Shown: piece by piece, positions 1-64,000 of the stretch
Layout of the letters: every line of letters starts with the position of its first letter
Position numbering within the stretch: position 1 is the first letter of the stretch
Source of the DNA: a virus
Strand: one strand, 5' to 3'
Virus record (IMG/VR): IMGVR_UViG_3300007511_000007
Span: 1-64,000 of that record
Length of the DNA stretch: 64,000 nucleotides
The notes under the pieces: generated by a model
Seen by the model: only the letters and a program-made list of their open reading frames with translations
What the model was told of the DNA's origin: nothing
Database searches by the model: none
Program-made: the position numbers and the translations under genes

Positions 1-2
1 CG

Positions 3-410
3 CACACAAACGTTGGGGAGAAGAACACTAGCAGTCATGGCGTGGTAAACACTACGGTAAGTTTCATATTCCCGTTCCGACATAACTCCGGTCTTGTAGA
101 GGAGTCGAGCGAAACAGGTGTCCCCATAGTAGCTTCGATCCATAACTGCATGACCATACCCATTCATGGCGTGCCATTGAGCTTGGAGGTGCATCCTGAA
201 GCGGGCTTGCAGGAGGTGGACTTGCATAATCAAGGCCCATCTCTTCGAGTCGGCATAGAAATCCGCAAGGTAGGGGTTGGCGTTGTCTTTCTCGTCAGGT
301 TCCATGAGGGTCAATGAATTTGTTCCCAGTGCTTTGCCGAGTTCCTCTGTCAACACAGATTTCCCCGCACCAATAATGCCTTCTACAAGCACAACCTTCT
401 TGTTGTTCAT
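3..410 (-). CDS. Deoxynucleoside kinase family protein (partial; runs off window start)
   Basis: Manual translation from ATG at 410 (SD GGAGG): MNNKKVVLVEGIIGAGKS (P-loop) ... EP ... NPYLADFYAD..RWALIMQVHLLQARF ... MDRSYYGDTCF, the typical dNK motifs. Not in the ORF track because it is truncated. Confidence 0.85.
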   Translation of the reverse strand, partial: MNNKKVVLVEGIIGAGKSVLTEELGKALGTNSLTLMEPDEKDNANPYLADFYADSKRWALIMQVHLLQARFRMHLQAQWHAMNGYGHAVMDRSYYGDTCFARLLYKTGVMSEREYETYRSVYHAMTASVLLPNVCV

Positions 411-503
411 TGCTCCTCCGGTACGTGTTTTAGTGGCCGAAAATGTAGGGCACTTCCCTACTTCGGAATTCACTCTACCAAACTGCGGAAGGATGTAAAC
501 AGG

Positions 504-1658
504 CTATTTGAAAATCGCCTCAAAATTCTCTAGGAACTCGGGCTTGAGGGTGCCCTGGCAATACAAAGCAAATGCTTCACAGAAATGTTCTTCGGCATCT
601 GTGGCGGCATAAATCGTAGGGAATTTGACATCCGTTTCCAAATAGTTTCGGATCTGTTTCCACGTCAAGAAACCTTTTTCGGTGATGAAATACTTATCGC
701 CTTGAATCTTCACTACCCGCGGGTCTTTGTGTCCTCTTACTTTAACCGGGAGGGGGTCGCCCACTTTAGGCATCTCCACATCAGGATGATCCCACCGTTT
801 CCCAGCATGATACTGTTGCCATTTGCTGATCATCTCTCTGGGAAGGAATTTGCGCCAGAGCCGGTGACCAAACTCATGTATTCCATTGTGGAGATCTTTC
901 TCTTTCAGGTGCCGAATCCAGATATCATCTTTTCGGGGGTTGTACCAAGCCATCACTTTGGGCTGGTTGAGTTTCGCCACAACGAGGACATCCCCATACA
1001 GGGTCTTCAATGCCCCTGTAACCTTGGAGGATTTGATGAGCCGCACGATCTTGCGCAAGATCTTCTTCGTGTCGTCTAGCTTCTTGCCCTCAAGTTGGAT
1101 CGTGTTGTGGATAACCAACGGGCCGATCTTGAATTTCTCTTCGATGTCGGATTCAACTTCATCTTTCTCAGGCCATTTGACCATCGTCGCAGGCATATCG
1201 AGGTTCTTTTCGTTCCGGCGCATCCATGTATAGATGTTTTGTGGTACTCGTCTGGCTGCAATGAAAAGACGGGCTGCAGCCTGCACCTTCTTTGCCTGTC
1301 CTCGGGGAATCGCTACCGTTCCAAGAGCAAGCTCCATGAAACGCTCACCACGGTCGGTCAACATCACCCAATCCCTTTGAAAATAACGGGAGCGTCTGGA
1401 GATCATCTGCTTTCGGATCTTCTTCTCCACGGGGGCAGGAACCCCCATGGGATATCTTCTCTTGTAGTAGTTCAGTTCTTCATTCACAAGACCGTCAATG
1501 TATCGTTCTTCCGCGGTGGTGAGAATAGCTTTTCGCATCAACAAGAGGAACTTCTGGTAATCTTCGTAGAGTCTTTTGAGTTCTTGCGAAGTGCCCGTTT
1601 TCACTGACATTGATGCCAGCATCCAACGTGCGGCAACTTCTTGGGCAATCCGAGCCAT
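504..1658 (-). CDS. Zincin-like (HExxH) metallopeptidase-domain protein, possibly virion-associated
   Basis: C-terminal half has GIHEFGHRLW and YAATDAEEHFCEAFALY (third-ligand region). N-terminal VAARW motif is shared with head-module proteins. Confidence 0.65.
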   Translation of the reverse strand: MARIAQEVAARWMLASMSVKTGTSQELKRLYEDYQKFLLLMRKAILTTAEERYIDGLVNEELNYYKRRYPMGVPAPVEKKIRKQMISRRSRYFQRDWVMLTDRGERFMELALGTVAIPRGQAKKVQAAARLFIAARRVPQNIYTWMRRNEKNLDMPATMVKWPEKDEVESDIEEKFKIGPLVIHNTIQLEGKKLDDTKKILRKIVRLIKSSKVTGALKTLYGDVLVVAKLNQPKVMAWYNPRKDDIWIRHLKEKDLHNGIHEFGHRLWRKFLPREMISKWQQYHAGKRWDHPDVEMPKVGDPLPVKVRGHKDPRVVKIQGDKYFITEKGFLTWKQIRNYLETDVKFPTIYAATDAEEHFCEAFALYCQGTLKPEFLENFEAIFK

Positions 1659-1853
1659 CCACTTACCCCCTTGCTATTTGTGGGGCTATAACTTCTCTAA
1701 CGCCTCCGCACATACGTAGGCGTGTGAATTAAAGGAAACCCCCAGAGCGAGTATGCGGCAAGCGGCAAGGAGCATGGTTATGATTTCCCGCTCTGGGGTT
1801 CGATCTTTTTGTAGCACGGATTGAGGAGTTGGCAACTTTTTTGCTGTTTTTTT

Positions 1854-1881
1854 GTTAGTCCCGTTCAAATGAGAGTAGTAT
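1854..1881 (+). promoter_or_regulatory. Bipartite phage promoter motif copy 1 (GTTAGT-N13-GAGTAGTAT)
   Basis: One of six copies with an identical 13-nt spacer; lies upstream of the nicotinamidase operon. Confidence 0.7.
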
Positions 1882-1951
1882 CAGGCGTAAGGCCGAGAGC
1901 GCACAGATGGTGGCGACTCTTTGGAAAGATGAACAAATGGAGGCTCTAACC

Positions 1952-2785
1952 ATGGGCAAAGCGACACGCATTGAACTTCTCTTGATTGACCCCCAGAACG
2001 ATTTCTGTGACCCCGACAAGGGTTCCCTCTACGTACCGGGAGCCGAAAAGGACATGGAAAGGGTTGCCGCCCTCATCAAACGGTTGGGGAGGCACCTCAA
2101 CGACATCCACGTCACGGTGGATTCCCATCAGGAGGTGGACATCAGCCACCCCATGTGGTTCAAGGATTCCGCGGGTAACCATCCCGACCCCTTCTCCCTC
2201 ATCACCGATGAAAACCTCGAAGAGGGCATCTGGACGACTACCCTCCCATCGCTCTACGCTCGGACCCTCGCCTATTTGAAGGCTTTGAAGGCAGGCGGTC
2301 GCTACGTACACACGATCTGGCCGTACCACTGCATCATCGGGACATGGGGACACGCCCTTTACCCCGCCATCAGTGCCGCTCTCCACGACTGGAAGGTGGA
2401 TCGCTTCGCCACCGTAGATTTCGTGACCAAGGGATCGAACCCCTTCACCGAGCACTTCTCCGCAGTCAAAGCGGAAGTCCCCGACCCGAATGACCCGACC
2501 ACACAGATCAACACTCCGCTCATCACTACGCTGCGGGATGCCGACATCATCCTCTTGGGGGGCGAGGCCGAGACTCACTGCGACAAGGTCACCATTGAAG
2601 ACATCGTGACGGAATTCGCAGACCCCGACCTCATCAAGAAAATGGTCTGGTTGGAAGATGCCATGTCCCCCGTGCCCGATCCTCCCGGTGCCGATGGACT
2701 GTTCTCGAATGCCATCGCCCAGACCAAGGCCGACCTCAAGGCCAAGGGAATGCAGTTCACCACTTGCGCCGAATTTCTGGCATAG
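1952..2785 (+). CDS. Isochorismatase/nicotinamidase-family cysteine hydrolase
   Basis: LLLIDPQNDFC, TVDSH, WPYHCIIGTWG, KG.NPFTEHFS, GEAETHC motifs. Start set at ATG 1952 after GGAGG. Confidence 0.85.
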   Translation: MGKATRIELLLIDPQNDFCDPDKGSLYVPGAEKDMERVAALIKRLGRHLNDIHVTVDSHQEVDISHPMWFKDSAGNHPDPFSLITDENLEEGIWTTTLPSLYARTLAYLKALKAGGRYVHTIWPYHCIIGTWGHALYPAISAALHDWKVDRFATVDFVTKGSNPFTEHFSAVKAEVPDPNDPTTQINTPLITTLRDADIILLGGEAETHCDKVTIEDIVTEFADPDLIKKMVWLEDAMSPVPDPPGADGLFSNAIAQTKADLKAKGMQFTTCAEFLA

Positions 2786-2800
2786 AAGGGGAATACTGCA

Positions 2801-3100
2801 ATGGCAGATATCGATACTCTGAAACGAGCACTGGAAAAAATCGGGTGCGAGGTTACACAGGTTGATTATCCTGACGAGTTCTACCCGATTGACGAACTCC
2901 ACAAGTCCGATCCTGCCATAGCCGAGTTGTTCCCCGAACAGGAGGTTCAAACGGAACCCCCAAAACCACAGTTGAGAGAAGCGGCCCACATCCGATTGGA
3001 TCTGGGAGATTCCTATTTTGTTTTTGATGTCGACGGCAATTTCCTTGAGACAGGATGTTCATCCTGTGATTGCGAGGGGATTGGGTCAAGACCTTGTTGA
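2801..3100 (+). CDS. Hypothetical protein
   Basis: 99-aa ORF with SD-like GAAGGGG, packed tightly in the operon. Confidence 0.6.
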   Translation: MADIDTLKRALEKIGCEVTQVDYPDEFYPIDELHKSDPAIAELFPEQEVQTEPPKPQLREAAHIRLDLGDSYFVFDVDGNFLETGCSSCDCEGIGSRPC

Positions 3101-3113
3101 TAAGGAGAGTGAC

Positions 3114-3872
3114 ATGCCCATCTTCAATGACGACACAATGGAAGAACACAAAGTCGGTGGGGGCCACTATGGTTTCTCTGCCAAGCGGATCAACGAACTC
3201 GGGGCCACCGAATACACGCTGGTAGTCATCGCCTGCGACGTGTCCGGTTCCGTGGCCGGGTTTCGGGATGGTCTGGAAAAGTGCGTGAAGGAAATCGTAC
3301 AGTCCTGCGCCCACAGCCCCCGTGCAGACAATCTCATGTTGCGCCTCGTAGCCTTCGATAGCAGGCTCGACGAGATCCACGGGTTCCGTCCTTTGACCGA
3401 ATGCGACGTGGACAAGTACACGGATGTTCTGCACATCGGCGGCATGACCGCTCTGTTCGACGCAGCCAAGAACGGGATCGACTCCGTGACCCAGTACGGC
3501 AAAAGCCTCACGGAGAGCGACTACGACGTGAACGCCATCTGTTTCGTACTCACGGACGGCGACCACAACGCTTCCCCGCTGACCGCTTCGGTAGTCGCCA
3601 AGGCGAAAAACGATGCGATCACAAGCGAGGCTTTGGAATCCATGCTCACGATCCTCGTGGGGGTCAACATCACAGACCCGCAGGTCGCACGATTCCTCGC
3701 AGACTTCGAGAAGACGGGCGAATTCGATCAGTACGTCAAGTTGGACGATGCCAACAAATCCACACTGGCAAAGCTGGCTGAGTTCGTGTCCCAGTCGATC
3801 AGCAGCCAGAGTGAAGCATTGGGTACCGGTGGCCCGTCCCAGACCATCGACCCCGATTCACTGGAACTCTAG
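3114..3872 (+). CDS. vWA-domain protein (TerY/YegL-like)
   Basis: MIDAS motif ACDVSGSV, GGMTALFDA, FVLTDG. Start ATG 3114 after AAGGAG. Confidence 0.85.
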   Translation: MPIFNDDTMEEHKVGGGHYGFSAKRINELGATEYTLVVIACDVSGSVAGFRDGLEKCVKEIVQSCAHSPRADNLMLRLVAFDSRLDEIHGFRPLTECDVDKYTDVLHIGGMTALFDAAKNGIDSVTQYGKSLTESDYDVNAICFVLTDGDHNASPLTASVVAKAKNDAITSEALESMLTILVGVNITDPQVARFLADFEKTGEFDQYVKLDDANKSTLAKLAEFVSQSISSQSEALGTGGPSQTIDPDSLEL

Positions 3873-3873
3873 C

Positions 3874-4071
3874 GTGACTGACCAGATCGCCATCGACATC
3901 AACTACCATCGAACAAGGGGGGACGCTGTTCATGCGGACCTCCTTTTCGATGGGGTCTCACGGGGTAGTCTCGATCTCCCCCTTGAAGAGTGGAGAGCTT
4001 TTCGGAATTCTTTTCGGAAATCCGATTTTCACAAAGTGATGTTCCATTTTCAGGGAGGGTCAAAGAAATGA
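3874..4071 (+). CDS. Hypothetical protein
   Basis: GTG start just after the vWA stop; stop overlaps the next ATG (ATGA). Confidence 0.5.
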   Translation: MTDQIAIDINYHRTRGDAVHADLLFDGVSRGSLDLPLEEWRAFRNSFRKSDFHKVMFHFQGGSKK

Positions 4072-4400
4072 GCTACGCAATTGCCAACTTTGTTTTCGGA
4101 GTCCCCCTCACGAGTAACATCGCAGAGAAAGCTGAGGAACTGGACTTCGACCCTTCTGATCCCGAAAGCTTCGGTTTTGAGGGCCTGTATTCCGCTGGCG
4201 GAGACGGCCCGCTCGGTTTTCTCGGGGTCCAACTCACTCAAACGGATGAGTGTTCTGCTTACGAGAAGGTTTCTGGCCTGAAACTCCAACCCACGCCGGA
4301 ACAGGAGCAGAAATACTGGAGTCTCTGGGCTGAAGTTCCAGAAGGAATACGGGCAATCCTTCCTGAACCTGAGACTTGGCTCATTTGGAGTTCTTCTTGA
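4068..4400 (+). CDS. Hypothetical protein
   Basis: ATG 4068 after GGAGG; operon packing. Confidence 0.65.
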   Translation: MSYAIANFVFGVPLTSNIAEKAEELDFDPSDPESFGFEGLYSAGGDGPLGFLGVQLTQTDECSAYEKVSGLKLQPTPEQEQKYWSLWAEVPEGIRAILPEPETWLIWSSS

Positions 4401-4831
4401 AACCAATTCCCATAGAGAAGTTTGGGAAAGATCATTGGAGTACCTTCGGCTATGTCGTCACCGTTTGTTATGGCAAGGCAGGTGTGCCTCACAAAAGCCG
4501 TATGCGATGCTGTCCTGAAGAACACCCCGGTCTGAACGGCCAGATTTCGGGGAGACCCCAAAGACTCTGGGACAACAAGTATTCTTCCATTCTCAAAAAC
4601 GGAGAAAAAGCACCCGACGGACATGACGACTGGCATTGTGTTGAGGATCTGGAACGCCACGGATTGCTCCGTTGGCGGGGGTCCGGCATGACCCCGATCC
4701 TCTTTCTCACCAAGCGAGGGATCTCAGTGGGGGCGGCTTTGTTGAGTCACAAGAAGAACGGCGGCAACTTCGCCAACTTCGAAGTGGACTGGGATTGGAT
4801 AGTCGAAAACTTTCCCGAAAAACCCCGTTAG
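4376..4831 (+). CDS. Hypothetical protein
   Basis: 151-aa ORF continuing the operon (start may be TTG at 4397); HDDWHCVEDL..GLL motif. Confidence 0.6.
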   Translation: MAHLEFFLKPIPIEKFGKDHWSTFGYVVTVCYGKAGVPHKSRMRCCPEEHPGLNGQISGRPQRLWDNKYSSILKNGEKAPDGHDDWHCVEDLERHGLLRWRGSGMTPILFLTKRGISVGAALLSHKKNGGNFANFEVDWDWIVENFPEKPR

Positions 4832-4854
4832 GTCTTTTCCCCAAAGAGTAGTAT
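4827..4854 (+). promoter_or_regulatory. Bipartite phage promoter motif copy 2 (GTTAGG-N13-GAGTAGTAT)
   Basis: Directly upstream of the SD (AGGAGG) and ATG 4872. Confidence 0.75.
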
Positions 4855-4871
4855 AGGTAGGAGGTGCGACA

Positions 4872-5225
4872 ATGCTGTGGAAGACAACCGAGATCGTGGC
4901 CTTATTGGACGGCCCCCGTTTCCGCATCGACACTGGATCACAGGGCGGCGATGTCGATACTACTCAGATTCTTATGCGCCTCAAAGACGCAGAGGGAGAG
5001 TACCCCGAAACCCTTTTCATCTCCGGGTTCACGGTCGAGGCCGGGGCATGGGTCACCAAACCTGACGAATGGGACGTGGACATGGTGGAAGTTTCAGATG
5101 GCATGGACAGCCGTGGGGGATTGAATTCCAGCGATCCCGATTTCTGTGTCATGTATGCTCACGCTGTTTCCAAGCTCCGCCTGGCGGGATTCGATGTGGT
5201 GCCGTGCATGAAGGACTACTTCTAG
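4872..5225 (+). CDS. Hypothetical protein
   Basis: Strong SD AGGAGGT; 117 aa. Confidence 0.7.
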   Translation: MLWKTTEIVALLDGPRFRIDTGSQGGDVDTTQILMRLKDAEGEYPETLFISGFTVEAGAWVTKPDEWDVDMVEVSDGMDSRGGLNSSDPDFCVMYAHAVSKLRLAGFDVVPCMKDYF

Positions 5226-5226
5226 C

Positions 5227-5412
5227 ATGTTCACCATCACAAACCTCGGCACGAATGAAAAGAAGGATATTGTTCTTCGCATAACTGCGGAAAAGGATTT
5301 GCTGATTCACGTCAACGACAATCCCCCAATCGTGATCGGCCCGGGAGTTTCCACCCAGATCCTTCTGGAGAACAACGCTTCCATGACCCTCTCTACAACG
5401 GAGAAACCATGA
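5227..5412 (+). CDS. Hypothetical protein
   Basis: Tight packing, ATGA overlap with the next gene. Confidence 0.55.
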   Translation: MFTITNLGTNEKKDIVLRITAEKDLLIHVNDNPPIVIGPGVSTQILLENNASMTLSTTEKP

Positions 5413-5702
5413 GTGACGAAACTACTTACCTGATTGGCGTTGAGGTTCGAAAGAGCGTTGTCACCGACGTGATCGTGAAGGTTTCAGCGGCTTCGAAAGA
5501 AGAAGCCGCTGCCAAAACCCAGGCTGCTGGTACATCGTTCATCGAAGATCCTCATAATGAAGACATCCTCTTGGGAATCGACAATTGCCACTGGGTGGAT
5601 GAAAACTTTGACGCCACGGGGCGAGTTTTCCCCGAGTCGTATACCTCGCCGCCTTACTCGGACGAAGATGTGCTTCTCAATCTCACTGAAGAGGGCGACT
5701 AA
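5409..5702 (+). CDS. Hypothetical acidic protein
   Basis: ATGA and TAATG overlaps on either side; V.V.A.S.EEA motif common in small phage proteins. Confidence 0.65.
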   Translation: MSDETTYLIGVEVRKSVVTDVIVKVSAASKEEAAAKTQAAGTSFIEDPHNEDILLGIDNCHWVDENFDATGRVFPESYTSPPYSDEDVLLNLTEEGD

Positions 5703-6559
5703 TGCACGCTGACTGCTTTTTCAGAATAGGGAAGACTCACAAAGTCTGTGAGGACTATGCCCGGGCGGGCTTCCTGAACGATGACCCCGACCGCCCTTTC
5801 GGGGCGATCTCAGACGGGTGCAGCGGTTCTCCCGACACGGACTTTGGTTCTCGTTTCCTTGTTCTTGCGGCAGAAGAGTGCATGGCTCGATCCGGTAATC
5901 CGACAGAATCCGAAATCCTCTACAAAGCGATTGAACTCGGGCACCATCCTCTGCTGAACCCTTTGAATCTGGACGCTACCCTGATGACTCTTCACCGCTC
6001 TGCAACTACAGCCAACCCCCATGTTGCCGTCTCCGGGGATGGTGTTGTATCTGCAAGAACTCCCGAAGGGGACATCCACACGTTCGTCATAGAGTTTCTG
6101 CCAGGAGTCACTGGCAAGGTTGCCCCCTTCTATCTCTCGTATTCAGGTCGCATGGATCAACGGCGTCTGGATCACTTTGTGGCACAGGGTTACAATCGGC
6201 GCAAAATCTCCTTTTTCCTCAATGGGGAACTTCAGGATGAAGAAGTCGAAGAAGTCCCTCCCGATCTCTCGTGGGATCAATCGAGGGCTAGAAATTGGAC
6301 AAAGGAAACAGTTCCCGGGGCTTTCGACCTCATTGCGATTTTCTCGGATGGTGTCCAATCCTTCAGGAAAGAAGTACGCCCAAAGTTCTTCGAGGCGGTC
6401 TCTGTACATGATGTCTTGGAGCAAGTTATGGCAATCAAGGTTGCCAAAGGTGAATTCGTGACCCGTCGTTGCCAGAAGTTTTTCAGCCGCTTCTGTGTCA
6501 AAAACGATTGGCATCACGACGACGATTTTTCAATGGCTGCGATCTGGTGTGGAGATTAG
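5702..6559 (+). CDS. PP2C-like protein phosphatase (TerY-P triad phosphatase, YegK/PphC-like)
   Basis: IGKTHKVCEDYA, AISDGCSGS, DATL, VSGDG, IFSDGVQSF, HDDDFSMA motifs. Confidence 0.85.
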   Translation: MHADCFFRIGKTHKVCEDYARAGFLNDDPDRPFGAISDGCSGSPDTDFGSRFLVLAAEECMARSGNPTESEILYKAIELGHHPLLNPLNLDATLMTLHRSATTANPHVAVSGDGVVSARTPEGDIHTFVIEFLPGVTGKVAPFYLSYSGRMDQRRLDHFVAQGYNRRKISFFLNGELQDEEVEEVPPDLSWDQSRARNWTKETVPGAFDLIAIFSDGVQSFRKEVRPKFFEAVSVHDVLEQVMAIKVAKGEFVTRRCQKFFSRFCVKNDWHHDDDFSMAAIWCGD

Positions 6560-6561
6560 TT

Positions 6562-6801
6562 ATGGCACGAATTCGAGTCCCGATTCAAATTGAAAAGATG
6601 TACGTTACTACTGTTGTGGTGGAAGTAGACACCGAAGATGAACAGAACGCCACAGCCGTAGCGGAAACGTACATAGAAGACCGCTGTGATACGAATGACG
6701 AAGGTGTTTTCGGCCATCTCCCATGGAAGTTCAGATTCCACGTCTGCCTCCCCGAAGGGGAAGACCATGGGGAAGATGCCGACTACTTCATTGGAGACTG
6801 A
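6562..6801 (+). CDS. Hypothetical acidic protein
   Basis: ATG 6562 after GGAG; sits between the phosphatase and kinase genes. Confidence 0.6.
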   Translation: MARIRVPIQIEKMYVTTVVVEVDTEDEQNATAVAETYIEDRCDTNDEGVFGHLPWKFRFHVCLPEGEDHGEDADYFIGD

Positions 6802-6803
6802 CG

Positions 6804-8495
6804 ATGAGAGTTTTCCCGCATGGGGGTGGGCCACCCCTCAATCTTTCGAAGCGAGATTACCTCGCTGGTGGGGGAGAAGGCGACGTGTACGTCAAAGGTT
6901 CTCGTGCCTTCAAGATCTATCACAATCCCCAGAGAGCAATTCCATTGGGGAAAATTCAGGAACTCGCCCTGATTACTGATTCTAATGTGATCAAACCTGA
7001 GACTGCCCTCGTAGATTCCCATGGGAATCTAGTCGGATATGACATGCGTTTTGTGAAAGACACCGTGGCTCTTTGCCAATTGTTTCCACGAGCTTATCGA
7101 GAACGCAACAATCTCTCTCACAAGACCATGTTGAAGCTCATCCGTCGGCTGCAAGAAATGGTAAGAAACATCCATGCTGCCTCGGTACTTGCTGTAGACC
7201 TCAATGAACTCAACTTTCTGGTAGCCAAATCCTACCAGGACATCTTCGGCATCGACGCTGACAGCTATCAGACTCGGAGCTATCCTGCTACTGCGATCAT
7301 GGCTTCCATTCGTGATCCCTTGGTGCGGCAGAACCAATTCACAGAACTCTCTGACTGGTTCAGTTTTGCCGTTGTGAGCTTCAATATGTTTACTGGCATC
7401 CACCCCTTCAAAGGGAAACACCCCGATGTGAGAGGGATGGAAGATCGAATGAAAGCCGGGATTTCAGTCTTTGATCCCAAAGTGAGGGTACCCAAAGTCG
7501 TTTATCCCTTTGATGTGATCCCCCAAGTCTATCGGGATTGGTATAAGACTCTCTTCACCCGCGGGGATCGTGTAGCACCTCCGGGGGATGTAGTTCATGC
7601 TGTGGTGCTTGTACCCACCGTAGAGGCTATCTCAGGAGCCGTCAATGTAAGTTTCGTCGAACTGCTCACCCTGCGGGATACCATCCACAGGGCTTGGAGC
7701 CTCGGAGCCTCTACGCTGGCTCTTGGTGATTCCGGGGTCTACCTTGACCAACGGAGAATCGCCACTCCCCCCTCTGCCACTTGTACGGTAGGATTATGCC
7801 CGCCTTCCAATAGACCCGTGCTGGCCTGGATCGAACCTTTCGACAAGCTCCGTCTTTTTGACACCAAAGAAGAGAAGGAGATCCCCTTCACTTTGGGTGC
7901 AGAACAACTTACCGACTGTGGGCAGAGACTCTACATCAAGAACGGCCCCCAAATTCATGAGATCGACCTGGTACAAACTGGTTCCAAGGTAATTGCGGGG
8001 GCGATTCCAGTTGCAAACTGCATGGAGAACGCTACCCGTTTCTTCCCCGGGGTTGTCGTACAGGATATGATTGGCGAACCCCACCTCACGATGTTCCCGG
8101 CCAGTAAAACGAGCTACACGGTGAAGATCCCCGAACTCAAGGGCTACAAAATTGTTGATGCCCGGGGGAACCGCAACGTCGTCATGGTTGTGGGGCATCA
8201 CAAAGGACGGTATGACCGACTCGTAATCAGGTTCAGTTCTTCATACAAGGACTACGATGTGAGAGTCGTCAAAGACATCTCCCCCGCAGGGTTGAACTTC
8301 ATCGTTCTGGAAACCGGCGTCGTAGCCTGTATTACAGAAGAAGAGAAACTCGAACTGTTCTCAGCCAAACGTGGCAATCCCGCCGTCAAGGTAATCAGCG
8401 ACGACGCTTTAGGCGGGGATATGAAGTTGTTTGAGCATCAGGGTAAGGCTACAATCTGGAGAGACAAACAGATTTTCCGTTTGAAGACCAACTAG
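6804..8495 (+). CDS. Ser/Thr protein kinase (TerY-P triad kinase, YegI-like) with a C-terminal beta-rich domain
   Basis: AGGGEGDVY glycine loop, AFKIY, VDLNELNFLV catalytic loop, IDADSYQ, SDWFSFAV..F..FTGIHPFKG. Start ATG 6804 after GGAG. Confidence 0.85.
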   Translation: MRVFPHGGGPPLNLSKRDYLAGGGEGDVYVKGSRAFKIYHNPQRAIPLGKIQELALITDSNVIKPETALVDSHGNLVGYDMRFVKDTVALCQLFPRAYRERNNLSHKTMLKLIRRLQEMVRNIHAASVLAVDLNELNFLVAKSYQDIFGIDADSYQTRSYPATAIMASIRDPLVRQNQFTELSDWFSFAVVSFNMFTGIHPFKGKHPDVRGMEDRMKAGISVFDPKVRVPKVVYPFDVIPQVYRDWYKTLFTRGDRVAPPGDVVHAVVLVPTVEAISGAVNVSFVELLTLRDTIHRAWSLGASTLALGDSGVYLDQRRIATPPSATCTVGLCPPSNRPVLAWIEPFDKLRLFDTKEEKEIPFTLGAEQLTDCGQRLYIKNGPQIHEIDLVQTGSKVIAGAIPVANCMENATRFFPGVVVQDMIGEPHLTMFPASKTSYTVKIPELKGYKIVDARGNRNVVMVVGHHKGRYDRLVIRFSSSYKDYDVRVVKDISPAGLNFIVLETGVVACITEEEKLELFSAKRGNPAVKVISDDALGGDMKLFEHQGKATIWRDKQIFRLKTN

Positions 8496-9382
8496 CTTTC
8501 GATCCCCGGGAAATTCATCAACTTGAGATTTGTTTCCACACTCCGCACGATCTCTTTCAAATCCTTGAATGTCATCCTCTTGTCCCGAGGAGATCCAGCG
8601 ATCCCCGCATGACCACCCGCCCCCTCACCCCACAAGGACTGAACAATCTGACAAGCATTGAGTCTCTCTCCGTTATCCTCAAAGGATAGGGTGATGGAAC
8701 CCATAATCCGATTGAAAGAAATGATAGCTTCGGCCACCGTGTCGTCGGGACGCCGATAATACATATTGCAAAAGGCTTCCCCAACGAAAATGCGAATGGA
8801 GCCGTGCTCAGACATGAAGCAGGCGGCTTCCTCTTCTCCTCTCCGATTCTCCCACTCCATCCCCGCTTTGATCATCTCCGGGTCACCCTGAAGAATCGAA
8901 GCGATTGCATCGAGGCCGGTCGAGATCTCTGCAGAAACATCGGCAACTGATCCATCTCGCAGAGGGAAGAGTCGATTTTCATCATGCCATGCCAGAAACG
9001 CCAGAATGTATTGATGCTCGGATTCCCACTCAGGACAATCCAACGCCCGATGAATCCCATTGGTATCGAGGAAAGCTGCTGCAGCCCAGAACTCGGGACA
9101 AGCCTTTTGATCAATCGCACAGGCGTGTCCGAGGATCGAGGCAATGCCCCCAAGGGCGTCCAGGTCCATGTGGGAGATGCCAATAGCATCCACCTCCACG
9201 GGGCCATCCTCGAACAAACAAGGCGCAGGGTTCTCAGAACGAGTCCCGTGGTGTGCAAGAGTCAATTCTGACCCTTCCACGACGGCAGTGCCGTATTCGG
9301 CCTCCACGGTAGCTGTACGTTTGTACTTCGCCAATTCTTCTGCGAGTTTCTCAGGATTGCTTGCCATCAAGATTTTCGTCAT
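8492..9382 (-). CDS. DHH/DHHA1-like phosphoesterase
   Basis: LAHHG, SHMDLDALGG and C-terminal GAGGHAGIAGSPR (GGGH-type DHHA1 motif). Confidence 0.6.
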   Translation of the reverse strand: MTKILMASNPEKLAEELAKYKRTATVEAEYGTAVVEGSELTLAHHGTRSENPAPCLFEDGPVEVDAIGISHMDLDALGGIASILGHACAIDQKACPEFWAAAAFLDTNGIHRALDCPEWESEHQYILAFLAWHDENRLFPLRDGSVADVSAEISTGLDAIASILQGDPEMIKAGMEWENRRGEEEAACFMSEHGSIRIFVGEAFCNMYYRRPDDTVAEAIISFNRIMGSITLSFEDNGERLNACQIVQSLWGEGAGGHAGIAGSPRDKRMTFKDLKEIVRSVETNLKLMNFPGIES

Positions 9383-9469
9383 CGTTCTTTTCCTCCTACG
9401 TTACTCTACTCCAAAAGACGTACCTATCGACCCAGTTGTGACACCAAAAAGAAGCAGGGAAAATAATTC

Positions 9470-9544
9470 GTTACGTTTCTGGGTTCTTGAGTAGTAAGTA
9501 TGTAGAGAGGAAATCGGTTAGGTTTCTTCTCATGAGAGTAGTAT
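9470..9544 (+). promoter_or_regulatory. Tandem bipartite promoter motif copies 3 and 4
   Basis: GTTACG-N13-GAGTAGTAA (9470-9497) and GTTAGG-N13-GAGTAGTAT (9517-9544), upstream of ATG 9560. Confidence 0.75.
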
Positions 9545-9559
9545 CTATGGGAGGAAGGA

Positions 9560-10381
9560 ATGATCGAGCACAAGGACATAAAGGAAGCCGTGGCCGAAGC
9601 AACTGGCCTGAAGGTATATGGGAACTCCAAGCATGGCGGGGGTAGCTTCGCCTACGGGAACGCCCGGGTTCTATATTCGGGATACAGTTTTCCCGTAAAG
9701 GTCAAGTTCCGGAAGGAAGGGGTCGGGGAGCGCAACGAGTTGAACGAGTTGCAGCAGGCAGACTCGGTGGACGAACTGGTGGGACTTTGTGCCGAAGTGC
9801 TCTCCACGGGACGGACGGTGGAAGTAGGCGCGGGAGTTGGCCTGCGGGAATATCAGGTTTGGCCCCGTTCCAGCCCCTGTGACTACGGAGTCGATTCCTT
9901 GGCCAAGATGGTCAATGGGGAGTCTCTCGAAGATGACGGTTGGGACTTGAATCCCGACTACCAACGGCAAGCCGTCTGGACTGATGGGCAGGCTTCTCGG
10001 TTTATCGGCCATCTGATCTCTGAAGGGCCGGTGCCTGCAATCTTTGTACAACGGTACGAGACCGACAAGAATGCGCCCGAGGGTTCGGAATACTGGAAGC
10101 TTCCCGTGGAAGTGATTGATGGGCAACAACGAATCAGAGCCGTACTCCGGTGGGTCAGGGGCGAGATCAAAGCTGAAATGGAAGATGGGCAATTAGTCAG
10201 CTACGAAGACCTCAATGAAATCGAGCGGCGTGGCCTGCCCAACATGCGGATACACTACGTTGACCTCAGCCGGGAGGAAATCCTCAAGTTTTACATCAGG
10301 CTCAACCGTGGTGGGACGATCCACACTGATGAGGAGATCGAGCGGGTGCGGGAATTGCTGGCAAAGGAGACTCAGGGATGA
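9560..10381 (+). CDS. DUF262 (GmrSD N-terminal / ParB-like) domain protein
   Basis: LNPDYQRQAVWT, PVPAIFV, VIDGQQRIRAV, YIRLNRGG motifs. Confidence 0.8.
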   Translation: MIEHKDIKEAVAEATGLKVYGNSKHGGGSFAYGNARVLYSGYSFPVKVKFRKEGVGERNELNELQQADSVDELVGLCAEVLSTGRTVEVGAGVGLREYQVWPRSSPCDYGVDSLAKMVNGESLEDDGWDLNPDYQRQAVWTDGQASRFIGHLISEGPVPAIFVQRYETDKNAPEGSEYWKLPVEVIDGQQRIRAVLRWVRGEIKAEMEDGQLVSYEDLNEIERRGLPNMRIHYVDLSREEILKFYIRLNRGGTIHTDEEIERVRELLAKETQG

Positions 10382-10635
10382 ACGTTCGCAAACCAAAGCT
10401 CGTGCCTCTTGACCTGAGAAAAGGTGAGGGGCACGAGCACCCTGACATCAAGACGGATGGTACACAGTACCTCTGCGAGATCGGAAAGGGTTGGTATGCG
10501 GGGGGCTTCAATCGCCAGTGGTACGGCTTGAACTTTGACGGGTGGGCGTGGAACTCCCTTCAGTACGACAAACCGGGGACTAACGCCTCGAATTGGAAAC
10601 AAGTTTTTGAGATGGTCTTCAGGGAGAAGAAGTGA
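10378..10635 (+). CDS. Hypothetical protein
   Basis: ATGA overlap, SD AAGGAG. Confidence 0.6.
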   Translation: MNVRKPKLVPLDLRKGEGHEHPDIKTDGTQYLCEIGKGWYAGGFNRQWYGLNFDGWAWNSLQYDKPGTNASNWKQVFEMVFREKK

Positions 10636-10925
10636 TGTCAGACAAACCAAAATGCCCGTGGTGCAAAGGAACCCTTCATGGTGGGGAATACGAAAACCCC
10701 TGTTGCGAGGTTGCGGAGAAGGAATGGCAGATCACCCGCCTCAGTACAACGTTGGCGATCCACCGGGGTTGCCCCAAGTGCGAGATGCACCCCAACAGGG
10801 ACATTGAACCGGGGTCTCCTGACTACATCGAGGATGATGTTTTCGGCTGCAAGGGTTGCGACCCTTGGGATAAAGACAGGAAGAAAGCAATCGGAGTTTG
10901 CTGGCCCAAATGGGCAATGAGGTAA
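10635..10925 (+). CDS. Cys-rich hypothetical protein
   Basis: Several CxxC pairs; TGATG overlap with the previous gene. Confidence 0.55.
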   Translation: MSDKPKCPWCKGTLHGGEYENPCCEVAEKEWQITRLSTTLAIHRGCPKCEMHPNRDIEPGSPDYIEDDVFGCKGCDPWDKDRKKAIGVCWPKWAMR

Positions 10926-10928
10926 CCA

Positions 10929-11519
10929 TTGAAACGACACTACAGAGAAGACACCATTAGCCTCAACCCATTCCTTGACCGGCAACGTGACCCCGAGAGT
11001 CCCTTCACGCACTGGGAAATGTCGGACGAGGAACTGTTGGCCATGATCCTTGAAAACTGGCGGGATCGTCGCCAAGGCTATCGGAGTGGTGTTGTGTTGG
11101 TCCCAGTTCCCCCAGAGGGGTTTTTCTCTGCGACTCGGGTATTAAACAAGGGAGACAGGTTGGTCGGGGAATACAAAACCAGACGCAAGGGAGAAGTACC
11201 TCGAAAAACTCTCTATGTCCAGAGCGATGAGGGTAAGACCACTCCCGTCTCCGTGGATGTTGTCCTCTACCGGAAAGAAGTTCTGGCCGAGGGTGGCGAG
11301 AAGTGCCCTACCGACTGGTCAGTCATTACCATCCTTGGGAAACTCTGCGGTTCAGAAAAGGAAGAACCTATGGACCCCAACACCCTGATGGCAAACCACT
11401 TTCAGGATTCGGGTGGAACCGCTACGGGGATGTCCCCCCAAGAGTTCGAGGAAGCTCTGCGCAAATCCTACTTCTACTGGCGAAACAAAGCATCTGTGTA
11501 CCGCGAGGAAGAAAAATGA
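10929..11519 (+). CDS. DUF3228-like protein
   Basis: YKTRRKGEVP, DVVLYRKEVL, W..ITI, EPMDPNTLMANH...GG, S..YWRNKA resemble the DUF3228 family as recalled. Confidence 0.6.
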   Translation: MKRHYREDTISLNPFLDRQRDPESPFTHWEMSDEELLAMILENWRDRRQGYRSGVVLVPVPPEGFFSATRVLNKGDRLVGEYKTRRKGEVPRKTLYVQSDEGKTTPVSVDVVLYRKEVLAEGGEKCPTDWSVITILGKLCGSEKEEPMDPNTLMANHFQDSGGTATGMSPQEFEEALRKSYFYWRNKASVYREEEK

Positions 11520-11701
11520 GGCGTCTCTTTGTTTCATATTATGTCGTGACCCCAGCCGGTTCCACATTTGGGAACGTCGAAATCGAACGGGAACACGTCA
11601 GAGGCGAGGAAGATGTTGCTCTCCTAGAGAAGGAAATCGCTGCGACTTACGGAGGGCAAGCTTCCGTTTCTGTTCTTTACTGGAAGGAGTTCGACAAATG
11701 A
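11516..11701 (+). CDS. Hypothetical protein
   Basis: ATGA overlaps at both ends. Confidence 0.6.
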   Translation: MRRLFVSYYVVTPAGSTFGNVEIEREHVRGEEDVALLEKEIAATYGGQASVSVLYWKEFDK

Positions 11702-12000
11702 GAGATCTTCCCATACAGTTTTACGCAGGTTCTCGACCTGTTTGTTTCCGGCACGCAGTCGAGTCGCTGAATACCGGAGTGGAAATCTCGGCCAAGGCAA
11801 TTGCCAACGAGGACGAATGGGAGGGGCACATCCCACAGTGTTATCTTTGTCGGGAAGTCTATGAAGAAGCTCAAGCCAGAGTTTGTTCCCGATGTGGGGG
11901 CGATGGGATGGTTGACACACCGGGGTTCATGTATGAGTTTGGTGAGATGTCCCCACGAATGGAATGCCCCGACTGTGGGGGATCTGGGGAAAAAGGTTGA
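11698..12000 (+). CDS. Hypothetical protein with DnaJ-type CxxCxGxG zinc-ribbon repeats
   Basis: CSRCGGDG ... CPDCGGSG; SD AAGGAG. Confidence 0.6.
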   Translation: MRDLPIQFYAGSRPVCFRHAVESLNTGVEISAKAIANEDEWEGHIPQCYLCREVYEEAQARVCSRCGGDGMVDTPGFMYEFGEMSPRMECPDCGGSGEKG

Positions 12001-12006
12001 TAACAC

Positions 12007-12079
12007 GCCCCCGTAGGCTAATGGCTGGCCGGGAACTTCTAATCTTCCGTCGATGCGGGTTCAATTCCTGCCGGGGGCG
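12007..12079 (+). tRNA. tRNA, anticodon ambiguous: Sup(CUA) or Arg(UCU); no encoded CCA
   Basis: Acceptor GCCCCCG/CGGGGGC, D stem GGCT/GGCC, T arm GCGGG-TTCAATT-CCTGC, discriminator G. Anticodon arm is GGAAC-TTCTAAT-CTTCC. Followed by CAA rather than CCA. Confidence 0.8.
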
Positions 12080-12090
12080 CAAAAAGATGT

Positions 12091-12118
12091 TTGACTTGGA
12101 AACGAAAGCTACTATCTT
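12091..12118 (+). promoter_or_regulatory. Sigma70-like promoter (TTGACT-N16-TATCTT)
   Basis: Between the tRNA and the AGGAGG SD of the leader ORF. Confidence 0.55.
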
Positions 12119-12136
12119 GGAAGTAGGAGGCACACC

Positions 12137-12163
12137 ATGAAGTACACTGCCAGTTTCGTCTAG
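12137..12163 (+). CDS. Leader micro-ORF MKYTASFV ending in TAG (in-frame readthrough would extend it to 12268)
   Basis: Perfect SD AGGAGG 6 nt upstream. The readthrough frame encodes GHQSRCRGPP... and ends at a TGA overlapping ATG 12265. Confidence 0.5.
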   Translation: MKYTASFV

Positions 12164-12264
12164 GGCCACCAATCCCGCTGTCGCGGCCCTCCGTTGCCAC
12201 GGTTGCAACTCACCCAACTATTGCAACTGATGCAACAAGAAAGACCATTGGAGGGTCACACATC

Positions 12265-12801
12265 ATGAAAGATACACTCAAGAGACTCAAAGAAACTATC
12301 AAGACCGATATGGCCGAAGGCCGTGAGAAACGTATCGAAGTCAACCATCTCAAAGCAGAAGGGAAAGGCCCTGACGCTCATACGATTAATGAAAACTGGT
12401 CGTGGGATCGGGATCGACGCAGAATCAACCATCTTGCGTACTGCTACGCCAAGGGACGCACTTACAATCAGTGTGAACCTACAGTACGGAAACTCCCCGC
12501 ATGGAGTCTGAGACACCGCACATCGAGCACCATTGCAGGCATGGCCAAACTGATCCACGCCGACAAGGAACTCATGGAAGAAGAGAAGACCCGCATCCGT
12601 AGCTGGATCGATCTCAAGAACGTCACCAGGTGGAATCTCCTCGGGGAAACTCCGGAAGTGGCTCGTAAGGAGATGCTCCACGCCTGCGTAGCACACCATG
12701 AGAATGAGGCGGCTGCAGCCAAAGCTGAACTTGAACGTTCTCAGAAAAGTGCGGCTAAACTCAGGGAGAAGCTGGAACGGGATTACGCGCTTACGTCTTA
12801 G
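12265..12801 (+). CDS. Hypothetical phage protein
   Basis: SD GGAGGG; R..NHLAYCYAKGRTYNQCE motif; C-terminal coiled coil. Confidence 0.7.
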   Translation: MKDTLKRLKETIKTDMAEGREKRIEVNHLKAEGKGPDAHTINENWSWDRDRRRINHLAYCYAKGRTYNQCEPTVRKLPAWSLRHRTSSTIAGMAKLIHADKELMEEEKTRIRSWIDLKNVTRWNLLGETPEVARKEMLHACVAHHENEAAAAKAELERSQKSAAKLREKLERDYALTS

Positions 12802-13891
12802 GCGGGTTGCCTCGGTTCACATTGAGCAACTTCTGGGCTGTCTCTGGAAGATTAACGAAGTCCATGAAGCTCCCATTGATGGATCTCGAACTACTCTGGG
12901 CGGGGGCTTTGATCCCGCCCATCCCGAATTTCGTAGCTCTCAGGGCAGACTCCCGCGCCGCCTTGACCATCAGAGGCTCGTAAAGAACCCTTTGAAGGAG
13001 AGCTTTAGTACGAGGGGCGTTCCATAGTTTGATCTTCACACTGATGGACTGAAACAATCTGTCCAACAGATCTTGCAACGACTCGTAGTTTCCCACCTGG
13101 CTGCGGAGCAGCTTTATGGCCCGGGGAGGCAATCCCTCAAAGGGCTTTTGCAACCGGGACGCCAACCCGGTCACGATCCACTGACGAACCAGTTGTTCTT
13201 TCACCGCCATAAGCTCAAGGACATTTCTCCTGGCATCTGAATGCGTCCGAGCCGCCCAGTTGAACGGATTGTACATGCTGATCCCTGAAAGAGGGGCGTC
13301 CAATTCGTTCTCGACAGGACCTGGACCCCATATGTCATCGGGAAGCGGCTGATCCAATCCGGTAATCCCGGGCCTCCATGGGAAACTCGGGCGTTGTTCG
13401 AAATCGATTCCCGAGCCAACAAACAGCCGCCCATCATTGCTTTCTATTCTGGCGACCTCTTCTTCGAGAATCGACTCAACCTCCATGTAAGTTTCAGCCG
13501 ACCGAAGAGGATCTGAAAGCCTCTCGAAATCCAACCACTTGCTGTACTTACGTATGAACTTCTCAGCCTTCTTTGTTCTCTCCCACGCTTCTATCGACCA
13601 ACTCTCTTTGGGCAAGTTCCTAATGCCGTAGTTCTTTTTGAGGCGGCGCACCACCTTCTTCTTGACATCCCCTTCGGCCACCGGGATCGCTTTATGTACT
13701 CGCTGGTTTTTGACTACAATCCAGAACTCCTCGGTGTCCACTGAGAAATTCCATCTCCCCCGACCCTCGTAGATGCCGTCTAACAAGTGTCCTTGGCCTC
13801 CCCACTCCTCATCGATTGCGAAAGACACGATATCGCCAACTTTGTACTCCGTGTGCTCAAAATACACTGTGAGTTCTCGGCTCTCTGTCAT
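12791..13891 (-). CDS. Hypothetical protein
   Basis: 366-aa ORF with SD GGAG and an upstream GAGTA-type element. Confidence 0.65.
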   Translation of the reverse strand: MTESRELTVYFEHTEYKVGDIVSFAIDEEWGGQGHLLDGIYEGRGRWNFSVDTEEFWIVVKNQRVHKAIPVAEGDVKKKVVRRLKKNYGIRNLPKESWSIEAWERTKKAEKFIRKYSKWLDFERLSDPLRSAETYMEVESILEEEVARIESNDGRLFVGSGIDFEQRPSFPWRPGITGLDQPLPDDIWGPGPVENELDAPLSGISMYNPFNWAARTHSDARRNVLELMAVKEQLVRQWIVTGLASRLQKPFEGLPPRAIKLLRSQVGNYESLQDLLDRLFQSISVKIKLWNAPRTKALLQRVLYEPLMVKAARESALRATKFGMGGIKAPAQSSSRSINGSFMDFVNLPETAQKLLNVNRGNPPKT

Positions 13892-13943
13892 GGTTCTCCC
13901 TCCAAAGCCCTCTACTTACTATACTCAAAGTTACCGAAAAAAC

Positions 13944-14591
13944 TCAAAAACTGAATTGTCCGTGTCTGTGTCCCATCTCTTTTTCACAAAGTTCATGGAG
14001 ATCCATGTCTACTTTCGAGTACGTGTGGTCTTCCATCACCCGATTGAGCATTGCGCCCCGGGGATCAGTGGAGATGCAATCAGAACACACCTCGAAGGAA
14101 ACCTCAGGATGGGTCTGCTTTTTCATATGTGGCAAATAAAGGAGTGCCTGCTCTCCATCCCCGCTACCCAAGGTAGCGACCCCCTCTACTTGAAGTAGCG
14201 ACCAGGGCTGATCAGTGAACTCGATATCGACAATAGCCACTTCGATAATTTCGCCACTCCCGAATGAGACATAGTAAGAGTCGTCGGAATCCATGGGACA
14301 TGCGATTCGGTTCAAACGGGAGAAGATCGTCGAGAACTCCTCGAACAGCCGAAGTTGCTTGAGGTTGAGATCGAACCATTCCCCATGCCGTCTGGAGATT
14401 CCAAGGTTCTTGTGCCATTGCTTTTCATGAGCCACGGGATCGGGCGTCCGATGCCAGGCTACTAAGTGTAGCGGCGTGGGTGATCCAAGTTGCAGAGATC
14501 GCATCCGGCGAGGCAAGTTGACCGTTCGCCCGATCTTGAAACGGTAATCTTCGCCCGATTGTGCTAGATAAATGAACCCTGGATCAATCAT
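13944..14591 (-). CDS. GIY-YIG nuclease of the T5orf172/MUG113 type
   Basis: GFIYLAQ..YRFKIGRT.NL.RRMRSLQLGSP ... E..WH ... HGEWFDL. Confidence 0.8.
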   Translation of the reverse strand: MIDPGFIYLAQSGEDYRFKIGRTVNLPRRMRSLQLGSPTPLHLVAWHRTPDPVAHEKQWHKNLGISRRHGEWFDLNLKQLRLFEEFSTIFSRLNRIACPMDSDDSYYVSFGSGEIIEVAIVDIEFTDQPWSLLQVEGVATLGSGDGEQALLYLPHMKKQTHPEVSFEVCSDCISTDPRGAMLNRVMEDHTYSKVDMDLHELCEKEMGHRHGQFSF

Positions 14592-15132
14592 CAGAAACTT
14601 CCACTTTGTCGCTGTAGAGTTCGAGTTTTTTGAGGGCATTCAAGTTGAAAGCCGAGCTACAAGACCAGCAATCGTGGTCATGCTTCTTGAATACCAACGG
14701 ATACATAGTGGCACTCCCAGACGTGGCGTAGCAATCTTCAGCTTCCAGATCCAATTTCGTGACCGTGGCGATACAAGGGCCAGAAATCAAGTGAACCACA
14801 ATGATCCTGTCCCCGACTTTGATCCCATCGGCAGATGTGATCCTATTCTCATATCTGCGCTTCCAAATCTCCGTCACACGGTCTTGATGCTCAACCGTCC
14901 AATCGTCAGTCTTCGCAGGAATGTCATCAGGGAGCTTCACGATCTCACAACCAATCGTTTGATGAACCGTGAACCCAAGCTTGCGCTTGGAGGGTTCCAC
15001 CTCAATGTCTGTCCGCTCAGTCGGGAACTCCCCAACGTATTCAGGCTCAGTCGGAATCTCAGCAGGATAGACGATCTTCGCTGGCCCCTGAACCCAACCC
15101 TTTCGCCAATCCTTCTTCTTTTCGTCAGTCAT
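14584..15132 (-). CDS. Hypothetical protein
   Basis: SD GAGGTG; overlaps the downstream GIY-YIG start. Confidence 0.6.
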   Translation of the reverse strand: MTDEKKKDWRKGWVQGPAKIVYPAEIPTEPEYVGEFPTERTDIEVEPSKRKLGFTVHQTIGCEIVKLPDDIPAKTDDWTVEHQDRVTEIWKRRYENRITSADGIKVGDRIIVVHLISGPCIATVTKLDLEAEDCYATSGSATMYPLVFKKHDHDCWSCSSAFNLNALKKLELYSDKVEVSDD

Positions 15133-15181
15133 CTCAGTTCACCTCACACCTTATTCTACCCCATCAGGGTACAATAGACTC

Positions 15182-15532
15182 ATGTGGTGGGTTTACGTCA
15201 TTCAGTCAGAACAGACACGTCCCGGTGGAAGACCGGGATTCTTCTACGTGGGGTGTACCACGGAACCCGCACGACGCATACTCGAACATAATGGAATCCG
15301 GAAAGGCGGCGGCAAGTTCACATCCAAGTGGCGTCCATGGGTCGCACGCAGCTTGCACGGCCCCTACAAGGACAGAAGTACCGCAATGAAGGCAGAGTAC
15401 GCCCTCAAGCATGGAAAGCGGGGGAAAGGCCGTATACGATGGTCCACACAAGACTCCCCATGGTGTCGAGGTGAAGGGGTTCACCACCCATGGGTTTCTG
15501 ATCCTACACTCAAGGTCAAGGATTTCCCCTGA
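15182..15532 (+). CDS. GIY-YIG endonuclease (SLX1/UPF0213-like)
   Basis: WWVYVI..FYVGCTTEPARRILEHNG..GGKFT..RPW ... AMKAEYALK. Confidence 0.85.
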   Translation: MWWVYVIQSEQTRPGGRPGFFYVGCTTEPARRILEHNGIRKGGGKFTSKWRPWVARSLHGPYKDRSTAMKAEYALKHGKRGKGRIRWSTQDSPWCRGEGVHHPWVSDPTLKVKDFP

Positions 15533-15541
15533 GAGCCAGAG

Positions 15542-16525
15542 TTAATGCTTCAAGAGGGTCACGCCATCCATGTACCCGGCTTCTGCAGGCATCAAGTCCT
15601 CCCGACCCAGAACCACAAGAGGATTCTTGAAAACTTCCATTTCTTTGATGGGCCTTAACCTCCTCACAACCCGCTTCTCCAGAAAGACCCCCAAAGCCTT
15701 GTGCGCCGCATACCAAAGATCATAGCCCTGCAACTTGTTCTCTTTTTTCACAGGGCGGAGCATTTGATGCAGCAGGAATCCCGCACTATTTTCTTTCCCG
15801 AAATCTTTTCCATAAGCAACTACCCTCAGGAACTCCTTCACTCGTTCAGGATCGTGGCCTTCACAAAGAGCACGGACAGCCGTACCACGAATCAACGCAT
15901 TCAGATTCTTCACTTTCGGGGATGACGCCAACACACTCACAATTTGATCCCGTAGAAGCGTTCCCCATGTCCGCAAGTCCTCCGAAATCGTAATCGTATA
16001 CCTCACCCGAGGACCAAAGATCGCCGCCTTGAGAGTAGACTCAAAGTTCCGATCCTCAAAATGGTATTCTCCTGTCAACACTAATCCATCTGAGTTTGTC
16101 CTCTTCGCACCTTTATCAAGACAAACCTGAACCTCCTGCTCCATATTAAAGAGGACATTGAATTCGACGGTACATCCAGAGGCAACAACTGCCGCCAACC
16201 GATGCTGCCCATCCAGAAGAATGCCATTCTGGGAGAACATTAATGGTTGGCCTACCAACCATGATCCACGTTTCATCTCATAGGAAAATTCCTTGACCTT
16301 ACGGGAACGAGTACGCCTGTTGTGCGTATTTCCCTTCAGTAGAACCCTAGCAACCTTGGGAGAAATTTGTGTTTTGACGCAGAGAACCTGAGTACCCTCG
16401 GCCTGCAACTTCTTCAGCATCCCCATGACCTGAGGGACATCCCGCAGAGAACGTTCTGTGGGAGCCATGCCGTCAAGAACTTCATCCAACCCCAAAGCAA
16501 ATGTGTCTTTCTTCGTTCTCATCAT
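15542..16525 (-). CDS. ParB/Srx-like N-terminal domain protein
   Basis: NTHNRR..V..FSYEM..G.W ... LMF..NGILLDGQHRLAAV ... LD.G.KRT. Confidence 0.75.
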   Translation of the reverse strand: MMRTKKDTFALGLDEVLDGMAPTERSLRDVPQVMGMLKKLQAEGTQVLCVKTQISPKVARVLLKGNTHNRRTRSRKVKEFSYEMKRGSWLVGQPLMFSQNGILLDGQHRLAAVVASGCTVEFNVLFNMEQEVQVCLDKGAKRTNSDGLVLTGEYHFEDRNFESTLKAAIFGPRVRYTITISEDLRTWGTLLRDQIVSVLASSPKVKNLNALIRGTAVRALCEGHDPERVKEFLRVVAYGKDFGKENSAGFLLHQMLRPVKKENKLQGYDLWYAAHKALGVFLEKRVVRRLRPIKEMEVFKNPLVVLGREDLMPAEAGYMDGVTLLKH

Positions 16526-16724
16526 TGCTCCTAAATCGCAAAAGCGACATCCAATTGCCGCACCTTATATACTCCAAAATGGAGGAAAAAACCCAAATTT
16601 CTGAGCTTTTCCGAAAAAACCCTGCAATTCCAAAGGGTTACACACTTAGAAGTAGTCGCCCCCCCCCTCATTTAAACCGCTCGAAGTTGAGTGCCTCTCC
16701 TGAACAAGCCAACAAAAATAGTAT

Positions 16725-16752
16725 GTTACGTTTTCTCCTCCACGAGTAGTAT
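16725..16752 (+). promoter_or_regulatory. Bipartite promoter motif copy 5 (GTTACG-N13-GAGTAGTAT)
   Basis: Upstream of ATG 16805. Confidence 0.75.
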
Positions 16753-16804
16753 AGGTGTAGACCCACCAATAGAGGTGTCTACTTTGACAACTTGGAGGAT
16801 CAAA

Positions 16805-17128
16805 ATGAACGCAGTGATTATTTCAGTGCCACTTAAGAAGAGGGAACTCGTAAAGAGCCGACACTCCCAGAAGCGGATGTCCCAACGAGGCATTCGCAAG
16901 AACGCAATTGAAGCCGTCATGAAGTTCGGACGGATCGTCAGGGGAAAGGGATGTCATCGCTTCTTTCTCGGCCACAAAGAAGTCAAACAGTGGGCAAGCA
17001 AAGGAGTAGACCTCAAAGCCCACCTCAACCTGCATGTCGTAACGGATGTGCATGAGACAACGGTTCTCACCGTCTACAGGGATTCGAGAACCAGATTGCC
17101 CGGATACTCAAGGAATGCTTCTCAGTGA
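16805..17128 (+). CDS. DUF4258-like (BrnT/RelE-fold) protein
   Basis: SRHSQKRMSQRGI....IE.V..FG ... LHVV ... VLTVY; SD GGAGG. Confidence 0.65.
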   Translation: MNAVIISVPLKKRELVKSRHSQKRMSQRGIRKNAIEAVMKFGRIVRGKGCHRFFLGHKEVKQWASKGVDLKAHLNLHVVTDVHETTVLTVYRDSRTRLPGYSRNASQ

Positions 17129-17196
17129 ACCCAACATCGTGGGGGAAACTTGAATCCCCCCACTGACCAGAGACCCGAATCCCAACCTTGTTCATC

Positions 17197-17382
17197 TTAG
17201 ACGACCTCAAATTGGAAACAATTTACAGTGCCCATCACCGTGCTCCCATCTTTGAAGTAGCCGAAGGAAAAATGGGAGACACCCGGTGGGCTGTCTTCTG
17301 TTCTGATCCTGTGCGCCCTCAAAGTCAAAGACATCTTGCCATTTTCAAAACCCGAACGGTCAATCGAAACCTCAATAGTCAT
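17197..17382 (-). CDS. Hypothetical protein
   Basis: SD AGGAGGT before ATG 17382. Confidence 0.5.
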   Translation of the reverse strand: MTIEVSIDRSGFENGKMSLTLRAHRIRTEDSPPGVSHFSFGYFKDGSTVMGTVNCFQFEVV

Positions 17383-17401
17383 TGGACACCTCCTATTCAA
17401 A

Positions 17402-17650
17402 CTATACCACAGACCCCGGCCTCAATGCCAGGAGCAACTTCTGTCCTCGGGGAGAACTCACGGGAACGAATGCGGCCTCAGATTCGCAGTGGGGGCAGAC
17501 CTTGTACTTTGAAGAAAGCCGCCAAACCGAGTAGAGCAACCCCGGTAGAAGAAAGAATAGCCACAGCACCAATTCGATGAAACAACCCCCTCGGGTTACG
17601 GTCTTGCGACGCCCTATGTACCCGCAATTGGGACAGATCGATTCTTTCAT
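17402..17650 (-). CDS. Small membrane protein with a split zinc ribbon
   Basis: CPNCG - hydrophobic hairpin (FIELVLWLFFLLPGLLYSVW) - CPHC. Confidence 0.7.
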   Translation of the reverse strand: MKESICPNCGYIGRRKTVTRGGCFIELVLWLFFLLPGLLYSVWRLSSKYKVCPHCESEAAFVPVSSPRGQKLLLALRPGSVV

Positions 17651-18963
17651 CGAACACCTCTTCGCTGTTTCTTTTTCCCAAACGGCTTTGGTTTCTCGTC
17701 TTTTGTGTGAGTAGTTTCCGTGAATTCAAGAAAATCCTCGTCATCGAGTATCCGCTTGATCCTAGATTCTTGGACTTCAGGCTCAATTGCCCGCTCCTTC
17801 AGCCATGCTTTGTGGCCCCAATCGGGTTGAACTGCATTCCCCCGGTGTCTACGACTTTCAGAAAGTGCCGCAAGCTGTCCAAACTCCTGTGCGTGGATAT
17901 CAGCATATTCTTTGCTCACAATGAAATCTGCGCTATCTAAAGATCTGTTCCCGTTCTGTGTAAAGTTTCTTGATCCTTTCCACACAGCTTCCCAAACAAC
18001 TCTTTCCTTCACATCCGCTTCCTCCACGGCAAAAAAAAGATCATTTCGGGCAGCGACCTCGACATCAAGCTGCTCCCACCATTTGTCACAAACTGCCCAC
18101 GATGGCTTGGGCGGCACAATACGAGAGTCTCTCAATACAATTCTCTTCGCACCCCCGACAGTTCTGACTTTCCCAAAAACGAGGAACTTATGGTGCAGGA
18201 TCGGTGCCGCATAGTCGGTATTCAGTTCGGTGTCACCAAAACAACGGGCACCCCCAAAAGAATCTTCAGGGTCCAGCCCCGGCCAATTCTCCCAAAAACT
18301 TCGGGGCATATCCCGCAGCAAAAGTGAGTTATCCTCTAAACCCCAGACGCCCGGAGACGATTCCAACGCATCTGTCTTGGCCACAACAAAAGCGCAACCC
18401 CTCTTCAATTCTTGCATCGCCCCCAAGAGACTGCTCAACGTGAACCAAGCCATACACCCAAGGACAGCGTCATATTGTCTGAGATACCCCTTCAAAGGGG
18501 TCTCCAAATCTCGGAAATGAGAAGTAACAGAAACGGTGTGGGGGATGCCACCATAACATTGGAGGAGCTTTTCATCCATTCGGGACAAAGAGTTCAAACT
18601 GAACTCTTTCCCGATCTTCCTTCTGAGGTGCCTTCGATACTCTTCAAGAGCATCTTCCCGTTCGATCTCGGGATGTACCTTCACCCAACCTTTTATGAAC
18701 TCAGCTTCCCCAAATCGTAAGCCATCGGCGGTCAACACTCCAGACAACACCGCAACCTTATGAGCATGGAAATTCCGCTTCTCCTCGGGGGTCTTGAAAA
18801 ATACCTCTACCTCCGAATCCCAATAGGAACGTCGACAGTATCTGTCCTGCCATCCCCGAACTAAGACAATGCTGCCACCATCATCGGGAACATCAACCTG
18901 AAGAGTTGTAGCCCCTTCCATAAAAAGACCGGAAATACCAGAGGGTGTCTTTTCAACTTTCAT
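17647..18963 (-). CDS. Phospholipase D-like (HxK) domain protein, probably a nuclease
   Basis: ILHHKFLVF ... VWKGSRNFTQNG..SLD; GCMAWFT upstream motif. Confidence 0.7.
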   Translation of the reverse strand: MKVEKTPSGISGLFMEGATTLQVDVPDDGGSIVLVRGWQDRYCRRSYWDSEVEVFFKTPEEKRNFHAHKVAVLSGVLTADGLRFGEAEFIKGWVKVHPEIEREDALEEYRRHLRRKIGKEFSLNSLSRMDEKLLQCYGGIPHTVSVTSHFRDLETPLKGYLRQYDAVLGCMAWFTLSSLLGAMQELKRGCAFVVAKTDALESSPGVWGLEDNSLLLRDMPRSFWENWPGLDPEDSFGGARCFGDTELNTDYAAPILHHKFLVFGKVRTVGGAKRIVLRDSRIVPPKPSWAVCDKWWEQLDVEVAARNDLFFAVEEADVKERVVWEAVWKGSRNFTQNGNRSLDSADFIVSKEYADIHAQEFGQLAALSESRRHRGNAVQPDWGHKAWLKERAIEPEVQESRIKRILDDEDFLEFTETTHTKDEKPKPFGKKKQRRGVR

Positions 18964-19231
18964 GAGTCACTCTGGCAGCCAACTCCCTCAACTTCGGGAG
19001 TGACCCGATCACCACATGGGAAAAGTTCACACAAGGAGAAACAGTGGCCCAAACCAACCTGACTCCACTTTTCTCAAGCTCTTTCAGGCAACATGCCACA
19101 ACGCCGTCGGAGTGTCGCCCTCCAAGTTTCCAGTCCTGAATCAGTTGGTAAGACACACTAACATTCTTATTGAGTTGGAACTCACGATGCAAAAAACGAA
19201 GCAGATCTCGGGTCTTTTCCGAACAAAACAT
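18953..19231 (-). CDS. Hypothetical protein
   Basis: SD GAGGGG; overlaps the PLD gene start. Confidence 0.5.
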   Translation of the reverse strand: MFCSEKTRDLLRFLHREFQLNKNVSVSYQLIQDWKLGGRHSDGVVACCLKELEKSGVRLVWATVSPCVNFSHVVIGSLPKLRELAARVTHES

Positions 19232-19327
19232 AGTTTACCCCTCTCGCAAACCACTCATCTGAACTACTCCATTTCACCAAAAAACCCCGAAAGCCTCAAC
19301 TTTGCCCCCTCGGGATCAGCCTTCAAT

Positions 19328-20818
19328 TCACTCCTCAAGAAGCATGTCAATAACATTTGGCCCCTTTACCATCTTCCGATATCCACCACGACGCCATTTG
19401 GCAACATACTTTTTGATCCTTTCAGCAACTCGTTTGGGATCGTGTTTGATCTCACTCTCCCATAAGACCAAGCAAGAGATGCCTTGATCCTCATAAAACC
19501 TTTCTACCTCTCTCCTATGGGTAAAACGATCCTTCCCAGTCTTTTGTGGGCCATGCCAGTAGTCACCAAAGATTTCGATCAGAGCACTCGTCCTGAGATC
19601 GTTCAACTTGGTACCATCCCGATAGGCGTCCAACTGTGCCCGTGTCAAGATTATAAAATCTGGATTCCGATTTTGGGAGGTCTCTTCGCTTCCCACCCAA
19701 TAAGACCCATCTCCAGCATACACCACAAATTCTGTGGACAATCCATTTACCTGTTGCTCAAGTTTATTTGGGCTAGTGTGAGTTTGATTTGACCACATGC
19801 TTTGAGGGGGAAAGGGGACACCATACTTTTGTGTCCAAACTTTCTTGATCTTCCTCTTGATCTCCTCACTTTTCGACGGATTATCCACTCCATACTTCTC
19901 CAACCATGTCTTTTGCGCTTTCGCCCGCACCTCTGGGCATTGCTGAGAATGTCTCCCCCCATGATTGGCCAGGTTTGTCTCGTAGGCTTGCTGTTGAATT
20001 GTAGGATCAAGTAATGGGTTCTCTACACCATACTTCTCCATGAATACAGCAGCCAACCTCTCCCGCACTTCCTCAGACTTCATAGGATGCACAACACCCC
20101 ACTTCTCCAAACACACAGCTTTGAACTTTTCTTTAAACTCGTCTGTCTCGAAGTAATGCTCCGATCCATACCTCTCCCTGTTTGTCTCCCTTGTCTTCTC
20201 TTGAATCTCAGGGACTCTCTGAGGACATGTCTCCCCATACTTAGACTCCATACCCTCCTGTGCCCTTTTTGTACCCTCCTGACCCCCCAAAGGGTTCTCA
20301 TGCCCATACTTCACCAGATTCGTAGCTGCACGTTTTCTCTGTACCTCAGGGGCAATCGCAGCATGGTTTACGCCGTACTTCTCTTTGGCAGTCTCTCGGG
20401 ACTTCTCCTTGACCCCCTCATCCTGAAAAACGTTATCCACACCATATCTCTTCTTGACCGTCTTCTTGCGTTTCTCAAGCGTTGTTGAAAGCCTCACGGG
20501 GGCACCCGGAAACTTCATCTTGTACTCGCCCTCAGTCAAACCATGAACCTTCTTCAAATGATCCATCATACGAGTAAACCGGAAATCCCACCCATATTGA
20601 AGACAGACTTTGCATTGGACGTAATCCTGCCCCTCAACCAGCCTCTCTCCAAATAGATGTTTCTTTGAATACTTGTCCCACTTGAAGTATGGCAGTGGAT
20701 CACCAAACTGCTCTTTCCACCCCTCACACTCAGATGTGTGTTCATGAATCTTCTTTGGTGCCATCCTGTGACCACACGCAGGACAACTGATACTGCCACG
20801 ATCTTCATTTCTTGGCAT
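19328..20818 (-). CDS. Putative homing endonuclease: zinc fingers + about 8 'KYGV.N/HP' repeats + Vsr/DUF559-like nuclease
   Basis: CPACG..H, CKVC..HLKKVH; repeated K[YW]G[VEH].. units about 25 aa apart; C-terminal PDFII...IEIFGDYWH...LVLWESEI. Confidence 0.75.
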   Translation of the reverse strand: MPRNEDRGSISCPACGHRMAPKKIHEHTSECEGWKEQFGDPLPYFKWDKYSKKHLFGERLVEGQDYVQCKVCLQYGWDFRFTRMMDHLKKVHGLTEGEYKMKFPGAPVRLSTTLEKRKKTVKKRYGVDNVFQDEGVKEKSRETAKEKYGVNHAAIAPEVQRKRAATNLVKYGHENPLGGQEGTKRAQEGMESKYGETCPQRVPEIQEKTRETNRERYGSEHYFETDEFKEKFKAVCLEKWGVVHPMKSEEVRERLAAVFMEKYGVENPLLDPTIQQQAYETNLANHGGRHSQQCPEVRAKAQKTWLEKYGVDNPSKSEEIKRKIKKVWTQKYGVPFPPQSMWSNQTHTSPNKLEQQVNGLSTEFVVYAGDGSYWVGSEETSQNRNPDFIILTRAQLDAYRDGTKLNDLRTSALIEIFGDYWHGPQKTGKDRFTHRREVERFYEDQGISCLVLWESEIKHDPKRVAERIKKYVAKWRRGGYRKMVKGPNVIDMLLEE

Positions 20819-20855
20819 GAGCAACTCCTCCCATGCGGGAACTCCCGCATGAAAC

Positions 20856-20884
20856 ATGCTACCCAAGCGTATCTAGGTTGTCAA
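20856..20884 (-). promoter_or_regulatory. Sigma70 promoter (TTGACA-N17-TAGCAT) for the endonuclease gene, followed by a hairpin next to the SD
   Basis: Consensus -35 with a 17-nt spacer; inverted repeat CATGCGGG/CCCGCATG at 20832-20851. Confidence 0.7.
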
Positions 20885-20952
20885 GAAAGAAATGACAAGA
20901 GAGGCGAAAGCTCGGAAAACCCTAATGATAACAGACACATCGGAGGGAAACC

Positions 20953-21591
20953 TTAGAGAAAATTCCGGGGTGAGAGGACGCCCCGGCCCACATTTGCACC
21001 AAAAGCCGATCTAATTCCTACCCCATATTTGGGCTGACGCAATCCACGGATATATTTGACGGTCATCATCTTGGTTTCAGTGGCTTTCTCGAATTGCGTC
21101 TCGGCATTCTGCTTGAGCGACTCGTACTTGGAAGACTTCTCGATGTCCAATGAAACCCCACCAATCGAGTATGAGTTGTGCGCCAAGATCCCATTGGCAA
21201 GAAAGAAGTTCTCGGGGCCGGGAACCGACAGGTCAAAGGTAAACTCCTCAGGGTCAACATCCTGCACACGGGTCACGAGAGGAGCTACGATTTGGTCCTC
21301 AACCTGCGCTATGATGGCCGAACCACATTCAAGCCCCCCTGAAAGGACAGGAACGAGCTTTCTCCCTTCACTGGTGAACAAGCTATGGTCTTCTGTACAA
21401 ACGACGCTCTGGGACTCCCCAACGAGGCTCACCGTCACTTCCACCATTCGTTTCTGGGGGGTATGGTGACGCATGATGTCGGAAACCGAGTGCAGAGAAA
21501 CCTCTCCTGTTTCCCTATCGGCTGCTTTGACCCTGAGTTGGCCCGCAAGAAACGCTTTCTTGATCTCGGCTCGTGTCTGACTATCCAACAT
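20953..21591 (-). CDS. Split-intein C-fragment (IntC, 139 aa) fused to the 73-aa C-extein of a putative neck/head-completion protein
   Basis: Block B VVCTEDHSLF, block F TFDLSVPGPENFFL, block G NGILAHN/S (Asn 21175-21177). No block A at the N-terminus; own SD GGAGG. Confidence 0.85.
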   Translation of the reverse strand: MLDSQTRAEIKKAFLAGQLRVKAADRETGEVSLHSVSDIMRHHTPQKRMVEVTVSLVGESQSVVCTEDHSLFTSEGRKLVPVLSGGLECGSAIIAQVEDQIVAPLVTRVQDVDPEEFTFDLSVPGPENFFLANGILAHNSYSIGGVSLDIEKSSKYESLKQNAETQFEKATETKMMTVKYIRGLRQPKYGVGIRSAFGANVGRGVLSPRNFL

Positions 21592-22567
21592 TGCAAAACC
21601 TCCCACGATCCTCTAAATCCAAAACGGCTTTTCGGATTCGCTTCAAACAGCTTTCGGGATCTTGTCTGATTTCATGTTCCCAAAAGGCGAGCAATGTCCA
21701 CCCTCGGTTTCTCAAATAGGTTGCCTTGCTCTTATCGGTTGTGAGCGTGCCTTTCGGCCCCGTCAATTTACATTCAGGGCAACTGTGCCAATAGCACCCG
21801 TTGATCTCTACCGATAACTTAAGCTCGGGGATCGCCTCATCTATTGAGTAGTACCCAACCTCATGTTCCGTCTCGAATCCCACCAACCCGAACTCAATCA
21901 TTCTCTCCTTGAACTCAAGATGCAACTTTGTTCTCTTCTTCTTGATGTGCCTGCGAGCCTGCTTCGCCATTTCTAAAGACAACTCTTTATTGTCCCGATG
22001 CCAGCCCTCGACAGCTTCTCTGAGATCCCCATTCTCCCATCTCTCTTTGGACTGTTGGCGACGCAACTCTCGATACTCTGGGGTCTTGTTGAGGGCCGTC
22101 AGATGCGCCGCAGCTTGTTCTCGATAGGGGCCAGCCTGCATACGTTTCGACGCTTCTGAGATCTGCTGTCGTGTGATTTCTCCCACCGGGGTCTGGAACC
22201 TCTTTTTGAGCTTCTCAGACTGTGCTTCCTTTTGCCCCTCGGACTTCGCTTTCCGCCCCCTCGTAAACGCACTCATCAACGGGGCCTCGGGGAACTTCCC
22301 CACGTAGTCTTTCAGAGACACCCCCGAACACGCCTTGAGATGCCTTGGTGAAATCATGTTCTGGAAAGCCCCACACTCTTTGCACAGGATGTAGTGCTCC
22401 CCTTCGATCAACCTTTCTTGTAGGTGCTCATAGGAGAAGAAAATCGTAGGACGTTTGCCTTCTTTACGGGAGTGCTCACACACTATTCCTGATTCGACCA
22501 AGGCCGAAAAGGTCTTGGCGTTGAACCCATAGCGCAGGAGCACTTGTCGTTTCGTCAACAGAGTCAC
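21581..22567 (-). CDS. Free-standing Vsr/DUF559-like (homing) endonuclease with zinc finger, inserted between the split-intein halves
   Basis: CKECG..HL zinc finger; IDEAIPELKLSVEINGCYWH ... K..YLRNRGW..L.FWEHEI. GTGA overlap with the upstream stop. Confidence 0.8.
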   Translation of the reverse strand: MTLLTKRQVLLRYGFNAKTFSALVESGIVCEHSRKEGKRPTIFFSYEHLQERLIEGEHYILCKECGAFQNMISPRHLKACSGVSLKDYVGKFPEAPLMSAFTRGRKAKSEGQKEAQSEKLKKRFQTPVGEITRQQISEASKRMQAGPYREQAAAHLTALNKTPEYRELRRQQSKERWENGDLREAVEGWHRDNKELSLEMAKQARRHIKKKRTKLHLEFKERMIEFGLVGFETEHEVGYYSIDEAIPELKLSVEINGCYWHSCPECKLTGPKGTLTTDKSKATYLRNRGWTLLAFWEHEIRQDPESCLKRIRKAVLDLEDRGRFCNVG

Positions 22568-23334
22568 TCTTTACACACCTTGTAAAGCTCCTCAAAGGGG
22601 AGCGTCACTTCTTCTCCATTCGGGAGAGTTACAGTAATCTCTTGATCCCCTCTCACGCTGAACTCGTCCGAAACCCAATTGCTCGCCAGGGCAAAGCAAG
22701 CGTGTACGATTCCACCCCAGATAATCGCGGTTCTCCAAACGGGTTTCATGGAAACGAGCCGGTCGATGGTATTGACTGCTTCCGTCTCGGGCGGGAACAT
22801 ATTGAACCAGTCCAAGGCTCGTTCCAGATATTCCAGAAGTTCTTCATCTCGCCATATCTGGCCGAACACCTGATTGTACTGGCCAATGGTACCTTCATGC
22901 TCTGGTGGTCTGAAATGGTAGAAGGAATCTGGGTCCTGGTCTCGAAGGAGCATTCTGATCTTTGCAATCATGGAAACTTCGGCTGCTGTATACGTTATTG
23001 AGGTAACTGTTCCGGCGGCGACTACGGCGAATTCTTGAACAACTTGTTGATAGGGTGATGAGGTGAGTTCTTTGAATGTCCAACGGATTCGATATGTTCC
23101 TACTGTAGCACCGGAAGGGATCATCAGGGAGCCGTAGTATTCTCCCACAGTGGGATTAATCGGGGTTCTTTGTGCCGCCCCGATCAATACTTCAGACTCG
23201 GGGGGGCCTGGATCTACGTAGTAGAGCGCAAAATAAATCTCGGCGGCATTTGTGGCGGCACCTTGGGTGTTTGTCAGGAATATGTCCAGGTCACCGCGCC
23301 CGAGCGTTTCGCCTTGTGTGAATGCAATAGCCAT
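22564..23334 (-). CDS. Putative neck/head-completion protein N-extein (225 aa) + split-intein N-fragment (IntN, 31 aa)
   Basis: Ends ...NWVSDEF|SVRGDQEITVTLPNGEEVTLPFEELYKVCKE*, an intein block A pattern (S1-V-x-G-D-x-x-I-x-V ... FEELY). N-terminal Ig-like strands, then a helical RMLLRD...ELLEYLERAL region. Confidence 0.75.
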   Translation of the reverse strand: MAIAFTQGETLGRGDLDIFLTNTQGAATNAAEIYFALYYVDPGPPESEVLIGAAQRTPINPTVGEYYGSLMIPSGATVGTYRIRWTFKELTSSPYQQVVQEFAVVAAGTVTSITYTAAEVSMIAKIRMLLRDQDPDSFYHFRPPEHEGTIGQYNQVFGQIWRDEELLEYLERALDWFNMFPPETEAVNTIDRLVSMKPVWRTAIIWGGIVHACFALASNWVSDEFSVRGDQEITVTLPNGEEVTLPFEELYKVCKE

Positions 23335-23355
23335 GTGAGCTTCGGTACCTCCCTT

Positions 23356-23805
23356 CTAACCAATCAGAATCCGAGTATCTGTCGTCAGAACCACTACCGT
23401 GGCACTGATGGCATTTGCCACCCGCACCGTCATTACCCCCGACCCGGCGGGAGGTGTTTGACTCACTTCTCCAGCCGTAGTGGACAAATAGAGATCATTT
23501 CCAATGGTCAATGGGCCACCCCCGGTTACGATGGGAGTTACTTTTGATCCACGACCAGTGATTATTGCCGCAGTTTGGCCGGGAACTCCATTTGCGCCCA
23601 TGAATCCAATGAACCCATCCAGGTTATCGGCTGGGCCTGCCCCACACAGTGCAAACTCTAAGGAACCGCCATTATCTACGACTGCTACCGCGGCTCCAAG
23701 GAGAAGCGGCGGGGCTGCCGGAACAGTGATGTCGGAGTACAGTATTTTCGCAGAATCACTGCTGATACTTGATCCTGCTGCTGGCGGGTATGCAATCGGT
23801 GTCAT
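23356..23805 (-). CDS. Virion structural protein (capsid decoration/cement-like)
   Basis: Ala/Gly/Val-rich, LT.G..LYLSTTAG.V..TPP motif; head-module location. Confidence 0.6.
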   Translation of the reverse strand: MTPIAYPPAAGSSISSDSAKILYSDITVPAAPPLLLGAAVAVVDNGGSLEFALCGAGPADNLDGFIGFMGANGVPGQTAAIITGRGSKVTPIVTGGGPLTIGNDLYLSTTAGEVSQTPPAGSGVMTVRVANAISATVVVLTTDTRILIG

Positions 23806-23808
23806 TTT

Positions 23809-24033
23809 CTAATGTACCATCGAACGACACGCTGCATCATACCGTTCTTCTGTCGAACCGGGGTAACTTGTCAACAATTCTTTTGCCGTTGGGTTTCCAT
23901 TCAGAGACTCCCCAGCAAAGACGAAGACCACCGTCTTCGTATCGTTCTCATCGATCTCGGTTCGAAGGAATTTGCCGCCTTTGTTCACCATGAAGCCAGC
24001 CATCCTGAAATCTGTAACTCGAACTTCTGCCAT
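23809..24033 (-). CDS. Small DUF5659-like protein
   Basis: TDFRMAGFM ... VVFVF; paralog of 24415-24678. Confidence 0.55.
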   Translation of the reverse strand: MAEVRVTDFRMAGFMVNKGGKFLRTEIDENDTKTVVFVFAGESLNGNPTAKELLTSYPGSTEERYDAACRSMVH

Positions 24034-24045
24034 CTGCGGACTCCT

Positions 24046-24411
24046 CTATCCCCCCTTTACGAACTGAGCGATCAAACCTGGATAACCCCCTCCCAACCCT
24101 CTATTCGATGAAATCAGCGTTAATTCTTGTTCGGCCCGACTCACCAACCCCGATCCAGGATCAGTCCCTTCCATTAATCCATAAAGAGCGTCACCATCCG
24201 TGAATGTGGTCGGGATGGTGTACGTGTATGTGTAACGACCTACCTCTGCGGGAACAGCCTCAACCAAAGCCGCTGAGACCAATGTCTGTTTTGCACCTGC
24301 ACCAGTGAAATTATAGATGAGGATCGCCGGGTTGTTCACAGCGATGGGTGTGTTTGTGGCATCCACAAACAGCACCGTGAAAGTAAATGGACTTCCAATA
24401 ACAGCTTCCAC
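24046..24411 (-). CDS. Ig-like virion protein
   Basis: Beta-rich, F.D....PI, GRYTYTYTIP. Confidence 0.55.
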   Translation of the reverse strand: MEAVIGSPFTFTVLFVDATNTPIAVNNPAILIYNFTGAGAKQTLVSAALVEAVPAEVGRYTYTYTIPTTFTDGDALYGLMEGTDPGSGLVSRAEQELTLISSNRGLGGGYPGLIAQFVKGG

Positions 24412-24414
24412 TTC

Positions 24415-24678
24415 TTAAACCTCATCCATGTGAGTCAAAGTTTTCATATTCTTGATCTCTTCAGCGTAACCAAGAGCCACTACCTTACTCGTCCTATTGA
24501 AGTATTGGAGCTTGAGATTTTTGATTGCGTCAGAACGCTCAAAGACAAAGTAGACTCGTCGTCCTTCTCTATCGATATCGACAAGAGGAACGCCCGCCAG
24601 CTTCAGATAAGCGGCATAATACAAGTCCGTGGTTCGGTATGTGGAGTTTGGTTCTACATTCATCCGTTTCCTTTGCAT
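24415..24678 (-). CDS. DUF5659-like small protein
   Basis: YRTTDLYYAAYLKLAG ... RVYFVFE ... Y...IKN.K. Confidence 0.6.
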   Translation of the reverse strand: MQRKRMNVEPNSTYRTTDLYYAAYLKLAGVPLVDIDREGRRVYFVFERSDAIKNLKLQYFNRTSKVVALGYAEEIKNMKTLTHMDEV

Positions 24679-24751
24679 CTGTCAATCCATCCTGGCTCTC
24701 AAATAAACCAGGAGGTCTTCACCTATAAAGCCTGCGCTATAGAGCAAAAAA

Positions 24752-25840
24752 TCAGATTCTCAAAAGGTTTCCATCAGAATCGTAAACAGTGATCGCCTCA
24801 AACATTCCATTCGCTGGAATTTCAGACAAACTATGGGCGTACCAACCCCCGGTTGAAGGGCCTCCAACCAGGGGACTAACAGCTTGAAAAACAGACGAAG
24901 ACACCAAATTACTGACCGTGTAACCCCCATCAAAAGCCGTGGTCGCATTATCAAAGATTGCCACGGTATCCCCGACGGCAAGGAAATGGCCGTTGGTGAC
25001 GGTCACCGTCATTGTTCCTGCAGCCCCTGTCATTGAAGCTACCGGGAGTCGTGTCGCATACGTGCGTGCGGTACCTCCTCTCCCATATGTGAATTGAGGA
25101 TTCTGGTACACAAACATGGTGTCTGCGATTCTGCCCGCCAGCGATACCGTGGGGAATCCCAATTCGGATCTCGCTGAACTGGAAACATAAAGAGGGCGGG
25201 CATTTTTGAAAGCAGGGGACTGTGGGAAAACAACATTTGTCGGTGGGGCTTGAGTCAAAAAACCCGAAGCAAGGTTCCCCGTGAGAACACTAACTGCAGG
25301 ATGGGCTTCAGCCGACCAGTTATTTCCGGCCATATCAGCGAGGGTCGCCCCGAACCCTACCCGATAAACTTCACCCGAAAGAATTCGCATGATGTCGTCC
25401 ACGGTAGCGATACTGCCGTTCGTGGTGAGGTTCGTCAGGTTTGGTAAAGGAGGTGGACCAAAGAGATTGGCTGTGTTGTTGATCACCCCCACAATGTCCG
25501 CTTCGGTCATCTCAGCCCGATTGAGGATTCGGGCATACAAGGTAAGGGCAATATGATATGCTTGCCGAGCAAACATCATCTGATCCCCAACACAACAAAT
25601 ATGATCTAGGAGATACCCCGCCAGACCATCTTCATCCTGACCCATAACCGTTTTTGCCCCGGTGAAACCGAGGTTTGGTTCTTGCGTGAGTTGAGGAAAG
25701 TTATTGACGTTCACATACCCGGATTGCCCTGAGCCTTCCATGCCCGGATTGACAAGAGAAGAGTTGGGTATAAGACTACCGAGAGGAATAGCCCCGGCTG
25801 GAAGATCATTACGGACAAGGACTGGGTAGATACGACGCAT
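24752..25840 (-). CDS. Virion structural protein, paralog 3 of a tandem family
   Basis: Shares RND(L/I)P, PNSS..NP, GQ.GY, GLA.YL.DH, RIL.GEVY and VYD.DG.LL motifs with its two upstream neighbours. Confidence 0.7.
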   Translation of the reverse strand: MRRIYPVLVRNDLPAGAIPLGSLIPNSSLVNPGMEGSGQSGYVNVNNFPQLTQEPNLGFTGAKTVMGQDEDGLAGYLLDHICCVGDQMMFARQAYHIALTLYARILNRAEMTEADIVGVINNTANLFGPPPLPNLTNLTTNGSIATVDDIMRILSGEVYRVGFGATLADMAGNNWSAEAHPAVSVLTGNLASGFLTQAPPTNVVFPQSPAFKNARPLYVSSSARSELGFPTVSLAGRIADTMFVYQNPQFTYGRGGTARTYATRLPVASMTGAAGTMTVTVTNGHFLAVGDTVAIFDNATTAFDGGYTVSNLVSSSVFQAVSPLVGGPSTGGWYAHSLSEIPANGMFEAITVYDSDGNLLRI

Positions 25841-25872
25841 AGCTTCACCCCCCTTTTACGAGAGGAGGCGTA

Positions 25873-27156
25873 CTACAGGACGTTGCCTTCGCTGTCGTAG
25901 ACCATGATGCCACGGAACTGACCGGGGGCAACTGCCGCCGCCGCTGTAGCAATGTCCGTGTGGTTTGCATTGGCCACTGTAGCGATACCATTGGCGGTTT
26001 CCAGAGAACAAGTTGCTCCCGCTGCCACAAAACCTACACCGGGAGCGTTGGTAGCAATGCCAAGCTGGAAACTCGTGGCCGCAACTGAACCCGCCACGGT
26101 GTAAACGCCGTTGGTCGCAGTGGTATGGGCTGCCCCGGCTGCGGTCAACGCACCATTCAGCCGTACCGTGTCACCGTTGATGAACGGATGGTTGGCACAG
26201 GTAAATGTGGCATTGGCGGCAACATCGGAAACGCCCATCGTGTAGATGAAGTTGTTGGAATGTGCGGTTCCACGAGTCGTACTCGCACCACCATTGGCTA
26301 CGCCGTAGGTTGCTGCTGTCACACCGTCGGGCATGATGGATGCATTGTAGGCGAACGGTACCGTGGCTGCCGGGGTGCGTTTGAACACCGAAAGATGCCC
26401 ACCACCAGCCGAAGCCCGAATCGAACCGCTCAGGTACAAAGCACGCATGTTCACGAAGTTCACGGAAGCGGGCCACGTCTGAGTTGCCACAGCAGCGTTG
26501 GGCTGCGTCAAGAACCCTGAAGCGAGGGTACCCGTGACGTTCCCAACTGCGGGGTGTGCGCCACCGGCATACGATCCGGCACCATCACCGAAAATCGCCA
26601 GAGCCTGAACTTCCCAGACTTCGCCCGCCAGAATACGAATGACTTCCTCGACCAATTGCGCTGCGGGCTTATTCGCACCGCTTGCATTGGATCTCAGACC
26701 CGTCGCAGTCGGAAGGGCCGGGTTCCAAGCAATCATACCCGGAGCGGAGCCGTCCATTGCTCCCACGGAGTTGATGGCTGTTACGATGTCCGCATGAGCC
26801 AGCGGAGCACCTGCGACAACCATGACGGCCAGACGAGCGGTTATCGCCCGTGCCTGTACCGGAGTCATAATCGCATCCGCACCACCAGCATCACACTGGA
26901 TATGGTCCATCAGCCAACCGGGGAGTCCCCGAGTGACTGTCGGGATCACATCAGCCACAAGAGTACCAGGTAGCTCGATGTTCATCGGGGGAATCCAAGT
27001 GGTGCCCCGATAGTGCCCATGGTCAATGTAACCTGTTTGACCTGCTCCGCTCATTCCCGGATTCGCTTGTGACGTGTTGGGTGCCACATCCGTAAACTGA
27101 ACCAGTCCATCGGGCAGATCGTTCCTGCAAGGAATGATAAACGCTCTGTTCGCCAT
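25873..27156 (-). CDS. Virion structural protein, paralog 2
   Basis: Same shared N-, mid- and C-terminal motifs; Ala/Gly/Thr-rich. Confidence 0.7.
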   Translation of the reverse strand: MANRAFIIPCRNDLPDGLVQFTDVAPNTSQANPGMSGAGQTGYIDHGHYRGTTWIPPMNIELPGTLVADVIPTVTRGLPGWLMDHIQCDAGGADAIMTPVQARAITARLAVMVVAGAPLAHADIVTAINSVGAMDGSAPGMIAWNPALPTATGLRSNASGANKPAAQLVEEVIRILAGEVWEVQALAIFGDGAGSYAGGAHPAVGNVTGTLASGFLTQPNAAVATQTWPASVNFVNMRALYLSGSIRASAGGGHLSVFKRTPAATVPFAYNASIMPDGVTAATYGVANGGASTTRGTAHSNNFIYTMGVSDVAANATFTCANHPFINGDTVRLNGALTAAGAAHTTATNGVYTVAGSVAATSFQLGIATNAPGVGFVAAGATCSLETANGIATVANANHTDIATAAAAVAPGQFRGIMVYDSEGNVL

Positions 27157-27229
27157 GTCTAAATCCTCCGTTTACTTTTCAACCCCCAAATGAGGGCAAC
27201 AAATGAATCTGCCCGAAAGCAGTTCGATC

Positions 27230-28840
27230 CTAGTACAAGGTTCCGTCGTCGTTGTATGTCGTCACGACTCTCGACGTTGCTGCTACCAATGCCGTATTCG
27301 GAGAGCCGCCCTGATAGCCGTACTTGGGAATCGGGTTCCCGGCTCCGTCAAGGGCATTCCCGCTCGCCCCGGCGTTTCCTACCATGAAAGAAATGCCGTG
27401 CAAACGCTGCGGGGTCTGCAAGAAGGAGATCACACCCTCGCCGTCAGAAGAACCGAGGGAACCGCCCGCATAGGTGGCCCGGATACCTTTGATGTCCTTG
27501 GTGTATGCGAAAGCTCCTGCCCCAATTGTGGTGACGAAACCACCCAAGCGAGCCGCTTTGATCGCCGCCCCCTGAATTGCAGACCCCGAAGGAAGTCTGT
27601 ATCCGCGCCCGGCGAGAATCTGCATAAGCTCCGAATGAACTGCCGTGGAGAGTGTTCCCGCTGAATTGAGAATTTCTGTACCAGCTACGGTGGCTGCTGC
27701 CACAGCATTCACGGTTGCAACAGGATCATTGGCCGAAGCAACGGTGCCCCCCACTCCATAGGCAGGACCAGCATTGGCAATCGTGACTGTAAAAGTTGTC
27801 GCAGTCGGTGTGCTCCCTACTACTTGTGCGCCATTCACGCCCGCCACGGAATGCCCTGCAATCACAACATTCTGACCCACTGTCAGACCATGCGCAGTTG
27901 CTGTCGTCAACACTGTGTCACCAGCAACTGATCCCGTTGTGATCGAAACCGCAGTCCGATTGGTGAACTCACTGGACACGGTGCCCGTGGCAGTTCCAGC
28001 AACACCAGTGGTATTGTTGACGCCAACACTGAAAGTCGTCGCATTGATCCGAGTGGCAATATGATCGCCATTCAAGGGGGCAAAACTATGCCCCACGATG
28101 TTGACCGTCTCACCAGTGAGGATGCCATGTGCTGTCGGAGCCGTAGAAATCACCGCAGGAGAAGCCGCAGTTGAACTCACGAGAGCGAACGACAATTTGT
28201 TGATCAATGCCTGGGCAATCGTTACAGCGTTTGCTGCGGGAAGGGCTGCAATGCCTGCAGCCGCCAAAGTTGCACCTGACAATGTGATGTCAACATCAGT
28301 CGCAACCATTGTTATGGCATTACCCGCAGCACCATAAGCAATAGCGGTTACTGTAACCACACCCAAGGCACTCTCTGCTGTAACTCCAATCCCCAAAGCC
28401 TGCGCTCCTGTCACCGCTGTCGGATCATTGATCGCCAAAGCGATTGAGGCAGCCGTTGCAGTCGCATTACCGCCTCCCGCTAGGTATTGACCAATCGCCG
28501 GGTTGGGGGCCGCATTTGCCGTCAGTGTTACTCCATTGATAACAATAGTTTGCGGTGCCGCACTAAAACCAGTGTTCGATGTCACAGTACCAGCGGCCCG
28601 CACGGTACCTCCAGCCACCACATTATCGATCAAGTAGGCGGCGAGGCCGTCGTACTGAGCGTTCGTCGTGATCGGACCAGCACCCGTAGTCATGACCACA
28701 TCGTTCTGTGGTTCATTCACATACTTGGTCTGCCCCGGAGGATCAACCGATGCGTTGGCCTGCGACGTGTTGGGTGAAAGGTCCAAAATCTGAAGTACCC
28801 CATCAGGGATGTCGGTTCTTGCTAGACAAATGAATGGCAT
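27230..28840 (-). CDS. Virion structural protein, paralog 1, with inserted beta-domains
   Basis: Shared motifs plus two HG(I/L)..G..V.I.GHS...NG repeats. Confidence 0.7.
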   Translation of the reverse strand: MPFICLARTDIPDGVLQILDLSPNTSQANASVDPPGQTKYVNEPQNDVVMTTGAGPITTNAQYDGLAAYLIDNVVAGGTVRAAGTVTSNTGFSAAPQTIVINGVTLTANAAPNPAIGQYLAGGGNATATAASIALAINDPTAVTGAQALGIGVTAESALGVVTVTAIAYGAAGNAITMVATDVDITLSGATLAAAGIAALPAANAVTIAQALINKLSFALVSSTAASPAVISTAPTAHGILTGETVNIVGHSFAPLNGDHIATRINATTFSVGVNNTTGVAGTATGTVSSEFTNRTAVSITTGSVAGDTVLTTATAHGLTVGQNVVIAGHSVAGVNGAQVVGSTPTATTFTVTIANAGPAYGVGGTVASANDPVATVNAVAAATVAGTEILNSAGTLSTAVHSELMQILAGRGYRLPSGSAIQGAAIKAARLGGFVTTIGAGAFAYTKDIKGIRATYAGGSLGSSDGEGVISFLQTPQRLHGISFMVGNAGASGNALDGAGNPIPKYGYQGGSPNTALVAATSRVVTTYNDDGTLY

Positions 28841-28940
28841 GGTCAACCTCTCTGTTTCAAATTCATCCCCAACCGTGGGGCGATTAATTCACACGTTCGC
28901 CTGTTTTTCAAACAGTTCTACTCATCCTATTTCTAGTGCC

Positions 28941-28956
28941 CTATAAAAGAGATAAC
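28941..28956 (-). promoter_or_regulatory. Candidate late promoter (GTTATCTCTTTTATAG)
   Basis: Similar TTAK-N3-TT-YKATAG elements at 34047-34061 and 53555-53570, all intergenic or at gene junctions upstream of structural-module genes. Confidence 0.45.
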
Positions 28957-28971
28957 GGAAGATAATGTTGA

Positions 28972-29736
28972 TCACTGACCCATCGAGACGGTCATAATGG
29001 AGGTGAATGGAACAACTGCGCCCTGACCTTCTAAGAGCACATTCTTGATACTGGGAGGAACTCCGTCATGTTTTTCTTGCCCGGGAACCGCACTGCAAGT
29101 ATTTCCAACATCAAATGAAACCAACAGATTGTTCCCCAATGCGGGGTCCAGATTCTGGATCATGGCGTGCAAAGTGAACCGGGGAAGTACAATGTGCATC
29201 GCACCAGGGGGACCGCCCGTAGTTCCTACTTGAGCCAGGATATCCCCCGCCACCGTACCCACTCCCGTGTTTGGGGCACTCCCCGACAAAGTCAAAGCCG
29301 GGGAAGGCGACGAATAAAAATCAGGAGGGGGCACAACATAGACCCGGTCAGGAGCCAACAAAGCTCCCGAAGCCGTGCTGAACGGGCGCACAATGAGAAA
29401 TGCAATTTGCTGGTCATGAGGGACATTGACCGCAGCGGGTGCGTGGTAGTCCATCATATCGAACATAATCCGGGTCAACCCTCGATTACTCTCATCCACA
29501 CGACCCCAGCCTCGACGCACCACACCGGGAGAACGGAACATGGTACCTGAAGGCACCGCAAAAAGAAGGTTTGGGGCTGCTGCTGGAACAACGCCATTGA
29601 CTGCCACTCCCGTGTACGCATAGGCATCATTCAAGACTCTGGCCACGTAAACCGAATAGGAAGTGATCCCCGGCTCCACCGGAATCGCCATATCGATGAA
29701 GTTGTTTGATCGTTCAATGAGGTTCAATGTCGTCAT
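28972..29736 (-). CDS. Putative virion structural protein
   Basis: 254 aa, Pro/Gly/Val-rich, within the late operon. Confidence 0.6.
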   Translation of the reverse strand: MTTLNLIERSNNFIDMAIPVEPGITSYSVYVARVLNDAYAYTGVAVNGVVPAAAPNLLFAVPSGTMFRSPGVVRRGWGRVDESNRGLTRIMFDMMDYHAPAAVNVPHDQQIAFLIVRPFSTASGALLAPDRVYVVPPPDFYSSPSPALTLSGSAPNTGVGTVAGDILAQVGTTGGPPGAMHIVLPRFTLHAMIQNLDPALGNNLLVSFDVGNTCSAVPGQEKHDGVPPSIKNVLLEGQGAVVPFTSIMTVSMGQ

Positions 29737-30113
29737 GCGCTACTCTCCTTACGGATCATCTTGTCATAAGAGGAAGCTTTTTTGCCCTTCGACTTTGCCA
29801 ACTTTTTGGCGTCCTTCCATGAATCCACTTTCTCCCCATCTACATTGGGGGTCAGGGTCGCAGTCGGGGCCTCTTTGCGTCGGGCATCTTGTTTTGCCCC
29901 TAAACGACGGTTCTTTTCAGCCATCTGCTTCTTGATCCGCAGATTCTTGTCTACCCAACCATCCCCCTTGAAGATCACATGAGTTTTCGGGACAGTCTTT
30001 CGAGTTTCAGCCGATTCACATTTGGGACAATCTTGATGAGCATCGCTCTCAGACATCTTGAGCACCACTTCAAACTCATGTCCACACTCACATTCATAGG
30101 CGTAAAACGGCAT
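29733..30113 (-). CDS. FmdB-family zinc-ribbon protein
   Basis: MPFYAYECECGHEFEV ... CPKC ... IFKGDGW. Confidence 0.8.
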   Translation of the reverse strand: MPFYAYECECGHEFEVVLKMSESDAHQDCPKCESAETRKTVPKTHVIFKGDGWVDKNLRIKKQMAEKNRRLGAKQDARRKEAPTATLTPNVDGEKVDSWKDAKKLAKSKGKKASSYDKMIRKESSA

Positions 30114-30139
30114 CTCTCGAACTCCCTACGTCAAAAGCC

Positions 30140-30490
30140 CTACCCGGCGTCACGAAGCAAGGGGACAAGGAACTTCCGGGTTTCAGGGACAGTTTTCGCC
30201 AGATGAATCGTCCGAAACTTCAACTCGTCAAAGGTGCCCCCTGCTGCCTTTATCTTACCGTGCTCCCGGCCGATTGAGGCGCACATACCCTCGGGACTCT
30301 CCACATCCTTTCGACATTCCTTGAAATACTTGACACAGTTGTCGAAACGCTCGCCCTTGCCGCCCTTGAAAGTCCCATCGGGGTTCTTGTAGGCATCCCC
30401 ACAACTACCCTGCTTCAGAAGAGGAACCAAGTGCTTCCTCATCTCCGGGGTTTCTCGACCTAACTTGACCAACTTTTCTCGCAAAAGCAT
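30140..30490 (-). CDS. Putative internal head protein with two copies of the LREKLVKL..E.PE.RKHLVPLL motif
   Basis: The motif occurs at both termini; SD GGAGGT. Confidence 0.65.
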   Translation of the reverse strand: MLLREKLVKLGRETPEMRKHLVPLLKQGSCGDAYKNPDGTFKGGKGERFDNCVKYFKECRKDVESPEGMCASIGREHGKIKAAGGTFDELKFRTIHLAKTVPETRKFLVPLLRDAG

Positions 30491-30501
30491 GACAACACCT
30501 C

Positions 30502-30972
30502 CTACATCAATCGCCCCAGATCCACTGAATCGAGAATCTTACCCACTAACGAAATTGTGCCCGCCTTCAACAACTCCCGAATCGACACCTTTGGGGCGGT
30601 ATTCCCCGGGTTCGGGTAAATCAACAAGCCGTCGAAATGGTTCATCTGGAGTGAGATAGACCCCTTTTGCGGGGGTGAGTCGGGATCTGTAGGATCATAA
30701 AAGAAGTTGGGGGGCATGTTCTTGATCCGATCAAAAGAGATCGACAATCCCGAACCCCCGCTGACCTGACGGAGTTTAACACTCCCGTACCCTCTCTTGA
30801 GGTATTTCTCCACCTCATCCCCAAGATGTCGGAGAAAACGATCCGTGGCATCTATCCAAAAACCCGGCCACGCCCCGCTTGAGGCCCCCTCTTTCCGAAG
30901 AAGCGGCACAAGGTGCTTCCTTAACTCTGGTTTCTCTTTGGCAAGCCTGGCCACTTTCTCTCGTAGATCCAT
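30502..30972 (-). CDS. Putative internal head protein with an N-terminal LREKV..LAKEKPELRKHLVPLL motif
   Basis: Start ATG 30972; motif shared with both neighbours. Confidence 0.6.
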   Translation of the reverse strand: MDLREKVARLAKEKPELRKHLVPLLRKEGASSGAWPGFWIDATDRFLRHLGDEVEKYLKRGYGSVKLRQVSGGSGLSISFDRIKNMPPNFFYDPTDPDSPPQKGSISLQMNHFDGLLIYPNPGNTAPKVSIRELLKAGTISLVGKILDSVDLGRLM

Positions 30973-30976
30973 CTCA

Positions 30977-33616
30977 TCACCCCCGACAGCAGCTTTTCTT
31001 TCTCTTTGGTTTTGCCCCTTCCCGCAAAATGGGGACAATCTGCTTTCGCAATTCGGGCTTCTCATGCGCCAATTTGACTAGTTTCTTTCTGAGTTGAGTT
31101 TGCTTCATCGCAGTAATCTCTCCACTCCTTCCCGAAATATCAAGTTGATATTGGCCTTTTTTGCCTCGATAGAAGAACATCATCTTCTTCTTTGCCAAAC
31201 GATCGAGTACCGCAATGACGTGTTTACAGGCTTTGTGGTCACCTTGAGGATCTCTCACTGTGGGATTCGCCGCCGTCCCTCTGGCCTTACCGTACAAGTA
31301 ACCATCTGCCTTAGCCCAATGCTCCGGCCCTTGCCACTGCCAGAAGTTACATGAACATGTCACCCGGACATCCAACTTCTTGTGGTCTCGGGTGTTCCCT
31401 TTTTTGAGGAATTTGATTTTGACCCGATAGGGTGCCTTGGAACCTTGCACCCTGTAAAAGTAGATCCAATTCTTTTCCAGCACTCTTTCCAGATCAACTT
31501 TCAATCCCTCTGCCCGAGTCCTGATTTTTGGCCCAGTAGTATTAATGATCTCTGAGATCTTGGCAGCAACACGAGCATTGAAGGCTTTTTTGTTCTCAAA
31601 ATCATGCCCGCTGGGGATCACTTTTGCGGAACCGGGGTTGTTGTCCACCTGCCCATAATCACTCTCATGCCCTGGCGATTTGACTTCTCGCTCCTCAATG
31701 AGGCCAGGGCGATGGGTCATAGGAACAACCCACGTTCTTGTCCCCGTATACTCTTGTGCATTCTGGTCTTCACCTGAGGGAACGCCTTTGACGTTCTCAT
31801 CATGCTGCATTCGATCCGAGGGTCTTTTACGCTCTATGTAGACATCCGCAATTTTCTGTACCGCTTGAGGGATGTTCACGATCCCATAAATGTAATCGTC
31901 ATCTGTGGGATCAATGAGTTCTGATTCGGCATCATCAAGTGAGGGGTATTCTCCGCCTCGATCCTCATCCCCCTCCATGTCATCTTCGTGCGGGTCTTCT
32001 TTCCCTTGCTCGGCGTTTTCAAAGACCCCATCTACAATCCCGCTATCCACCCGTTCGAGTTCTTCAGGAGTCATTTCCGAGAGGCTCATCTTCCCCCCCA
32101 GAGCTTCACAAGCTTTTTGGAACTCTTCGCTTCCGAGATCGATTCCGGCGGTCTCTGCGGCACCCTCGACAGCTTCGGGGGTCAGGTCGGCGTAGGCGAC
32201 ATCTCCTACTTCCGTATCGATAAGCTCGAACATTGCATCAATGTCCTGCTCGGAGAGGAACACAACACTACAGAGGAACACTGGAACAGATAGAGACTGA
32301 AAGACCCCTCTCTCTGCCAAATTGAATGTGACCATTGCGGAGAGGGGAGAGACGCTATGGACATACCCTAACTCCATGTCCTGACCGATGACAAAAGCAA
32401 TCTCGGGGGCTGTCAGAACACCAGCATTCCGACGTTTGAACCGTTGGGGGTGCTTTCTGCGAATCTTCCTCTGGCGTTTGAACGCAGGTTGGTTCTTCCT
32501 TTTCCGATACCGCTGTTTCGCTTTGATCCGATTCCGGTTCCTGTTTTTCCGGTAGCGCATTCTCGATTTGACTCGGCTCAACCCTCTCTGTTTTCTTTGT
32601 CTCCTTCTCGGCTTCTGCCTTACGGCTGCAGTCACAGCTTGAGCTTCCTCATAATCAAAAAGCCAATCCAGATAGTTGAAGAACCGCTCCTCATCTTCCT
32701 CAGATTGGAAAATGACCTCTTCCATGAACTGCTCAAAGGGGACATCGTAGATCTCACCCTCGTACTCAAAACTCACCATTCCCGTGTTGTTCAAGAAAAT
32801 GAGTTTGGCTTCTCCGTCGTAGTCTTCCAACCACACTCGAATGGTAGGGAGATTGAAATACTTGGGGATCGCACCATCAGCCTTCTTTTCGCCCTTATTT
32901 TTCTCCCGCCACTTTTTCGCCCGATCTTTATTCTCCGACACTCCTGAAGGACGCCGCTTGTATTTGTCCGGGTATTTACGACGATATTTGACATCTCTCT
33001 TGTAGTCCGTCCGGTTCTTGATCTTCCGATATCGCCGCTTGGCTTTCATCCTGACTTTGCCACGATTACGCCGATAATACTTCTGGTAGTAAATCTTGGC
33101 CTTCCCTTTCTGGCTCTTTTGCCGGTCTGCCGATGACGGAAACACTTTTGTCAATCCGCCTTGAACCAGAATCCGAAAAGCCTCGTCCACTTTTTCGGCC
33201 AACCACTTTTCAGCCACGCTTGCTGCCGTGACATCAACCCGTCGTTTCATACTCCCACTTCCGTCATCCTTCCATGGATGCCCGTATTCTTCACCGGGAA
33301 CAGCTTTGGTACGAGGCCGTTTATGAAGCGGTTTCCCGTCTGTTTCACACGAAGGAGGTGGCGCATTGTATGTGGGACGCTTCGACGGCTTATCGGGGGT
33401 CGGTTGGTGCTTCTCTCGCTCTTTCTTGTGCTTGGGGGTAATCGGGAGAGCTTGTTGTTTATTCTCAGGGACATCGGGCCGGGTCTCGAAATTGTTCTCA
33501 GGAGATTCTGAAGTTGGGGGCGTCAAATCTTTCTGACTTGGTTCCGAGACCCAAGTTTTCACGCCAGGTAATTCACTGGCAGGTTGTCGGTAGCCCTTTT
33601 TCTTAACGAGGTTCAT
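30977..33616 (-). CDS. Large protein with duplicated highly basic modules and a C-terminal SWIM zinc finger
   Basis: Two Arg/Lys-rich helices each followed by an acidic domain; VTCSCNFWQWQG ... CKHVIAVL (SWIM). Confidence 0.7.
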   Translation of the reverse strand: MNLVKKKGYRQPASELPGVKTWVSEPSQKDLTPPTSESPENNFETRPDVPENKQQALPITPKHKKEREKHQPTPDKPSKRPTYNAPPPSCETDGKPLHKRPRTKAVPGEEYGHPWKDDGSGSMKRRVDVTAASVAEKWLAEKVDEAFRILVQGGLTKVFPSSADRQKSQKGKAKIYYQKYYRRNRGKVRMKAKRRYRKIKNRTDYKRDVKYRRKYPDKYKRRPSGVSENKDRAKKWREKNKGEKKADGAIPKYFNLPTIRVWLEDYDGEAKLIFLNNTGMVSFEYEGEIYDVPFEQFMEEVIFQSEEDEERFFNYLDWLFDYEEAQAVTAAVRQKPRRRQRKQRGLSRVKSRMRYRKNRNRNRIKAKQRYRKRKNQPAFKRQRKIRRKHPQRFKRRNAGVLTAPEIAFVIGQDMELGYVHSVSPLSAMVTFNLAERGVFQSLSVPVFLCSVVFLSEQDIDAMFELIDTEVGDVAYADLTPEAVEGAAETAGIDLGSEEFQKACEALGGKMSLSEMTPEELERVDSGIVDGVFENAEQGKEDPHEDDMEGDEDRGGEYPSLDDAESELIDPTDDDYIYGIVNIPQAVQKIADVYIERKRPSDRMQHDENVKGVPSGEDQNAQEYTGTRTWVVPMTHRPGLIEEREVKSPGHESDYGQVDNNPGSAKVIPSGHDFENKKAFNARVAAKISEIINTTGPKIRTRAEGLKVDLERVLEKNWIYFYRVQGSKAPYRVKIKFLKKGNTRDHKKLDVRVTCSCNFWQWQGPEHWAKADGYLYGKARGTAANPTVRDPQGDHKACKHVIAVLDRLAKKKMMFFYRGKKGQYQLDISGRSGEITAMKQTQLRKKLVKLAHEKPELRKQIVPILREGAKPKRKKSCCRG

Positions 33617-34010
33617 TCACACTTCCTGAGAGCCATCTTTCAGAAACCCTCTTCTCCATAGACTTCTTGCCACCGCTTCCACCAAACGGGGGTTGCCCGA
33701 ATTTCACCGCATCTTCTACTTCCTTTTTTTCCGAGAGCGGGAGACGAGCCTCCAAAAAGTCTTTGCCCAAAATCGAAAGGGCATAAGAAACTTTGTCCAA
33801 TTTCCCGTCCAGTTGATCCAGACGTTCAGGGAGACCCATAATGATGTCTCCCCCCATCTGGTACAGGTCTTCCTTGTGTTTGGACTCAGAAACCAAACGA
33901 AGTGCTCGATTTATGAGATGGCGAATGCGATGAGCTTCCACCCGGGAGGCATGTACCCCTTCGGAGAGCACGGCATAGGCGGCTTGGCTACTGGCTTGTT
34001 TCTCGGGCAT
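33603..34010 (-). CDS. Hypothetical helical protein
   Basis: 135 aa in the late operon; C-terminal KRVSERW motif. Confidence 0.65.
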   Translation of the reverse strand: MPEKQASSQAAYAVLSEGVHASRVEAHRIRHLINRALRLVSESKHKEDLYQMGGDIIMGLPERLDQLDGKLDKVSYALSILGKDFLEARLPLSEKKEVEDAVKFGQPPFGGSGGKKSMEKRVSERWLSGSVNEPR

Positions 34011-34069
34011 CTTGCAGAACCCCCTATTTCTCTATCAAGGGTTCTACTATAGAAGAACTAAAGGGACGC

Positions 34070-34867
34070 TCAGGAAAGAGCTTTCTCGATTCTCTTCTTC
34101 ACGCTATCCATCTCGACGGCTTTGATCGCAGCAATTGCCTTAGGATCACCCCCGTGGTTCTCCACCGCCAACTTCACACGAGTTTTCCAGTGATGGTTGA
34201 GATCCCACTGAAACTCCCCGGCTGATCCGCGGAGAGTCTTCGGCTCATATTGAACCGGCTTGTAGTAGGACTTCTTGGCCGGGGCTTTCTTGGGGGGAGG
34301 AGACGCCACGACCGCATCGGGGAGCAATTCCGAAAGTTCCTCGCCCGCATCGGCGTGTTCAATCGGTTGTGCTTTCTTGGACACCGAACTGTCTAACTTC
34401 CTGGCCTCGGCTGCAGCCGTCCTCGAATCGGTGATCTTCGTACTCTGCTTGGCCGGAGTTTGAATCGTGGCCACCGGCCGGGCTTCCTGGTCTTCATAAA
34501 TGACCTTGCCCATTTTCTGCCCAAGATTGGCATCCGCTACCGAAGTAACTACCGTTTCTTCCTCGGCAACCGCGTCCATCTCAATGGCGTCTCCCCGATC
34601 CCGTCCCGAAGTTTGCGCCGCATGAACTTCTACCCCGGCGGGCTTGGGACGATAAGTGGAAGTTTGATCCGAAATCGGAACGAGCCACCCTTGACGAATC
34701 GCTGCCCTGACGGTGGGAACATTGAAAGTTTCAGACCCGATCTTCAAGGTCTGACCATCAAACTCTACTTCATCATTCTCCCACACGTCACGCTCTACCG
34801 ACCCCAAATGGAACTTGACCGTCGCCCGAAACGAAAGAAACTGACCCTTCTGAAATTGCATTTCCAT
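34070..34867 (-). CDS. Hypothetical protein
   Basis: SD GGAGAGG; 265 aa. Confidence 0.65.
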   Translation of the reverse strand: MEMQFQKGQFLSFRATVKFHLGSVERDVWENDEVEFDGQTLKIGSETFNVPTVRAAIRQGWLVPISDQTSTYRPKPAGVEVHAAQTSGRDRGDAIEMDAVAEEETVVTSVADANLGQKMGKVIYEDQEARPVATIQTPAKQSTKITDSRTAAAEARKLDSSVSKKAQPIEHADAGEELSELLPDAVVASPPPKKAPAKKSYYKPVQYEPKTLRGSAGEFQWDLNHHWKTRVKLAVENHGGDPKAIAAIKAVEMDSVKKRIEKALS

Positions 34868-34964
34868 GGCGTCCTCTCCATATGTCTACATTTCAATGCT
34901 GCTTCCTTTCTATCGTACCACCTTAATACGAGAAAGATTCAAAACTTGCAACTAAACTTTAAAT

Positions 34965-34992
34965 GTTACGTTTCCCCCCTCAAGAGTAGTAT
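34965..34992 (+). promoter_or_regulatory. Bipartite promoter motif copy 6 (GTTACG-N13-GAGTAGTAT)
   Basis: Upstream of the only plus-strand gene inside the late module. Confidence 0.75.
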
Positions 34993-35013
34993 AGGTAGAG
35001 AGGAGGAATTACT

Positions 35014-35355
35014 ATGCCCACAAGTTTCAGAGATGACGCCTTCGGTGACCTCGTCCACGTTTGGAAAGACGGGGATTATCTCGACGGCAAGACAGGGTGT
35101 GGTGCCGCTGTTGAGCGCAGCATTCGTATCACTAATGGGCACTCCTACATTGACCACGGTTTCAAGCTCAAGTGGACTTGCCCCAATTGTCATGCACGAA
35201 CACGAAAATCCAAGGGGCACCCCGGTTACCGAGAATGCGGACGTTGTCATCACATGACGGGAATGCTCAAAGACGGGAAACTCATCAGTTTTCCTGCTGA
35301 CATATTCGAGTTTCTCAGAGTTGAGCCTTTCGACCCTGCCAAGTCCCGCTACTAA
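35014..35355 (+). CDS. Small zinc-ribbon protein
   Basis: SD GGAGG; CPNC ... CGRC. Confidence 0.65.
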   Translation: MPTSFRDDAFGDLVHVWKDGDYLDGKTGCGAAVERSIRITNGHSYIDHGFKLKWTCPNCHARTRKSKGHPGYRECGRCHHMTGMLKDGKLISFPADIFEFLRVEPFDPAKSRY

Positions 35356-36461
35356 TAATCAGGGTATCCCGAATCCTCTTGAGTTTCATTTTCAGGGGTG
35401 CCGTGGGCTTCCATCTTCTTGCCACTCTGGTACCCCACAGGGTCATCCTGCGTGAAGATGAGTTCCGACGGGGGCAATACAGAGTCCTTTGATTCCACCG
35501 GGGCAATCCTCAAGAACTTGAAGTGCTCGGCTTTAATCTGATTCTCCTTAGCCCTTTTGTCCTCCTCGGCAAGATCAAGGAAGCACTCCAAGCAAACCTT
35601 GTGGTGCAGATACCTTTCCCCCACAATTTTCCAGAGGTCGTCGGCCACCTTGTAGTTCAAGCGGATGATCTTCCCGCATCTGCGACACGAAGGATGCCCC
35701 ATAGGATTGTAATTTCTGATCTGCCACTTGCCGTTCTCAGGGACATTGATGAAAGGCAGACGGTACCAGTCATGTAAACCGGTGTCCTTGAAACAAACAC
35801 CTCTCACATTGAGTCCCAGACGGGCCAGCGTCTCATGGGTCAGAATGGCTCTGTAAACCATCCCAATGGGGTATTTGGCATCGTTATGCAACTTTGTGAT
35901 GGTGGACTCCAGACGATTAGGATCGTCGTCCACCTCTTCCTCCGTTACCACAAGCTCCCCGCCCTCATGAAGGGGGGCGTCGAGCTTGGATTCATAGCCG
36001 GGGAATTCCAAATGATATTTGTCCACGTAGTCGAACAGGAAGTCGATGGCACATACAACCATGGGCCTCCATGTGTCAATGAGCATCTCCCTGATCACCG
36101 TGTCGAAACCCGTGAGCAATTCACTGGTCGACAGCATGTGGGCTTGGCCAACCAAGAACTCGTAGGTATCCCGTGCATCCTTGGGCATAGTGAATTCGAG
36201 CTTGAACATGAGATGCTCCAGAACTCTCCGATCCTGAACCACCCGCAAAGTATCGTCCGTGAAGGATTCCCCAATGGGGTCTTTCTCATCGGAGTCGTCC
36301 TCCTTCCCCAAAGAACTCAACCGTAACTCCATGGGTTCCTGTTTCTCACCATCCCTTGAAAACTGGGGGTTACGACTGTCTTTGATGACAATGCGAGGGA
36401 ACAGATCCCACTTACTTGTGAGATGACGACGCTTTCTCCTTGCTTTGGAACGTTTACTCAT
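35352..36461 (-). CDS. Hypothetical protein with a C-terminal zinc finger
   Basis: SD GAGGAGG before ATG 36461; CRRCG ... W ... VCLECF. Confidence 0.6.
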   Translation of the reverse strand: MSKRSKARRKRRHLTSKWDLFPRIVIKDSRNPQFSRDGEKQEPMELRLSSLGKEDDSDEKDPIGESFTDDTLRVVQDRRVLEHLMFKLEFTMPKDARDTYEFLVGQAHMLSTSELLTGFDTVIREMLIDTWRPMVVCAIDFLFDYVDKYHLEFPGYESKLDAPLHEGGELVVTEEEVDDDPNRLESTITKLHNDAKYPIGMVYRAILTHETLARLGLNVRGVCFKDTGLHDWYRLPFINVPENGKWQIRNYNPMGHPSCRRCGKIIRLNYKVADDLWKIVGERYLHHKVCLECFLDLAEEDKRAKENQIKAEHFKFLRIAPVESKDSVLPPSELIFTQDDPVGYQSGKKMEAHGTPENETQEDSGYPDY

Positions 36462-36591
36462 CCGAGCCTCCTCAATAGTTGGTTGCTCACCAACCAGTTC
36501 GGGGTTACATCTGTCGGAGCAGGGTATGTCCCTACCCACATGAAAACTCTACCACGCAAAATCAGCTTGCACAACATGGAATTGAAAACAA

Positions 36592-39282
36592 TTACCGTTC
36601 GCCAACACAGTCAGAACAATACCGTCTCGTGTTATTTTGGCTCTGGTCTAAGAATGCTCCCCCACACCTTCGACATTTCTTCGACCTGAGTTTTTGACGG
36701 CAATCTAAACAAACTGTACGGCGATCTACGGCTTTGAACTGCTCACCGCACTCAGAACATGTCCAGACCCCAATTTCTTGCTCGCTGCGGAATTGCGACA
36801 CATCGGTAATCTTGCCAGATCGAAACATCTTTTCCCGCCGCCGATGCTCAGGACAACAAAACCGCATTGAGTTTTGCTTCGAGTCATCAACGAAAGCCTC
36901 CCCACAATGTCGATACTGACAAGTCTTCCGACGTTTTGATAGCTCCCGCTCCTCCTTACACTCAGGACAATACTTGAAGCTCCCCTTTAGACTCGTTTGC
37001 CATTCCTTGTCACAACTCTGGCATATGAAATCCCGCACCCCTGCTAAAGGATTCGTTGCCCGACGCTGCTTCCTTTTCTCTTTCGCTCTCTTTGCGTCGA
37101 GTGCCTTTCTGCAATCCACACAATACAACGTCCTCGAAGATGCCCCCACAAGCTCCAGACCACAAACGGTACAAGTAATCTTCTTACTTGAACAGGCGGG
37201 ACAAATCATCTTCTCCCCCAAAGGAATGACCTTGCCACAGCTTGTACAATGACTGAATTGCACGCCTTGCTCACCAATCGTGACCGTCTTTGGCTGCCCT
37301 ACCCGAGGCCAACACAGAACTTTCTCATGGTTCTCTCGGTCTTTGAACTTCGGCATCGCATATCTTACAACCTCTCCCTTCCCCACTGGGAGCCGCTCAC
37401 AGATGTCAATAGTATCTTGAATCAAGGGGTACACCACACCCCCTATCTTGAAATCGTCCACGTTCAAGACAACCCACCCACCCGGATTTAGAGCGAGCAC
37501 AGATTTCCGCACCACCTCTTCCCAGAACTCTTTCAGCCAACTCTCGTATGTGGAATATCGATTTCCAGCCAACCTCTCGGAATCCCCATAAATCTCTCGT
37601 TTCCAGTATGGTGGGGATGTCAAGACCATATCAACACAAGGGAACTCAAAGTCCTCAGATGTCACATTATGCAGTTGAATCCGATCTTTGGCCCCCTGGA
37701 CATAGGAACCAATCCAATCGGCCATGCGGTGCAATCTCGTGAACGTTTCATTCTGTGGCTCGCATCCGATATATCTCGGATACGCACTCGACAGAACAAC
37801 TCCCATCATTCTGCCGCCATACCCGGCGCAGGGATCAAAAACGGTGCCACCTGGCGGGCAGAATTTGTCCACCAGTACCTTTGCTGCAGAGGGTCTGAAA
37901 TTATACACTCCTGAGTAAGTCAAAAACCTCAAAGCCCCCCGCAGTTGAGACGGATTAGGGACTCTCCCCATACCCAACAAAGCACGTATCGCTTTCCTTA
38001 GCGACACGTCATCGCTGAAAATCTGCATTGGGCTTCTTTTTGACTGGAAAGAGCGAGCTTCCCAAATGTGAGGCATCAGAGCATGACACGAACTCTGCCC
38101 AACACGTCTCTCTTTCAGGACACCACCCTGTAGAACTTGGTCAACTTCTAAACGATGAATTGCTTGTAGCTCCTGCGGTTTGATAATCGAATGGGGGAAC
38201 CCCTCTCTTCGCCAAAACTCAAAGATCTCCTGCTCGATGCGCTCCCGGTCCGACAACGAAACGCTGCCCCACCTCTTGGCCTCTCGCCGTAACTCAATGG
38301 GAATATGTTTCTCCCCTTTTGTATTGATTGGAACCTTTGGGACAACACCTGGAGGCCAAAACTTGCGGGGGATTTTATACAAAACACTGGAACTGGCATA
38401 CGGGGCAATCAAGGAAAAGAACAGTGCCGAAGAGATCGCCCTGATCCCCATAATCTTGCAAGAGGTCTGTGCCGAAGTTCCCATTAAGTACGTTTTAATC
38501 CCGAACTGCTCCCCCACAACCCTCACAATCTCTTCTGCTTCCTGAAGGGTCGTGTCCCCTAACGCAAAAGAGGGGAGACCAGAATCCAGATGACCATCGT
38601 CAAAGTACCAATACGCCAATGACTGCACAGTCAAGCCCCTCAAAATTACTGTTGGGTACTTTCTAGTGCCCTTTGGATAAAAGACCGCACGCAATTCCCG
38701 CAACCACTCATGTTGAACTGTCCGGAACCCAAAGCCATACTGCATCTCTCCCGAGTCTTCTGATTCAGTCTCTTCGTAGAACAGGGGCCGCGCAATTGTG
38801 CTCAACATGTTGTGGATATGCCGCAAATAATCGAATTGACTGTGGGAATGAACAACCTTCAGCACACCACGCTCAAAAAGATGGCCATCCCCCAATAAGG
38901 TTCCAATGATGACCTCCTTCTGATCCTGTGTGAGCAAATCTTTCTTTGTAGCCCGCTCTGACTTCGAGATTGCTACAATGCCCCACTTCTTACGGAGTCT
39001 GGCTATGGCAGGCTTTTTAACTCCATACCGAGCAGCAATTTGCCTGTCCCCCATCTGTTGATAAAGACTTTTCAAAAGGACTGGAGTTAATTCGCCCAAA
39101 GTAGGCAACCCCTTTCTTTGACTCAGGTCACGTCTCTCTCGGATCGTAGTTGTCGGGATACCAAGCTTCTTTCTGTGGTAAGCAACCCCCTCACCGGACA
39201 TCCCGAACATCTCACCTATCTGGGAATCCGTGTGCTGTGTATACAAGACCTCTAATTCCCCCTTGCTAAATTTCTTGCCCAT
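36592..39282 (-). CDS. Fusion: HTH repeats + LAGLIDADG endonuclease + amino-DNA methyltransferase + multiple zinc ribbons
   Basis: IIGTLLGDGHL and LAYWYFDDG (LAGLIDADG); FDPCAGYGGR (motif I) and LTSPPYW (motif IV); more than 8 CxxC pairs at the C-terminus. Confidence 0.85.
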   Translation of the reverse strand: MGKKFSKGELEVLYTQHTDSQIGEMFGMSGEGVAYHRKKLGIPTTTIRERRDLSQRKGLPTLGELTPVLLKSLYQQMGDRQIAARYGVKKPAIARLRKKWGIVAISKSERATKKDLLTQDQKEVIIGTLLGDGHLFERGVLKVVHSHSQFDYLRHIHNMLSTIARPLFYEETESEDSGEMQYGFGFRTVQHEWLRELRAVFYPKGTRKYPTVILRGLTVQSLAYWYFDDGHLDSGLPSFALGDTTLQEAEEIVRVVGEQFGIKTYLMGTSAQTSCKIMGIRAISSALFFSLIAPYASSSVLYKIPRKFWPPGVVPKVPINTKGEKHIPIELRREAKRWGSVSLSDRERIEQEIFEFWRREGFPHSIIKPQELQAIHRLEVDQVLQGGVLKERRVGQSSCHALMPHIWEARSFQSKRSPMQIFSDDVSLRKAIRALLGMGRVPNPSQLRGALRFLTYSGVYNFRPSAAKVLVDKFCPPGGTVFDPCAGYGGRMMGVVLSSAYPRYIGCEPQNETFTRLHRMADWIGSYVQGAKDRIQLHNVTSEDFEFPCVDMVLTSPPYWKREIYGDSERLAGNRYSTYESWLKEFWEEVVRKSVLALNPGGWVVLNVDDFKIGGVVYPLIQDTIDICERLPVGKGEVVRYAMPKFKDRENHEKVLCWPRVGQPKTVTIGEQGVQFSHCTSCGKVIPLGEKMICPACSSKKITCTVCGLELVGASSRTLYCVDCRKALDAKRAKEKRKQRRATNPLAGVRDFICQSCDKEWQTSLKGSFKYCPECKEERELSKRRKTCQYRHCGEAFVDDSKQNSMRFCCPEHRRREKMFRSGKITDVSQFRSEQEIGVWTCSECGEQFKAVDRRTVCLDCRQKLRSKKCRRCGGAFLDQSQNNTRRYCSDCVGER

Positions 39283-39363
39283 AAAGACTCTTTTCGCCTC
39301 CTTTCGGGAACAGGCCGAAGCGACGTTTACACGTAGCCGTAGGCGGGTTTGCCATCTAGGAGC

Positions 39364-39392
39364 ATTTTACTTGGGGATTGTTGCGGAGTCAA
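39364..39392 (-). promoter_or_regulatory. Sigma70 promoter (TTGACT-N17-TAAAAT) for the LAGLIDADG-MTase gene
   Basis: Near-consensus -35 and -10 with a 17-nt spacer, just downstream of the capsid terminator. Confidence 0.75.
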
Positions 39393-39402
39393 GAGGGTTA
39401 AC

Positions 39403-39442
39403 CAAGAAATCCCCGAACCACCAAAGCGGAACGGGGGTTTCT
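39403..39442 (-). terminator. Rho-independent terminator after the major capsid gene
   Basis: Minus-strand hairpin AAACCCCCG...CGGGGATTT followed by CTT. Confidence 0.6.
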
Positions 39443-39469
39443 CTTACGATTTCAGGCAGTTACGAGAAC

Positions 39470-40345
39470 TTACCTTGTGACCGTCAGGCGAGTCAACCCA
39501 CGAGGATTGAATGCACCGAGACCGAGATTCTCGAAAATCGAGAATCCGATGGTACGTGCCTTGGGATCGTCCGCACTCAGAACGGTGAGTTCTGTACGAA
39601 CCGGGATTCTGCCGAAAAATTCCGGTTCGCAGCACACGTACACCGTGCCCACGGGAACCAGACGGCTGACGATGATCTGGGCACCCCAAAGGGTGGCCAT
39701 CAGACCGGTCTTCAGCAGAGTGGCCTGGGACTCGATGTCGAGAATGTCACGACCGAACTTCCTCAGGTCGGCGTAGTCCCGTGCATTCATGAACACACGA
39801 GCCACACGCAGGTCATGGCGTTCGATCAAGGCGAAGGCGTCCGCAAGAACGGCACCCGTGATCGGAGCGACGACCGGAATGTCAGGGTTGGTACCGGCAG
39901 CGATGCTGTCGAAGCCCTGAGTTGCAATTGCATCGAGAACCGCAAAGACACGTTCGTCTTCAGCAGCCTGAATCTGCGCCCGGCCCAGATCCTGCGCACG
40001 CTCGATGAGATCGAAGCGACGCTCTTTGATCTGAGTCAGCGGGATCTCGGGATTGCTGGCGATCTCAAAGAGCGGGAAAATCACACGCCGCGGCTTGGTG
40101 ACGGCAAGAATGTTCTCGCCTTCTTCACCCACCACGTAGGCGGTGACATCCGGGTCTTTGTCGTAGATCGGAAGCGCGCCATCGGGAAGCTGCTCAACCA
40201 GGAAGGTTTTGCGGCCAACCGAGGTGTAATCCCGGCGCAAACGCAGCGGCTGAGTCATGGACGCAGCCAGCTTCATACGACCCTGCGGAGTCTTGATGTA
40301 GTCGGAGATGATCTTCTGTTTCACAGCGTTGTTGACTTGACTCAT
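39470..40345 (-). CDS. Major capsid protein (HK97 fold)
   Basis: Follows protease, scaffold and cement genes; strongly C-biased codons; QPLRLRRDY..VGRK...VEQLPDGALPIYDKD, IQAAED, FMNARDYADLR, FENLGLGAFNPRG patterns. Confidence 0.85.
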   Translation of the reverse strand: MSQVNNAVKQKIISDYIKTPQGRMKLAASMTQPLRLRRDYTSVGRKTFLVEQLPDGALPIYDKDPDVTAYVVGEEGENILAVTKPRRVIFPLFEIASNPEIPLTQIKERRFDLIERAQDLGRAQIQAAEDERVFAVLDAIATQGFDSIAAGTNPDIPVVAPITGAVLADAFALIERHDLRVARVFMNARDYADLRKFGRDILDIESQATLLKTGLMATLWGAQIIVSRLVPVGTVYVCCEPEFFGRIPVRTELTVLSADDPKARTIGFSIFENLGLGAFNPRGLTRLTVTR

Positions 40346-40355
40346 GGCATCCCCC

Positions 40356-41021
40356 CTATATCCGCTGATCGTACACAAGTTCACCCTGTGTAGCATCAGC
40401 AGGCATCTTCAAGACGCCAATGATTGTCGTCCCACCAGCAGCGTTGGCACCCCAACTGTCAGTACACGTATGCGACCGCTCCTGACTGTTGTTGATTGCC
40501 GTGACGTTGGTGAGATAACCGTTCAACGAGGCGACGAGAGCATCCCCCACGGTGTAAACCAGCGCGACACCCGGACCACCAGTGAGGATGTTCTGGGTTT
40601 CGTACAGGGCGTTTCCGTAAGTTCCCTGAGCGGAAACATACGGACCCTTGCCGCTGGCCGTACCGGGAGTATTCTCAAACGTGTTTCCGTTGGCCGTATT
40701 GATGAAAACCCCGAGTGCCCGATGGGTCGGGACTGCTGCGCCAGCAACAGTCGCATTGGGAGCCGCAAGAGGGCCTCCAATGAAATTGCTGCCGCCACCT
40801 GCGTCGGGGCGAGAGAAGGCAACCGAGCCACTCAGCACACCAAGCAACGCAGTGTTGACTTGGGTGGAGACGGTCGCTGCCGTAGTAACGTGAGGGGGAT
40901 TGACCTGAGTGAATGAGTCGTCCGTGAGAACTCCAACGGTGTTACGCACACCGACATGGAGAATTCGCAAGGCCGAGGAACTCTCAGTCCAACCACCGCT
41001 CGCCTGTCCAAGCAAAGGCAT
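40356..41021 (-). CDS. Capsid cement/decoration protein
   Basis: Directly upstream of the MCP; Gly/Ala/Thr-rich; ASGK.PY, YET, Y.VGD.L.AS.NGYLT motifs. Confidence 0.7.
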   Translation of the reverse strand: MPLLGQASGGWTESSSALRILHVGVRNTVGVLTDDSFTQVNPPHVTTAATVSTQVNTALLGVLSGSVAFSRPDAGGGSNFIGGPLAAPNATVAGAAVPTHRALGVFINTANGNTFENTPGTASGKGPYVSAQGTYGNALYETQNILTGGPGVALVYTVGDALVASLNGYLTNVTAINNSQERSHTCTDSWGANAAGGTTIIGVLKMPADATQGELVYDQRI

Positions 41022-41212
41022 GAGTAACCTCCTTACCTTTACTCCCTGTTTTCAGGGAGGTGATTGAAAACATGACCCTTTGAAGTGCCTTTACCTCGTA
41101 GGGTCGAACCAAAAGACAAATTTTCAAGCTCTTACATCAGCACTAATAAGGCGAGCGTAAAGGCAAAGTATCGAAAAACTTTGCCTTCATGCTCAAACCT
41201 TACCGCTCAAAA

Positions 41213-42643
41213 CTAGAAGTGATCCGAAACGTCCGGGGCTTCGTCCCACAGATTCTGAAGCTGTTCAACGTCATCACTGGCGGTCTTGGGGACACTGCCC
41301 AAAGACTTGACGCCATCGCTGGCTTTCTTCGGCTGGGGCTGCTCTGCCGCTTCCTTCCCTTCTTCTTCCTCGTCATCCGAGGCTGTCATGCCGTACAGGG
41401 CTGCAAGCTCTGCATCTTCTTCCACATCCACGTCCAGACCCATCGGATCGTCGGCCGGGGAAATGTCAACGTCGAGTTCAACATCCTGCTGGGCCATCGT
41501 CTCGATGAGTGCCTCACCTTCAGCATCATCCATAGCCTCTTTCTTCTCGCCCTCTTCTTCCTTCTCTTCCTCGTCGGCTGCCTTCTTGCCGCCTTCCTTG
41601 TCGTCCCCGTCATCATCGTCGGAGTCGTCATCGGAATCGTCGGAATCATCTTCCTCGTCATCGTCGGCTTTCTTGGCTTCCTTCTTCTCGCCTTCGTCCT
41701 CTTTCTCTTCTTCCTTTTCCTCGGCCTTCTTGGAAGCGTCTACTTCTTCCTCGACCTCATCATCGTCGGCCTTCTTTGCTTCTGCCTTCTTCAATGCGAA
41801 CTTGGAGAAAGAGTCACCAAGACCGGCAGCAGCTTCTTCTACGGTGATGATACCGTCACCGTCTGAGTCGATGGCAGCAAAGACAGCCGGGCTTCCGCCC
41901 CACTCTTCCGCCGTGATGAAGCCATCACCGTCCAGATCGTACTCGTCAAAGACGTTGTGGCCCAGACTCACATCAAGGAGAGCTTCCTTCTTGTCCTCGG
42001 CTTCCTTGTCGCAACCTTCGCATTCGTCATCATCAGCCTGCTTCGGGCTGTCAGAGACATCGAAACCAGTGTCGAAAGCATCGGGCTTGTTCTGGTCAGC
42101 AATCTTTGCTTCGAGGTCAGCAATCTTCGCTTCCATCTCGGCAAACTTGCAGGCCATCGGGTCTTCCACTTCTACTTCGGCTTCTTCGTCGAGCATCTGT
42201 GAAAGCATTGCTTCTTCGTCCATCTCCACGTCGAGTTCGTCAGCAAGAAACCCACCGGCTTCCAGACGTTCCAGAGCGGACTTGATCCGGGCTTCGCCAA
42301 GATCCATGAATTCCAAAGCCTGATCTTCGATAATCGAGGCTTCGACCTTCAAACCCTTGAACATTGCCTGCGCCATACGCACGCACTTGGCCGCACGCTG
42401 CTCAACGGCAACTCGCATGGACGCTTCCTTGGCTGCGGGATGCTCGGTGCCTTCGTCGGGGTAAGCAGGGTGCTCTCCCTTGGGGTAAGGCGGTTCTCTC
42501 GGATCTTCTGCCCATGCAGAAGGATCGCCCTTCTCGTATTCTTCCCGAGAGGGATCACCTTTGTCGCCGGGATGTTCCGTACCTTCCCACGGAACTGCGG
42601 GACGCTCTGCAGCTTGACGGTCTGTCAATCTTTCTCTCTTCAT
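41213..42643 (-). CDS. Capsid scaffolding protein with an EF-hand pair
   Basis: Very acidic, coiled coil, between protease and cement genes; DLDGDGFITAEE and DSDGDGIITVEE. Confidence 0.75.
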   Translation of the reverse strand: MKRERLTDRQAAERPAVPWEGTEHPGDKGDPSREEYEKGDPSAWAEDPREPPYPKGEHPAYPDEGTEHPAAKEASMRVAVEQRAAKCVRMAQAMFKGLKVEASIIEDQALEFMDLGEARIKSALERLEAGGFLADELDVEMDEEAMLSQMLDEEAEVEVEDPMACKFAEMEAKIADLEAKIADQNKPDAFDTGFDVSDSPKQADDDECEGCDKEAEDKKEALLDVSLGHNVFDEYDLDGDGFITAEEWGGSPAVFAAIDSDGDGIITVEEAAAGLGDSFSKFALKKAEAKKADDDEVEEEVDASKKAEEKEEEKEDEGEKKEAKKADDDEEDDSDDSDDDSDDDDGDDKEGGKKAADEEEKEEEGEKKEAMDDAEGEALIETMAQQDVELDVDISPADDPMGLDVDVEEDAELAALYGMTASDDEEEEGKEAAEQPQPKKASDGVKSLGSVPKTASDDVEQLQNLWDEAPDVSDHF

Positions 42644-42677
42644 CGCACATCCTCCTGTTTTCTGGCGTATGCCATGT

Positions 42678-45362
42678 TCAATGATCTCCCTTTTCGGAGA
42701 TAAATTTGCCGAGCCGGATCAGAGTTTGTTGCTCTGAAGACTTGGGCATACGCCCGAAAGCAGCCCGACAAGAACCTAAAAAATGCCTCAACAAAGCGTG
42801 TTTGTCCTGCGTTCCAACCTTGAGGGTCGTGCGATACAGATCCACTGGAACCTGAATCCCCACAGAAGCGTTATACTTTGCCAATTTCTCTATGAACTCT
42901 ATGTCCGAGGACGCCGTGCGGACTAGCGCGAACACTGCCGCCCTATATGCCACATCCCTCCGATCCTGTGCCGCCTGCTTAACCACATTGTCGTTAGGTT
43001 CCGCAGTTGAATCTTCAGGACTCAGATCGGCAACTTCATCCTCACGTAATTGCTCCCGCACCCTTTTCTTGACCTTGTCCAGAACCATCTTCTGGATATC
43101 GTTTTCCAGATCACCGAAAGGATCTCCACCCCCACCACCGTCATCAGCATCGCCGCCCTCATCTTCATCGGGATCACCCCAATCTCCCTTCTTGAGGGTT
43201 TGAAGAACGTTGGCGGCTTTCTGATATTTGTCTTCTTGCCACTGGGCAGGAGGTGATGACAAGACTAGTTCAGCCTGTTTGAGAACTTCGGGGGAAACGT
43301 CCTTTGCTTCAAGGACATTGCGAAGTACGGCTCCGGTGAATGCCGGAACTTCAACCCACGACGCCTCAATGAACTGAACCCCACCATCTTCTTCACTCTC
43401 ATGACCACAAAGCTCTGCGACCCGATGTTTTTGATTCTTGTCATCGTAGAAAGTGCTGCCTTTCATGAAACGAATGTGCTTACACACTTCCGTTTCATCT
43501 GCGGCAACATGGCCGCAGGTCGTACAGATTGTGAAGTTCGTGAAACAGTTATGAACGACGGCACCCTCGACAACATAAGAATGGTCATCTTCGATCCCAA
43601 GGTCATACACCCAACCCTCATAGACACTCGCCTCAGAGGATTTGACCTTGTAAAGGATATAGTCGTCCACAACATTGAGAGTCCCATCAAAGTGTGAACT
43701 TTCGGGGGTCTTGCTTGTGAATTCCCTTAGCTTGGGGGCTTCGGTATTCCCCACTTTGATGAAAAAGGCGGGAAGTTTGCCTGTCTTTTCATCTCGTATC
43801 CCAATCCCATCTACCACCACTCCTGACGGCTGGCGGGGGCTTCCTTTAATTGAGCACTCTAATCGAGAATAAACCCCACAACGACTCAGCACCGTCTGGA
43901 GTTGTGTTGCCAAGGAATAAGACACCGTAGCGGCAGAAATACTGCCCCCACCGTCCTTCACTAAGCAACCATCTCCATTGATCCATGCGCCTACAAGGTG
44001 TCCAAGGATATGTGTCGGCCACGACATGACTTCAGCAGAAATCTTTTTGCCGTGACTGTATTCCCCCGCATGGCGGTAAAACCATGCCACCATTTCTTGC
44101 CCTGAACAGTGGACCGTGCAAGTATTCCTGTCTTCTCTGTCCTGCAACCATGGTGAATTCGCATCCGGGAACTCTCGCTGGAGCAATTCAACGGTCTCTG
44201 CCGCAAACGTATCCTTTTCTTTTAGTCCGAAATGGAACTGAACCTCAACCGGCTTACCTTCTCGTTTGATGTAACAGCCCTCTGCAAGGAAATATCCAAG
44301 CAACCGAGCTTTGCCAATCGACGCACCTTCGGCATTCTCAACGTCGCGGGATCTTGGAAAACAAAGGTAATCCCCAATCTCAATTTCATCAGCCCTGACC
44401 CATTCAGGCTTCCACGATTTGAGCCGCTCCAGATCCTGTTTTGCTTCCTCAGAGTTCTTCGTGGGGTCATTCGGATTGAAAATTCGCATCTGATGCCCAC
44501 GTTTGAATCGTTGCCCCATCCTCCGTGCTGGATCAACGTGGTGTCTCGGATCGATACTCTCCCCACAACCACACCCGCAGATGGAAGCTGGACGGAACAC
44601 TAAGAACTCGTGGTTTACTGTGGCCGTGATTGCAGACGGGAGTCCCACGGCTTCGACGCTTTGAACCTTCCATGCGCTCCGCATCTGATGCTTGTTATCG
44701 ACCCGTTTGGCTTTCCCCGTGTGAGTAATTACCATATCTCCAATCTGGATATCCTCGATAGGAACTCGGGTACCGTTGTCTAACGAAACCTGAGTCCCAG
44801 GGAGAAAACACCCCATCGATAAGGTCGCAACCTTACCAGAGATGATATCCTTGATGAGTTCTTTGTGCTGCCGATCCGTGGCGACCAGAATATCGATGTA
44901 CAACGATGGCCCAATGTCCCTGGCCACAGCATCAATGATCCGACCTTTGCTCAACTCCTCAAGCTGGATGTGTTCGAGGAAGTTATGTCCCCCGACGAAG
45001 CTCTTGTAGGCTTTGAGGAGAACGCCTCGTGTCCACGCATCGTGGTTGTTGTTAACGAACTTGTCACATTCTGTCTTGATCCGGAAATCCGAAAACTTCC
45101 TCATGATCCGCTGACCATCTTCGGTCACAGAACCAAGTTTGGCGTTCGGAACACTTTCCACATCTACAGAAGCAACAATGGTTGCATGAGATAGCAAATA
45201 CTTCGAGGGGTCAAACGGCTGTCCCAGAATCTCCGACGCTTGTTCAATCAGATTTTTGGAGAGGGTCGTTTTGGGTTTTGACGCCTTCCGGACCTTACTC
45301 CAAGACCGTCCTGTGATCTGCGGTTGGGTTACCGACGCGGCTGCGTATTTAATGAAAGGCAT
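42678..45362 (-). CDS. Prohead protease with an intein
   Basis: N.N.DAW, NFLEH, SKGRIIDA, LSMG|C, CTTCGH..CKHI, FIEASWVEVPAF.GA motifs; position before the scaffold. Confidence 0.8.
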   Translation of the reverse strand: MPFIKYAAASVTQPQITGRSWSKVRKASKPKTTLSKNLIEQASEILGQPFDPSKYLLSHATIVASVDVESVPNAKLGSVTEDGQRIMRKFSDFRIKTECDKFVNNNHDAWTRGVLLKAYKSFVGGHNFLEHIQLEELSKGRIIDAVARDIGPSLYIDILVATDRQHKELIKDIISGKVATLSMGCFLPGTQVSLDNGTRVPIEDIQIGDMVITHTGKAKRVDNKHQMRSAWKVQSVEAVGLPSAITATVNHEFLVFRPASICGCGCGESIDPRHHVDPARRMGQRFKRGHQMRIFNPNDPTKNSEEAKQDLERLKSWKPEWVRADEIEIGDYLCFPRSRDVENAEGASIGKARLLGYFLAEGCYIKREGKPVEVQFHFGLKEKDTFAAETVELLQREFPDANSPWLQDREDRNTCTVHCSGQEMVAWFYRHAGEYSHGKKISAEVMSWPTHILGHLVGAWINGDGCLVKDGGGSISAATVSYSLATQLQTVLSRCGVYSRLECSIKGSPRQPSGVVVDGIGIRDEKTGKLPAFFIKVGNTEAPKLREFTSKTPESSHFDGTLNVVDDYILYKVKSSEASVYEGWVYDLGIEDDHSYVVEGAVVHNCFTNFTICTTCGHVAADETEVCKHIRFMKGSTFYDDKNQKHRVAELCGHESEEDGGVQFIEASWVEVPAFTGAVLRNVLEAKDVSPEVLKQAELVLSSPPAQWQEDKYQKAANVLQTLKKGDWGDPDEDEGGDADDGGGGGDPFGDLENDIQKMVLDKVKKRVREQLREDEVADLSPEDSTAEPNDNVVKQAAQDRRDVAYRAAVFALVRTASSDIEFIEKLAKYNASVGIQVPVDLYRTTLKVGTQDKHALLRHFLGSCRAAFGRMPKSSEQQTLIRLGKFISEKGDH
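43548..44810 (-). mobile_element. Intein (421 aa) with LAGLIDADG endonuclease in the prohead protease
   Basis: CFLPGTQV (block A), ATVNHEF (B), LLGYFLAEG and GAWINGDG (C/E), VYDLGIEDDHSYVVEGAVVHN/C (F/G). Confidence 0.9.
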
Positions 45363-45937
45363 TAGACCTTCACCTCGACTTCTTTCCCATCAGTCTTGAT
45401 CGAAATCTCGACTTCCTGCTGGGGTTGTCTGGCGATGTCATCCTCCCGAATCAAAAACATGCAACCGGTGCAGCCCATGAGCCGAACCCGCTTCCCTTCT
45501 TGCATCTTGTAAATGGCTTTGCGCAGAGTGTTCTCACGACACCGGGGACAAATGAACTTACCACTGTCCTGTTCCTGTTTCGTGGCCCGATACTTTCGAT
45601 CTTTTGCTCCCCAATACAAAGCCTTCTTGACAAAGGCACTCGCTACACGGGAAGCATTGGGGCCACCCGAAACTTCGTCTACCGGCAATCCCCCGGGCAC
45701 ACTGTCATGTGTGGGAGGATCAACCCAACAACTGTCATTGAGTTTTCGCAACTCTTCGACCGGGTATCTTTTATTGCCGTATGAGAACTGCACTTCTGCC
45801 ATTCCAATTGCAGGGAAAAGAGCAACGATCCGGCCCGCCTGTTCTACAGGCGCAAGCTCAGGGACAACCTGATTACCCACCTCAAAGTGGGTCGCAATCT
45901 GCTGATAATTCGGGTTCAGGTGCCCTTGCCGTTTCAT
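45362..45937 (-). CDS. Hypothetical protein with SH3-like region and zinc ribbon
   Basis: CPRC ... CTGC; TAATG overlap with the protease gene. Confidence 0.65.
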   Translation of the reverse strand: MKRQGHLNPNYQQIATHFEVGNQVVPELAPVEQAGRIVALFPAIGMAEVQFSYGNKRYPVEELRKLNDSCWVDPPTHDSVPGGLPVDEVSGGPNASRVASAFVKKALYWGAKDRKYRATKQEQDSGKFICPRCRENTLRKAIYKMQEGKRVRLMGCTGCMFLIREDDIARQPQQEVEISIKTDGKEVEVKV

Positions 45938-45945
45938 TTGCCCCT

Positions 45946-47235
45946 CTATTCTGCGGACAGGTCAAAGGAATGGTTCGCCTCCTTCGACTCACCGTCCTCT
46001 TTCTCGTCCTCGCTGGCCAGCTTCGCCACACTCTTGAACGCGCCGTTGATGTCGCCTTCGGCATCCTTGAGCAACTTCATGATGTTGCCCGTTCCGCTCT
46101 TGACCAGACGGGTTCTCTCTGCAAAGCCCTTGAACCACTTCTTGATGTCTCCAGCGAAGTTGAAGATCTTCTTGGATACATTGTCCGCCGCACCGCCCAA
46201 CCAATCTCTGACCGAAACGATCCAGTCAGCAATTCCGGCGGTCTTGACTTCTTCCTTCGTCAACGAAGCACTCTTGGCAACAATCTTAAGGCCCCGCACC
46301 GCGGCTGCAGCGTGGATCAGGTCTTCTTTGGTTTGTTCAAAGATTTCCTCGACGATGCCGCCCGCTTCCGACCCCAACCGCTCAGAAATCTTCTGGAAGA
46401 ACTCACCAGCCTTCTGACCCGGTTTCACTTCGTCTTCCTCAGCCACCATCTGTTCAATACCGGGCACCTTCTCTTGCAAGAAAGCCGTGAAGTTCAACAT
46501 AGCCTTTTCGGTTTCCACCAGATACTTGCCCTTGGCTCGCATCTCTTTGGCAGCTTTCTTCAGTTCATTCAAGCCGTCCTTCTCTTCTTTGGACAAAGCC
46601 TTGAATTTGCTGATGGCCGCTTCAAACTGCTTGGTGAGAATTTCGAGTTCCTGGCGAACCTCAACGACGTGGTTCACTTTTGCCCGAACCTGAGCAGGAC
46701 TCAAACCCGGTAGTGCTTTGATGACCTGCGGACCCGCTGCCAATTTGACATCCTGCACGAGAGTCCGCACTTGCTCAAAAGGGGAGACTTCCTCCGCTAC
46801 CTTTTCGTCTTCAGCCTGCTTCTCGTCTTCGGCTTGCTTTCCCGGCTGCGGTGCTTGCTGATCTTCAACCGTCTTGTCGTTGCCAAGGTCACCGTCTTCG
46901 ACTCTTTCCCGAAGCTCACGGTTTTCCTGCTGTGAGAATTCCCCCTTCATGTAACCTTCGTCGGCATCGCCTTCCTGCGGCCCAGCTTTTTCTTTCCCAA
47001 TATCCTCGGGATCAAAACCAGGCTCTTTCACGGGGTCGTCGCCGGTGAGGGCTTCTTTGCCGATGCCTGCCCGCTTTTCGACGAAATCGGAAAGCATGTC
47101 GCAGCGCAGCGCAAACTCTTTGGCAACTTTCTCTGGAACTCCCAATGCCTCAAAGTCATGCTCAAACAATGACGCCATGTTGTCGAGAGCGGCAGTGACT
47201 TCCAAGGCTCCCTTTTTGGTCATCTTTTGTTCCAT
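45946..47235 (-). CDS. Putative internal head protein
   Basis: SD GGAGG before ATG 47235; coiled coil; many KxA-acidic motifs (KQAEDEKQAEDEKVAEE). Confidence 0.65.
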   Translation of the reverse strand: MEQKMTKKGALEVTAALDNMASLFEHDFEALGVPEKVAKEFALRCDMLSDFVEKRAGIGKEALTGDDPVKEPGFDPEDIGKEKAGPQEGDADEGYMKGEFSQQENRELRERVEDGDLGNDKTVEDQQAPQPGKQAEDEKQAEDEKVAEEVSPFEQVRTLVQDVKLAAGPQVIKALPGLSPAQVRAKVNHVVEVRQELEILTKQFEAAISKFKALSKEEKDGLNELKKAAKEMRAKGKYLVETEKAMLNFTAFLQEKVPGIEQMVAEEDEVKPGQKAGEFFQKISERLGSEAGGIVEEIFEQTKEDLIHAAAAVRGLKIVAKSASLTKEEVKTAGIADWIVSVRDWLGGAADNVSKKIFNFAGDIKKWFKGFAERTRLVKSGTGNIMKLLKDAEGDINGAFKSVAKLASEDEKEDGESKEANHSFDLSAE

Positions 47236-47379
47236 CTTCTCTTCCTCCGTAAGTTTCAAAATCAGCCCCCGACCTACGGGGGAAATTCTCTTTTGCAACG
47301 CAAAGAACGGCATCGACTGTTTGACAGTCTTCCGCTTATAAGATTAGTGATATAGAAAAAACATTGAGATTCGAGGAAC

Positions 47380-50300
47380 TTATTTACCACCAAGAGGTGG
47401 CTCAGTCTTAAACTTATCGCCCCGCTCCGGGTCTCGATCCCGAAGCATCTCTTGGATCAATTGCAACGCTCGATTCCCCTCCTGAGGGAACTCCGCTAAG
47501 GCCGAAGCAACTGATTCCATCTGCGCCAATTCCAGTTCTTTGCCCAGTTCTCGAATTTCGTCTTCAGAGGCGTCACTCTTTATCGCTTCAAGGAAAGTCT
47601 CTACCTGTGCGCCAGTGTCCCGAAGACAAGAATCAAGCGTCTGCGATACCTTCTTCTCGACATTCTTGGTCTTCTTGTCCTTTTTCTTCTTTCCCTTCTC
47701 GCCGTCCTCTGCGCCTTCGTCCTCATCCAACTGTTCATAGGCACTCTTGATTGCAGTATGAGAATAGGTCATGTCATTGAGGAGTAATCTTTCCAACATA
47801 TTCCTGGCATAGGCCGCTTGAGCCTCCCCAACTACCGGCCTCCCATCTTCGCCCACCTCATTGAGAGCATCAAAAATATCGGCATAGGGGCTGTCTTCAC
47901 CGCCAGCAAACTCGTAAAGTTGCTGATTGTTCATCTGCCCCATGGCTCCCTTGATGCCCTCTCTACCCTGGGGGCCACAAAAGTCTTGCATTGATCCAAG
48001 TAGCAGAGAGGGGTCTTGTCCCGGGGTGTCCTTCAAAGCCTTGGCTAAAGTGACCACCTGTGGAGAAAGCTCCTGCCCGTCGGGGAGATCGGGGGTTTCA
48101 TCGTTTACGACCTGAGCCAGGCACACTCCGTTGTACATCTGATCTAACTTCATCAGTCGTTCTTTGTCAGGCTCATCTTCGTTCATCAATTCATCAAGTT
48201 GCCCTCGGATATTCTCAGAAAGCTCCTCACGTTCTTTCGGAGATGCCTCCGTGAGAGCTTTGTAACTATCCTTGGCGAGGTCTTTGGAATCGGGATCGAC
48301 CCCAAGTGACTCGATTGTGCCTTCAGGTGTTTCCCGCCACTTCTTTTCGGCTACCTCCTTCTTCTCCTGTTGTTTCTTCTCGGCCTTTTGTTGTTTCTGC
48401 TTTTCGGCTACAACCTTTTCGCCCTCTTCAAGAGTAGTGAGGATTATGTCCATCGAATTCTTATCTTCGAGCTTCCCAAGCAATCGCTCTGCCCTGAACT
48501 TTGCCTCTTCAAGAGCATCCTTCGCTTTCTCCGCATCCTCAATCGCAAAGGCACTTTCCAGATTACCAAGTGCTTCCTCCAGGGCTGCTTTCTCCTCATC
48601 GGGGCCTTCTAATTCCGCAAGCTCCTTCTTTGCCCCGGAGACCCCTGCCTCTTCCTCTTTGGGTTCCTTCTCGCTTTCACCCTGCTCATCGGCTTCATCA
48701 CTTTTGTACTTCGCCTGTTCTTCAGGGCTGAGGCTGTTCCAGCCCACCTGTGTAACTTCACCGCCTTCGGTTTGGTGATCAAACTTCTTGCCCACAGCCC
48801 ATTCAGGAGTATCCCCGGCCATCATCAAATGCCAGAATGCCACTCTCCCCGGAGAGGGGATGTCCTCGGAAATGAGCCAACGAGATGCAATCCTCTTGTA
48901 GTTCAAGGACATGTCTTTGTCGTCACCACGATCTCCGTGGTCAACATCGGGATCATCCTCGGGTTTGACCTGCTCCCGGCGAAGATCATTGCGAGGCGGC
49001 TTCTTCTTTGGTTCTGGCCGCACCAAACGTTCCGCTTCTTCGTCTTCCTTTTCCCCATGGTCTTTGGTGGCTTGCTTGAACTTTTCCTCACACGACCCGC
49101 ACACAGCGGGCATCTCAAGGACTTCTGCGTGTTCATGTACTCTTTGTGGACAACGGCATTGGTTTTTGTTTCCGCAGATCGGGCACGTCAAACGCCAATG
49201 CTCAGGCTGCAGGATCTGCATAATCTGAGCTACAGTCTCCCCTCTCCGAACATGCAGGTCATACAAACGGTCGCCCGAAGCACTCCGATAGAGCTTCAGT
49301 TTTGCTTCATAAAGGGCTGACTGGCGCACCCCTTGATCACAATCTTCCAGATAGCCTGCCGCAATCAACTCATCCACAGCATCGTCATCCACCTGGTGAC
49401 CCCGAAGAAAGTACCCTTTTGGAGTCTTCAGAATAGGCTGCTGGTGAATGTCCATGTCCTGCATAATGGCCTGTTCATATCCGGTTAGGCTGGATTGCAG
49501 TCCCAGATCTCCCCGGAGCACCCACTCATCCCCATCACCTTCTGGGCCATCGGTAGCATTGTTGATGTTGATGATGGCAACCTTCTTTCCTTTCTGCACC
49601 GACCCGTCATGGACATAAGAATCTTCCAGCCCCGGCACCAGATAGTCGGAACGCAAGATCGAAGTTGTGTGCCCAACGATGTCTGCCACTTCCTCAAGGG
49701 CTTTCTTGAACTCTTCCTTGAGGATCTTGTCTTTTTCTTTCCTCGCATGGGGGAGGGCCGGGCCTTTCTTACGAACTTTTCCCAGAGCCTTTCGCATCTC
49801 ACGGTTAGCGTGGAAGCCTCGCATATCCTTGGCAGTGATCTCGTAAGGTTTGAGATACTCATTGATATCAGATGCGCTCACGTCGGGGAGGACTTCTTCG
49901 TCATCTCCCTTCCCTTTGGCCGCTGCTTTCAAGGCAGAAATCAACTTTGAGTCCGTAACTTCCTTGGTGTGTTTGACCCCAGACTTGCCAGTATACTTCA
50001 GGACCGCCTTCCCTTCTTTAAAGGATATATGGCTGGCTTTCCATCCCGTAACCCCGTAGTGGCCTTTGTCTGCGGAGTCCTCATTCCCGACTCGCTCATA
50101 AGTCTCGTTGATGAGAGCAACCGCCATCGCAGTTTGTTTCTTCTTGTCGTCCTTGGCGTTGAGATCCTTCTCTACTTGCTTACGGAGCTTGGGGTATTCC
50201 TTCTCAAGCTGTTCGAGCTTCTTAGCCTTCTCCCGGTGCCGATGCTGAACTTGCCCATCTGTGTATTCATAGACGACCTGCTCATCGCCATCCTTGTTCT

Positions 50301-53300
50301 TGATCTTTTTCTTGTCTTTGTACTTGGCCGCAACCCGGATCGCCTGTGCTACCATTCTACCGGCTTCTTTGCTGATCCCCTCCCAGTAAGGGTCGACGGA
50401 ATAATCAGAGGGCAGTTCACCCTCCTCCTTGAGCTTCTCGACTCCTCTCTCAACATAGATGTCTTGATAGTCCCGGTCATTTCGGATCACCCAAGTACAG
50501 AACTTCCACAAAGCGTCCAACTCTTCTCGTCTCGGGGGGCGAGCAATTTCAGGATGAGCCAAATAATGCTCAACGATGTCGTGAAGGGCTGGTTCAAGAA
50601 TATCCGCTGGGCCGTCCCCGATCACATAACCTGCTTGATTACCTGGGTCCATCTGCAAAGTCTCAGGATGAATTGCCCAATACCCGGCTTGCTTCGAGAA
50701 ACGAATTGCTACCCTCTTCGAACTCCCCTCAACGCCCCGACGGGCCAGTTGGAAACGCTTCCCCAACTCCGGGTAGAAACTAAAAACTTCCTGCGGTACT
50801 TCTTTGCCCCCCATCAGAGCCTTTGCGATTTCCCTCTTGTGCCTTGACCGATAAAACGCCAAATCCATCTCTCGTTTAGCGTCAAGTTCCTTCTTTTCCT
50901 TGCGGTACCCCACTTCTTCAGCAAACTGTTTTTCTAGCCTCTGACGCATAAAGACCTTTTTTGCCAATCCCTTGAGAACCCCTTTCTCTCTCCTTGTTCG
51001 GTTCGGGGTCGCAAACAAAGTGCCCCCGAGAAACGTAGCGAACTCTGCCTCCGTCGCCATTTCTCTAGGGTTAATGCCCTGTTCTCTCACCCATGCATCA
51101 AAAGGCAGATCCGGGCGTCTGATCTCTCGGAGCAGTCCTGAGTCACGGATGAACTCAGGTAAGGACATCTGCCAAAACTCCTTTCGAGATGCCCCTACCC
51201 TTTTCTCCAAATGCTCGTGCATTTCAGCATTGTTACTCCCCCACCCATGCGCGAGGGGATTTGCTGGAGTCAATGAGATCTTCTCCAGCTTCGGAAGTCC
51301 CCACACCTCGATGTCCTCCACATCCCACGCCCCTGTGGGCAGCTTCCCCTTGAATTCGCTATCAACGCCCTCCAGATAGCCCAACGTCGTATGCGGGCGA
51401 TAAATGTGCGGTGAGACATCTACAAGGTCAAAGCCTGCCTCCTGGTACGCCTCAGCAAGCCTCCAGCGTAATTCGGAGATAGGTCTCTCAAACCGAATGT
51501 TCATATGCGGGATCGCCAAGTCTTTCTCAGCATTACGGAAATAATCGACCTGATGGAACTCGGCTTTGGTCGTCGGCGTACCCAACCCACCAGGGATGAT
51601 GGTTTCGGCAATATCGAGGAATTCCTGTTCTCGCCCTTTCACATCCCCGACAATCAAGAAGGTGATATGCTCCGGGGAATCATCATTGGCCAGTTCAGGA
51701 AACTGCTTCCCGAGTTTTTCGGGAACTCGGATGAAGAATCCTGCCGATGTGGAATCCCCCGTGACGCTGCCGTCCCCACCGGCAGTCTTACGGCTTTTCT
51801 CTTCCCAATACTCTGGGGGGTTGGACCATTCGTTCGACTCTCCCAGCAATTGCTTTGCTCTCTGAGAGTACCACCACAAAGTGGAGCTTGCAGAATCAAT
51901 GAACTCTTCCACTGCTTTGGGCTTCGGTCCCGGTGGCTCATCTTTCAAACTGTATGGGACTCCAATATCAAACCCACTGTTTTTGACCCCAATCCACGCA
52001 CGCCTCAGTTCCTCCTTCTGCTCCTCAGGAAGTGCCATGACTTGCTGCATGGTCACATTGTAATGCTCACAAATGAGATCAACCCACGGATTTAGCTTTC
52101 TATCGGTGATATTTTTGATGCTCCGAAGGAGGTGGTCAACTTCCACGCCATCTATAGGTCGGCCTAATGCGTCCCGGTACTCCATGTCGATTCTGTCAAT
52201 GAAGTCCCCGGCCATATCCAAGGGGCCATCCCCAGTCCAATGCCCCGCATCGGGAACCTCTGGAATTTTCTCTGGATTCAACTCCCACCATGAGGCAGTT
52301 TTCAGGAACCGGGTTGCTACCTTTTGAGCAGGCCCCCTACGCTTCGTGATTTCGTCCATGACCGCATCCGTTAGATCGGGTTTCTTTGCCAACTCGGGCT
52401 TCTCCAGCATCAACTCTCGGGCAATCTGGAATGGAATCTGTCGTTCCGGGCCTTCCAAATTATGAATCTCAAACACTAGCCGTTGATCCACAAGAGGGCG
52501 TTGCAGGAGCTTAAGGAAGTTGTCCGCTTCCTTCGGCTTCATGCCCAGAGTGATCTTACGCAACGTTTCTTGCTGCTCAGGGGACAAGAATGAGATTGGA
52601 GACCGAACCTGAATCCCCAATCCCGCAAGATCCAACAAGAGTCCGACCCCCTTATCATTCAGGTGTCCGGAAAGGTAGCTGGCAAACGCGTTGTTCTCCC
52701 GCACCATCTCAGCGATGACTTTGAGAAGCCCCAACTTCTGCATGAGCTTCAGAGAGTCTCGGGCGTTCTTTTCCCTGATAACATTCTCCACCATGAGCTT
52801 GCCGATTGCTTCCCAAGGAGCTTTCTTCATCTTGGGGGCATTGCGTTTGATAGCGGCAGCAATCTGGGGTGGAATCGTGAAACCGTACTTAGCAACAAAC
52901 TTCACGGCACGCAATAAGCGAGTTGGATCATCAGAGAACGTTTTGTCTGGATCAGACGGGCAACGGAGTTCTCCTTTCTGAAGATCACGTAAGCCACATC
53001 CCGTGATATCCACGATCTCAGCTTTATCCGGCCCCTTAGCGATCTCAGCCAATTCCCACATCAAGGTATTGAGCGTAAATTCCCGCCTCAACACATCTTC
53101 TTTAATTGTCGCAGGTTCAACCGTATGGGGTTTGTACCCTTTCCCGCCCTGGCCTCCATATGACTCTTTTCGGGCATTGGCAATCTCAAGTACCTCACCC
53201 TTCATGTCATGGCCGTCCAGATCCCAATGATCCTTCACAGTAACGATAGCAACCCCGTAGTTGTTCGTGACCACACTGGTTCTGACAGGGATCGCTTTGA

Positions 53301-53523
53301 CCAACTGGTTCGCAAACCATGCGGAGTCTCTGCCCTTCAACGCAATTGTATCAATTACAACATCCACATCCTTGATTGGAGCTTTGAGGAGATGATTTCG
53401 AACAGCCCCACCCACGATGTAAATGTGTTTGTCTGCCCGAGATTTCTTTGCGACTGAGGCCAGAAACTTGGCGAGGATTATTGCTCGCTTGTTTCTTCCT
53501 CGAATAGCTGTTTTTGAAACCAC
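47380..53523 (-). CDS. 2047-aa polyvalent protein: CCA-adding/poly(A) polymerase NTase + 2H phosphoesterase + DNA topoisomerase IB + zinc finger + acidic tail
   Basis: GGAVRN..KDVD, EDVLRREFTLN, DPTRLLRAVKF (class II NTase); HITF and HTTL (2H); ERVGNE, GKSG, AKDMRGF, GHT, SDYL (topo IB R-K-R-H-Y pentad). Confidence 0.85.
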   Translation of the reverse strand: MVSKTAIRGRNKRAIILAKFLASVAKKSRADKHIYIVGGAVRNHLLKAPIKDVDVVIDTIALKGRDSAWFANQLVKAIPVRTSVVTNNYGVAIVTVKDHWDLDGHDMKGEVLEIANARKESYGGQGGKGYKPHTVEPATIKEDVLRREFTLNTLMWELAEIAKGPDKAEIVDITGCGLRDLQKGELRCPSDPDKTFSDDPTRLLRAVKFVAKYGFTIPPQIAAAIKRNAPKMKKAPWEAIGKLMVENVIREKNARDSLKLMQKLGLLKVIAEMVRENNAFASYLSGHLNDKGVGLLLDLAGLGIQVRSPISFLSPEQQETLRKITLGMKPKEADNFLKLLQRPLVDQRLVFEIHNLEGPERQIPFQIARELMLEKPELAKKPDLTDAVMDEITKRRGPAQKVATRFLKTASWWELNPEKIPEVPDAGHWTGDGPLDMAGDFIDRIDMEYRDALGRPIDGVEVDHLLRSIKNITDRKLNPWVDLICEHYNVTMQQVMALPEEQKEELRRAWIGVKNSGFDIGVPYSLKDEPPGPKPKAVEEFIDSASSTLWWYSQRAKQLLGESNEWSNPPEYWEEKSRKTAGGDGSVTGDSTSAGFFIRVPEKLGKQFPELANDDSPEHITFLIVGDVKGREQEFLDIAETIIPGGLGTPTTKAEFHQVDYFRNAEKDLAIPHMNIRFERPISELRWRLAEAYQEAGFDLVDVSPHIYRPHTTLGYLEGVDSEFKGKLPTGAWDVEDIEVWGLPKLEKISLTPANPLAHGWGSNNAEMHEHLEKRVGASRKEFWQMSLPEFIRDSGLLREIRRPDLPFDAWVREQGINPREMATEAEFATFLGGTLFATPNRTRREKGVLKGLAKKVFMRQRLEKQFAEEVGYRKEKKELDAKREMDLAFYRSRHKREIAKALMGGKEVPQEVFSFYPELGKRFQLARRGVEGSSKRVAIRFSKQAGYWAIHPETLQMDPGNQAGYVIGDGPADILEPALHDIVEHYLAHPEIARPPRREELDALWKFCTWVIRNDRDYQDIYVERGVEKLKEEGELPSDYSVDPYWEGISKEAGRMVAQAIRVAAKYKDKKKIKNKDGDEQVVYEYTDGQVQHRHREKAKKLEQLEKEYPKLRKQVEKDLNAKDDKKKQTAMAVALINETYERVGNEDSADKGHYGVTGWKASHISFKEGKAVLKYTGKSGVKHTKEVTDSKLISALKAAAKGKGDDEEVLPDVSASDINEYLKPYEITAKDMRGFHANREMRKALGKVRKKGPALPHARKEKDKILKEEFKKALEEVADIVGHTTSILRSDYLVPGLEDSYVHDGSVQKGKKVAIININNATDGPEGDGDEWVLRGDLGLQSSLTGYEQAIMQDMDIHQQPILKTPKGYFLRGHQVDDDAVDELIAAGYLEDCDQGVRQSALYEAKLKLYRSASGDRLYDLHVRRGETVAQIMQILQPEHWRLTCPICGNKNQCRCPQRVHEHAEVLEMPAVCGSCEEKFKQATKDHGEKEDEEAERLVRPEPKKKPPRNDLRREQVKPEDDPDVDHGDRGDDKDMSLNYKRIASRWLISEDIPSPGRVAFWHLMMAGDTPEWAVGKKFDHQTEGGEVTQVGWNSLSPEEQAKYKSDEADEQGESEKEPKEEEAGVSGAKKELAELEGPDEEKAALEEALGNLESAFAIEDAEKAKDALEEAKFRAERLLGKLEDKNSMDIILTTLEEGEKVVAEKQKQQKAEKKQQEKKEVAEKKWRETPEGTIESLGVDPDSKDLAKDSYKALTEASPKEREELSENIRGQLDELMNEDEPDKERLMKLDQMYNGVCLAQVVNDETPDLPDGQELSPQVVTLAKALKDTPGQDPSLLLGSMQDFCGPQGREGIKGAMGQMNNQQLYEFAGGEDSPYADIFDALNEVGEDGRPVVGEAQAAYARNMLERLLLNDMTYSHTAIKSAYEQLDEDEGAEDGEKGKKKKDKKTKNVEKKVSQTLDSCLRDTGAQVETFLEAIKSDASEDEIRELGKELELAQMESVASALAEFPQEGNRALQLIQEMLRDRDPERGDKFKTEPPLGGK

Positions 53524-53569
53524 ACGTCACCTCTAGCACCTACTTCCCTGCAAACTATCGAAGGAATAA

Positions 53570-56500
53570 CTAGAAGCGACCGCCATCATCCTTCGGCGGC
53601 TCATACTCCAAACCCAATTTCTCAGCGATCTGCTTCACAATTTCCGTACCTTCCACAAGTTTCGCAGCAACATCGTTGTAGACGCCCCGCACCATCTCAT
53701 TGAAGGTAGGATCGTTTACTGTCCACAGATCCCGCTCCACCTTCTCACGGGTTCTTTCAGGATCAATGTTCAGAAGCTCAAGAATAATCTCGATGTCCAG
53801 CGACCCTTTCTGGTACAGGTTGAAGAGATGGTCGAACGTGTCGGAGTTGTCCCTCAAAGCCAACCGGGTAAAGGACACAGAGGGGTAGATGACATTCTCG
53901 TCATCATACTCATCAGCCTCAATGAACCCCATACGGCGGCACATTGGTTTGAAAAGTTGCTCCTCAATGAAGTCTTGAAGGATCTCACGCAAGAGCATGT
54001 ATCTGGTATTGATGACCTCAAGATTGATCCGGTCTCCCGAATAGCTGGATTCTCCTGAAAGAAGACTTTCTGTGACACCCAGACCCGAATACATCTGGCG
54101 ATCTGTGCGGTCATAAAGGTTCGACCAATCCGGAACTCGTGTGTCAGACCCCATCTCCTCCCAATTAACCTGGAAGTTGGTGACGATTGAGAAATCGGGG
54201 TCTGCCAGAGCCATATCAACCTGATCCCGCAATTCCTCGATATCGTCCACATCCATACCCTCGGCCCAGACAATTCTGATGGGAGTCATGTGACGAGAAG
54301 CTATCGACGTTTCCGCCTGCCTAATCTTGTCTCGAAAAACGAGTATTCTCATGCAGTTGTGTACCAAAACCTCATGTGTTACTAGAGATTCGTCGTCTTC
54401 TACATCGAAGGAATAAACGATGCCTTTGTAATGCACTGCCTGTGTTTCCTTGATTTTTCTCAACAGCTTCTTTGATCCGGACCAACCAGTGTCTTTGCCC
54501 GCCCGATTCACTGCGGAGAGCTTACCCTCCCCTTTCACTGTCTGCTCGGCCCACTTCTTGACATCCTCGGTGGAGCAACAAGAGAGACCCCAAAAGTCTT
54601 TCTTTCCGTATTGGTATGTCTTCTCTTGCCACCCGGCTGCTGTTTTCCACTTCCGGGACCAATTACGTGCTTGCCGACTCCTTTTTTTAATCTGTGTTTT
54701 GATCCCAACACGATTACAAAGAAGATGGATCTGATGAATCAACAAGCGGTTATCGAGTTGGATTTCAATTTGCGCTGCGTTCTCATCCCAATGCAACCAA
54801 CCATCTGTATCCAGCAATCCCTTAAGGAATGCTAAGATCCGTTCCTCGCCCAAATTGAAGACCCATTCAGGGACACTTTTACCCGAAGCCCCATGTCCAA
54901 ACTCTTCCATGAACCATCGGGCCAAAAGCATATCTCCGATTCTGATTTGTGTGGCCTCCAGGTCCGCTTCACCCACCCCAAACAAGTTCCCTCTGTCCAA
55001 GCCCCCGAATTGACTTAAGACGCCTTCAACTTTTTGTTTGAGTTTCTCATCTCGTTCACCCTTCCCAAAAGTCCATGCCAGACTATGCGTGTTGAGTAGA
55101 GAATCTTTTTGTGTCCAGACACAACCATCCCCCAACCAGGTTCCAACCAGATACATAAAGTCATCTGATATAGAGATCTTGGAAACAGGGGAACTCAAAC
55201 TTTTCGTGACGACTGCTCCTGGGACACGGATTTCTTTTGCTATTGGATGCCAAAGAGTTCCGTTTCCCTTTCCTCGGCCTTTGAACACCTTTTCGGTCTG
55301 CAGGCCAATTTGATTCCGCAGCCGTGAGACACAGGCACGGAGACCTGCATAGGTATGTCCAGTGATCCCCCTAATGGCTTCATAAGAAGCCTCAGTCGGT
55401 TCTTCTAATCCCTTGAGCCAATTGATCAGACGGGTAGACTTCTTGACGGCTTCTATCCGCCCTGCGTCATCCTGCTCATATTCAAAAGAAACAACAAGCT
55501 CTCCCGCTCCTGATGTGTCTGCCTCTATAGCAGTGATTTTCCGCTCCCGTCTCTCAAACCCTTTCTGGTTCTCCCTGAAGCGTCTATCAACTTCAAGTTC
55601 TTTTCCCCGCCACCAGTCGGCCAAATCAATCTCAGTAATCGGATTGGACTCAGGAACCACTTGCGCTTCTTTAACCAAATCGCCTTCTTTGAACTCTTGT
55701 GCTTCAATCCACTCTTCTGTCTCATCTTCGTTGACCCGCAGGATGCGGTGATCGGAAGTTACTGCCAAAGGCCGTTCAATACCCGCCACAGAAAGAATAG
55801 TTATTTCCTCATCTACGGGGCGAGAGCCTTTCTGAGCTTTACGGAATCTACCTTTGTGGGTCAACAGAGAATCCACTTCAACGTCCACGTCTTCTACAGG
55901 AATTTGCTGAATGATACCGTTTCGTTTGACTGTGACCAGAGTGCCGGGTAGTAAGCAACGTTCCAGTAAGGAAGAACCCCGTGGCTCATATTGGGACTTC
56001 TTTCTGCACATGTAGTAGACAAAACTACCCGCGTCCGGATCTGTGTTCAAAGGAATGTTTCGTCCTTGAAGAATTGCAGACGTGACATCCCCCGGCATCG
56101 AATTTACAACCCGAATTGCGTCTCTGTCTCCCATATTGGCTTTCTGGATCACGTCCTTGGTCTTCGAGTCGGCTACCAACTCAATGATCTTCTCGTCCGT
56201 GAACGGGAATGCCTCCATATGAATCTGCTCAGGGGGTAGCACTCTGAGCGCAGTCCATCCTTTGTAGTTCTTCTTGAGCCACCCAACCGCCCGTGCATTG
56301 GCGTCTTCACGCAATTGCCATCGTTCAATTGCTTTGCCGTCTGGGGTCAGTTCCCGAATCGCCTCTTCACGAATCTCTTTCGGCATCTCCGGATTATTGT
56401 CCTCACAGAAAATGAAAACTTCGCCCAGCAAATGGTAGTCGTGGACAATCTCAATCAGACGATGGAGAATCTCATTTTTCTTGCACCACCGCTCACAAAA

Positions 56501-56869
56501 TTCGAGGGCTTTCTCCGCAAGCGTCCGGTTCTTGGCCTTGGGCATCCCCAAACGAAGTTTGGAGAGAGGCAGTTCCGTGTGGAGGTCAATCGCCTGCCCG
56601 ACAAAACAATCAGTTTTGTACCAGAACCGGTAATAGTTCCGTTGCTCGTCAATGCTCTGTGGAAGTTCAAGGAAGTCCGTGGATAACTCAGGAGAATAAA
56701 AGTTCCCCCCGGAACCCCCAACGGTACCACCTACCGTTGGGTAAGCCACCTTTGAGCGCATCGCAGAAGACATGATCTTGCGGGGTTTCCCCGTGGACAC
56801 TTTGGGTCTCGGGGGGATCTTCTTTACCTCTACGGCAGTGTCATTCTGTGCCCGTTCTTCTTTGGTCAT
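53570..56869 (-). CDS. Portal protein with an intein
   Basis: Downstream of the terminase; RFWY..D.FVGQAIDLHTELPLS, GEVF, GLGVTESLLSGE..Y; about 565 aa after splicing. Confidence 0.85.
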   Translation of the reverse strand: MTKEERAQNDTAVEVKKIPPRPKVSTGKPRKIMSSAMRSKVAYPTVGGTVGGSGGNFYSPELSTDFLELPQSIDEQRNYYRFWYKTDCFVGQAIDLHTELPLSKLRLGMPKAKNRTLAEKALEFCERWCKKNEILHRLIEIVHDYHLLGEVFIFCEDNNPEMPKEIREEAIRELTPDGKAIERWQLREDANARAVGWLKKNYKGWTALRVLPPEQIHMEAFPFTDEKIIELVADSKTKDVIQKANMGDRDAIRVVNSMPGDVTSAILQGRNIPLNTDPDAGSFVYYMCRKKSQYEPRGSSLLERCLLPGTLVTVKRNGIIQQIPVEDVDVEVDSLLTHKGRFRKAQKGSRPVDEEITILSVAGIERPLAVTSDHRILRVNEDETEEWIEAQEFKEGDLVKEAQVVPESNPITEIDLADWWRGKELEVDRRFRENQKGFERRERKITAIEADTSGAGELVVSFEYEQDDAGRIEAVKKSTRLINWLKGLEEPTEASYEAIRGITGHTYAGLRACVSRLRNQIGLQTEKVFKGRGKGNGTLWHPIAKEIRVPGAVVTKSLSSPVSKISISDDFMYLVGTWLGDGCVWTQKDSLLNTHSLAWTFGKGERDEKLKQKVEGVLSQFGGLDRGNLFGVGEADLEATQIRIGDMLLARWFMEEFGHGASGKSVPEWVFNLGEERILAFLKGLLDTDGWLHWDENAAQIEIQLDNRLLIHQIHLLCNRVGIKTQIKKRSRQARNWSRKWKTAAGWQEKTYQYGKKDFWGLSCCSTEDVKKWAEQTVKGEGKLSAVNRAGKDTGWSGSKKLLRKIKETQAVHYKGIVYSFDVEDDESLVTHEVLVHNCMRILVFRDKIRQAETSIASRHMTPIRIVWAEGMDVDDIEELRDQVDMALADPDFSIVTNFQVNWEEMGSDTRVPDWSNLYDRTDRQMYSGLGVTESLLSGESSYSGDRINLEVINTRYMLLREILQDFIEEQLFKPMCRRMGFIEADEYDDENVIYPSVSFTRLALRDNSDTFDHLFNLYQKGSLDIEIILELLNIDPERTREKVERDLWTVNDPTFNEMVRGVYNDVAAKLVEGTEIVKQIAEKLGLEYEPPKDDGGRF
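54356..55957 (-). mobile_element. Intein (534 aa) with LAGLIDADG endonuclease in the portal
   Basis: CLLPGTLV, VTSDHRI, LVGTWLGDG and FLKGLLDTDG, VYSFDVEDDESL...VLVHN/C. Confidence 0.9.
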
Positions 56870-56876
56870 GGATCAC

Positions 56877-57173
56877 CTATTTAGCCGCGGCTTCCCGCTG
56901 TTTAGCCCGCTCCTCTTTTCGTTTCTGACGAGCCTGCATCGCCCGCTCGTCCTCAGTAATCAAATCAGGATCTTCCATACCCGCCATATCTCGTAGTCCC
57001 CTGACAGAATTGAAAGCATCCATCAGTCGGCCAATGTCCCGCCTGGTCTTCTTCAGAGCGGGCACTTTACGAGAAGTGCTGTTGCGGCGGGTAAATCTGG
57101 CACAAAGATCAAGGGCATCCCCGAGGGAACGTTTAGCATCCTTGAGCTTCCTGTCGATTTCGGCTTCGATCAT
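56877..57173 (-). CDS. Hypothetical protein
   Basis: ATGA overlap; helical and basic. Confidence 0.6.
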   Translation of the reverse strand: MIEAEIDRKLKDAKRSLGDALDLCARFTRRNSTSRKVPALKKTRRDIGRLMDAFNSVRGLRDMAGMEDPDLITEDERAMQARQKRKEERAKQREAAAK

Positions 57174-57418
57174 GTCACATCCTTCTTCGACACTATACCT
57201 GTGGAGATCGCCGCCTTCACAGTCTTCCGCAAAAGAGACATCTCATCCGTAGATCCCAGAAAGAGTTTCTCCCACGATCCCCCGGCTTTTTGGAACACTT
57301 CAGAGATCTTGTTGTATTCCTCAGCCTTGTCCAGAAATTTGCCGGGACTCACATCCAACAGCCGGGCGATCATTCGATGATCAGCACGGGTTGGTTTTAT
57401 CGCCGTGAGCGTGACCAT
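57170..57418 (-). CDS. Hypothetical protein
   Basis: SD GGAGGGG before ATG 57418. Confidence 0.6.
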   Translation of the reverse strand: MVTLTAIKPTRADHRMIARLLDVSPGKFLDKAEEYNKISEVFQKAGGSWEKLFLGSTDEMSLLRKTVKAAISTGIVSKKDVT

Positions 57419-59274
57419 GCCCCCCTCCACGCTGATCTAGCCCTTTGAACGTCTACTCTTCGAGAATCATGGCTCCCGGTACGATGCAGCCGTTTGAAGT
57501 TCGAGCTTCTTGTGCCTGCTCGACGAGCCATTCCCTGTCCCTTTCCGGTACCTTTGGACATGTACTTGGGTTGGGTGATTCTCTGTGTAGCCAACCAGAT
57601 CATCCTCACCAGAGCGTCTGAACGGTCGTCGTGTTTCCCTTCAATGTTCGGAGCCTGAACCTTGGTGATGTGTTTGGAAACCCGTTCTTCCTGCAACTCT
57701 AACAACTCGGTGACATACCCACAGTGCGTTTCGCCATCGGCAATAGGCCAATCGTAGAGGACAACTCTACGATCCCACATCATGTCTTTGAAGGTCTTGA
57801 AGATTTCTGAGTTGATAATTGGCGTCAGTTGTTTGGTCTTCATCCCTTTGACACCACGTTTCATCAACGCCTGCTCAAAGGGGATTCCGGCCCACTGGTC
57901 AAACAATCCCTCTGCAACATAGAAGCGGGACGCATGTGCTTTGACCCAATCCGCAACCTCATCGAACTCCAGGCGATCCTGTTGAGCGTATTTGCCTTCC
58001 CCGGCTTTGATCTGATCCACAAGGTCAACCACCACAACCGGCCCCATCTCGGGGTCTTGCTCGATATGCCCAATTGCGATTGCTGAACCGTCTCCTTTCA
58101 ACCCAACGTCAATCCCCACGAAATGAGGTACCTTGGTGGGGCCTGATGTCTGGGGTCTGCGATCAGGGTCGATACATGCGATCAAGTCCCGCTCGTCCTC
58201 GATCCAACCCTTGGTTCGGTCGGTAAACTCGGCTCCGTATTCGGTGAAGAACTCGGTGGGGTCTTTGAGATACTGCTTCATGTACTCAGCTTTGGGAACC
58301 GTGGGGTTAATTTCCCAAGTTGGTGCCTGAATACACAGCATGTCTTCCGCTACCTCACCACCCCGCATCGCCATCTGGAACTGCTTGTAGAACAACCCCT
58401 GCCGCCCCATTGGGGATGAAATCAGGATCATGCGAGCTTCAACGTTCCCAATGGGGACTCTGGGATCGTCAGGGTCTTTAGGGGAGAACGCTGACAGAGA
58501 AGGCTTGATAGCTCCATAGACGGCATCCGCACTGGACTGCCCCGATTCTACAAAGTGGGCAACCTCATCCAAGATGACAACCAGGTTACCTGCACCTCGA
58601 AGCCCCTTGGCAACACAAGACTTGAACGTCACATTGATACTGGCCTTGGCCGCAGGGTCTTCGCTGTATCTCCCAAACCGATTAATGTCCTTTGGGGTCT
58701 GGAACTTCGCATAGGACATTGTGTTGTTGGCCGTGAACGTTTTGAAGAAACCACATTGACGGAAGTGGTTCGACACCCCCTGATAGAGCAACCCCGCCTG
58801 ATCCTTGTCCGTCGCTACAGACGTGATTTGGATCATATCCGAACCCGGGAGTCCGTAATATGCCTGCGGGTCTCCCTTGCTCAAGAGCTTGTACGTTTCG
58901 TAGGCTGCAATACAGGCAGAAATCAGAGTCTTCCCTGACCGTCTTCCCAATGACAAAACCATTTCCCGACGTTCATCCCCGGCGACTACTTGCCGGATAT
59001 TACATCGGCCTTCATCATACATGTGACGAAGGTAAGCTGCCTCCGTCATCATCTCGATATCTTCCAGCCTCCAATCGTCGGGGACCGGGACTATCTTCTC
59101 TTTCGTGTCGAGAGGCACCCCATAGTGAGCCTTCAGAATGACTCTTTGAGCGGGGAACAACTTGAAATTCAGCCCCCACCCGGATTCAATGAAAGTGATA
59201 ATGTCGACAATCTTTCGCCCTTGATCAGGGTTAATCCCACCACCAGCATGTTTGACCAGGTCACCAAGACTCAT
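57397..59274 (-). CDS. terL: Terminase large subunit
   Basis: Adenine-binding LFPAQ, Walker A LGRRSGKT, Walker B VVILDEVAHF, ISSP coupling motif, RNase H-like FVGIDVG and HDDRSDAL. Confidence 0.9.
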   Translation of the reverse strand: MSLGDLVKHAGGGINPDQGRKIVDIITFIESGWGLNFKLFPAQRVILKAHYGVPLDTKEKIVPVPDDWRLEDIEMMTEAAYLRHMYDEGRCNIRQVVAGDERREMVLSLGRRSGKTLISACIAAYETYKLLSKGDPQAYYGLPGSDMIQITSVATDKDQAGLLYQGVSNHFRQCGFFKTFTANNTMSYAKFQTPKDINRFGRYSEDPAAKASINVTFKSCVAKGLRGAGNLVVILDEVAHFVESGQSSADAVYGAIKPSLSAFSPKDPDDPRVPIGNVEARMILISSPMGRQGLFYKQFQMAMRGGEVAEDMLCIQAPTWEINPTVPKAEYMKQYLKDPTEFFTEYGAEFTDRTKGWIEDERDLIACIDPDRRPQTSGPTKVPHFVGIDVGLKGDGSAIAIGHIEQDPEMGPVVVVDLVDQIKAGEGKYAQQDRLEFDEVADWVKAHASRFYVAEGLFDQWAGIPFEQALMKRGVKGMKTKQLTPIINSEIFKTFKDMMWDRRVVLYDWPIADGETHCGYVTELLELQEERVSKHITKVQAPNIEGKHDDRSDALVRMIWLATQRITQPKYMSKGTGKGQGMARRAGTRSSNFKRLHRTGSHDSRRVDVQRARSAWRGAWSRSRR

Positions 59275-59969
59275 GAGGGTACCCCCCGGATGGTATTCTT
59301 GATTTTGTTCTTGGCCTCTTGTTCCCAATGGGCATCCATCTTCTTGGAGAGGTTATCGAACACAAGATCAACCATCTCCGAAGGCAATCCGGATTCTCGC
59401 ATAGCGTATTGGAACGTCTGCATGATATGGGAAAAGAGTGTCTTGAAAGCGGGGCTGTCGAACTCCAGGGTTGACGAATCGATCTCTTTCTTCTTCTTGA
59501 GCCACGTTTCCCCAATCGTGCGCAGAGCTTTCAGCCGACGGCTAGAAAACCCCGAAGTGCTGTCCCCCTCTCTTTCGGCCACACTCTTGTCATAGTCCAG
59601 GGACGCCGCCTCCTTAGCCATCTCCTTGAGGATGTGGTCAAGAATGTCGGTCGAGTCAGGATTCTTCCCCATGGCTGTTACGATTGGATCATTCACGACG
59701 ACGGATTCTCGTTGTCGCACCCATTCTGCCACTTCCGGATTTTTGGGGTCGGGCAAAGACACTTTCGGTTTACCGACACCCCCCTTACGGCCGGGGAGAT
59801 TCTTCATCACGATGGGTTCACCGGATTTCTTGGTCACTATCGTATCGGTTGTCTTTACCTCATCTCGATTCCGCCACCGAAGATTGCCGTCTTTATCCGT
59901 TACTTTTACTCGGAGAGCGTCCTTGGGGAGTTTGGCCGCAATCGCTTTCGCGTTTTGTTTACCCGACAT
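59271..59969 (-). CDS. Putative terminase small subunit
   Basis: Directly upstream of terL with an ATGA overlap; helical C-terminal half. Assignment is positional. Confidence 0.5.
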   Translation of the reverse strand: MSGKQNAKAIAAKLPKDALRVKVTDKDGNLRWRNRDEVKTTDTIVTKKSGEPIVMKNLPGRKGGVGKPKVSLPDPKNPEVAEWVRQRESVVVNDPIVTAMGKNPDSTDILDHILKEMAKEAASLDYDKSVAEREGDSTSGFSSRRLKALRTIGETWLKKKKEIDSSTLEFDSPAFKTLFSHIMQTFQYAMRESGLPSEMVDLVFDNLSKKMDAHWEQEAKNKIKNTIRGVPS

Positions 59970-60041
59970 AATAACCTCACGGCTCCATAATACCGCTCAA
60001 AAACAGCATTTTTATAAGGTATTTAGTGTGATCCGAGACGA

Positions 60042-60611
60042 TCAGGTATGGATTGCAGGGCCAATCGTGGGGGCACCAACAGTCAAGAATCCAGTCGTAG
60101 GAGCTAACACGAAGTTGGTCTTTGTCCCCAGATGTTCCACGGTGAACGGAACTAAACCACCCCCTGGTCCCATTGGACCAGTGATGTTGATCACCCCCAA
60201 TCCAGCATCCGTTCCGGTGAAACCGGGGAGATTGTTGAGCATTGTTGCCAAAGCTGCAGCCACATTCAAGAGAGTCGGATTCGGGTACGCCGCTAATGCC
60301 ATGATGGGTGGGGCTGTGGCGACCTCAAACTGAATATCTCCAAGGGTGAGGTAAACAAACCCGGTACCAAGCTCACAATTCCCTGCCCCATCCGTGTTCT
60401 GTACGGTGAGAGTTCCGGTGGAGACTGCGGCTGCCCCAGTGGACATCCCCTGAACATTGATACCATCCGAAAACTCGAATACCTGATCCTGAACAGCATT
60501 TCGCCAACTACCGCTACTATGGGGGTGTGCTTGTCCTTTACCGGGATCACCACCAAATTGTCCCGTGCCCACGAGCTTCCGAAACGGCGGTTTGTTCTTT
60601 ACGGTTTTCAT
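60042..60611 (-). CDS. Putative virion structural protein
   Basis: Gly/Thr/Ala-rich; ATGA overlap with the Dps-like gene. Confidence 0.55.
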   Translation of the reverse strand: MKTVKNKPPFRKLVGTGQFGGDPGKGQAHPHSSGSWRNAVQDQVFEFSDGINVQGMSTGAAAVSTGTLTVQNTDGAGNCELGTGFVYLTLGDIQFEVATAPPIMALAAYPNPTLLNVAAALATMLNNLPGFTGTDAGLGVINITGPMGPGGGLVPFTVEHLGTKTNFVLAPTTGFLTVGAPTIGPAIHT

Positions 60612-61507
60612 TTCTGCCACTCCCCCAAACTGAACCACAGGGATTCCAGATCAGCATCTGCTGTCCGACCCCCCTGGAAATGATGCAGAGCATCTCGGAA
60701 TGACGTGAAGAATGCCGAAATCATGCTGTTCGGGCCTTCCACGAACTTGAACTCTCTCGTGTAACTGCCAAAGAGCATATTACGAAGGAACACCTTCAGT
60801 CTCTTTGCCCACGGCGCATTGACCTTGGGTACCGTCTTCATGAATTTCTCAAGATTCTCTTTTGTGGGTGGCGAATAGGTCAGAGCATCCAAGCGTTTGA
60901 CCGTGGAATCCCACTTCGGGTTGTCCTTCAACCACTGGATAACCGCCTTTTCCCAAACCTGAGATTCTCGCTTGAACAGAATAGCCCCGGTCTTCAAGAG
61001 AGGTTCTTCAAAATTCGCCCAACGCTGTGGACTCCCCGCACTATGCCACGCCCTTTCCCACGCAACGTCCTTATGCGCCCGCTGTTGCAACAAGTACAAG
61101 CTTTCATCGTGTTGGCTCACAAGGTCTTCGAGAAACACTTTCCACCCGGTCGGCATCTCATCAACGATCCTGCCTTTCACCATGTCCACAAAGACCAACT
61201 CGGCCTTGAGAGCACGTTCTACAGGATCAGGGATGTCCCAAAAGATCTTAAGATAGTCCGTCATCCTTTTTGCTGAATCAGGGCCGTCTACAGTTTGCCA
61301 TCCAAAAAGCCCGACAATCCGTTCTGCCAGCCCGTCGATCTGGGCATCTGCCGCCTCATAAAGCCGTTGAAACAAGAGATGATCCTGATAGAAGAATTTG
61401 CCTCTCGCCTGCCAATGGGAGGTTTGATACATCCATGAGAGCGTTCTCAGCAACCCGAGAATAAGGGCTGCGTCTCTTCTCTCAGGTTCTTTGAACGCCA
61501 GTTTCAT
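60608..61507 (-). CDS. Dps/ferritin-like domain protein with a C-terminal extension
   Basis: YQTSHWQARG..FYQDHLLFQRLYE....IDGLAERI (Dps ferroxidase signature H..HW, H..F..LY, D..AER). Confidence 0.8.
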   Translation of the reverse strand: MKLAFKEPERRDAALILGLLRTLSWMYQTSHWQARGKFFYQDHLLFQRLYEAADAQIDGLAERIVGLFGWQTVDGPDSAKRMTDYLKIFWDIPDPVERALKAELVFVDMVKGRIVDEMPTGWKVFLEDLVSQHDESLYLLQQRAHKDVAWERAWHSAGSPQRWANFEEPLLKTGAILFKRESQVWEKAVIQWLKDNPKWDSTVKRLDALTYSPPTKENLEKFMKTVPKVNAPWAKRLKVFLRNMLFGSYTREFKFVEGPNSMISAFFTSFRDALHHFQGGRTADADLESLWFSLGEWQK

Positions 61508-63966
61508 ATCTCGAAGCCCCCACCAAAGAAGATGTCCCCGATGTCTCCGAAGTCAGGATCATCACTCAATTTGATATTATCCGTAGCAGAACCGAGATCG
61601 AACTCAGCGGGGTCATGTGCTGGGGCGAAAAGGCTCGCCGTCATCTCAGCATCACCTGCTCCTGCGGCTTTGATGTTGGCCTGTTTCACTTTCTCGATTG
61701 CCGCCCCGTCCCCGCTCTCTGCTGCTATCAATGTCTTGTTGTACTTCTGACAAACTTGGGCTTCAATGGGCTGGTCGTCTGCCCCGGTGATCAATTTGGC
61801 ATTGGCGAACTTGCAGGCATGGCAACGCTCCATCTCCAGAAGCATCGGGATACCATTGACCCGATGTTTTGACGCCCCTTTGTCACAACCCTTGGTGCCT
61901 GTCTTGCTCGCATACACATGCGGGTCAACATAAAGGAATCCAGCAGCCCCCTCATGCGCCTTCCGCAGGGTGCTGATGGCCTCTTGTGCGGCCAAACGGA
62001 CATCGCTGGTAAGGCGCATCTTGATGAGGTCATCCAGATCCTTCCCAGCGGAACCCTCATTCATAGCTTTGGCTACCCACAGCAATGACGCTCGCAATTT
62101 CTTCGGCTGTGCGTTGATCCATTCCGACACTTCCTGTACGGAAGCGGTTTTCTTGGCAGCTACTTGCTTGCGCTGAGGCACTGCAGCCTCAAACCTGTGT
62201 CCTTTGTAGTCTTCTGTCTGAGCCGCATTTTTCAGACTGGCCACTACCTGCCGCCCCAGCTTGAGTGCTTCATCCACTACCGCTGCGGGGGAACGTCCCC
62301 CTTCTTTGTACAGTTGTTTCCGCAATTCAGGGGTGATCATCACACCATTGGATTCAATGGACTCTGTGAGAAGGCGTTTTACAGCTTGAGATTGTTTGTG
62401 GTACCAGTCGAGAAACTCAGAGTTCTGCTTGATTGCAGCCCCCTTGGGACTCCGATAGGCATTCGCCTTGTAATTGCCCCCGACATATTCCTTCGTCTCC
62501 GTAGCCTGAACCCCTTTCTTCCTTACCGCCGTCAAAGCCAGCACCATCGCTTCCCGAGGGGACTTACCCAAGGAAAAGATGCGATTGACTTCAGTGGCCG
62601 AAAGCACCCCGGCTGAGACATATTTCTTTTCGAGGTATTCACGAGCTTGTTTGTTCTGTGCCGCCCACATCTCCTGAGTCTCCATTGCGGTCTTGGACTC
62701 AGCCCGGGACAAGAGTTCCCATGCATTGCGGGTTTCCCGTTCGTCCGGGGCAGCAGCAATAAACGAGACCCCGATTCCATCATACTCTTTGCTGGGTGCC
62801 GTCGCCGCAACAAGTTTGGTCGCCGCTTTGAGGACATCAGCAGGGGGAGCCGTGGATTGGAACAGACGTTTGGCGGCTTCCTGGCTCAAAAGCCCGGCCC
62901 GCATCTTCTGTGCAATCCAGCCATGCGCTTTCTTACGCTGACCTTTGATGACCCTTTGCCCGACACTCACTTGCTGGCGAGGCTCGGGAGTTGCCGCTGC
63001 GAATTGCTTCTGAGCTTCCTCAGAAGTCACGGTATCAACAGCCTTCACCTCAACCGGCTTGAAACTGTCCTTTGCTGCCGACTCACCCGGGCCAGCGAGA
63101 AATGCTTTTTTCAAAATCTCAGGCGGGGCCAGATCCCCGTCTTCGGTGAGCACATAACCCAAAGACTGGAGCTTGGGGCCGTAGTGGGCCATCGCTTCGT
63201 CCCACGGCATCACTACCACAGCTTCCTTGCCCACGACCCCCCCGACGGGGCTTCCTTCTTCCGCAATGATGTACTTGGCACTCCCGCACTTCTTACGGAT
63301 TATTTCCTTCCATTTCCCATTCTTCAGCCCGGGAAAAGCTGCTGCTCGAATGAAGACCTTACCTGCCAGCCCGTGCTCATTCACGAGCCTCCTCATTGTT
63401 TGGGCGATCCTGGGGAAGTCGGGGCCAAGTTCCTCGCGGGCTTCTTTGATGATCTCCGCAATCGGGTACCCATAAGCTGATTTCCGCATCGCCCGCTGGA
63501 CGACTCGAAGCAGATCTTCCGTACTAGCCTTCTTCGCCGTGGGTGTCGAGGCGTGGCTTTCCTTGTAGGGCAAACGTTGGTTGACCCCATCTGTTCTATG
63601 CTCAACGCCCCATGCTTGCTCCAACTCTTCAATCCCTTTGTCCACGGGGTTTACCGGAAGTCGATCTGGATCTTGCTCACCATGCAACCAGCCCAGCCCG
63701 GCAAGGCTGCCCTCTTTCATCAGTTGATCCAAATCCCCGATCTGATGGCTCGCAGACTGACTGTCTACATCCCCTTCGGGAACGGCATCTACAACCAGAC
63801 CGTCAGGAAGATCTGCCAACCCGTGTACTTCAGGCAGTCTCGCATTGTCCAGGACGCCGCTTCCATACTCCGTGTCGAATTGAAATCCGTCCAGACCGTA
63901 ATTGTACCCATCGGTCATGGTGAAATCATCAGACGGCATGTTGGATTTCGATTTCTTATCAGTCAT
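61504..63966 (-). CDS. Large hypothetical head-module protein
   Basis: 820 aa; repeated E.GLAG/EG.AG motifs, repeated helical units ending K.Y.G..F, C-terminal Cys cluster. Confidence 0.7.
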   Translation of the reverse strand: MTDKKSKSNMPSDDFTMTDGYNYGLDGFQFDTEYGSGVLDNARLPEVHGLADLPDGLVVDAVPEGDVDSQSASHQIGDLDQLMKEGSLAGLGWLHGEQDPDRLPVNPVDKGIEELEQAWGVEHRTDGVNQRLPYKESHASTPTAKKASTEDLLRVVQRAMRKSAYGYPIAEIIKEAREELGPDFPRIAQTMRRLVNEHGLAGKVFIRAAAFPGLKNGKWKEIIRKKCGSAKYIIAEEGSPVGGVVGKEAVVVMPWDEAMAHYGPKLQSLGYVLTEDGDLAPPEILKKAFLAGPGESAAKDSFKPVEVKAVDTVTSEEAQKQFAAATPEPRQQVSVGQRVIKGQRKKAHGWIAQKMRAGLLSQEAAKRLFQSTAPPADVLKAATKLVAATAPSKEYDGIGVSFIAAAPDERETRNAWELLSRAESKTAMETQEMWAAQNKQAREYLEKKYVSAGVLSATEVNRIFSLGKSPREAMVLALTAVRKKGVQATETKEYVGGNYKANAYRSPKGAAIKQNSEFLDWYHKQSQAVKRLLTESIESNGVMITPELRKQLYKEGGRSPAAVVDEALKLGRQVVASLKNAAQTEDYKGHRFEAAVPQRKQVAAKKTASVQEVSEWINAQPKKLRASLLWVAKAMNEGSAGKDLDDLIKMRLTSDVRLAAQEAISTLRKAHEGAAGFLYVDPHVYASKTGTKGCDKGASKHRVNGIPMLLEMERCHACKFANAKLITGADDQPIEAQVCQKYNKTLIAAESGDGAAIEKVKQANIKAAGAGDAEMTASLFAPAHDPAEFDLGSATDNIKLSDDPDFGDIGDIFFGGGFEI

Positions 63967-64000
63967 GGATTTCTCCTAATGCTCGCCGTGCAGCAACCCT

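Follow-up and report, generated by a model that had tools for sequence, protein, structure and literature searches.

A putative fractured head-to-tail adaptor gene with a split serine mini-intein in a huge phage

The window analysed here comprises 64,000 nucleotides, positions 1 to 64,000 of the IMG/VR virus record IMGVR_UViG_3300007511_000007. It very likely contains a fractured adaptor gene of a huge phage, in which a class-1 mini-intein with serine at both nucleophile positions (Ser1/Ser+1) is split, an endonuclease gene has landed inside it, and the two host pieces would be trans-spliced into an adaptor of 298 aa. Judging from the sequence, the protein is very probably joined post-translationally from two genes. 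Fractured genes, where the host gene is broken by a split intein and a free-standing endonuclease gene lies between the pieces in overlapping frames, are found mainly in phages (Dassa, London, Stoddard, Schueler-Furman and Pietrokovski, 2009; PMC2677866). The locus displays these features: a host ORF in two intein-tagged pieces, and a free-standing endonuclease ORF between them.

Anatomy of the locus and the insertion site

An ORF scan and direct reading identified three genes on the minus strand, ORFs A, B and C, at the coordinates given in the preliminary description. Their features are:

22564-23334, minus strand: ORF A, 256 aa, consisting of a 225-aa N-extein and a 31-aa IntN tail beginning with Ser
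22660-23334, minus strand: N-extein of the putative head-to-tail adaptor gene, 225 aa, final residues ...SDEF; by the modelled fold of homolog P0008 it would contain an N-terminal Ig/macroglobulin-like beta-sandwich and the first adaptor-core helices
22567-22659, minus strand: IntN, 31 aa, Ser1 at 22657-22659 directly after ...DEF, stop codon at 22564-22566; it covers beta1, beta2 and the alpha-1 helix of the HINT fold and is colinear with the first 31 residues of the cis inteins in loci L011 and L027
21581-22567, minus strand: ORF B, putative free-standing homing-endonuclease gene, 328 aa, intact, in a frame different from that of ORFs A and C
21599-21604, minus strand: Shine-Dalgarno sequence GGGAGG, read from the sequence, 7 nt upstream of the IntC start codon and within the 3'-terminal part of ORF B
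21175-21591, minus strand: IntC, 139 aa, ATG start at 21591, recognised by Pfam PF14890, PDB inteins and conservation over 42 IntC sequences
21466-21471, minus strand: NX motif R41-H42 of IntC, upstream of block B
21385-21396, minus strand: block B of IntC, TEDH, T66 to H69
21175-21177, minus strand: Asn of H138-N139, the end of block G of IntC, which also carries block F; the window reads ...AHN and then Ser
20953-21174, minus strand: C-extein, 73 aa and stop codon, Ser+1 at 21172-21174; it would form the beta-hairpin, long helix and C-terminal arm of the adaptor

The TGA stop codon of ORF A and the GTG start codon of ORF B share nucleotides as GTGA, and ORFs B and C have 11 nt in common, at the end of the one and the start of the other. 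The endonuclease ORF is complete and overlaps both halves in a different frame, as had been claimed, and the IntC gene does have a Shine-Dalgarno sequence of its own. The earlier count of seven acidic (D/E) against three basic (K/R) residues in IntN was also correct. An alternative GTG start codon for ORF C is found at 21606, but the homologs start at the ATG and not there. A scan for promoters and terminators found such sites to be no more numerous than in shuffled sequence.

Gene contexts of homologs were taken from IMG/VR loci. Uninterrupted proteins of about 297-301 aa make up 91 of the best 120 homologs, and these read straight across the junction as DEF-[D/S]-YSIGG and lack the 31-aa tail, which is what the preliminary description had expected of the insertion site. 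The junction is DEF-D-YSIGG in 77 of the 91, the remainder being EEFD, DEFS and E/N/Q variants, and it is read without interruption also in loci L009-L024. The equivalent positions are EEF-DYSIGG in LR745208 and DQF-DYSLNG in Tunturi_5 gp319. In comparison with the uninterrupted homolog P0008, the N-extein shows 70% identity to residues 1-227 and the C-extein 71% identity to residues 217-298; the C-extein is also 76% identical to LR745208.

The intein, its host protein and the nuclease

The window encodes the features of a class 1 intein: Ser1, TEDH in block B, and a terminal HN followed by Ser+1. The 31 residues at the end of ORF A had been proposed to be intein block A; they begin with the Ser after ...SDEF and are colinear with contiguous (cis) inteins found at the same adaptor site in L011 and L027, which are themselves colinear with IntN and IntC together. 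The first 139 residues of ORF C had been assigned as an IntC carrying blocks B, F and G, and both the motifs and a match to Pfam Intein_splicing agree with this, the score of 35.8 bits being just equal to the cut-off (E 8.9e-9). Solved PDB inteins also match this IntC, the alignments starting near residue 50 of the solved proteins. A Pfam search with IntN alone gave no significant family match.

For the joined state, fold and profile tests were performed on natural cis inteins and uninterrupted homologs. Against Pfam Intein_splicing, the cis intein of L011 reaches 56 bits and that of L027 53 bits, both above the cut-off. The model of the L011 intein (L011:5679-6173), the only cis form that was folded, is a complete mini-intein HINT domain with a pLDDT of 94. 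Foldseek matches it to solved mini-inteins with E 1e-10 and TM 0.73-0.83, including the RadA intein (TM 0.78), and further matches are CDC21, TFIIB, DnaB and Aes123 PolB1. Helix alpha-1 comprises residues 22-30 of the model, the loop at residues 31-36 has the lowest pLDDT, and the break falls after the helix. The S2 site is defined as a break after the first alpha-helix (PMC13014065), and atypically split inteins of this kind have a short IntN of 15-37 aa; the 31-aa IntN together with the break seen in the cis model fits an S2 split.

The same IntN tail is found in at least 26 other assemblies, and Ser1 is present in all 26 tails. Short IntN fragments were misaligned by MAFFT, and the alignment containing them was set aside for another (A4). 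The NX His, block B (T..DHS), block F and the HN of block G are at least 95% conserved over 42 IntC sequences. Among 50 IntC homologs the +1 residue follows as HN-S in 47 and HN-T in three. Both IntN and IntC contain non-catalytic cysteine residues, and the intein is thus not wholly cysteine-free. The conservation of the catalytic residues, the halves kept in the nuclease-free relative L026, and dN/dS values of about 0.07-0.15, rough because synonymous sites are saturated and most estimates unusable, indicate that the intein is under purifying selection.

The host had been described as a neck-like structural protein, and its assignment as a head-to-tail adaptor draws support from similarity of fold, the annotation of a relative and a weak PHROG match. 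Residues 116-283 of the P0008 model (mean pLDDT 73, partly helical) match at least 15 adaptor chains with VIA-align Z scores of 7.4-10.9, among them 9k09_d, 9nwi_A, 7z47_A, 9bgm_b, 5ydn and 6tba. The matched region corresponds to the adaptor core fold of helical bundle, beta-hairpin and C-terminal arm, which the host protein appears to share with the adaptors of tailed phages (in the order of the chains named: cyanophage A4, Pa223, SU10, DEV, Mu and GTA). It differs from the solved adaptors in having an extra N-terminal Ig/macroglobulin-like domain and no significant sequence match to them. Tunturi_5 gp319 carries a head-tail connector annotation, and PHROG 17327, 'head-tail connector', matches the host family weakly (E 1.2e-3). 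When the host model was searched against PDB with Foldseek, only Ig-like matches to the N-terminal domain were obtained. The host-family profile gave nothing meaningful against PDB sequences (best match lipoprotein lipase, E 0.3), the family has no Pfam match, and the N-extein ORF of the window matches neither Pfam nor PHROGs.

ORF B appears to encode a homing endonuclease of the Vsr/DUF559 type, as had been suggested. Its C-terminal nuclease domain scores 33.7 bits against Pfam DUF559 (cut-off 20.6); the protein matches PHROG 3339 'homing endonuclease' with E 1.4e-10 and the Vsr profile with only E 0.046, and its PDB matches are 3hrl (E 2e-3) and I-Bth0305I (3r3p, E 0.16). The weak alignment to the latter, of the Vsr-like (EDxHD) homing endonucleases, extends over an ...E-x-N-G-x-Y-W... 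core, while ORF B, unlike I-Bth0305I, has an additional ROS/MucR-like zinc finger at its N-terminus, which is clearer in orthologs. Such orthologs are found at the equivalent position in L022 and L025.

Relatives, proposed pathway and alternatives

On the extein tree the fractured state is scattered, with at least 15 changes, as would be expected from a mobile element; the count is approximate, with P0007 left out and the fractured P0006 counted as uninterrupted. The variant forms include L026, where both intein halves are kept and the nuclease gene is absent, and L027, where the nuclease has decayed. Some relatives also have a second, paralogous split intein with Cys1 at another site of the adaptor gene, which is then in three pieces, some of these genes having nucleases and others none. 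The two sites would be LRDQ-xPD, with the Cys1 intein and a TnsA-like nuclease, and DEF-xYSIGG, with the Ser1 intein and a Vsr-like nuclease. The natural IntN variants of the adaptor-intein family are 31-36 aa long.

The proposed course of events starts with a mini-intein of about 170 aa (Ser1, Ser+1) at the conserved adaptor site DEF-(D/S)YSIGG. A Vsr/DUF559-type endonuclease gene would have inserted at the point where the intein gene encodes the loop that follows helix alpha-1, leaving an IntN of 31 aa and an IntC of 139 aa. Since then the three genes, which overlap, have probably been transcribed together, with their translation coupled. The adaptor fragments would then meet through IntN and IntC, the HINT fold would be completed, and trans-splicing via oxyester intermediates would yield the 298-aa adaptor reading ...DEF-SYSIGG..., which may join the portal in the neck. 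The sole role of the nuclease would be to spread the element into intein-less alleles.

It is unlikely that the halves serve only as a non-covalent dimerisation module, with a reassembled HINT domain that does not splice holding together an adaptor of two polypeptides. Assembly of this kind has been proposed for some endonuclease-split genes, one case being a phage RNR in fragments that interaction domains bring together (PMC3045599). However, Ser1, the NX His, the Thr and His of block B, the terminal His-Asn and Ser/Thr+1 are kept in nearly all members, which argues against dimerisation only, since that has no need of catalytic residues. In addition, a 170-aa domain at the adaptor-core hairpin would probably clash with the ring, judging from the model and the fold matches.

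Still less probable is a decaying pseudogene, where a selfish insertion has inactivated the adaptor and its function is taken over by a gene not contained in the 112-kb record. The record covers only about 21% of the genome and the nuclease has decayed in one relative, but the three ORFs of the window are intact and their starts are coupled, the exteins show no frame breaks and share 57-73% identity with homologs, at least 26 assemblies have this layout too, their intein residues being conserved, and no second adaptor copy is found within the 112 kb. An assembly or sequencing artefact, the true gene encoding an unbroken maxi-intein that contains the nuclease domain in frame, is the most improbable of these readings, even for a metagenome-derived record. 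There are 17 stop codons between ORFs A and C in their common frame, and one indel can therefore not fuse them; the nuclease has a start codon of its own and is read in a different frame. Independent assemblies have the three-ORF layout in common, and even in the nuclease-free L026 two separate genes encode IntN and IntC.

Beyond the fractured gene with its trans-spliced product, the balance tips slightly towards a broader proposal: the adaptor gene of this clade would host two mini-inteins that are paralogs and have their break at an equivalent place in the structure, some relatives would assemble the adaptor from three polypeptides, and the window intein would belong to the first natural S2-split Ser1/Ser(Thr)+1 family. 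In the three-piece relatives (L025, L026) the middle piece would carry IntC of one intein N-terminally and IntN of the other C-terminally. Bearing halves of two related inteins, the middle piece would cyclise unless the inteins are orthogonal. If the proposal holds, dozens of natural S2-split Ser1 variants would be at hand, and tandem trans-splicing could draw on an orthogonal pair that occurs in nature.

Relation to known systems and significance

The fractured-gene arrangement itself is already known, as are Vsr-like nucleases in such genes; this nuclease family is found in half of the original fractured loci (PMC2677866). The window shares the layout with these loci and the Vsr-like nuclease with half of them. 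The original host genes encode DNA synthesis and repair enzymes, a terminase and one unknown protein (PMC2677866), while the host here would be a virion head-to-tail adaptor. No fractured adaptor or neck gene was found in the literature searched, a statement that holds for that literature alone.

PolB16 OarG is a natural, atypically split intein with Ser1/Ser+1 oxyester chemistry, an [R/K]-His NX motif and non-catalytic cysteines (Pasch et al., 2023; PMC10189870), features that the window intein shares or, in the case of the chemistry, would share. According to a 2026 paper it is the sole known natural cysteine-less atypically split intein (PMC13014065). It differs in being split after beta2 (the S1 site), with an IntN of 15 aa and a PolB gene as host, whereas the window intein is split after alpha-1 (S2), with an IntN of 31 aa and a structural gene as host. 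The AceL TerL and GOS TerL inteins, on the other hand, are split at S2 after alpha-1, with an IntN of 25-37 aa, in phage terminase genes (PMC13014065). They resemble the window intein in split position, short IntN and a host gene related to phage morphogenesis, but are cysteine-dependent, while the window intein has Ser at both nucleophile positions.

The preliminary description had regarded the combination of features as novel. This stands for the structural host and for an S2 split with serine chemistry, but not for the Vsr-type nuclease (Dassa et al., 2009; PMC2677866) or the atypical Ser1/Ser+1 split (PolB16 OarG; PMC10189870). New are thus the virion-protein host, the S2 split combined with serine chemistry, and the second, Cys1 split intein in relatives.

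PolB16 aside, split inteins that work independently of cysteine and have a short N-fragment are said to be lacking in nature (PMC13014065), and from the adaptor-intein family at least 26 natural variants of IntN and 50 of IntC become available to intein engineering. At two sites, this one gene family also shows cis and fractured forms as well as nuclease-decayed and nuclease-free split ones, and it constitutes a compact natural series for the origin of split inteins. Fractured genes would be extended from enzymes of DNA metabolism to a virion structural protein, and assembly of the phage particle would then depend on protein trans-splicing.

Layout of the fractured adaptor locus

Three open reading frames that overlap one another are read from the sequence on the minus strand of the window, which confirms the arrangement given in the preliminary description, namely two intein halves with an endonuclease gene between them:

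22564-23334, minus strand: ORF A, N-extein and IntN gene, 256 aa; its 31-residue C-terminal tail has Ser first and directly follows ...SDEF
21581-22567, minus strand: ORF B, nuclease gene in a different frame, 328 aa; DUF559 and PHROG 3339 matches
21591 (start ATG), minus strand: ORF C, IntC and C-extein gene; GGGAGG 7 nt before the start, 11-nt overlap with the end of ORF B

The TGA stop of ORF A overlaps the GTG start of ORF B in the sequence GTGA. In the common frame of ORF A and ORF C there are 17 stops between the two, and the layout is thus not explicable by one indel. ORF B scores 33.7 bits against Pfam DUF559 (cut-off 20.6), matches PHROG 3339, annotated 'homing endonuclease', and is weakly similar to the DUF559 structure 3hrl and to I-Bth0305I. 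Block B (TEDH) and block F are found in residues 1-139 of ORF C, which end in ...AHN and precede a Ser. This part scores 35.8 bits against Pfam Intein_splicing, exactly the cut-off (E 8.9e-9), and its alignment with solved inteins begins only near residue 50 of the latter, as would be expected if the first strands are absent from ORF C. The layout of the locus is that described by Dassa et al. (2009; PMC2677866) for fractured genes, whose 26 loci contained Vsr-like nucleases in half of the cases and had DNA enzymes and terminase as hosts. The literature searched contained no report of a phage adaptor or neck gene with a split intein.

Other mobile elements are found in the same record. Immediately downstream of the adaptor gene there is another free-standing gene for a homing endonuclease (19328-20866, minus strand). 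Its 512-aa product has a zinc finger and a Vsr-like C-terminus as well as DUF7487 repeats (Pfam E 6e-46), and both the zinc-finger module and the nuclease are shared with the intein-associated enzyme; orthologs occupy the same place in LR745208 (a 485-kb uncultured phage) and in the IMG/VR relatives L011, L022 and L027. A 1099-aa ORF with a weak Portal_Mu match (53570-56869, minus strand) carries a contiguous intein that includes a LAGLIDADG endonuclease domain and would be a second intein-bearing virion gene of the phage. An 894-aa ORF (42678-45362, minus strand) includes a maxi-intein of the canonical LAGLIDADG type (Pfam Intein_splicing 40.5 bits, LAGLIDADG_3), and a further intein match is found beyond the window, at 89569-90801 of the record.

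The intein and its host protein

Contiguous versions of the intein are found at the same site in L011 (165 aa) and L027 (172 aa). Both are colinear with the 31-aa IntN plus the 139-aa IntC of the window and pass the Pfam Intein_splicing profile with 56 and 53 bits, which supports the earlier reading of the two ORF parts as one intein. The model of the L011 intein (pLDDT 94, pTM 0.87) resembles the solved mini-inteins RadA, CDC21-1, TFIIB, DnaB and Aes123 PolB1 (Foldseek E 1e-10 to 1e-9, TM 0.73-0.83). It displays two strands, helix alpha-1 (22-30), a loop at 31-36, which is its lowest-confidence stretch, and a second helix. Judged by this order, the break after residue 31 in the window corresponds to the atypical S2 split site after alpha-1, as in AceL TerL and GOS TerL, while S1, after beta2, is the split site of PolB16 and VidaL (PMC13014065). 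When it comes to the combination of Ser1/Ser+1 and a short IntN, there is one published natural precedent, PolB16 OarG, which has a 15-aa IntN and the S1 site as against 31 aa and S2 here; a 2026 paper still gives PolB16 as the only such intein, other natural candidates being lacking (PMC13014065).

The insertion site, DEF|(D/S)YSIGG (site 2), is uninterrupted in many relatives. Searches with tblastn found two phages, Tunturiibacter phage Tunturi_5, whose uninterrupted gp319 is annotated 'head-tail connector protein' and reads DQF|DYSLNG, and LR745208, which reads EEF|DYSIGG. A large protein collection gave 859 homologs, and among the best 120 of these 91 are uninterrupted, mostly of 297-301 aa, which fits the 298 aa (225+73) predicted for the spliced protein. 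Their junctions are DEFD|YSIGG (77), EEFD (5), DEFS (5) and, in the rest, E/N/Q before Y, so that the uninterrupted homologs with DEF[S/D/N]YSIGG anticipated earlier do exist. The five with Ser for Asp could be scars of precise intein loss. Another 26 of the best 120 consist of the N-extein ending in a tail of 31-36 aa, with Ser first in 26/26. Site 2 is at the start of the adaptor hairpin, in a motif that ranks among the family's most conserved, with invariant E, F, Y, GG, S and L. Homing elements typically target conserved motifs.

The AlphaFold model of the uninterrupted homolog P0008 (62 aligned sequences, mean pLDDT 73) has an N-terminal Ig/macroglobulin-like sandwich (1-107), followed by a helical core that includes a beta-hairpin (116-283). 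For the core, nothing clear came from Foldseek. An exhaustive VIA-align search returned a run of head-to-tail adaptor chains with Z from 10.9 to 7.4 (cyanophage A4, Pa223, SU10, GP4, B2, KHP30, Moo19, VP1, P-SCSP1u, Carin-1, HRP29, phage 812 neck, Kp7, DEV, Mu neck subunit and GTA adaptor), in support of the neck-like host proposed earlier, and the family weakly matches PHROG 17327 'head-tail connector' (E 1.2e-3). The host is therefore regarded, with moderate to high confidence, as an adaptor binding the portal. About one in ten uninterrupted homologs continue past the conserved ...SPRxF end with some 20-30 additional residues, a hydrophobic C-terminal extension (P0009, P0010, P0011, P0015, P0025, P0026 and others, 317-328 aa; also L009, L010, L013, L017 and L018).

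Relatives and maintenance of the split intein

In relatives the adaptor gene has a second intein allele at a conserved LRDQ|xPD(K/R)xYHF site (site 1), with Cys1 and with Cys or Ser at +1. This allele aligns colinearly with that of site 2, and the position of its break is equivalent, but the gene inside encodes a TnsA-like PD-(D/E)xK nuclease (Pfam PF08722, E 1.2e-9 in LR745208) and not a Vsr-like one. The following forms are found:

P0007 (protein homolog): site 1 contiguous, plus a site-2 IntN tail
LR745208: fractured, site 1 only
Window and L022: fractured, site 2 only
L011: contiguous, site 2 only
L027: site 1 fractured with a decayed nuclease; site 2 contiguous
L025 (3208-6987): both sites fractured, both nucleases, five genes
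L026 (5001-7117): both sites split, no nucleases, three genes

The gene is uninterrupted in 13 of 19 IMG/VR loci; L016 ends at the contig end before site 2. In L025 and L026 the adaptor gene is in three pieces, which two split inteins would join; these are paralogs, with Cys1 at site 1 and Ser1 at site 2. Since the middle piece begins with the IntC of one and ends with the IntN of the other, the two would have to be orthogonal to avoid cyclisation. On a FastTree phylogeny of the N-extein the fractured state requires at least 15 changes, nine of them forced by well-supported branches, while shuffled labels require about 22. Such a patchy distribution of the element agrees with repeated homing or loss; gain and loss are not separated by the tree.

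A search with the IntC part alone gave 54 proteins, 50 of which have HN, then Ser (47) or Thr (3), then YSIGG, showing that the allele is essentially specific for site 2. In 42 full IntC sequences, conservation reaches at least 95% for the NX-motif His, block B T..DHS, block F and block G ...AHN, although overall identities go down to about 36-50%. The NX-motif His is preceded by Arg/Lys, a signature of Ser1 inteins (Pasch et al., 2023, PMC10189870). L026 keeps both intein halves in separate genes with 80-90-nt spacers and without the nuclease; the split intein is thus maintained for its own sake. Between L025 and L026 dN/dS is 0.07 for IntN and 0.15 for IntC, values that are only rough since synonymous sites are saturated. 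No second adaptor copy was found in the 112-kb record, which is about 21% complete by CheckV.

L025 and L026 share 83-95% identity in the exteins and 81% in IntN, and only 47% in IntC, which suggests that the C-part has been exchanged by recombination between otherwise close phages. Two IntC homologs, P0152 and P0167, have at their N-terminus, in frame with IntC, the motif that ends the DUF559 nuclease; these starts may be nuclease remnants or alternative gene calls.

Proposed mechanism

Co-transcription of the three genes is probable, a scan for internal promoters and terminators having given nothing above chance, and the genes appear to be translationally coupled. IntN and IntC would then associate and complete the HINT fold, after which the first oxyester would be formed at Ser1 with the help of the histidines of the NX motif and block B. 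Attack by Ser+1, cyclisation of Asn139 and an O-to-N shift would give a peptide bond and the trans-spliced product ...DEF-SYSIGG.... In co-infections the nuclease would cut intein-less alleles and thereby spread the whole cassette. From association through splicing chemistry to homing, we infer these steps from the features described. The fractured gene itself is confirmed and its interpretation supported; its main value lies in intein engineering and in the natural series of evolutionary stages displayed by the relatives.
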